A stretch of DNA of 29,094 nucleotides, taken from contig JAHEIK010000001.1 of assembly GCA_024639415.1 (NCBI GenBank), forward strand, positions 1 through 29,094, written 5' to 3'. Below are positions 1 to 29,094 of the stretch, in pieces; position 1 is the stretch's first letter; each line of letters starts with the position of its first letter. Source of the stretch: Planctomycetota bacterium (GTDB lineage Bacteria > Planctomycetota > PLA2 > JAEUHO01). Under the pieces are notes generated by a model that did not search any database, was not told where the DNA came from, and saw only the letters and a program-made list of their open reading frames with translations. A program made the translations under genes and the position numbers.

Positions 1-10
1 CCGGCGGTGT

Positions 11-187
11 TCGGGCTTGTCCGGTTCGCGTGCGTGCCGCTGCGGTACCCGGGGCTCGAGGCCATCGGCCGGTGGCGTGGTGACGGCGCTGGAACGCGGT
101 TGGACTTCGGCGCATCACGGCCCGCGACCGCCGGAACGCAACAGGCTCGAATCCGCGCCATCCGGCCCAAAAAGTGAAATCGAGGGC
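11..187. repeat. Long direct repeat, copy 1 of 2 (177 bp, period 331 bp)
   Basis: Aligns without gaps to 342-518. Identical blocks: 11-24 (14 bp), 35-77 (43 bp), 102-173 (72 bp), 181-187 (7 bp). Variable slots of 10, 24 and 7 nt lie between them. Confidence 0.95.
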
Positions 188-188
188 T

Positions 189-218
189 GTTGCCGGTCCG
201 CGGAGCGGGCCGAGCAAC
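189..218. other. GC-rich hairpin immediately after repeat copy 1
   Basis: gttgc-cggtccgc (189-201) pairs with gcgggccg-a-gcaac (205-218), with one G-U pair, a 1-nt bulge and a 3-nt loop. Confidence 0.5.
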
Positions 219-341
219 TGCAGGTGACCGGGTGCGGTGCATCGTCCGGCCTGCGGGCGTCGTGCGCATCGAGCCCCGGTTCGGCCTGAGCGCAGCGAGG
301 GCCGTGCCTGTGGGTGTCCGCGGCGGCTACTCCCTGGATGC

Positions 342-518
342 TCGGGCTTGTCCGGATCGTAGCCATGCCGCTGCGGTACCCGGGGCTCGAGGCCATCGGC
401 CGGTGGCGCGGAAGTTGCGCCAGGCCGCCGAGGGACTTCGGCGCATCACGGCCCGCGACCGCCGGAACGCAACAGGCTCGAATCCGCGCCATCCGGCCCA
501 AAAAAGAACGACGAGGGC
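342..518. repeat. Long direct repeat, copy 2 of 2
   Basis: Identical blocks 342-355, 366-408, 433-504 and 512-518 match copy 1 at a constant offset of 331. Confidence 0.95.
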
Positions 519-544
519 GAGCCGCTACTCACGGCTCGCCCTCG
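500..544 (-). terminator. Perfect 13-bp hairpin, possible intrinsic terminator on the minus strand
   Basis: cgagggcgagccg (512-524) / cggctcgccctcg (532-544) with a 7-nt loop. On the minus strand it is followed by tcgttctttttt. The stem is certain. The terminator role is inferred, and the U-run is offset from the stem. Confidence 0.4.
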
Positions 545-676
545 CCTAGGTCGAGGCCCGGCAAAGGGGCTTTGGGCTACGGAAAAAGGGGGTTGTCCTC
601 GGTCGAACTGTGCGCCGAACCTCACGTGTGAGAAGGCAAGCTGCATGCCGCGAGCGCGCCGAATGCGCGCAATTGT

Positions 677-705
677 CGTAACCCATTCCATGAAAGTGGG
701 TTGCG
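677..705. other. Inverted repeat / stem-loop upstream of the ABC operon
   Basis: cgtaacccat (677-686) / gtgggttgcg (696-705) form 10 pairs as + strand RNA, including two G-U pairs, around a 9-nt loop. Confidence 0.45.
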
Positions 706-911
706 CACGACGGAATGGCACCGCGCCGGCTCCGGCCCTCGAAGGCTCCGTGGGACGACTGTGCGGAGGCGCACGCCTGCGCTCCTGAATCGAAAAAGGA
801 GGATGCCCGCTCGACTCCCGGAGCACGCGCCCGTGCCATCCGCAGCGGTTCGCGCGATATGCACGCTAGGCTCTCCCCACCCTGTCGCCGAAACACCGTG
901 GAGCCGGCCGC

Positions 912-2672
912 GTGCGCCAAGCCTATCGCCGGATCCTGCGCTACGTCCCGCGCTACAAGGTCCCCCTGCTGTTCGGCGCGTGCTGCGTCGTGGCCAGCAG
1001 GCTGCTCATGGTGTACGCCCCGCGACTCGTCGGCGAGGCGCTGAATGCCCTGGAGCGCGGCAGCCCAGAGGGCGTGGACGACGCCGTGCGGCTGGGATGG
1101 ACGTTCCTCGGCGTGTCCCTCGTTGCCGCCGTGTTCACGTTCGGCATGCGGGTCTTCCTCGTAGGCACGTCCCGGCGCGCCGCACGTGATCTCCAACGCG
1201 ATCTCTTCGCCCACGTCGAGCGCCTGCCCGCGACGTTCTTCGATCGCACCCGCACGGGTGATCTGCTCGCCCGGCTGACGAGCGACGTCGAAGCCGTGCG
1301 GTTCTCGCTCGGGCCGGGGCTGATGTACGTCGGCAGCACGATCGTGCTCTTCCCCGTGGCCGTGGCGAGCATGATGGATCTCTCGCTGACGCTCACCCTG
1401 GCGGCGCTGGGGCCGCTGCTCGCGATCATGGTGGTCGTGCGCGTGCTCGGTCCGCAGATCATGCGCCGCACGCGCGCCGTGCAGGAGTCCATCGGTGACC
1501 TGTCAGCGCGCGCGCAGGAGAGCTTCGCCGGCGCCCGCGTCGTACGCGCCTACGCCACGGAACCCGTCGAGGAGGCGGCGTTCGGCAACGAGAACGAAGG
1601 CCTCGTCCGGGAGACGCTCGCTCTCGCGAACTTCCGAGCCATGCTCACGGGCTCGCTGTACGTGCTGGGCGGCGGCGCGAATCTGGTCGTCCTCTGGTAC
1701 GGCGGCAGCCAGGTCATCGCAGGCACGCTGGATCTGGGCTATCTCGCGACCTACATGCTGTACGTGGGCATGCTGATCTGGCCCATGATCAGCGTCGGCT
1801 GGGTCGTGTCCGCTTTCCAGCGCTCGGCGGCGGCGATGGAGCGCATCGACGAGATCTTCGACCGGCCGGAGGAGTCGGCGATCACGTCGGAACCGGCGGT
1901 CGAGCTGGAGCGCATCCGGGGTGGGATCAGCGTCTCGGGCCTCACCTTCCGTCACACCGGGAGTGCGCGTCCGGCTCTGGACGATGTGAGCTTCGAGATC
2001 GAGGCCGGTCACACGCTGGCTCTCGTGGGCCCGGTCGGCGCAGGCAAGAGCACCCTGCTCTCGCTGCTCACGCGTGAGTACGAGCCGCCGCCGGGGACCG
2101 TCGCACTCGACGGTGTCGACGTCACCCGCATCCCCCTGGTCGTACTGCGTTCTGCGTTCGCGGTCGTGCCCCAAGACGCGTTCCTCTTCTCGACGACCTT
2201 GCACAACAACTTGGCCTACGCCCTGACCGGCGACCTCGACCCCGCCCGCGCGCGGGAGGTGCTGCAGATCGCCGGTCTGGACGAGGAGCTCGTCGGCTTC
2301 CCCAAGGGGCTGGAGACCGTGGTCGGCGAGCGGGGGCTGCAGCTCTCGGGCGGACAGAAGCAGCGCACGACCGTCGCACGCGCGCTGTTGCGCGAAGCGC
2401 CCGTGCTCCTGCTCGACGACTGCCTCTCCGCGGTGGACACGCAGACCGAGGCGCGCATCCTCGACGCGCTGCGCGAAGCGATGCGTCGGCGCACGGCGAT
2501 CGTCGTGGCCCATCGACTCTCTACCGTGCGAGATGCGGATCGCATCGTGGTGCTCGACCAGGGGCGCCTCGCCGAGATCGGCACGCACGCCGAGTTGGTG
2601 GAGGCCGGCGGCTGGTACGCCGAGACCTATGCAGAGCAGCGCCTCGAAGCAGAGCTGGAGGGGTTGGCATGA
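912..2672 (+). CDS. ABC exporter subunit (fused TMD-NBD), MdlA/BmrC(YheI)-like
   Basis: 586 aa. N-terminal multi-TM domain, Walker A GPVGAGKST, signature LSGGQKQR, Walker B VLLLDD (Asp in place of the catalytic Glu), H-loop VAHR. GTG start is approximate. Confidence 0.93.
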   Translation: MRQAYRRILRYVPRYKVPLLFGACCVVASRLLMVYAPRLVGEALNALERGSPEGVDDAVRLGWTFLGVSLVAAVFTFGMRVFLVGTSRRAARDLQRDLFAHVERLPATFFDRTRTGDLLARLTSDVEAVRFSLGPGLMYVGSTIVLFPVAVASMMDLSLTLTLAALGPLLAIMVVVRVLGPQIMRRTRAVQESIGDLSARAQESFAGARVVRAYATEPVEEAAFGNENEGLVRETLALANFRAMLTGSLYVLGGGANLVVLWYGGSQVIAGTLDLGYLATYMLYVGMLIWPMISVGWVVSAFQRSAAAMERIDEIFDRPEESAITSEPAVELERIRGGISVSGLTFRHTGSARPALDDVSFEIEAGHTLALVGPVGAGKSTLLSLLTREYEPPPGTVALDGVDVTRIPLVVLRSAFAVVPQDAFLFSTTLHNNLAYALTGDLDPARAREVLQIAGLDEELVGFPKGLETVVGERGLQLSGGQKQRTTVARALLREAPVLLLDDCLSAVDTQTEARILDALREAMRRRTAIVVAHRLSTVRDADRIVVLDQGRLAEIGTHAELVEAGGWYAETYAEQRLEAELEGLA

Positions 2673-4411
2673 AGAAGCCGCGCCTCCCGCTCTGGCGCCT
2701 GCTGGCCTACGTGGGCCGCCACCGCGGCCTCGTCGCCCTCAGCGTCGTGACCATGATCGTGGGCGCGGGGGTCGACCTGCTGCTGCCCGAGATCGTCAAG
2801 CGTACGGTGGATGGGCCGATCACCATGCGGCAGCCGGACGACCTGCCGCTCTACGCCTTGGCCGCGATGGCCGTGCTGGTCGCGGGGGCTGGACTGCGCA
2901 GCGCGCGGGCGATCATCTCCGTGCGCACGGGCAGGCTCATCGGCATGAGCCTGCGGATGGACGTCTTCCGCCACATCCAGGGCCAGGGGATGCGCTTCTT
3001 CGACCGCACGCCCGTAGGCGTCTTGACGACGCGCGTGACCGGCGACGTCGAAGCCATCGAGGAGTTCTTCTCATCGGGTGTCGCGGCCGTGTTCCACGAC
3101 ATCCTGAAGCTCGGGCTCATCGTCTGCGTGCTCTTCTACGTGAACGCCCAGCTCGCGCTCTGCGTGCTGGCCGTGGTGCCCCTGCTCATGATCACGGCCG
3201 CGGTGTTCATGCGCCGCAGCCGCCGCGACTTCGGCCGCGTGCGCACGGAAGTCGCCGCGACGAACGCGTACGCCACCGAAGCGATCGCAGGCATGAGCGT
3301 CACGCGCCTCTTCCAGCGCCGGCGCCACGCGACGCAGGTGTACGCGGGACACGCCCAGAAGTTGTGTGACGCGCACCTGGCGACGATGCGCAACTTCGCG
3401 TTCTTCTTCCCCGCCGTCCAGTCGCTCTCGGCCCTGGCCGTCGCGCTGGTGATCCACTTCGGCGCGGGCGGGATCCGCGGCGGCGGCTTCAGCTACGGCG
3501 AGTTCTTCCAGTTCTACCTGCTGATCGATCTCTTCTTCGAGCCCATCCGCACGCTCTCCGAGAACCTGAACATGATGCTGCAGGCGATGGTGTCGGGCGA
3601 GCGGCTGTTCGACGTGCTCGACACGCCGCCCGAGATCGAAGACCCCGAGAACGCCCGGGACGCAGCCGAGGTGCGCGGCGCGGTGCGCTTCGAGGACGTG
3701 CAGTTCGCCTACAAGGCAGACGAGCCGGTCCTGCGCGGCGTGTCGTTCGACGTCCCCGCAGGGTCGACGCTGGCGATCGTCGGCCCCACGGGCGCAGGCA
3801 AGTCGAGCATCCTGAACCTGGTGAGCCGCTTCTATGACGTTCGCGGGGGCGCCGTGCTGGTCGACCGAGAGGACGTGCGCTCGTACGCCGTGCGCAGCTT
3901 GCGCAGCCGGATTGCGATCGTCCTGCAGGACGTGTTCCTGTTCCGCGGCAGCGTGCTGGACAACATCCGCCTGTTCGACGAGGACATCCCGCGTGAGCGC
4001 GTGGAAGAGGCCGTTCGTGCGGTTCACGCCGACGAAGTGATCCGCCGCCTGCCCCAGGGGCTCGACGCGCACGTCGAGGAACGCGGCGCGAACTTCTCGG
4101 CGGGCGAGCGACAGCTACTGGCCTTCGCCCGGGCTCTCGTCCACGACCCGGCGATCCTCGTGCTGGACGAGGCCACGTCGTCGATCGACACCGCGACGGA
4201 GAAGCTCATCCAGGAAGCGCTGGAGGCCATGCGCAAGGACCGCACGACGATCGTGGTCGCGCACCGCCTCTCGACGATCAAGAGTGCCGACAAGATCCTC
4301 GTGATGCGCCGCGGCCAGGTCGCCGAGCAAGGCACGCACGAGGAGTTGCTGCGACAGGGTGGCCTGTACCGCAAGCTCTACGAGCTGCAGGTCCGGCACG
4401 AGAGCCACTGA
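2669..4411 (+). CDS. ABC exporter subunit (fused TMD-NBD), MdlB/BmrD(YheH)-like
   Basis: 580 aa. ATGA overlap with the upstream stop. Walker A GPTGAGKSS, degenerate signature FSAGERQ, Walker B ILVLDE, H-loop VAHR. Confidence 0.93.
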   Translation: MKKPRLPLWRLLAYVGRHRGLVALSVVTMIVGAGVDLLLPEIVKRTVDGPITMRQPDDLPLYALAAMAVLVAGAGLRSARAIISVRTGRLIGMSLRMDVFRHIQGQGMRFFDRTPVGVLTTRVTGDVEAIEEFFSSGVAAVFHDILKLGLIVCVLFYVNAQLALCVLAVVPLLMITAAVFMRRSRRDFGRVRTEVAATNAYATEAIAGMSVTRLFQRRRHATQVYAGHAQKLCDAHLATMRNFAFFFPAVQSLSALAVALVIHFGAGGIRGGGFSYGEFFQFYLLIDLFFEPIRTLSENLNMMLQAMVSGERLFDVLDTPPEIEDPENARDAAEVRGAVRFEDVQFAYKADEPVLRGVSFDVPAGSTLAIVGPTGAGKSSILNLVSRFYDVRGGAVLVDREDVRSYAVRSLRSRIAIVLQDVFLFRGSVLDNIRLFDEDIPRERVEEAVRAVHADEVIRRLPQGLDAHVEERGANFSAGERQLLAFARALVHDPAILVLDEATSSIDTATEKLIQEALEAMRKDRTTIVVAHRLSTIKSADKILVMRRGQVAEQGTHEELLRQGGLYRKLYELQVRHESH

Positions 4412-4437
4412 GACACCCTGCTGCCACGGCGCCCGTC

Positions 4438-4495
4438 CGTGAACGTGAAGGCGCCCGTCACCGTCACCGACGTGCTCCGTACCCGTGGCCGTTCC
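4438..4495. repeat. Degenerate CGTnnn hexamer tandem tract
   Basis: CGT begins at 4438, 4444, 4456, 4462, 4471, 4478, 4484 and 4490 (cgtgaa cgtgaa ... cgtcac cgtcac ... cgtacc cgtggc cgttcc). Confidence 0.6.
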
Positions 4496-4541
4496 CCACG
4501 CGCGTGGCCCACGCGCCCATCGTGGGCGGAGCCGCGTGTCC

Positions 4542-4568
4542 GTGAGGGCGAGATTGTGAGGGCGTGAG
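4542..4568. repeat. Dispersed 27-nt GTGAG motif, copy A
   Basis: gtgagggcga-gatt-gtgagggc-gtgag. The same layout occurs at 17714-17740 (+) and 12301-12327 (-), with a shortened copy at 12493-12516 (+). Confidence 0.75.
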
Positions 4569-4697
4569 ATGAGTAGGCACCCCCGAACCGACCCCGCTCC
4601 TGACCGTTGCACTGGGGTAGGGGGCCGTGCGTCCATCCGACAGGGCGTGCCGCCGATGACGGATTCCCGCATACTGGTGGGACGAGGAGGTGCTGCG

Positions 4698-7496
4698 ATG
4701 CGTACGTTCACTCTGGCCGGATTGCTCCTGCTCCTCCTTTTCTCGATGGGCCCCGGCAGCCTCGCCGTGGCGGACGACAAGCACGACCTCAGTGAGGCCA
4801 TGGCCAAGGAACTCGTGGCCAAGGCGGCGTCGGCATCCTCGCGCTACCTCAACGCCATCGTGGCACTCGGCGCGAAGTTGACGGCCAAGGACCTGACGGC
4901 AACGAACGTCGATGCGCCGATGACGGTCGTCGCAGCCGTGATGGGCGGCAAGGACCTGGATGAGCGCGACTTCAAGCTGCTCCCGACGGCCACACCGAAG
5001 GCCTTCGCCGAGGCGATCTATCCCGAGGAGGTGCGCGCCGGACAGCGCGTGCCGAAGCATGCCTACGCATCGATCGTGCACGGGGAGTACGTGTACGACA
5101 TCGACGTGAAGGTCAACGGGCGCACCGCGACGGGCGGCGTCCGCTTCCGCGCACCCGGCGCCTACGAGGGCTTCGTGAACTACACGGCCTTCCGTGACGC
5201 CGCGGGCTGGAAGGTCCTCGAGCTCTCGTTCCCGCACTCGCAGGTCCGCACGACGCTCGAGGCTGGACGCTGGCGTCTCCACCTGCCGGCATCGTTGACT
5301 GGTGCTCGCAGCGGGCGCCGCACCGATCTCGATCTCCCCCACGTCGGCACGCTCGGGCAGGTCCCTTCCGCAGGGCCGGGCCGTGTCGTGATTTCCGTCA
5401 CGCGCGAGGGCTGGCTGCGCGTGCCCGGGGTCGCCAAGCCCCTGAGCCTGCACGACCTGCAGCAGTACCTGAAGACGCGCACGCGCGACCCGGCCCTACG
5501 CGAGCCCGACGGCTCGAGCCGGGTTGATGCCCTGCTCGACATCGACAAGACGATCCCCTGGACCGTGACGCAGTGGATCATGCAGACGTGCGCCCACCCC
5601 GAGAGCAAGATCTACAAGATCTGGTTCGGCGCACAGACCCAGGACGGCGCGTCCGGCGCCATCGCGTCGATGCTGGGGAAGGACCGCGGGCTCGCGCCCA
5701 CGCCGGCGTTCCCGAGGGAGTTCATCAAGCACAAGCTCAAGGTCTTCAAGATCGCGCGCTTCAAGCAGCCGAGCGGCCTGCGCGCGCTGTACTGGGCGCT
5801 GAAGAAGCGCCATGACGCCTCGGCGCGGCGGCAGCGTCCCGAGGCCAAGTTCGAGATCGTCGCACCGCCGCCGAAGGGCGGCGCGGTGCCTCACGGCTAC
5901 GTCGTGCAGATGGTCGACGTCTGCCTCGCGGTCGGCGCCCGCGACATCATCTTCGAGGGGTCGGCCGCCCCGCTGCGGGGCCACCCCCTGCTCACGAGTG
6001 CGGAGGCGCTCAGAGGCCACATCGAGGAGCTTCGCAAGCGGCAAGGCGTGCCGCGGGTGCGACTCAACAACGACAAGGACTTCATCGCGCCCGACGACGA
6101 AGGCTTGGCACCCATGCCCGCCCGCGGACTGCTGACGCAGCGCTACGGCGCGGGCGTGAGCCTGCAGGCCGAGGTGATCGAGGAGGACCTCGAGGAGACG
6201 CCGGAAGACGACGGGGACCTGCCGTTCGAGGAGAGCTTCGGGGAGACGCCCGAGGGGCCGAAGCTCAAGGACGAACCCTTCGAGGGGCCCGCCGACAACG
6301 GCAGCATCGGCATTGGCGGCGGCGCAGGCGGCGCCTTCCGCGGCCGGGGAGGCCGGCGGGATCTGAGGCCCGACCTGAAAAAGCTGTGGGCGCGGCAGGA
6401 CAGGTCGGTCGACGCCGCCCTGCGCTGGCTCGCGGCGCACCAGGCCCCCAACGGCGGCTGGCCGGCTGCGGGCTTTGGCAACTTCTGCGATGGCAAGCCG
6501 GTGTCGACCGCAAGCAAGCGACCCGACGGCCTGGGCAAGTCGCTGTACGACGCAGGCGTGACCGGGCTGGCGCTGCAGGCGTTCCTCGGTGCGGGCTACA
6601 CCAACCGCGGCCGCCACCCGTACGCAAAGGTCGTCTCGCGCGGCCTGCGCTACCTGAAGAACATCCAGGATCCCGAGGGCTGCTTCGGACCGCGCGCGAC
6701 GCAGCAGTACATCTACAACCACGCCATGGGCGCACTCGCGATGGTCGAGGCCTACGGCATGACGCAGAGCCCGATCTTCAGGGGCTCGGCACAGCGCTGC
6801 CTGGACTTCATCGCGATTGCTCGCAACCCGTACTTCGCCTGGCGCTACGGCATCAAGCCTGGCGACAACGACACGTCCGTGACCGGCTGGATGTTCGCCA
6901 TCCTGACGAGCGCGGACATGATCAACCGCGATGCGATCAAGCACGGCAGGCAGGCGCCGCTCACGATCGACAAGGAGGCCTTCGCCGGAGCGCAGGCTTG
7001 GCTCGAGAAGGTGACGGATCCGGCCACCGGCCGCGTCGGCTACGTGCAGCGCGGTACCGGTCCCGCTCGCCCGCAGGAGCTGGTGGACAGGTTCCCGGGC
7101 AAGCGCTCGGAGTCGATGACCGCGGTCGGTGCGCTGATGCGCATCTACTTGGGGGAAGACCCGCGCAAGAGCAGCGTCCTCGCGAAGAGCCTCGCGCTCA
7201 TCGCGTCGAAGCCGCCGATCTGGAATCCCTCCTCGGGCGACATCGACATGTACTACTGGCACTGGGGCACGCAGGCCATGTACCAGGCGGGCGGCGAGCG
7301 CTTCCAGGCGTGGCGGAGCGCCATGACGAAGAGCATGCTCGACACCCAGCGCATGGACACGGACGCGTGCCAGTACAAGGGCTCGTGGGATCCGATCGGC
7401 CCCTGGGGTCTCGACGGGGGCCGCGTGTACAGCACCGCGATCATGGCGCTCTGCCTGCAGGTCCGCTACCGCTACGCGCGCGTGTTCGGCAAGTAG
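4698..7496 (+). CDS. Exported multidomain protein: unknown N-terminal domain, ExbD/TolR-like periplasmic domain(s), acidic/Gly-rich linker, prenyltransferase/squalene-cyclase-repeat alpha-alpha barrel
   Basis: 932 aa from ATG 4698 (SD gaggaggt at 4684-4691). Signal peptide MRTFTLAGLLLLLLFSMGPGSLAVA. ExbD-like segment DLDLP...VVISVTREG...DALLDIDKTIPWTVTQWIMQTC...KIYKIWF. Barrel repeats ALRWLAAHQAPNGGW and GLRYLKNIQDPEGCF, and C-terminal GSWDP..PWG..GGRVYSTAIMALCL. Confidence 0.8.
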   Translation: MRTFTLAGLLLLLLFSMGPGSLAVADDKHDLSEAMAKELVAKAASASSRYLNAIVALGAKLTAKDLTATNVDAPMTVVAAVMGGKDLDERDFKLLPTATPKAFAEAIYPEEVRAGQRVPKHAYASIVHGEYVYDIDVKVNGRTATGGVRFRAPGAYEGFVNYTAFRDAAGWKVLELSFPHSQVRTTLEAGRWRLHLPASLTGARSGRRTDLDLPHVGTLGQVPSAGPGRVVISVTREGWLRVPGVAKPLSLHDLQQYLKTRTRDPALREPDGSSRVDALLDIDKTIPWTVTQWIMQTCAHPESKIYKIWFGAQTQDGASGAIASMLGKDRGLAPTPAFPREFIKHKLKVFKIARFKQPSGLRALYWALKKRHDASARRQRPEAKFEIVAPPPKGGAVPHGYVVQMVDVCLAVGARDIIFEGSAAPLRGHPLLTSAEALRGHIEELRKRQGVPRVRLNNDKDFIAPDDEGLAPMPARGLLTQRYGAGVSLQAEVIEEDLEETPEDDGDLPFEESFGETPEGPKLKDEPFEGPADNGSIGIGGGAGGAFRGRGGRRDLRPDLKKLWARQDRSVDAALRWLAAHQAPNGGWPAAGFGNFCDGKPVSTASKRPDGLGKSLYDAGVTGLALQAFLGAGYTNRGRHPYAKVVSRGLRYLKNIQDPEGCFGPRATQQYIYNHAMGALAMVEAYGMTQSPIFRGSAQRCLDFIAIARNPYFAWRYGIKPGDNDTSVTGWMFAILTSADMINRDAIKHGRQAPLTIDKEAFAGAQAWLEKVTDPATGRVGYVQRGTGPARPQELVDRFPGKRSESMTAVGALMRIYLGEDPRKSSVLAKSLALIASKPPIWNPSSGDIDMYYWHWGTQAMYQAGGERFQAWRSAMTKSMLDTQRMDTDACQYKGSWDPIGPWGLDGGRVYSTAIMALCLQVRYRYARVFGK

Positions 7497-7512
7497 AGGT
7501 TCTCGCGCGAGC

Positions 7513-8565
7513 CTAGCGCTCCTCGATCGAGACGAGCTTGGGCCGCAGGGGCAGGGCACCCGACTGCAGGACGTTCACGAGTTCCTCGGCCTGACGCGCC
7601 AGGTCGGACCGAGGACCTTGGCCGAACGAGATCTGGACGTTCGTCGTCAGCCTGCTGCGGATCGTGGGCGCCGAGTGGACCGCGCCGTCGAGAACGATGG
7701 CGAGCGGCAGCCGGACGTTCTTCGCGGTCCAGATGCCAAACGCCTCCTGCCACGCCTTGCGAACGTCGAAGATGACGACCGGCATGTTGATCTGGTCGAA
7801 GGACACCACAGGACGCGCGACCATGCGTCCATCGAACGTCTCGGCCTCGGAGGGCACCTCGAGCACGTGGAAGTGCTCGGCCGCGCTGCCGTCCTTCCCT
7901 GACGCGAGGGCCAAGCGGTAGGCCGGCTGCGTCGGCACGTGCGCCTCGCCCGCCGCGGCCGCCTGCTTCCAGCCCGCGATCTCCGCGGCCTTGAACGCCT
8001 CGAACGCGGCTGCCGATCCGCGCCACAGACCCGTCCGTGCCGGCGCGTCGTCGTCTGGGTCCATGCGCTTCGCGTACTCCGCGTCGGGCAGCACTTCGAT
8101 GAGGAACTCGAGCGTGCCGACGCGCGTAACCAGCGCCGCGATCGCCTCTCGGCGCTCCACAGGGAGCACGCGGAACCCGACGTAGAAGCGCGTCTCGGAC
8201 GCGGCCTTCACGCCGAACTCGCCGGGCTTCAGCGCCTGGATGCGCTGCGCCACGATCTCGACGACCTCGTCCATGAGTTCTCGCGCATCGGCGTCCTTGC
8301 CGATCCGGCCGGCCTTGCGTGCCGCGGCGGGGTCCGTCTCGAACGTCATCAGCACCCGCCAGTACTCCGGCGGCTTCGCCTGCTGCGCACGCCGCCTGGC
8401 CTCCTCGGCCTCGATCGACGGCGTGGGATCGTCCGGCGCGTCCTTGGCCGGAGTCTCCTTGGTCGGAGCCTCCTTGGAGGGCGGCTTGCCTGGGGCGTCG
8501 TCGCCGCAGCCGGGCAGCCATACCAGAACCAGAATCAGTGCGAGGACGGTTGCCGAGATCCGCAT
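7513..8565 (-). CDS. Lipoprotein consisting of a SecD/SecDF periplasmic (P1 base/head)-like domain, without SecD transmembrane segments
   Basis: 350 aa from ATG 8565 (SD ggaggt). Lipobox LPGC after a hydrophobic stretch. SecD-type motifs GTLEF, LAIVLDGAVHSAPTIRS and A.EL..VLQSGALP, followed by a clean TAG stop. Confidence 0.78.
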   Translation of the reverse strand: MRISATVLALILVLVWLPGCGDDAPGKPPSKEAPTKETPAKDAPDDPTPSIEAEEARRRAQQAKPPEYWRVLMTFETDPAAARKAGRIGKDADARELMDEVVEIVAQRIQALKPGEFGVKAASETRFYVGFRVLPVERREAIAALVTRVGTLEFLIEVLPDAEYAKRMDPDDDAPARTGLWRGSAAAFEAFKAAEIAGWKQAAAAGEAHVPTQPAYRLALASGKDGSAAEHFHVLEVPSEAETFDGRMVARPVVSFDQINMPVVIFDVRKAWQEAFGIWTAKNVRLPLAIVLDGAVHSAPTIRSRLTTNVQISFGQGPRSDLARQAEELVNVLQSGALPLRPKLVSIEER

Positions 8566-8585
8566 GCCACCTCCCAATCCGTCTC

Positions 8586-8620
8586 ATCGTAGCGGGACTG
8601 GCAGCGCCCACGGGTAGACT
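8586..8620. promoter_or_regulatory. Back-to-back divergent -10-like hexamers
   Basis: TACGAT on the minus strand (8586-8591) precedes the lipoprotein SD. TAGACT on the plus strand (8615-8620) lies 8 nt before the kinase ATG. The intergenic region is only 63 bp. Confidence 0.45.
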
Positions 8621-8628
8621 CCGCGGCC

Positions 8629-11600
8629 ATGGGCGAGAGCGGCGATGTCCACATCCCGGGCTTCACGATCCTGCGCGAGCTGGGACGTGGTGCGATGGGC
8701 GTGGTCTACCTCGCGCACGAGGAGGCGCTCGGGCGCGACGTCGCACTCAAGGTCCTCAAGCCCGGCTTCGGCGAGGGTGACGAAGTGCGGCAGCGCTTCG
8801 AGCGCGAAGTCCGCGCGACGGCCCGTCTGAAGCACCCGAACATCGTGCCCATCCTCTCGACCGGCGAAGCGCAGGGACGCCGCTGGTTCGCGATGCAGTT
8901 CGTGCCCGGCGACACGCTGGATGAGGTCCTCACGAAGGCGCGCCACGGAACGATCGGCGTCGCACGCGCGGCACGCATCGTGCGCGAGGTGGCGTTCGCG
9001 CTCGACGCCGCGCACAACGCGGGGGTGACGCACCGGGACGTGAAGCCGGGCAACGTCATGCTGCGCACGGATCCGGCGCCGGAGGCCGAGCGCCGCAATC
9101 CCACACGGCGCATGCGCCGCTCATGGCTGCGCCGCGGCGGGAAGTCCGGCGGCGTGCCGATCGTCGACCTTCCGCTGCTCGCGGACTTCGGCCTCGCGGC
9201 GGATCGCACGGCGTCGAAGCTCAGCGAGTCGGGCATGCTCATCGGCACGCCGGGCTACATGTCGCCCGAGCAGTACCGCGGACAGGCGGAGGAGGTCGGC
9301 CCGCACTCCGACCAATGGGCGCTCGGCGTGTTGCTCTACGAGTGCATCACGGGGCACATGCCCTTCCCGACGACGGACCTGGCCACGCTCGCACGCATGA
9401 TCGGCCACGATGAGCCGATCCCGCCGTCGCGCCTCGACCCGCGCATCGACCGGGACCTCGAGACGATCTGCTTGAAGGCGCTCAGCAAGAATCCGCGCGA
9501 TCGCTACACCAATCTGCGCGCGATGGCCGACGACCTGAGCCACTGGCTTCGGGAGGAGCCCATCAGCGCACGCCCGCCCGGGCCCCTGCGCCGCGTCTCG
9601 GCGTGGGCGCGGCGCAAGCCGGCACGCGCGACGGCCCTCGGCGCGCTGCTCGTCGCGGGCGTCATCCTCGGCATCGTCAGCGTCGGCACCGGAATCTCGC
9701 GCAGGGCCCGCACGGCCGAGCTACGCGAGCAGGCCGAAGTGCACATGGACAACGGCGAGTTCGGCCTCGCCGAGCAGATGTACGACGAGTGGATCGCGCT
9801 GGATCCCGCCGACGGCAGACCCCACGACTTGCGCACCGTCGCGCGAGCGCGCCGCGGGGTGCTATCGGCAAGCCGGACCTTCGACCGGGCGGACAAGGCC
9901 ATCGACGCGCTGGGCCGTGAGCGGGACCGGCTCGCGCGACTGGAGGCGCGTGCGCGCCTGGGCGCGGACGCGTTCGGCGGCGCGGGGCTGGGCAGTGAGA
10001 ACGCACGCGGCTCCGAGCCCTGGTGGATGCGGCAGCCGAGCTACGCCGCCGGGCGCAAGATCGAGACGCTCCGAGCCGAGCTGGCGCGCAGGCTGGCGTC
10101 GGTCAGCAGCGATCTCGCCATCGCCCTCTCGCTGGCACGAACGCATGCTCCGGCCGCGGGACGCGAGGGCAGCCTGCTGCTGGAGACGATCCGCCAGCGT
10201 GCAGCCGAGTGGCACATGGAGGAGTGGCGGCTGGCCGTCGCGCGCGACGACACAGAAAGCGCCGAGCTGCACAAGCTGGCGGTCGGCAACCTCGACGGCA
10301 GGACCTTCGCGGCGGAGCTCAGTGGCGTGCGCCGCATCCGGATCCTCACAGGCCCCGAGCCGACGCACGCGTGGCTCTTCCGCTACGAGCGTGAGGCCGA
10401 CCTGATCGATCGCGGCGGTCCGCGCCTGCTGCCGGTGCCGTATCACCCGCAGCGGGGCGCCGCGGCCATCGGCCCTGCGTACGCGGAAGCCGTCGCGACG
10501 CGCCTCGCCGGCGAAGGCGAGCGGCCCGTGCGCGCGGACGTGCCGCGGCTCACGAGGCCGCTCGAGAGCACCGCGACCCATGTGGGCACGCACGAGGGCG
10601 CCATGCGTCGCGAACGGTACGACGCGCTGCTTGCCGGCAGTGCGTATCCGCTGGACACCTCGTCGGCCAACGCACTCGGACGTCTCGCCACGGATCACGC
10701 CCTCGAGCTGCCCCCGGGGCGCTACATGCTGCTCGTACGGCGCAGCGGGCGCCCAGACCTGCTGCTGCCGTTCGAAGTCGGGCGCACGGAACTGGAGCCG
10801 CTGGTCATCCCGGACGACCTCGGGCTGGAGCGCGTCCCCCCGGGCTTCGTGCTGGTTCCCGGCGGCGACGTCCTGCTCGGCGGCGACGACGAGCTGGCGC
10901 CGCGGGCCCTGCCGCGCCAGCGCGTGCCGGTACGCACCTTCCTCGCGGCCCGCTTCGAGCTGACCTACGCCGACTGGTGGGAGTTCCTGAACGACGAGCG
11001 GACGCTCGACGCGCTGGAGCGCGCGCTCAGCGCCGAGAACGGCAAGAGCCTGCGCTTCGTGCCGCGTAGCGACCGGGCTGCCGGCGACGCGCAGCCGGCG
11101 GACGCGGCGCTGCCCGCGCGGCTGCCTGGCTCGCGCAAGTTCGCGCCGATGGATGCACCGGAGCACCCGGCCTCCCACATCTCGCTGCACGACATCGTCG
11201 GCTACCTCACCCTGCCGGAGGGCGAGGACGAGCCGTTCGACTACCAGTACGAGGAGCTCAAGGAGGCCCTGCGCGGCTCGGATTCCATCGGCTGGGGCTA
11301 CCTCCGCTGGCGAACCGAGCGCTCGCGCGAGCGCGCCCGCCAGGCGGCGGCCGGCGACCCCGTGCTGCCCGACGTCGCGGTGGTGCGGCAACCGGATGGC
11401 AGCGTCGGCTACCGGGCCATGCGTTTCACGCTGCCGACGCAGCCGGAGTGGGAGCGCATGGCGCGCGGAGCCGACAGCCGGGCCTTCGTCTACGGCGACG
11501 AGCGGGAGTGGCTGTACTTCAAGGGCGACCGCTCGCGGCCCTACAACGCCGCCCCGGAGGCCATCGGCCTCTTCGCGGACGACGAGAGCGTCTTTGGCGT

Positions 11601-11808
11601 GCGGGACCTCACGGGCTCCGTTGCCGAGTGGACGGCCGACTGGGACGAGGACGGCTTGGACTTCTGGGTGAAGGGGCACTCCTGGGGCTCGCAGACGCCC
11701 GAGGACGATCGCATCGCCGCGCGCGACAGCTTGGCGCCGGAGGTGGTGAGCTCGCAGGTCGGCGTACGGCTCGTCGTGCGGGTGCTCGAGGAGCCGGAGG
11801 CACGCTGA
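8629..11808 (+). CDS. Membrane-anchored Hanks-type Ser/Thr kinase with helical (TPR-like) region, PEGA-like segment and C-terminal FGE-sulfatase (SUMF1)-type domain
   Basis: 1059 aa. LGRGAMGVVY, VALK, HRDVKPGN, DFG and GTPGYMSPEQ motifs. TM ATALGALLVAGVILGIVSVG. FGE-type motifs GFVLVPGG, FELTYADWWEFL, LPTQPEWERMARG, DLTGSVAEWT and GVRLV. Confidence 0.9.
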   Translation: MGESGDVHIPGFTILRELGRGAMGVVYLAHEEALGRDVALKVLKPGFGEGDEVRQRFEREVRATARLKHPNIVPILSTGEAQGRRWFAMQFVPGDTLDEVLTKARHGTIGVARAARIVREVAFALDAAHNAGVTHRDVKPGNVMLRTDPAPEAERRNPTRRMRRSWLRRGGKSGGVPIVDLPLLADFGLAADRTASKLSESGMLIGTPGYMSPEQYRGQAEEVGPHSDQWALGVLLYECITGHMPFPTTDLATLARMIGHDEPIPPSRLDPRIDRDLETICLKALSKNPRDRYTNLRAMADDLSHWLREEPISARPPGPLRRVSAWARRKPARATALGALLVAGVILGIVSVGTGISRRARTAELREQAEVHMDNGEFGLAEQMYDEWIALDPADGRPHDLRTVARARRGVLSASRTFDRADKAIDALGRERDRLARLEARARLGADAFGGAGLGSENARGSEPWWMRQPSYAAGRKIETLRAELARRLASVSSDLAIALSLARTHAPAAGREGSLLLETIRQRAAEWHMEEWRLAVARDDTESAELHKLAVGNLDGRTFAAELSGVRRIRILTGPEPTHAWLFRYEREADLIDRGGPRLLPVPYHPQRGAAAIGPAYAEAVATRLAGEGERPVRADVPRLTRPLESTATHVGTHEGAMRRERYDALLAGSAYPLDTSSANALGRLATDHALELPPGRYMLLVRRSGRPDLLLPFEVGRTELEPLVIPDDLGLERVPPGFVLVPGGDVLLGGDDELAPRALPRQRVPVRTFLAARFELTYADWWEFLNDERTLDALERALSAENGKSLRFVPRSDRAAGDAQPADAALPARLPGSRKFAPMDAPEHPASHISLHDIVGYLTLPEGEDEPFDYQYEELKEALRGSDSIGWGYLRWRTERSRERARQAAAGDPVLPDVAVVRQPDGSVGYRAMRFTLPTQPEWERMARGADSRAFVYGDEREWLYFKGDRSRPYNAAPEAIGLFADDESVFGVRDLTGSVAEWTADWDEDGLDFWVKGHSWGSQTPEDDRIAARDSLAPEVVSSQVGVRLVVRVLEEPEAR

Positions 11809-11821
11809 GGCGCAGCGCTTC

Positions 11822-11849
11822 TTGCTTGGCCCGGCCTCGGTTGTACTTT
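11822..11849 (+). promoter_or_regulatory. Putative sigma70-type promoter giving a leaderless marR mRNA
   Basis: -35-like TTGCTT (11822-11827), 16-bp spacer, -10-like TACTTT (11844-11849), ATG 6 nt later and no SD. Confidence 0.5.
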
Positions 11850-11855
11850 GCAAGC

Positions 11856-12284
11856 ATGACGGTCGACCTACTGCGGGACCTGGAGACGCGCCTGGCCCTC
11901 GGGCTGCGTGCGGACGCCGCGCGCGTGAAGCTCCTGGAGGCGACGGCCCGGGTGCTGCTCGCCGTGGGCGATCAGGAGGCCGTGGCCATGAGCGAGGTGG
12001 CCCGCCGGGTCGGCCGGGATCCGACGACGGCGACGCGCTTCGTGGATCGGGCCGCCGCCGACGGGCTGCTGCGCCGCGATCCGGCCGTGGAAGATCGCCG
12101 GCGGCGCCTCGTCCGCCTGACGGAGCTGGGTCTGGCGGCCCGGGGGCGCCTGCTGGAGGTGCGCAGCCGCCGGGCCGGGCAGTTGCTGGAGTCCATCCTG
12201 GCGGAGACCGGCCTGGGTGAGGGCCAGGTGGAGTGGTTCCTCAAGGCGTTCGTGACGGGCCTGGCGGATGGAGAGGGCGCGTAA
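11856..12284 (+). CDS. MarR-family winged helix-turn-helix transcriptional regulator
   Basis: 142 aa from ATG 11856. MSEVARRVGRDPTTATRFVDRAAADGLLRR..EDRRRRLVRLTELG is the MarR HTH plus the wing DRR motif. Confidence 0.85.
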   Translation: MTVDLLRDLETRLALGLRADAARVKLLEATARVLLAVGDQEAVAMSEVARRVGRDPTTATRFVDRAAADGLLRRDPAVEDRRRRLVRLTELGLAARGRLLEVRSRRAGQLLESILAETGLGEGQVEWFLKAFVTGLADGEGA

Positions 12285-12300
12285 CGCGCTCTCCCACACT

Positions 12301-12327
12301 CTCACGCCCTCACCTTGCCTCTCTCAC
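12301..12327. repeat. Dispersed 27-nt GTGAG motif, copy B (reverse orientation)
   Basis: Reverse complement reads gtgagagagg-caag-gtgagggc-gtgag, within the C-rich tract following the marR stop. Confidence 0.7.
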
Positions 12328-12364
12328 GGTCGCCATGGGTCGATCGGGTCGTTGCCGTCATGCC

Positions 12365-12452
12365 GTAGGGGCCTTGGGAGGCCGACGCGCAGCGGAGGCC
12401 GAGTCTTGGCCCGCGACTCGCTACGCTCGCGCGGGCCTCCCAAGGCCCCTAC
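12365..12452. repeat. GTAG-tagged REP/REPIN-like palindrome
   Basis: Perfect 19-bp arms gtaggggccttgggaggcc (12365-12383) / ggcctcccaaggcccctac (12434-12452). The interior also pairs: cgcgc/gcgcg, agcg/cgct and cgagtc/gactcg. Each arm starts with GTAG on its own strand. Confidence 0.8.
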
Positions 12453-12492
12453 AGCTCCACCCCCACAGGCAGGATCAAGGGGACGATCGTGC

Positions 12493-12516
12493 GCGAGAGA
12501 CTGGTGAGGGGGTGAG
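12493..12516. repeat. Dispersed GTGAG motif, copy C (shortened)
   Basis: gcgagagactg-gtgagggg-gtgag, inverted relative to copy B. Confidence 0.55.
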
Positions 12517-12532
12517 AAGAGCGGCGAAGCCC

Positions 12533-13345
12533 CTACCGCCGCACGACCAGGCTCACACGCGCGGTCTTCCCCGCGACGATGTCGACCTCGGCCTCGTCGT
12601 ACTCCTCGAATGCGCTGACCACGCGCAGGCGGTAACGACCGGGGAGGATCCCGAACACCACACCCTCCGGACCGATCTCCGCCGTCGCGTACGTCTTCGG
12701 GCTGGTCAGGCGACGGGACGTGCGCTCCTGGTACCAGGCCGACACGGGCTGATCGCGGTAGTCGTAGAGCGTGAGCTTGACCTTGGGAGGCCGCTTCTTG
12801 TCGTAGGCGATCACGTCGTACTGGATGGCGCCGGCCAGATCGACGTCGACGAACAACTCGTTGTCGCGGTCCCGCTTGACGACGGTTGTCACGCTGCGCC
12901 CGATGATGTGGTCGCCCTGCACACGCACGCGCACCGGCCCGGCGACGACGCCCTTGGCAACCCAACGGCGCTCGTCCTTGTCGTAGAGCGGGAGGCGCGT
13001 CCGCCAGGCGGCGTAGGAGGCCGGCTCGATGAAGACCTGCATCGCACCGGAGTCGAGCGCTGAGAGATCCGGTCCGCGCAGCGTCACCTGGAGATCGCCC
13101 TTGGGCAGCGTGCGCGGATCGGGAACGACGATGTGCTTGCGCTTCGGTGAGCGCTCGCGGCCCTTGACGCTGAGGCCCTCGGCCTCGAGCTGCCTGGCCT
13201 GCAGGCCCTCACCGCGCGCGGACGTGCCCAGCTCGCCGTCGGACTCGTACGTAGGCGTGTCGAGTTCGGTGTCCGCACCCGCGAGCAGCCACCACCCGGC
13301 GGCGGCGGCGAGGAGAATCAGGACGATGGGAACGGTGTTGCGCAT
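12533..13345 (-). CDS. Membrane-anchored hypothetical protein with carboxypeptidase-regulatory/PEGA-like beta-sandwich segments
   Basis: 270 aa. N-terminal hydrophobic anchor VPIVLILLAAAAGWWLLAG. GVVAGPVRVRV and GILPGRYRLRV...VDIVAGKTARVSL are typical of these domains. Confidence 0.65.
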   Translation of the reverse strand: MRNTVPIVLILLAAAAGWWLLAGADTELDTPTYESDGELGTSARGEGLQARQLEAEGLSVKGRERSPKRKHIVVPDPRTLPKGDLQVTLRGPDLSALDSGAMQVFIEPASYAAWRTRLPLYDKDERRWVAKGVVAGPVRVRVQGDHIIGRSVTTVVKRDRDNELFVDVDLAGAIQYDVIAYDKKRPPKVKLTLYDYRDQPVSAWYQERTSRRLTSPKTYATAEIGPEGVVFGILPGRYRLRVVSAFEEYDEAEVDIVAGKTARVSLVVRR

Positions 13346-13438
13346 GGGACCGGGGAGGGAACGCGGCGAGCCGCCGCCGTCTTCCCGACCGGCATCATCC
13401 CAGGCGACGGAGGGCGGCGAAGCCAGCGCCGGTCGGCC

Positions 13439-14605
13439 CTACGCGAATGCGTCCAACCCCGTGATCTCGCGCCCGATGATGAGGGTGTGGATGTCGTGCG
13501 TGCCCTCGTACGTCTTCACGCTCTCGAGATTGCACATGTGGCGCATGGTCTGGTACTCGTCCGAGACGCCGTTGGCGCCCAGCATGTCGCGACCGGCCCG
13601 GGCGATCTCGAGTGCGAAGTGGCAGGCATTGCGCTTGGCCATGCTGACCTGGATCGGGGTGAGGGTGCCCGCTTCCTTGAGCCGGCCGAGACGCAGGTTC
13701 ATCAGCTGCGCCTTGGTGATCTCGGCCAGCATCTCGACGAGCTTGGCCTGGTAGAGCTGGAACTGGGACAGCTTCTTGTCGAACTGCGTACGCTGTCCAC
13801 CGTAGCCGCGCACCTCGTCGAAGACGGCCATCGCTGCGCCGACGACGCCCCAGGCGATGCCGTAGCGCGCCTGGTTCAGGCACGACAGCGGTCCGCTCAG
13901 TCCCTTGGCCTTCGGCAGCATGGCCGAGGCGGGCAGCTTCACGTCCTGCAGGACCAGCTCGCTCGTGACCGAAGCGCGCAAGCTGTGCTTGCCGCGCTGC
14001 TCGGGCGCGGAGAAGCCGGGCGTGTCGGTCGGTACGACGAAGCCGTGGATCTCGCCTTCGCACTTGGCCCAGACGACGGCGACCTGCGACATCGTGCCGT
14101 TCGTGATCCACATCTTGGCGCCGTTGAGCACGAAGCCGTCACCGTCGCGGACGGCCGTCGTCTCCATGCCGCCGGGATCACTGCCGTGGTCGGGCTCAGT
14201 GAGTCCGAAGCAGCCGACCGCCTCACCGCTGTAGAGCTTGGGCAGCCACTCGTCCTTCTGCTCGTCGCTCCCGAAACGCCAGATCGGGTACATGACCAGC
14301 GCGCCCTGCACGCTGACGAAGGAGCGCAGGCCCGAGTCGCCGCGCTCGAGCTCCTGCATGACGAGACCGTACGCCACGGCACCCAGACGCGGGAAGTCGC
14401 CGTAGTCGAGGTTGCCGCCGAGCACGCCGAGCTCGCCGAGCTCGCCGATGACCTCCTTCGGGAAGTAGCCGTCGCGGTAGGCCTTCTCGACGAGCGGCAG
14501 GTAGCGCTCGGAGACCCAATCCCGCACGGCGTCCCGCACCATGCGTTCCTCCTCGCTGAGGAGTGCGTCCACGTCGAAGAAGTCGGGCGCCTGATACTTC
14601 GCCAT
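13439..14605 (-). CDS. gcdH: Acyl-CoA dehydrogenase, glutaryl-CoA dehydrogenase subfamily
   Basis: 388 aa from ATG 14605 (SD aggagg 5 nt upstream). ELERGDSGLRSFVSVQ, GCFGLTEPDHGSDP, LNGAKMWITN and C-terminal TYEGTHDIHTLIIGREITG. Confidence 0.85.
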   Translation of the reverse strand: MAKYQAPDFFDVDALLSEEERMVRDAVRDWVSERYLPLVEKAYRDGYFPKEVIGELGELGVLGGNLDYGDFPRLGAVAYGLVMQELERGDSGLRSFVSVQGALVMYPIWRFGSDEQKDEWLPKLYSGEAVGCFGLTEPDHGSDPGGMETTAVRDGDGFVLNGAKMWITNGTMSQVAVVWAKCEGEIHGFVVPTDTPGFSAPEQRGKHSLRASVTSELVLQDVKLPASAMLPKAKGLSGPLSCLNQARYGIAWGVVGAAMAVFDEVRGYGGQRTQFDKKLSQFQLYQAKLVEMLAEITKAQLMNLRLGRLKEAGTLTPIQVSMAKRNACHFALEIARAGRDMLGANGVSDEYQTMRHMCNLESVKTYEGTHDIHTLIIGREITGLDAFA

Positions 14606-14684
14606 CACTGCCTCCTAGGCCACGCAGGGTCGTGGCGCGGAAGGTACCTCGGCGGGGCAGGGGAGGGCAGGGGAGACGGAGCGC

Positions 14685-15074
14685 CTAGCGCAGCTTGCGG
14701 CGGCGGCGGACGGGCGCGGCGGGCCCCTTGGGCTCCGGAGCGGGCTTGGCCGCGGCCTGGGGGGCCGCGCCCCCACCGCCCAGCATGTCCTTCTGGACGA
14801 AGGTGAGCCGGGTGTTGCCGGCCCGGATGGCGTCCCCGTCGGCGAGACGCTGGCGCTGCGCGCGCCGGCCGTTCACGGTGGTCCCGTTCGTCGAGCCGAG
14901 GTCCTCCAGGTACCAGATGCCTGCCTCCGAGACGACGCGGAAGTGTCGCCGCGAGGCGAGGTTGTCCTCGAGGACGAAGGTCGCCGAGGCGTCCCGACCG
15001 ACGACACACTCGCCCCCGCCGAGCGCGTGATCCCGACCGACGCCCGGTCCTTGCTTGATCACGAGACGCGGCAT
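14685..15074 (-). CDS. Small FHA-domain (phosphothreonine-binding) protein
   Basis: 129 aa from ATG 15074 (SD aaggag). FHA signature residues in VVGRD, ASRRH and DLGSTNGTTVNG. Basic, Pro/Ala-rich tail. The longer 473-aa ORF call is an artefactual upstream extension. Confidence 0.88.
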   Translation of the reverse strand: MPRLVIKQGPGVGRDHALGGGECVVGRDASATFVLEDNLASRRHFRVVSEAGIWYLEDLGSTNGTTVNGRRAQRQRLADGDAIRAGNTRLTFVQKDMLGGGGAAPQAAAKPAPEPKGPAAPVRRRRKLR

Positions 15075-15116
15075 GGAAATCTCCTTGGGCACGTCAGGAT
15101 ACCCCAGGAGCAGCCT

Positions 15117-15815
15117 ATGGAGTGGGTGGACGCCACCGTGGCGGAGGTCGTTCAGGAGACGCCGATCGATCGCAGCTTCGTGCTCGCTCTGCCCGCGGAG
15201 CAGCACGACGAGTTCGCTTTCGAGCCGGGCCAATACCTCGCCTTGCGCGATCCGGCCGACGGCGCAGAGCGCGACTGGTACTTCTCGCTCTCCGGCGCAC
15301 CGAGCGACGAGGGCTTCCTGCGGATCACGGTGCGTGGGCGCGGCGACCCGGTACAGCCGATCTACGAGGCGCCTGTCGGCACGACCTGGCGCCTGCAACC
15401 GCCGGCCGGGTCGTTCCGCTTCCGAGCGGGGGACGCCGAGCACGTCGTCCTGATCGGCGCGGGCTCCGGGGTCACACCGTTCCGCGCACTGGTCGAGCAC
15501 CGCAGTCTCGAAGGCGACGAGCGTCCCGTCAGTCTGCTGCAATGCGCCCGCCTGCCGGAGGAGCTGCTGTTCCACAAGGAGTTCATGGCCTGGTCCGACG
15601 TCTGGGACGCCCTGACCTACGTACCGACCGTGACGGGAGATACCGCGGACTGGAACGGCAGGCGCGGCCGCATCGATGAGGCCATCCTGCGCACGGCGCT
15701 CGGTGACGTGCGTCAGGTGCGGATCTACGCCTGCGGGCCCAACCCGTTCGTCGACGAGGTCCTCGCCCTGGCGGCGGCCCTGGGGGTCGACGAAGCGCGC
15801 TGCCATCGGCAGTAG
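15117..15815 (+). CDS. FAD/NAD(P)-binding oxidoreductase, ferredoxin-NADP reductase (FNR)-like
   Basis: 232 aa from ATG 15117 (SD aggag). FEPGQY, YFSLS, LIGAGSGVTPF and YACGPNPFV motifs. Confidence 0.85.
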   Translation: MEWVDATVAEVVQETPIDRSFVLALPAEQHDEFAFEPGQYLALRDPADGAERDWYFSLSGAPSDEGFLRITVRGRGDPVQPIYEAPVGTTWRLQPPAGSFRFRAGDAEHVVLIGAGSGVTPFRALVEHRSLEGDERPVSLLQCARLPEELLFHKEFMAWSDVWDALTYVPTVTGDTADWNGRRGRIDEAILRTALGDVRQVRIYACGPNPFVDEVLALAAALGVDEARCHRQ

Positions 15816-15873
15816 CGCGTGCGCCGGAAGCAGGCGGCGGCGCGGGGCGCGAATCTGCCGTAGGCTTGAGGGC

Positions 15874-16755
15874 ATGCTCCGACATCGCCTAGCGTTCGTG
15901 CTCACGACGAGTGTCCTCGTGCTCGCGGCTTTCGCGCTGCTCGTGGCACCTGCGACCGTCGCCGAGGACGAGGACAAGCAGAAGGAGAGCGAGGGGATCC
16001 TCAAGCTCATCCGGCCCCGTCCGGGGGAGACGATCGCGGACGTCGGTTGCGGCAAGGGCACGTGGACCTTCCCCCTCGCGCGCGCGGTGGGCACGCACGG
16101 ACGCATCTACGGGGTCGACATCGATCGCGCCAAGATCGAGACGGTCCGCAAGCAGCTGACGAGTGAAGGCGTGAGCAACATCACGCTGGTGCACTCCCTC
16201 CCCGACGACCCGATGCTGCCGAAGGACTCGCTGGACGCGGTGTTCCTCAATGACGTGATCGACTACGTCGAGCGCGCTGCGCTGGCCGGCTTCCTCGACG
16301 GCATCCGCATCGCACTCAAGCGGAACGGCCGCCTGATCCTGCGGGACCCCAAGGGCAACCCCAGTCGGGTCATCGCCGAGTGCTACCGCGCCGGATTCAA
16401 TCTCGTCGAAGCGAAGATCCCGCTGGGCGACGTGCCCCAGAGCAGCTTCTCGAGTAGCTGGTATGCGTTGAAGCTCCGCCGCGCGCCGGAGATGCAGCCG
16501 GCCATCCTGCCGCGACTCGGCGAGCCGCGCCGCTACCGTACGCGCCTGCATCTGGCCGAGGAGCTCTTCCGGGCACGTCTCATCACCCGCGAGGAACTGC
16601 GGACCACGTGGGAGTCGATCGTGAATGCGCCGGGCGACTTCGACCCGGCGAGCGACGAACCGCTGGACCTCATCCGCGCCGCAGAGGCCACCGGCGTGCT
16701 CACGGCGGACCGGGCCAAGGCCCTGCGCAAGCGCGTGGCGAAGAAGGACCGCTGA
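15874..16755 (+). CDS. Class I SAM-dependent methyltransferase with N-terminal signal peptide or anchor and C-terminal helical extension
   Basis: 293 aa from ATG 15874. Hydrophobic leader LAFVLTTSVLVLAAFALLVAPATVA. Motif I IADVGCGKG, then YGVDID, DAVFLND and GRLILRD. Confidence 0.82.
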   Translation: MLRHRLAFVLTTSVLVLAAFALLVAPATVAEDEDKQKESEGILKLIRPRPGETIADVGCGKGTWTFPLARAVGTHGRIYGVDIDRAKIETVRKQLTSEGVSNITLVHSLPDDPMLPKDSLDAVFLNDVIDYVERAALAGFLDGIRIALKRNGRLILRDPKGNPSRVIAECYRAGFNLVEAKIPLGDVPQSSFSSSWYALKLRRAPEMQPAILPRLGEPRRYRTRLHLAEELFRARLITREELRTTWESIVNAPGDFDPASDEPLDLIRAAEATGVLTADRAKALRKRVAKKDR

Positions 16756-16756
16756 C

Positions 16757-17557
16757 ATGCTGCGCCTCACGTGGATCCTGCTCGCCGCGCTCGCCACGAC
16801 CGGCTGCCTCAAGGACCGCTCGGCCACGACGATTCGCAAGGACGGCAGCGGCACCTTCACCCAGGTCACGACGATCGACATGGAGAAGGCCAAGGCTCAC
16901 GTCAAGGCCCTGAAGGCCCAGGCCCGCGGACTGGGCCTGCCGCCGGAGGATGTGGAGCCGGACGTCTTCGCTGCGATCGATGCGAACAAGCGTGCGGCGG
17001 CCCTCAAGAAGCGCAAGGGCATACGCATCACGCGTTCGCAGCAGAGCGAGGATGCGAAGAAGAAGACGCGCACGTACGAACTGGGCGTCGCCTTCGACTC
17101 GCTGCAGGCGCTGTACTCCGCGGGCGTCCTGGAAGACGTGAGCGTGAAGCTCGAGCGGGTCGAGGTGAAGAAGAACAAGGCCTGGAAGCTGACCATCCGC
17201 CACGTGTTCGACGGCAACGATCGCGAGCCGCTGGTCGGCGAGGCGGCGGAGCAGCTCCGGGCGCTGCGCACCAAGATGCTGAAGCGCTACGAGGCGCTGT
17301 GGGGAACGATGGAGGTCACGTCGACGCTGACCCTCCCGACGCCCATCCTGGCCGCGAACGGCGTGCGCAGCTCGGAGGAGGGCGTCCACCGGGTGTCGTG
17401 GCGGATCGGATTCCGTGACCTGGCCGACGCCGGCAAGCTCGTACAGCAGGTGACCTTCGAGGACGCGGAGGGGCTGAAGCTGAAGCCGTTCGAGCTCTCG
17501 GCGAACGACATCGCCAACGCCATCGAAGAAGCCGAGCTGGAGGCAGAAAAGCGGTAG
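16757..17557 (+). CDS. Putative lipoprotein, possibly LppM-like fold
   Basis: 266 aa, starting 1 nt after the methyltransferase stop. Leader MLRLTWILLAALATTGC. GC...TIRKDGSG and LTLPTPILAANG...VSW resemble LppM-type lipoproteins (family call tentative). Confidence 0.65.
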   Translation: MLRLTWILLAALATTGCLKDRSATTIRKDGSGTFTQVTTIDMEKAKAHVKALKAQARGLGLPPEDVEPDVFAAIDANKRAAALKKRKGIRITRSQQSEDAKKKTRTYELGVAFDSLQALYSAGVLEDVSVKLERVEVKKNKAWKLTIRHVFDGNDREPLVGEAAEQLRALRTKMLKRYEALWGTMEVTSTLTLPTPILAANGVRSSEEGVHRVSWRIGFRDLADAGKLVQQVTFEDAEGLKLKPFELSANDIANAIEEAELEAEKR

Positions 17558-17589
17558 GGGCCGCGCCGCTCGGCCGTCGTCAGCATCCG

Positions 17590-17643
17590 CGTAGGGGCCG
17601 CCCGAGGTCGCGCGCGCAGCGCGCGACCGGGTGGCTGCCTACG
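17590..17643. repeat. GTAG-tagged REP-like hairpin
   Basis: cgtagg/cctacg, gccgccc/gggtggc and perfect ggtcgcgcgc/gcgcgcgacc around a 3-nt loop. It starts gtaggggcc like the arm at 12365. A further gtaggggccgc at 17554 overlaps the lipoprotein stop. Confidence 0.75.
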
Positions 17644-17664
17644 TCGCGTTCCTGCGGCGGGCCG

Positions 17665-17694
17665 CGTAACCGTGATCGTGGCCGTGGCCGTGGG
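17665..17694. repeat. CGTRnn hexamer tandem tract (5 units)
   Basis: cgtaac cgtgat cgtggc cgtggc cgtggg. Confidence 0.7.
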
Positions 17695-17713
17695 CTCGAT
17701 CATTCGTGGGGAC

Positions 17714-17740
17714 GTGAGGGCGATAGGGTGAGGGAGTGAG
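17714..17740. repeat. Dispersed 27-nt GTGAG motif, copy D
   Basis: gtgagggcga-tagg-gtgaggga-gtgag matches copy A at 22 of the 23 non-spacer positions. Confidence 0.75.
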
Positions 17741-17764
17741 CGTGAGGGGGTGTAGCAGCCCCCC

Positions 17765-18694
17765 CTACGGGTACAGGTCGGCCAGCGCGGCTGCGAGCGT
17801 CTCGTGCTCGAAGGCAAAGCCACGCTCCTGCAGGACCGCCGGCAACACGCGCTGCCCGGTGGTGAGCACGGCAGCCCCCCGCCCGAAGAGCGCCTTGAGT
17901 GCGAGCGCGGGCACAGGCAGGAACGCCGGGCGCCCAAGGGCCGCAGCGAAGGCGCGCGTGAGCTCGCGGTTGGTCACGGGAGCGGGTGCCGTCGCGTTGA
18001 CCGGGCCCCGCACACCGCCGTCTGCCAAGCAGAAGACGATCAGGCGCGCGAGGTCGCCCACGTGGATCCAGGACATCACCTGGTGCCCGCTGCCGATGCG
18101 CCCCCCCACGCCCCAGCGGAACGGGCGCTCCATCTTCGCCAGCGCTCCGCCCCCGCGCCCAAGCACCACCCCGATGCGCAAGCACACGACGCGCGTGCCC
18201 GCCGACTCCGCGGCGTGGGCCGCCGCCTCCCAGTCGCGACACAGGACCGCCAGGAAGTCGTGGCCGAGGTTCGTGGTCGCCTCGGTACACGCCTCCTCGG
18301 CCTCGCGGGGTCCGTAGATCCCGATCGCCGACGCGGACAGCAGCACGGCGGGCGCCTGCGGGAGGCTAGCCATCGCGGTGACGAGCGTGCGCGTCGTCGC
18401 GATGCGGCTGCGGCGAATGCGCTCGAGGAACGCCGTGCTCCAGCGGCTGCCGAGGACGTTCTCGCCTGCGAGGTTGACGACGGCGTCGCACCCTGCGAGC
18501 GCAGCGCACACCGAGCGCTCCTCGAGAGGGTCGTAGAGACGGGCCGCCGCTCCGGGGATGGCGGCCTCGAAGGCCGCCGGCTCCCGCCCGGGTGATGCGC
18601 GCAGCAGCGCGACCGGCTCGTGGCCGGCCGTGAGCAGGTGCGGCAGCAGCACGCGGCCCAAGAAGCCGGTAGCACCAGTGACTGCGACACGCAT
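17765..18694 (-). CDS. TIGR01777-family (YfcH-like) NAD-binding oxidoreductase/epimerase
   Basis: 309 aa. VAVTGATGFLG, AVVNLAGENV...RWS, SASAIGIYG, LRIGVVLG, GSGHQVMSWIH, GPVNATAP and C-terminal QRVLP..L...GF.F. Confidence 0.9.
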   Translation of the reverse strand: MRVAVTGATGFLGRVLLPHLLTAGHEPVALLRASPGREPAAFEAAIPGAAARLYDPLEERSVCAALAGCDAVVNLAGENVLGSRWSTAFLERIRRSRIATTRTLVTAMASLPQAPAVLLSASAIGIYGPREAEEACTEATTNLGHDFLAVLCRDWEAAAHAAESAGTRVVCLRIGVVLGRGGGALAKMERPFRWGVGGRIGSGHQVMSWIHVGDLARLIVFCLADGGVRGPVNATAPAPVTNRELTRAFAAALGRPAFLPVPALALKALFGRGAAVLTTGQRVLPAVLQERGFAFEHETLAAALADLYP

Positions 18695-18700
18695 GCGGCT

Positions 18701-20269
18701 CTAGCGCCTCTTCAAGGGAACTTCGAACGACCTGCGCACGAGGTGCAAGCGGCCCTCACGCAGACGCCCTTGGAACGGTTCACCGGCCATCTTCTTGCCC
18801 GCCGGAATACGCTCGGGATCGGGCCGGAAGACCACGATCTCATCCACCACCTGATAGGTCCCGGCGATGGGCTCCGGCCGCTTCGGATCGGGCACCTGGA
18901 AGCTGAGTTCGAACGCGCCGTCGCGCTCCAAGACGAGTTGCATGCCACCCTTGAGCGCGCGCTCGATCTCCTTGCGCGGCGGCGCGAAGCGCGGGGGCCG
19001 CCTGCGATCCGGACGCATGGCCTTCAGGCGCTGCTGGAGCGCTTCCCGGTCGACGACCCACGTACCTGCCAGGGCCTGGGCCTCCGCCAAGGGCGGCGCG
19101 GGCTGCGGGGGGACGGTCTTCACCCGTGTCGGCGGGACCTCGTCGCTGGGCTGCCGGGCCTCCTTGCCGCCGCGCTCGCGAGCCATGTCGAGCCCGCCGC
19201 CACCCCGGTCTGCGTCCTCGCCGCTGTCGCTGAACAAGAGCAGGAGCGGAAGACCCAGACACAGCACCGTGAGCACCATCCAAACCGTCCGGCGGGAACT
19301 GCCCGACAGGGTGAAGGTGCCACCGGGCAGCGAGCCCCCGCCCGCGGGACGCGGGGCCTCCGTCGCAACCGGCTCGGGGGGCGGCGGCGTGGGCGGCGGC
19401 GGCGCGGCCGCGGCCTCCGGCCCTGTGAACGCCTCCACCATGGCATCGCAGGTCGGCCAGCGCTCCTCCGGGTCACGCTGCAGCGCGCGCATGACGGCGG
19501 CGGAGACCACGGCCGGGACATCCGGCGCGATCTCGTGGAGTACGGGCGGCATCTCCGTCTGCTTCTTGAGCAGGACGTCCACGGCCGTCTCGCCCTCGTG
19601 CGTGGGTCGCCCGGCGAGCGCCTCGTAGACCGTCGCGGCGAGCGAGTACTGGTCGGACGCGCCCGTAAGGCTGCTCTGCCGCGGCTGCTCGGGGGCCATG
19701 TAGGCCGGCGAGCCCGGCGTGGTGCCCGTCACGGTGAGTCCCGTGTCGGCGCCCCCCACTGCCTTCGCAATGCCGAAGTCGGAGAGGTAGGCGTGACCGT
19801 AGTCGTCGAACAGGACGTTGTCCGGCTTGATGTCCCGGTGCACGACGCCTTGCGCGTGGATGAAGTCCAGCGCGCGACAGAGGTCGCGTAGCCACGACTG
19901 CACATCCGTGAGCCCGAGCGGCTTGCCCTTGGCCGCACGGATGCGATCGCCCAGGCTGCCGCCGGGCAGGAACTGCATGACGAGGAACGGCAGTCCCTCG
20001 TGCTCGCCACGGGCGAGGATCCGGACGATGTGCGGATGCTGCAGCGAGATGAGGTCGCGCGTCTCGCGCTCGAAGCGCTCCCGGAAGCCGGCCTCGGCGA
20101 GGTAGGCCGTATGCGGCACCTTCACGACGACGGGCATCTCGAGCTGGTCGTCCGAGGCCAGGTAGACGCTGGCCATGCCGCCGCCGCCGAGCTTGCGCTC
20201 GACGGTGTAGCGACCGAGGAGGGTCGTCCCCTCGAGGCTCACGCTCCAACGGTCGGCGGGATCGCTCAT
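18701..20269 (-). CDS. Membrane-anchored Hanks-type Ser/Thr kinase with Pro-rich linker and extracytoplasmic beta-rich (lipocalin-like) domain
   Basis: 522 aa from ATG 20269 (GTG 20299 also possible). LGGGGMASVY, VVVK, HRDIKPDN, DFG and GSPAYMAPEQ motifs. TM VWMVLTVLCLGLPLLLLF. C-terminal LAGTWVVD...GTYQV. Confidence 0.9.
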   Translation of the reverse strand: MSDPADRWSVSLEGTTLLGRYTVERKLGGGGMASVYLASDDQLEMPVVVKVPHTAYLAEAGFRERFERETRDLISLQHPHIVRILARGEHEGLPFLVMQFLPGGSLGDRIRAAKGKPLGLTDVQSWLRDLCRALDFIHAQGVVHRDIKPDNVLFDDYGHAYLSDFGIAKAVGGADTGLTVTGTTPGSPAYMAPEQPRQSSLTGASDQYSLAATVYEALAGRPTHEGETAVDVLLKKQTEMPPVLHEIAPDVPAVVSAAVMRALQRDPEERWPTCDAMVEAFTGPEAAAAPPPPTPPPPEPVATEAPRPAGGGSLPGGTFTLSGSSRRTVWMVLTVLCLGLPLLLLFSDSGEDADRGGGGLDMARERGGKEARQPSDEVPPTRVKTVPPQPAPPLAEAQALAGTWVVDREALQQRLKAMRPDRRRPPRFAPPRKEIERALKGGMQLVLERDGAFELSFQVPDPKRPEPIAGTYQVVDEIVVFRPDPERIPAGKKMAGEPFQGRLREGRLHLVRRSFEVPLKRR

Positions 20270-20329
20270 CAGGGGCAAGAGTACCCGACTCGTGGACACA
20301 CGGACACGGGCTCCATGCCTGCCGCCGGC

Positions 20330-21139
20330 TCAAGCCTCCGGCGGATGCTGGTCGAAGCGGCTGCGCTTGCGGACTCCGGACTCGTACGGGTCCTTGCGCC
20401 GCGTCCGCTCGTAGCGCTTCGAGCGCGCGGCGCCGCTCACGTAGCGATGCGAGTGGCCCTGCTCAGCAAGCTCGGCGTCGGCCAGGCCGGGTGCAAGCGG
20501 CTTCAGGATCAGCATGAGCGCGAGACCGGAGGCGAAGCCGCCCAGGTGCGCCATGTGCGCGACGAGGTCTCCGGTCTCGACCTCGATGCTGACGAGCAGC
20601 GGGAGAACGTCCTGCAGGACGAACCAGAGGCCCATGATCCAGCGCGCGTTGACCTTCAGCACGTTGATGTAGACGTACAGGAACACGAAGAGCTTCACGC
20701 GGTGGCGCGGGCAGATGATGAAGTAGAGCCCTTGCACGCCGCTGATCGCCCCCGAGGCGCCGATGAGAGGCATGGTCGAGTCGGCGTTGAAGGCGCCGAA
20801 GATCAGCGTCGCAGCGACGCCCACCGCGAGATATGCCAGCAGATAGCCGAGCGCCCCGAGGCGCGCTCCGATGTTGTCTCCGAAGATCCACAGGAAGAGC
20901 ATGTTGCCGCCGAGGTGCAACCAATCGGCGTGCAGGAACATGCTGCTGAAGATGGTCTGGACGCTGCCGTCAGCGGGCGTGTAGCCGTACTCGCCTACGA
21001 ACTCCCGGAACGCGGCGTCGGTGGTGTACGTCGCCCGCATCCAGATGAACGCCAAGACGTTCACGGCGATCAGCGCGTAGTTCATCCACGCGATGCGCTT
21101 GGGGTCGTTGGGTTCGTCGCCGATGGGTAGCAGGATCAT
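20330..21139 (-). CDS. Rhomboid-family intramembrane serine protease
   Basis: 269 aa. SMFLHADWLHLGGNM, catalytic GASG and AHLGG motifs, several TM helices. Confidence 0.92.
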   Translation of the reverse strand: MILLPIGDEPNDPKRIAWMNYALIAVNVLAFIWMRATYTTDAAFREFVGEYGYTPADGSVQTIFSSMFLHADWLHLGGNMLFLWIFGDNIGARLGALGYLLAYLAVGVAATLIFGAFNADSTMPLIGASGAISGVQGLYFIICPRHRVKLFVFLYVYINVLKVNARWIMGLWFVLQDVLPLLVSIEVETGDLVAHMAHLGGFASGLALMLILKPLAPGLADAELAEQGHSHRYVSGAARSKRYERTRRKDPYESGVRKRSRFDQHPPEA

Positions 21140-21151
21140 GCGGCGCGTAGC

Positions 21152-24175
<3,024 letters not shown>

Positions 24176-24292
24176 GCAGGCGAGTGTAGGAGAAGCGGGC
24201 CTTCCCTGCCGAAACGCCTCCTCTACCGGGGAAGGGGATGCGCGCCCCGCGCCCATCAGGCACCATGGTTCATCGAAAGGGGCGCTGCCTGG

Positions 24293-24679
24293 ATGGCGAG
24301 GATCCTGATCGTCGAAGACAACGCCATGAACCTCGACATGCTCTCGAGGCGACTGGCCCGCCGCGGCCACACGATCCTCACGGCCGGCGATGGGCGCTCG
24401 GGTATCGACACCGCGCGAGCGGAGCAGCCTGAGCTGATCCTGATGGACTTGAGCCTTCCCGAGATCGACGGGTGGGAAGCCACGCGACGCCTCAAGGCCG
24501 ACGCCGCGACGGCCGCGATCCCCGTGATCGCGCTCACGGCTCACGCGATGGATGGCGACCGGGAGAAGGCTGTGGAGGCGGGCTGCGACGACTACGCTAC
24601 GAAGCCGATCGATCTACCAGCGCTCCTGGCCAAGATCGCAGCCCTGGTTCCCGGCGACGGCACCGATGCGGGACACTGA
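24293..24679 (+). CDS. Single-domain response regulator (CheY/DivK-like)
   Basis: 128 aa. ILIVEDN, ILMDLSLPEIDG, IALTAHAM and YATKPID. Confidence 0.92.
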   Translation: MARILIVEDNAMNLDMLSRRLARRGHTILTAGDGRSGIDTARAEQPELILMDLSLPEIDGWEATRRLKADAATAAIPVIALTAHAMDGDREKAVEAGCDDYATKPIDLPALLAKIAALVPGDGTDAGH

Positions 24680-25040
24680 TCCTCACGATGGCCCGCCGCC
24701 GCTGGTCGACATGCCCGCCCTGCGCGCCGTCGCAGAGGACTGTGGCTGGAGCCCCAAGGAGTTCGCCACGTTCTACGAGGACGGCGTACGCAAGGAACTC
24801 GCCGCGCTGCGAGCTGCGATCGAGGTGAAGGACGGCACCGAAATCACGCGACTTGCACACGGCGCCCGGGGCTCGAGCGCGGCGGCATGCATCCCGGCGA
24901 TGGCCGCGGCCTTCAGGTCTCTGGAGGAGGCAGAGCCGAAGGACGCAGCGGCGCGGCTGGACGATGCCGAGGCACTCCTCGAGCGGGTGCTCGAGCGCCT
25001 CGCCGCGCTGTGCGACGGGAGCGATCAGCCGGGCTGCTGA
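24666..25040 (+). CDS. Stand-alone Hpt (histidine phosphotransfer) protein
   Basis: About 124 aa from ATG 24666 (start uncertain; ATG 24711 also possible). All-helical, with LAHGARGSSA resembling the Hpt motif AHxLKGSS. Confidence 0.72.
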   Translation: MRDTDPHDGPPPLVDMPALRAVAEDCGWSPKEFATFYEDGVRKELAALRAAIEVKDGTEITRLAHGARGSSAAACIPAMAAAFRSLEEAEPKDAAARLDDAEALLERVLERLAALCDGSDQPGC

Positions 25041-26224
25041 CCTGCCTCGAGAGCCAAGCACGAGACGTCGTCCTCGAAGCCGGGCTTGCCCGTCCACTCG
25101 TCGACCGAGTTCGTGAGGCGCTCCAGGGTCTCGTCGAGCGGAATGGCGCGGTCGTCATCCAGGGTCCGCGCCAGCTGCTCCACACCGAAGTTGGCACCCT
25201 CCGGATTGCGTGCCTCGCTCAATCCGTCGCTGTAGACGTACAGGCGCTCGCGCGGCTTGAGCGTGATGCTGCGCTCCACATAGCGCACGCTCGGCGCCAC
25301 ACCGATGGGCGGCCCTGTAGCGTCAAGCAGTCCCGGCGCGTCGCCGCCGCGCACGAGAACGGCGCCCGGGTGACCGGCCGAGACGTAGCGCAGCTCGAGC
25401 GTCCGCAGGTCGAGGACGCCGTAGAAGAGCGTGAAGAACTGCCCCCGCGTCGAACGCTTGGCGAAGCGGTCGTTGAGGCGCCGCGCGACCTCAGCGGGAG
25501 GCGCAAGGCGCGGCCGGGAGTCGACGTGATCCTTCCGCATGAGCACGGTCGATTGGTTGGGATCGGCCACCAGGGTGCGGCTCAGCGTGACGGCCATCAG
25601 CGCCGCGGGCACACCGTGCCCGCTGACGTCGAGCAGGTAGAAGCCTGCGTGCCCTGCGTCCAGGGGAAACACGTTGAGGACATCTCCGGCCAGCTCCGTG
25701 CGCGGCCGCAGACGCCAGGCGAACTCGACTGTCGTGAAGCGTGGCAGCTCGATCGGCAAGAGGGAGTGCTGGATCTCCGCCGCGGCGGCGAGGTCCTCGG
25801 ACATTCGCGCATTGGCCGTCCGCAGCTCCGCGTTGCGGGCCGCGAGGTCGCGCTGCAACTCGACGATGCGCATCCCTGCGCGCAGCCGAGCGCGGAGGAC
25901 GGTCGGGTCGAACGGCTTGCTCAGGAAGTCGTCGGCACCCGCCTCGATGCCTGTGACCAGATCCTCGGTCCCGCGCTTCGAGGTCAGGAGGACGATGTAC
26001 GCATAGCCGTCGTCCTCGAGGGAGCGGATGCGGCGGACGAGCCCGGGTCCGTCCAAGGCAGGCATCATCCAGTCCGAGACCACGATGGCAGGCCGCTCGG
26101 CCTGATAGAGCGCCCACGCCGTGAGACCGTCTTCAGCGACCAGCACGTCGTGGCCGTCCGACGCCAGCACGCCCTGCAGGCGCCTGAGCGTGACCGCGTC
26201 ATCGTCGGCGACGAGGATCTTCAC
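25025..26224 (-). CDS. Response regulator with PP2C/SpoIIE-type phosphatase output (RsbU-like)
   Basis: 399 aa from GTG 26224 (GTGA overlap with the upstream stop). REC motifs ADDD, VSDWMMP and FLSKP, then a coiled coil. PP2C motifs LAGD, DVSGHG, YSDG and EDD. Confidence 0.9.
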   Translation of the reverse strand: MKILVADDDAVTLRRLQGVLASDGHDVLVAEDGLTAWALYQAERPAIVVSDWMMPALDGPGLVRRIRSLEDDGYAYIVLLTSKRGTEDLVTGIEAGADDFLSKPFDPTVLRARLRAGMRIVELQRDLAARNAELRTANARMSEDLAAAAEIQHSLLPIELPRFTTVEFAWRLRPRTELAGDVLNVFPLDAGHAGFYLLDVSGHGVPAALMAVTLSRTLVADPNQSTVLMRKDHVDSRPRLAPPAEVARRLNDRFAKRSTRGQFFTLFYGVLDLRTLELRYVSAGHPGAVLVRGGDAPGLLDATGPPIGVAPSVRYVERSITLKPRERLYVYSDGLSEARNPEGANFGVEQLARTLDDDRAIPLDETLERLTNSVDEWTGKPGFEDDVSCLALEAGQQPG

Positions 26225-26973
26225 GCACCCGCCCCCGCGACGCGCCGCCGCAGCTCGCTGCAGACGTCCGCGATGCTCACGCGCAGAGGCTCGAGCAGGT
26301 CGGAGGCGGCTGCGAGGTCGCCCGCTTCTGCTGCGTCCTCCACGCGCTCGGCGGCCTGGATCGCCTCCGCCGCACCGAAGTTGCCGACCGAGCCCTTGAG
26401 CTTGTGCGCGGCGCGCTCCAGCTCGTAGGCCGCGCCCCGCTGATGGGCGTCCTCGACCTCGGCGAGCATACCGTCGGACCGCTCGAGGAACAGGGTCGCC
26501 ATCTGGCACAGCAACGCCTCGTCGCCGAGCACCAGATCCAGCGCCGCATCCCATCCCAGGACGGTGCTCGGCTCCTGCGGCGTGGGGACCTCCGCGCTCC
26601 CCTCGCCGACCACCGCGGCCATGGCTGCCTCGAGTTCCGCGATGTCGATAGGCTTGGTCACCCCAGCATCCATCCCGGCGTCGAGACAGCGCTGGAGCTT
26701 GTCCGGCCCGAAGTGCGCCGTCAGGGCGATGATCGGAATGCGGCCGCCACACTCCGCCTCATGGCGCCGGATCGCGGCTGTGGCCGCGACGCCGTCCATG
26801 ATCGGCATCTGCATGTCCATCAGGACGAGGTCGAAGCCGTTCGGCGAGGCGATCACCCGCTGCAGGGCCTCCTCGCCGTCGCGAGCGAGCGTGACCTCGT
26901 GCCCCTGCCGCTGGAGCAAGCGCACGCCCAACTGCTGATTGATCTCGTTGTCTTCGGCCAGCAGGATCCGCAT
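26221..26973 (-). CDS. REC-Hpt two-domain phosphorelay protein
   Basis: 250 aa from ATG 26973. REC motifs LLAEDN, LMDMQMPIMDG, ALTAH and VTKP. Hpt motif AAHKLKGSVGNFG. Confidence 0.88.
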   Translation of the reverse strand: MRILLAEDNEINQQLGVRLLQRQGHEVTLARDGEEALQRVIASPNGFDLVLMDMQMPIMDGVAATAAIRRHEAECGGRIPIIALTAHFGPDKLQRCLDAGMDAGVTKPIDIAELEAAMAAVVGEGSAEVPTPQEPSTVLGWDAALDLVLGDEALLCQMATLFLERSDGMLAEVEDAHQRGAAYELERAAHKLKGSVGNFGAAEAIQAAERVEDAAEAGDLAAASDLLEPLRVSIADVCSELRRRVAGAGA

Positions 26974-27034
26974 CGTCACCGCCCAGGCGCCCCCGCGCCG
27001 CCCCGACTCTACTTCAAGGGCGCCGCGACCGGGA

Positions 27035-29094
27035 TCACGAGGTGGAGGATCGGCGCAGACCGAGGGTGAGGTCGCCCTCGCCCAGGGACGTCGCCACGAT
27101 GAACATGCCGTCCTCGGGCGCGCCGTAGACGACCTCATCCGCCAGCACCTGCTCGCGGATGTAGGCCTCATGCGCCTCGACGGCAGCCCGGCAGCCTGCG
27201 TGCACGTCGACGGCCAGGACGATGCGGTCCGTCACGTCGAAGTCGGCTTCCTTGCGCGCCTGCTGCACCTTGCGCACGAGGTCGCGAGCCCAGCCCTCGG
27301 CCTCCAGCTCGGGCGTGACCACGATGTCGAGCACGACGACGGCGTCGTTGCTCTTGAGCGCGGCACTCGTCTCGCCGGCCTTGGACTCGAGCTTGAGCTC
27401 GTACTCCCCGGGCTGAAGCACCTGGCCCCCGGCCGCGACGGTGCCGTCGTCGCTCCGCGTCCAATCGCCGCTGCGCACGGCGGCGAGGACGTCCTTCATC
27501 GCCTTCCCGAGCTTGGGGCCCAGTGCGCGGCGATCGGGCGAGAGCACGTAGGTCGCGTGTGCCTCCAGGTCCTCGGTCAGCTCGACGTCCTTGACGTTGA
27601 CCTCACTCCGGATGAGGTGCCGTAGGGCCTCGAGGCGGGTGGCGTCGTGCCCCGCCACCGTGAGCGCGGCCAGCGGCAGACGCGTACGCAGGCCGTGCTC
27701 CTCGCGAAGCGCGAGCGCGGTCGAGCAGACCTCGCGGACGCGGTCCATGTCCGCGACGAGCCCATGGTCCTCGGGGAACGCGCTCGCCTCGGGCCAGTCC
27801 GCCAGATGCACGCTCGCCTCGGCCGTGAGTCCCGTATAGACGGCGTCGGAGATCAAGGGCAGCAGCGGCGCAGCCACCTTCGACAGCGTCACGAGCACCG
27901 TGTACAGCGTGTCGTAGGCGTCCCGCTTGTCTTGGCTGGCGCCCTCGCTCCAGAAGCGACCGCGGCTGCGGCGGATGTACCAGTTGTTCAGCGCGTCGAT
28001 GAACGCCGTGATGTCGGCGCACGCACCGGCGAGGTCGTAGTCGTCCATCTCGGACGTCACGCTCTCCACCAGCTCCCGCGTCTTGGCGAGGATGTAGCGG
28101 TCGAGCAGCTGCTCGGAGTCCGTGCGGAACGCAGCCTGGGTGCCGTCGATGTTGGCGTACAGGGTGAAGAAGTAGTACGCGTTCCAGATCGGGTTGATCA
28201 CGAGCCGCACGACTTCGCCGATGCCGGCGCCTTGCTCGTCGATGCGGATGTCGCCGCCGCGCAGGATCGTCGAAGACATCAGGTACCAGCGCAGCGCGTC
28301 CGCACCTTGCTCCTCGAAGACGACCTCAGGATCGGGGTAGTTGCTGTAGCGCTTGCTGAGCTTGCGCCCCTCGGCGTCGAGCACGATGCCGTGGCACATG
28401 CAGTTCTTGAAGGGCGGCCTGTCGAAGATCGCCGTGGCGAGCACGACCATCGTGTAGAACCAGCCGCGCGTCTGGGCGATGTACTCGACGATGAAGTCGG
28501 CCGGGAAGTGGTGCTCGAACCACTCCTTGTTCTCGAACGGGTAGTGCACCTGCGCGTACGGCATGGAACCGGACTCGAACCAGCAGTCGAGCACCTCGGG
28601 CACGCGCCGCATCATGCTCTTGCCGGTCGGATCGTCCGGGTTGGGACGCACCAGCTCGTCGATGTGCGGACGGTGCAGATCCGTCGGACGCACGCCGAAG
28701 TCGCGCTCGATCTCGTCGAGGCTGCCGTAGCAGTCCTCGCGGGGGTAGTTCGGGTCGTCGCTGCGCCACACGGGGATCGGCGTGCCCCAGAAGCGGTTGC
28801 GGCTGATCGACCAATCGCGCGCACCCTCGAGCCACTTGCCGAACTGGCCGTCCTTGATGTGCTCCGGGATCCAGCGGATCTGCTGGTTGAGCTCGACCAT
28901 GCGGTCGCGGAAGTCCGTGACGCGCACGTACCAGGAGCTCAGCGCCTTGTAGATCAAGGGCTTGTCGGTGCGCCAGCAGTGCGGGTAGTTGTGCTCGTAC
29001 GTCTCGTGCCGGACCAGCACCCCCGCGTCCTTGAGGTGCTTGATGATGGGCTTGTTCGCCTCGAGGACGTTGACGCCCTCCCAGTCCGAGACCT
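27035..29094 (-). CDS. ileS: Isoleucyl-tRNA synthetase, type 2 (IleRS2), 5'-truncated by the window edge
   Basis: The frame stays open to position 29094. YPHCWR, DWSISRNRFWGTPIP, VLDCWFESGSMP, EYIAQTRGWFY and KMSKS-equivalent KLSKR. C-terminal EG.AR..VR.VQ.ARK domain with no C-terminal zinc finger. Confidence 0.96.
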   Translation of the reverse strand, partial: VSDWEGVNVLEANKPIIKHLKDAGVLVRHETYEHNYPHCWRTDKPLIYKALSSWYVRVTDFRDRMVELNQQIRWIPEHIKDGQFGKWLEGARDWSISRNRFWGTPIPVWRSDDPNYPREDCYGSLDEIERDFGVRPTDLHRPHIDELVRPNPDDPTGKSMMRRVPEVLDCWFESGSMPYAQVHYPFENKEWFEHHFPADFIVEYIAQTRGWFYTMVVLATAIFDRPPFKNCMCHGIVLDAEGRKLSKRYSNYPDPEVVFEEQGADALRWYLMSSTILRGGDIRIDEQGAGIGEVVRLVINPIWNAYYFFTLYANIDGTQAAFRTDSEQLLDRYILAKTRELVESVTSEMDDYDLAGACADITAFIDALNNWYIRRSRGRFWSEGASQDKRDAYDTLYTVLVTLSKVAAPLLPLISDAVYTGLTAEASVHLADWPEASAFPEDHGLVADMDRVREVCSTALALREEHGLRTRLPLAALTVAGHDATRLEALRHLIRSEVNVKDVELTEDLEAHATYVLSPDRRALGPKLGKAMKDVLAAVRSGDWTRSDDGTVAAGGQVLQPGEYELKLESKAGETSAALKSNDAVVVLDIVVTPELEAEGWARDLVRKVQQARKEADFDVTDRIVLAVDVHAGCRAAVEAHEAYIREQVLADEVVYGAPEDGMFIVATSLGEGDLTLGLRRSSTS

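Follow-up and report, generated by a model that had tools for sequence, protein, structure and literature searches.

The two repeat copies at the start of the window (the whole stretch of DNA that was analysed, 29,094 nucleotides long) are probably neighbouring units of a tandem array of an undescribed, genus-restricted structured RNA element. What is visible as a repeat is a portion of a folded RNA element of ~330 bases, copied head to tail, and its fold is supported by covariation across five species, as expected of a structured non-coding RNA. The window is contig C200 of G000, a metagenome-assembled genome (MAG) of 4.16 Mb that is 71% complete and consists of 623 contigs. The aligned copies come from this MAG and from sister species of the same genus, which are uncultured sediment bacteria. 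Gene content (Hanks kinases fused to FGE domains, FHA proteins, ~70% G+C) gives no more than a hint of a Myxococcota-like lineage.

Architecture of the repeat unit

Positions 8-187 and 339-518 of the window form a direct repeat without gaps, with a spacing of 331 bp and 86% identity. Compared column by column, the two copies share four identical blocks at 11-24 (14 bp), 35-77 (43 bp), 102-173 (72 bp) and 181-187 (7 bp), while the three slots between them, at 25-34, 78-101 and 174-180, diverge in sequence and keep an equal length. This reproduces the gapless pattern of blocks and equal-length slots described in an earlier note on this DNA, which had also named an assembly artefact as a possible cause. 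The region 144-408 is covered by one unitig from an independent assembly of a sequencing run on the source sediment. Hence, the junction between unit 1, the supposed spacer and unit 2 is present in the raw data and did not arise when the MAG was assembled.

The 154 bp between the copies had been taken for a unique spacer, which proved incorrect. A homologue of this region is found at C453:5340-5512, within the portion of the array that lies on this second contig of the MAG, and the region is kept in the sister species and pairs with the core of the repeat (269-279 with 380-390). As the presumed spacer both pairs with the core and is retained in other copies and species, the full 331-bp period forms one unit and there is no spacer. 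The suspicion that the array may extend to the left of base 1 was well founded: the last 120 bases of C453 are identical to window positions 296-415, and further array units lie upstream on that contig.

A full unit consists of a linker motif with a hairpin, Hs, a domain of three helices (Pa, H0 and Pb; ~131 nt), a junction, the rod P1 (~103 nt, with a closing helix of 14 bp and one bulge) and an A-rich tail. On the plus strand, unit 2 is opened at 174-187 by the conserved linker motif GUGAAAUCGAGGGC, which contains slot 3 and block 4. The same motif stands upstream of the 5' domain at other loci too, including those of units without a detected preceding copy; since the whole GUGAAAUCGAGGGC-Hs-GCAGGUG module is also present there, it belongs to the unit that follows and is not the end of the previous one. 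Hairpin Hs spans 186-221 and is followed by the conserved GCAGGUG (221-226). In C453 and the sister species, the position of Hs is taken by a hairpin of other sequence, each time followed by GCAGGY.

The 5' strand of Pa (269-279, plus strand), which lies inside the former spacer, pairs with the 3' strand at 380-390, with compensatory changes in 8 of the 11 pairs. The complementarity reaches from 266-279 to 380-393, and the Pa segments are complementary through differing sequences in every full copy of the five species. Between the two strands of Pa lie two hairpins. H0 (282-304, plus strand) has a stem of 282-286/300-304, three of whose five pairs covary, and a nearly invariant loop of 13 nt. 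Pb (313-380, plus strand) has its base at ~313-327/367-380, which was obtained both with RNAalifold and from the covariance model (CM) alignment and in which again three of five pairs covary. Its apex, which contains block 1 (342-355) and slot 1 (356-365), is variable, and is absent in the copies C372_b and G001_102. According to the alignments, the junction GGCCAUC (391-397, plus strand) leads into the rod, and its ..AUC ahead of the rod is nearly invariant. The rod P1 of unit 2 (398-498, plus strand) is closed by a helix of 398-411/484-498, in which 10 of the 14 pairs covary, and carries slot 2 (409-432) in its interior. An A-rich tail, CAAAAAA at 499-505 on the plus strand, follows the rod here as it does nearly every rod.

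Unit 1 (1-173, plus strand) is cut by the start of the contig and retains the 3' two-thirds of the element. Models R1 and R2 match it at 28-180, and it aligns to unit 2 and to unit A of C453. Its parts are the Pb apex and 3' strand (11-49), the Pa 3' strand (49-59), whose partner lies to the left of base 1, the junction (60-66), the rod (67-167) and the A tail (168-173). The rod has a closing helix of 67-80/153-167 with one bulged U, supported by covariation, and slot 2 (78-101) in its interior. Local pairings had been proposed for this part of the repeat. The region is indeed structured, but gcgcc at 155-159 pairs with 73-77 as part of the closing helix and not locally, and the apparent palindrome tgccgc..gcggta (35-47) is really one strand of a helix, the 3' one, and pairs with a segment further upstream. 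A T-loop-like ggctcgaatcc had been pointed out as well; it is not kept in either paralogues or orthologues.

Covariation, novelty and the likely RNA strand

Covariation in Pa, H0 and the base of P1 was evaluated on a MAFFT alignment of 15 units with 30 pairs, using as controls the 3' partners slid by 1-3 columns and 500 shuffles. Standard pairs fill 95.2% of the cells, compared with 35-45% after sliding; changes on both sides are seen in 21 of the 30 pairs, and none of the 500 shuffles reaches the observed values. For the 5' domain, a model-based alignment of 15 copies gave 96.8% paired cells versus 30-50% in the slid controls, with 14 of 23 pairs compensatory. RNAalifold, applied to a separate alignment of the 5' domain, independently finds Pa, H0 and the base of Pb. 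The lengths of the modules are nearly fixed. The rod domain measures 102-107 nt in all 20 full-length copies and the 5' domain 130-132 nt in 11 of 15; the segment from H0 to the 3' strand of Pa has 72-75 nt in 11 of 15 copies, while two copies carry a short form of 33-36 nt without the Pb apex.

A search of the whole window against Rfam 15 returned no match at gathering score, and only chance-level matches at E up to 10 in 1-1000. No tRNA genes were found in the window, and in five related loci only tRNA-Ala was matched. With strong covariation and no Rfam match, the description of the repeat as a structured, scaffold-like and undescribed element in an array is borne out.

The H0 stem-loop (282-304 and its homologues, e.g. 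L209:631-654) bears some likeness to tRNA. It reads CGGCC-GUAGCGCAGCGG- and agrees at 15 of 17 positions with the first 17 nt of a tRNA, a stretch that comprises the 5' strand of the acceptor and the D arm; GGCCGUAGC is common to H0 and tRNA-Ala. The best local alignments of the H0 region and of the 3' end of the unit to the tRNAs of the genome stay within the range of shuffled queries, and the resemblance may be due to chance.

Several features bear on the strand that is read as RNA. The conserved helices contain 12 G.U pairs on the plus strand versus three A.C, which correspond to G.U on the minus strand, and the plus strand carries an excess of G+T in four of the five species, with the reverse in G005. 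Calculated for whole rods, the folding energies of the tRNA-adjacent copies in G000 and G001 are better by 9-12 kcal/mol on the plus strand, and those in G005 are better on the minus strand. The plus strand is more likely to be the RNA strand, which we state with moderate confidence. Three metatranscriptomes from the same sample contained no contig on 1-1200, and with 94-196 million letters each they are too small to show absence of transcription.

Neither a sigma-70 promoter nor a plus-strand terminator with a U tract was found by scanning, and on inspection by eye no -35/-10, sigma-54 or ECF motif recurred consistently at a set distance. A's stand after the rod on the plus strand and U's stand before it on the minus strand, and no U tract follows it on either. 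On the minus strand, a tRNA or a hairpin with a U-rich tract stands just ahead of each rod in the copies examined. Past the last unit of the window lies a small GC hairpin of 13 bp (512-544); it alone has the layout of an intrinsic terminator, and this on the minus strand (546-510). Read on that strand, the site consists of a GC hairpin of 13-16 bp followed by the T tract GTTCTTTTTT, and would terminate transcription that enters from the gap at 546-911, in which no gene is annotated.

Copies, gene context and probable concerted evolution

The covariance models detect 9-10 rod modules at five loci of this MAG (two each on C200, C372, C279 and C216, and one or two on C453), accompanied by five full 5' domains. 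At every one of these loci, two or more rods lie side by side. Model matches were obtained in four of five genomes of the same genus and include an array of three units with a period of 315 bp and a second one of at least two units with a period of 335 bp. The fifth genome, G002, contains a diverged array of two units with a period of ~215 bp that escapes all three covariance models, so the repeat family is wider than the model matches suggest. This array (L210, G002:C111) lies in the 3' flank of tRNA-Ala(CGC) and keeps Hs-GCAGGC, ..CCAUCGG.., the rod and the A-rich tail.

Outside the genus, the models gave one weak match among 23 other genomes of the taxonomic family. A search of ~380 genomes from the phylum's other families did not reveal the H0 motif, and its one match outside the genus, with two mismatches, is in a second genus of the same family. 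Relatives of the element thus occur almost only in one genus. Phage and plasmid collections contained nothing similar. An exact-pattern scan of genome contigs pointed to at least 80 loci, and model R2 confirmed none of the 80 that were listed; they are chance matches in GC-rich genomes. The corresponding scan of metagenome contigs gave one locus, which was not confirmed by a covariance model either.

The MAG has two stand-alone tRNA-Ala genes (CGC and GGC). Each lies tail to tail with an array, at a distance of 8-11 nt from its A-rich tail, and their orthologues in the sister species adjoin arrays likewise. At least three locus types, including this window, have no tRNA. On other contigs, ARAGORN made three long 'tRNA-Ala' calls whose stems are mismatched; they lie in GC-rich, apparently coding sequence and look like false positives. 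In two other genera (L212 of G006 and L213 of G013), a plain GC hairpin is all that occupies the interval from the cinA-like gene to tRNA-Ala(CGC). Its 3' arm, CCGCCC at 8-11 nt before the tRNA end, sits at the position of the P1 3' strand, so the rod may have grown out of an intergenic hairpin of this kind. On the 5' side of tRNA-Ala(CGC), at C372:4587-4770 (L042:1787-1970), G000 carries a separate interspersed repeat of ~130-180 bp with the inverted ends GGCTCTG...CAGAGCC. It is MITE-like, with at least 20 copies in the MAG and many more in G004.

The flanking open reading frames (ORFs) with Pfam matches encode ordinary functions: ABC exporter genes, a gene with an FGE-sulfatase domain, a cinA-like (MoCF) gene, phosphoglycerate kinase, DUF1800 and DUF7467. 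None of these matches is a recombinase, reverse transcriptase (RT) or nuclease domain; four further flanking ORFs had no match. A Nop-type (Tas) domain was not detected among the 18 flanking ORFs scanned. The sole match of the genome to PF01548, the IS110 transposase, is on contig C270, which has no array, the single RT also lies on another contig, and no TnpB was found in the genome. The earlier observation that the window holds no cognate protein agrees with these results.

Within the window, the origin of blocks and slots can be followed by comparison with unit A of C453. Blocks 1 and 2 are common to all three local units, and block 2, which comprises the 3' strands of Pb and Pa, the junction and the 5' strand of P1, is the most conserved stretch of the whole family. 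Over positions 1-100, unit 1 matches unit A at 98 of 100 sites and unit 2 at 77, while over 102-173 it is identical to unit 2 and differs from unit A at about a quarter of the sites. Unit 1 thus reads as a mosaic of two neighbouring unit types, a reading that depends on low-coverage assembly, since the first 143 bases of the unit lie outside the independent unitigs. Block 3 is most simply explained as a gene-conversion tract of 72 nt common to units 1 and 2. Slot 1 falls in the Pb apex, slot 2 in the rod interior on its 5' strand and slot 3 in the linker. The rod of unit 1 joins the 5' strand of one type with the 3' strand of the other and, at -50.9 kcal/mol, is less stable than both other local rods (-56.3 and -61.5 kcal/mol).

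The same pattern is found in two arrays of a sister species. Neighbouring units are 99-100% identical over ~220 nt and again over the last 30-55 nt, and differ by ~40%, without gaps, in a stretch of 50-65 nt in the rod interior. The fact that identical flanks enclose a divergent rod interior in two further arrays makes the combination of a scaffold with a variable segment a recurrent property of the family. Adenine mutagenesis as in diversity-generating retroelements (DGRs) is not involved, as the differences between neighbouring units concern all four bases and are not specific for adenine.

Arrays would grow and become homogenised by unequal crossing-over and gene conversion, and conversion would stall at the fast-diverging interior of the rod and leave islands of divergence. 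Because conversion stalls at unconstrained sequence, such islands are expected without selection; a neutral account of the divergent rod interiors is therefore available, and selection for differing rods may also have contributed. That the slots diverge in sequence and not in length would follow from their being helix interiors. In locus L058 (G005:C412), the units c, b and a carry rods of type 1, type 2 and type 1, with 5' domains that are all alike, and this alternation is not explained by a single unequal crossover. On C453, comparison of 5680-5730 with window positions 174-300 shows a second unit after a short linker, at a period of 216 instead of 331. The CGAGGGC after the tail here runs into the CGAGGGC of the H0 loop, which corresponds to a deletion of ~115 bp at a microhomology of 7 nt; Hs, the 5' strand of Pa and half of H0 are lost with it. 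Short units, with 210-216 bp, are also present in C216 and G002.

Function and comparison with known systems

Our best guess for the function, to which we give less credence than to the identification of the element itself, is a plus-strand structural RNA that binds protein. The element would act as an RNA transcribed from the plus strand. Since the units abut without a spacer, each array would probably yield a single precursor, which would be cut at the A-rich linkers. We propose that the invariant H0 loop serves as a handle for an unlinked trans factor, in which case the RNA would not be a guide but would bind protein as a scaffold or decoy.

Alternatively, the arrays could be mosaic extragenic repeats acting in cis, as terminators, insulators or stabilisers of transcript ends similar to BIME, BOX or REP elements. 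The rod would then be an overgrown intergenic terminator or 3'-end hairpin, copied together with accessory modules locally and to a few gene ends. Many of the copies are made up of partial modules, either the rod only or the short unit of ~210-216 nt, besides the long unit, and such varied combinations represent a mosaic habit that is typical of extragenic repeats. The plain GC hairpin of the sister genera, with its 3' arm at the position of the P1 3' strand, points in the same direction, as do the position of arrays behind same-strand genes at two locus types and the tRNA or hairpin with a U-rich tract upstream of each rod examined on the minus strand. Yet a three-helix domain of 131 nt, an invariant loop of 13 nt and fixed lengths exceed the needs of a terminator, and the rod lacks a following U tract on both strands. 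Two loci have a divergent ORF upstream, and the element cannot be the 3' UTR of that gene. The earlier note had named many copies scattered over the genome, as in an ordinary MITE or REP mosaic, among the findings that would refute its reading. The element is indeed multicopy, but its 9-10 rods at five loci are diverged and held at the same loci across species and not scattered genome-wide. Action in cis is the chief competing explanation, but we consider it unlikely.

A further reading takes the units for trans-acting RNAs: the constant three-helix domain and the base of the rod would hold an unlinked protein, and the hypervariable rod interior of fixed length, in which neighbours from three arrays differ although they are otherwise homogenised, would be the specificity module. 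If true, the rod interior would be a measured double-stranded precursor or a guide, and the arrays a new kind of bacterial RNA-programmed system; we regard this as a long shot.

Very improbable, in our view, is a minus-strand RNA that is co-transcribed with tRNA-Ala as its trailer and released by tRNA processing, as with E. coli RtT. Both tRNA-Ala genes and their sister orthologues do adjoin an array at 8-11 nt, a U-rich tract follows the tRNA on its own strand, and the rods of G005 fold better on the minus strand. Such an origin is hard to reconcile with the 12 G.U pairs on the plus strand versus three on the minus strand, with the 9-12 kcal/mol by which the plus strand is favoured in the tRNA-adjacent copies of G000 and G001, and with the locus types, at least three and this window among them, that have no tRNA. 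Moreover, no array holds a copy of a tRNA 3' end of 10 nt or more; the longest words in common have 8-9 nt and come from the 5' part of the tRNA in the opposite orientation. RtT (RF00391) itself was not matched.

The programmable guide or recombination-substrate array that the earlier note had favoured, similar to IS110 bridge RNA or TIGR, fares poorly. Here, the constant scaffold would bind an unlinked effector and the variable segment of the rod would set the target specificity. The proposal draws on three arrays in two species, in which the differences between neighbouring, otherwise identical or almost identical units are confined to a gapless segment of 24-65 nt that lies in the rod, in its 5' half or its interior, on a rod that is fixed in length and free in sequence, and on the invariant loop, which could be a protein handle. 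No effector gene adjoins the loci examined, IS110 and RT being on other contigs, and no target of the slots emerged. Slot 2 sequences have no match of at least 16 nt in the genome, outside their paralogues, beyond chance, and the longest exact matches of nine rods to the genome, 15-17 nt, compare with a median of 17 nt for random genomic 101-mers. The phage and plasmid collections contained no targets of slots or rods. In addition, the variable segments are mostly base-paired, and islands of divergence are expected without selection. A guide array is therefore highly improbable. Least probable of all is a remnant of a mobile or single-stranded-DNA element (a MITE, an IS end or att scars at tRNA genes, which are classic integration sites): the units are multicopy, tandem and beside tRNA genes, folding energies do not clearly choose a strand and the unrelated MITE-like repeat lies beyond the same tRNA-Ala, but there is neither a duplicated tRNA 3' end nor an integrase or transposase nearby, the copies are old, syntenic across species and covarying rather than near-identical, and the conserved helices show a G.U bias.

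We found no Rfam family or published system that matches the element, and its restriction to one uncultured genus limits its general importance. Among known systems, IS110 bridge RNAs and TIGR arrays likewise combine a constant scaffold with variable segments of fixed length, a pattern that here recurs in two other arrays. They are encoded beside their effector gene and their guides match targets; the element differs from them in having no linked effector and no target found, and in carrying its variable parts in helices. Paralogous small RNAs such as OmrA/OmrB, PrrF1/PrrF2 and LhrC1-5 also lie next to each other as copies whose conserved parts are identical and whose other segments diverge. 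These RNAs have 60-150 nt, each with its own promoter and terminator, and act by seed pairing, whereas the units described here have ~330 nt, abut without room for a promoter and display neither a seed nor a target.

RtT of E. coli (RF00391), located behind tyrT, resembles the arrays in its tandem structured units of ~170-180 nt or more beside a tRNA gene. RtT units share the strand of the tRNA, and each is terminated by a copy of its 3' end. In contrast, the arrays contain no such copy, favour the opposite strand in their conserved helices, do not match RF00391 and are without a tRNA at half of their loci. With BIME/REP and BOX elements they share the intergenic location, often at gene ends, the modules in varying combinations and hairpins with compensatory changes. 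BIME/REP of enterobacteria and BOX of pneumococcus comprise tens to hundreds of short modules scattered over each genome, unlike the ~10 rods at five syntenic loci seen here, with their multi-helix domain of 131 nt, invariant loop and fixed lengths. Few bacterial structured RNAs exceed ~200 nt and have several covarying helices; among these, the ones that have been investigated usually play elaborate biochemical roles. The element described here combines five supported helices, an invariant loop and near-fixed module lengths with tandem amplification and a repeated link to tRNA-Ala, and within its genus it is a clean case of the concerted evolution of an RNA array.
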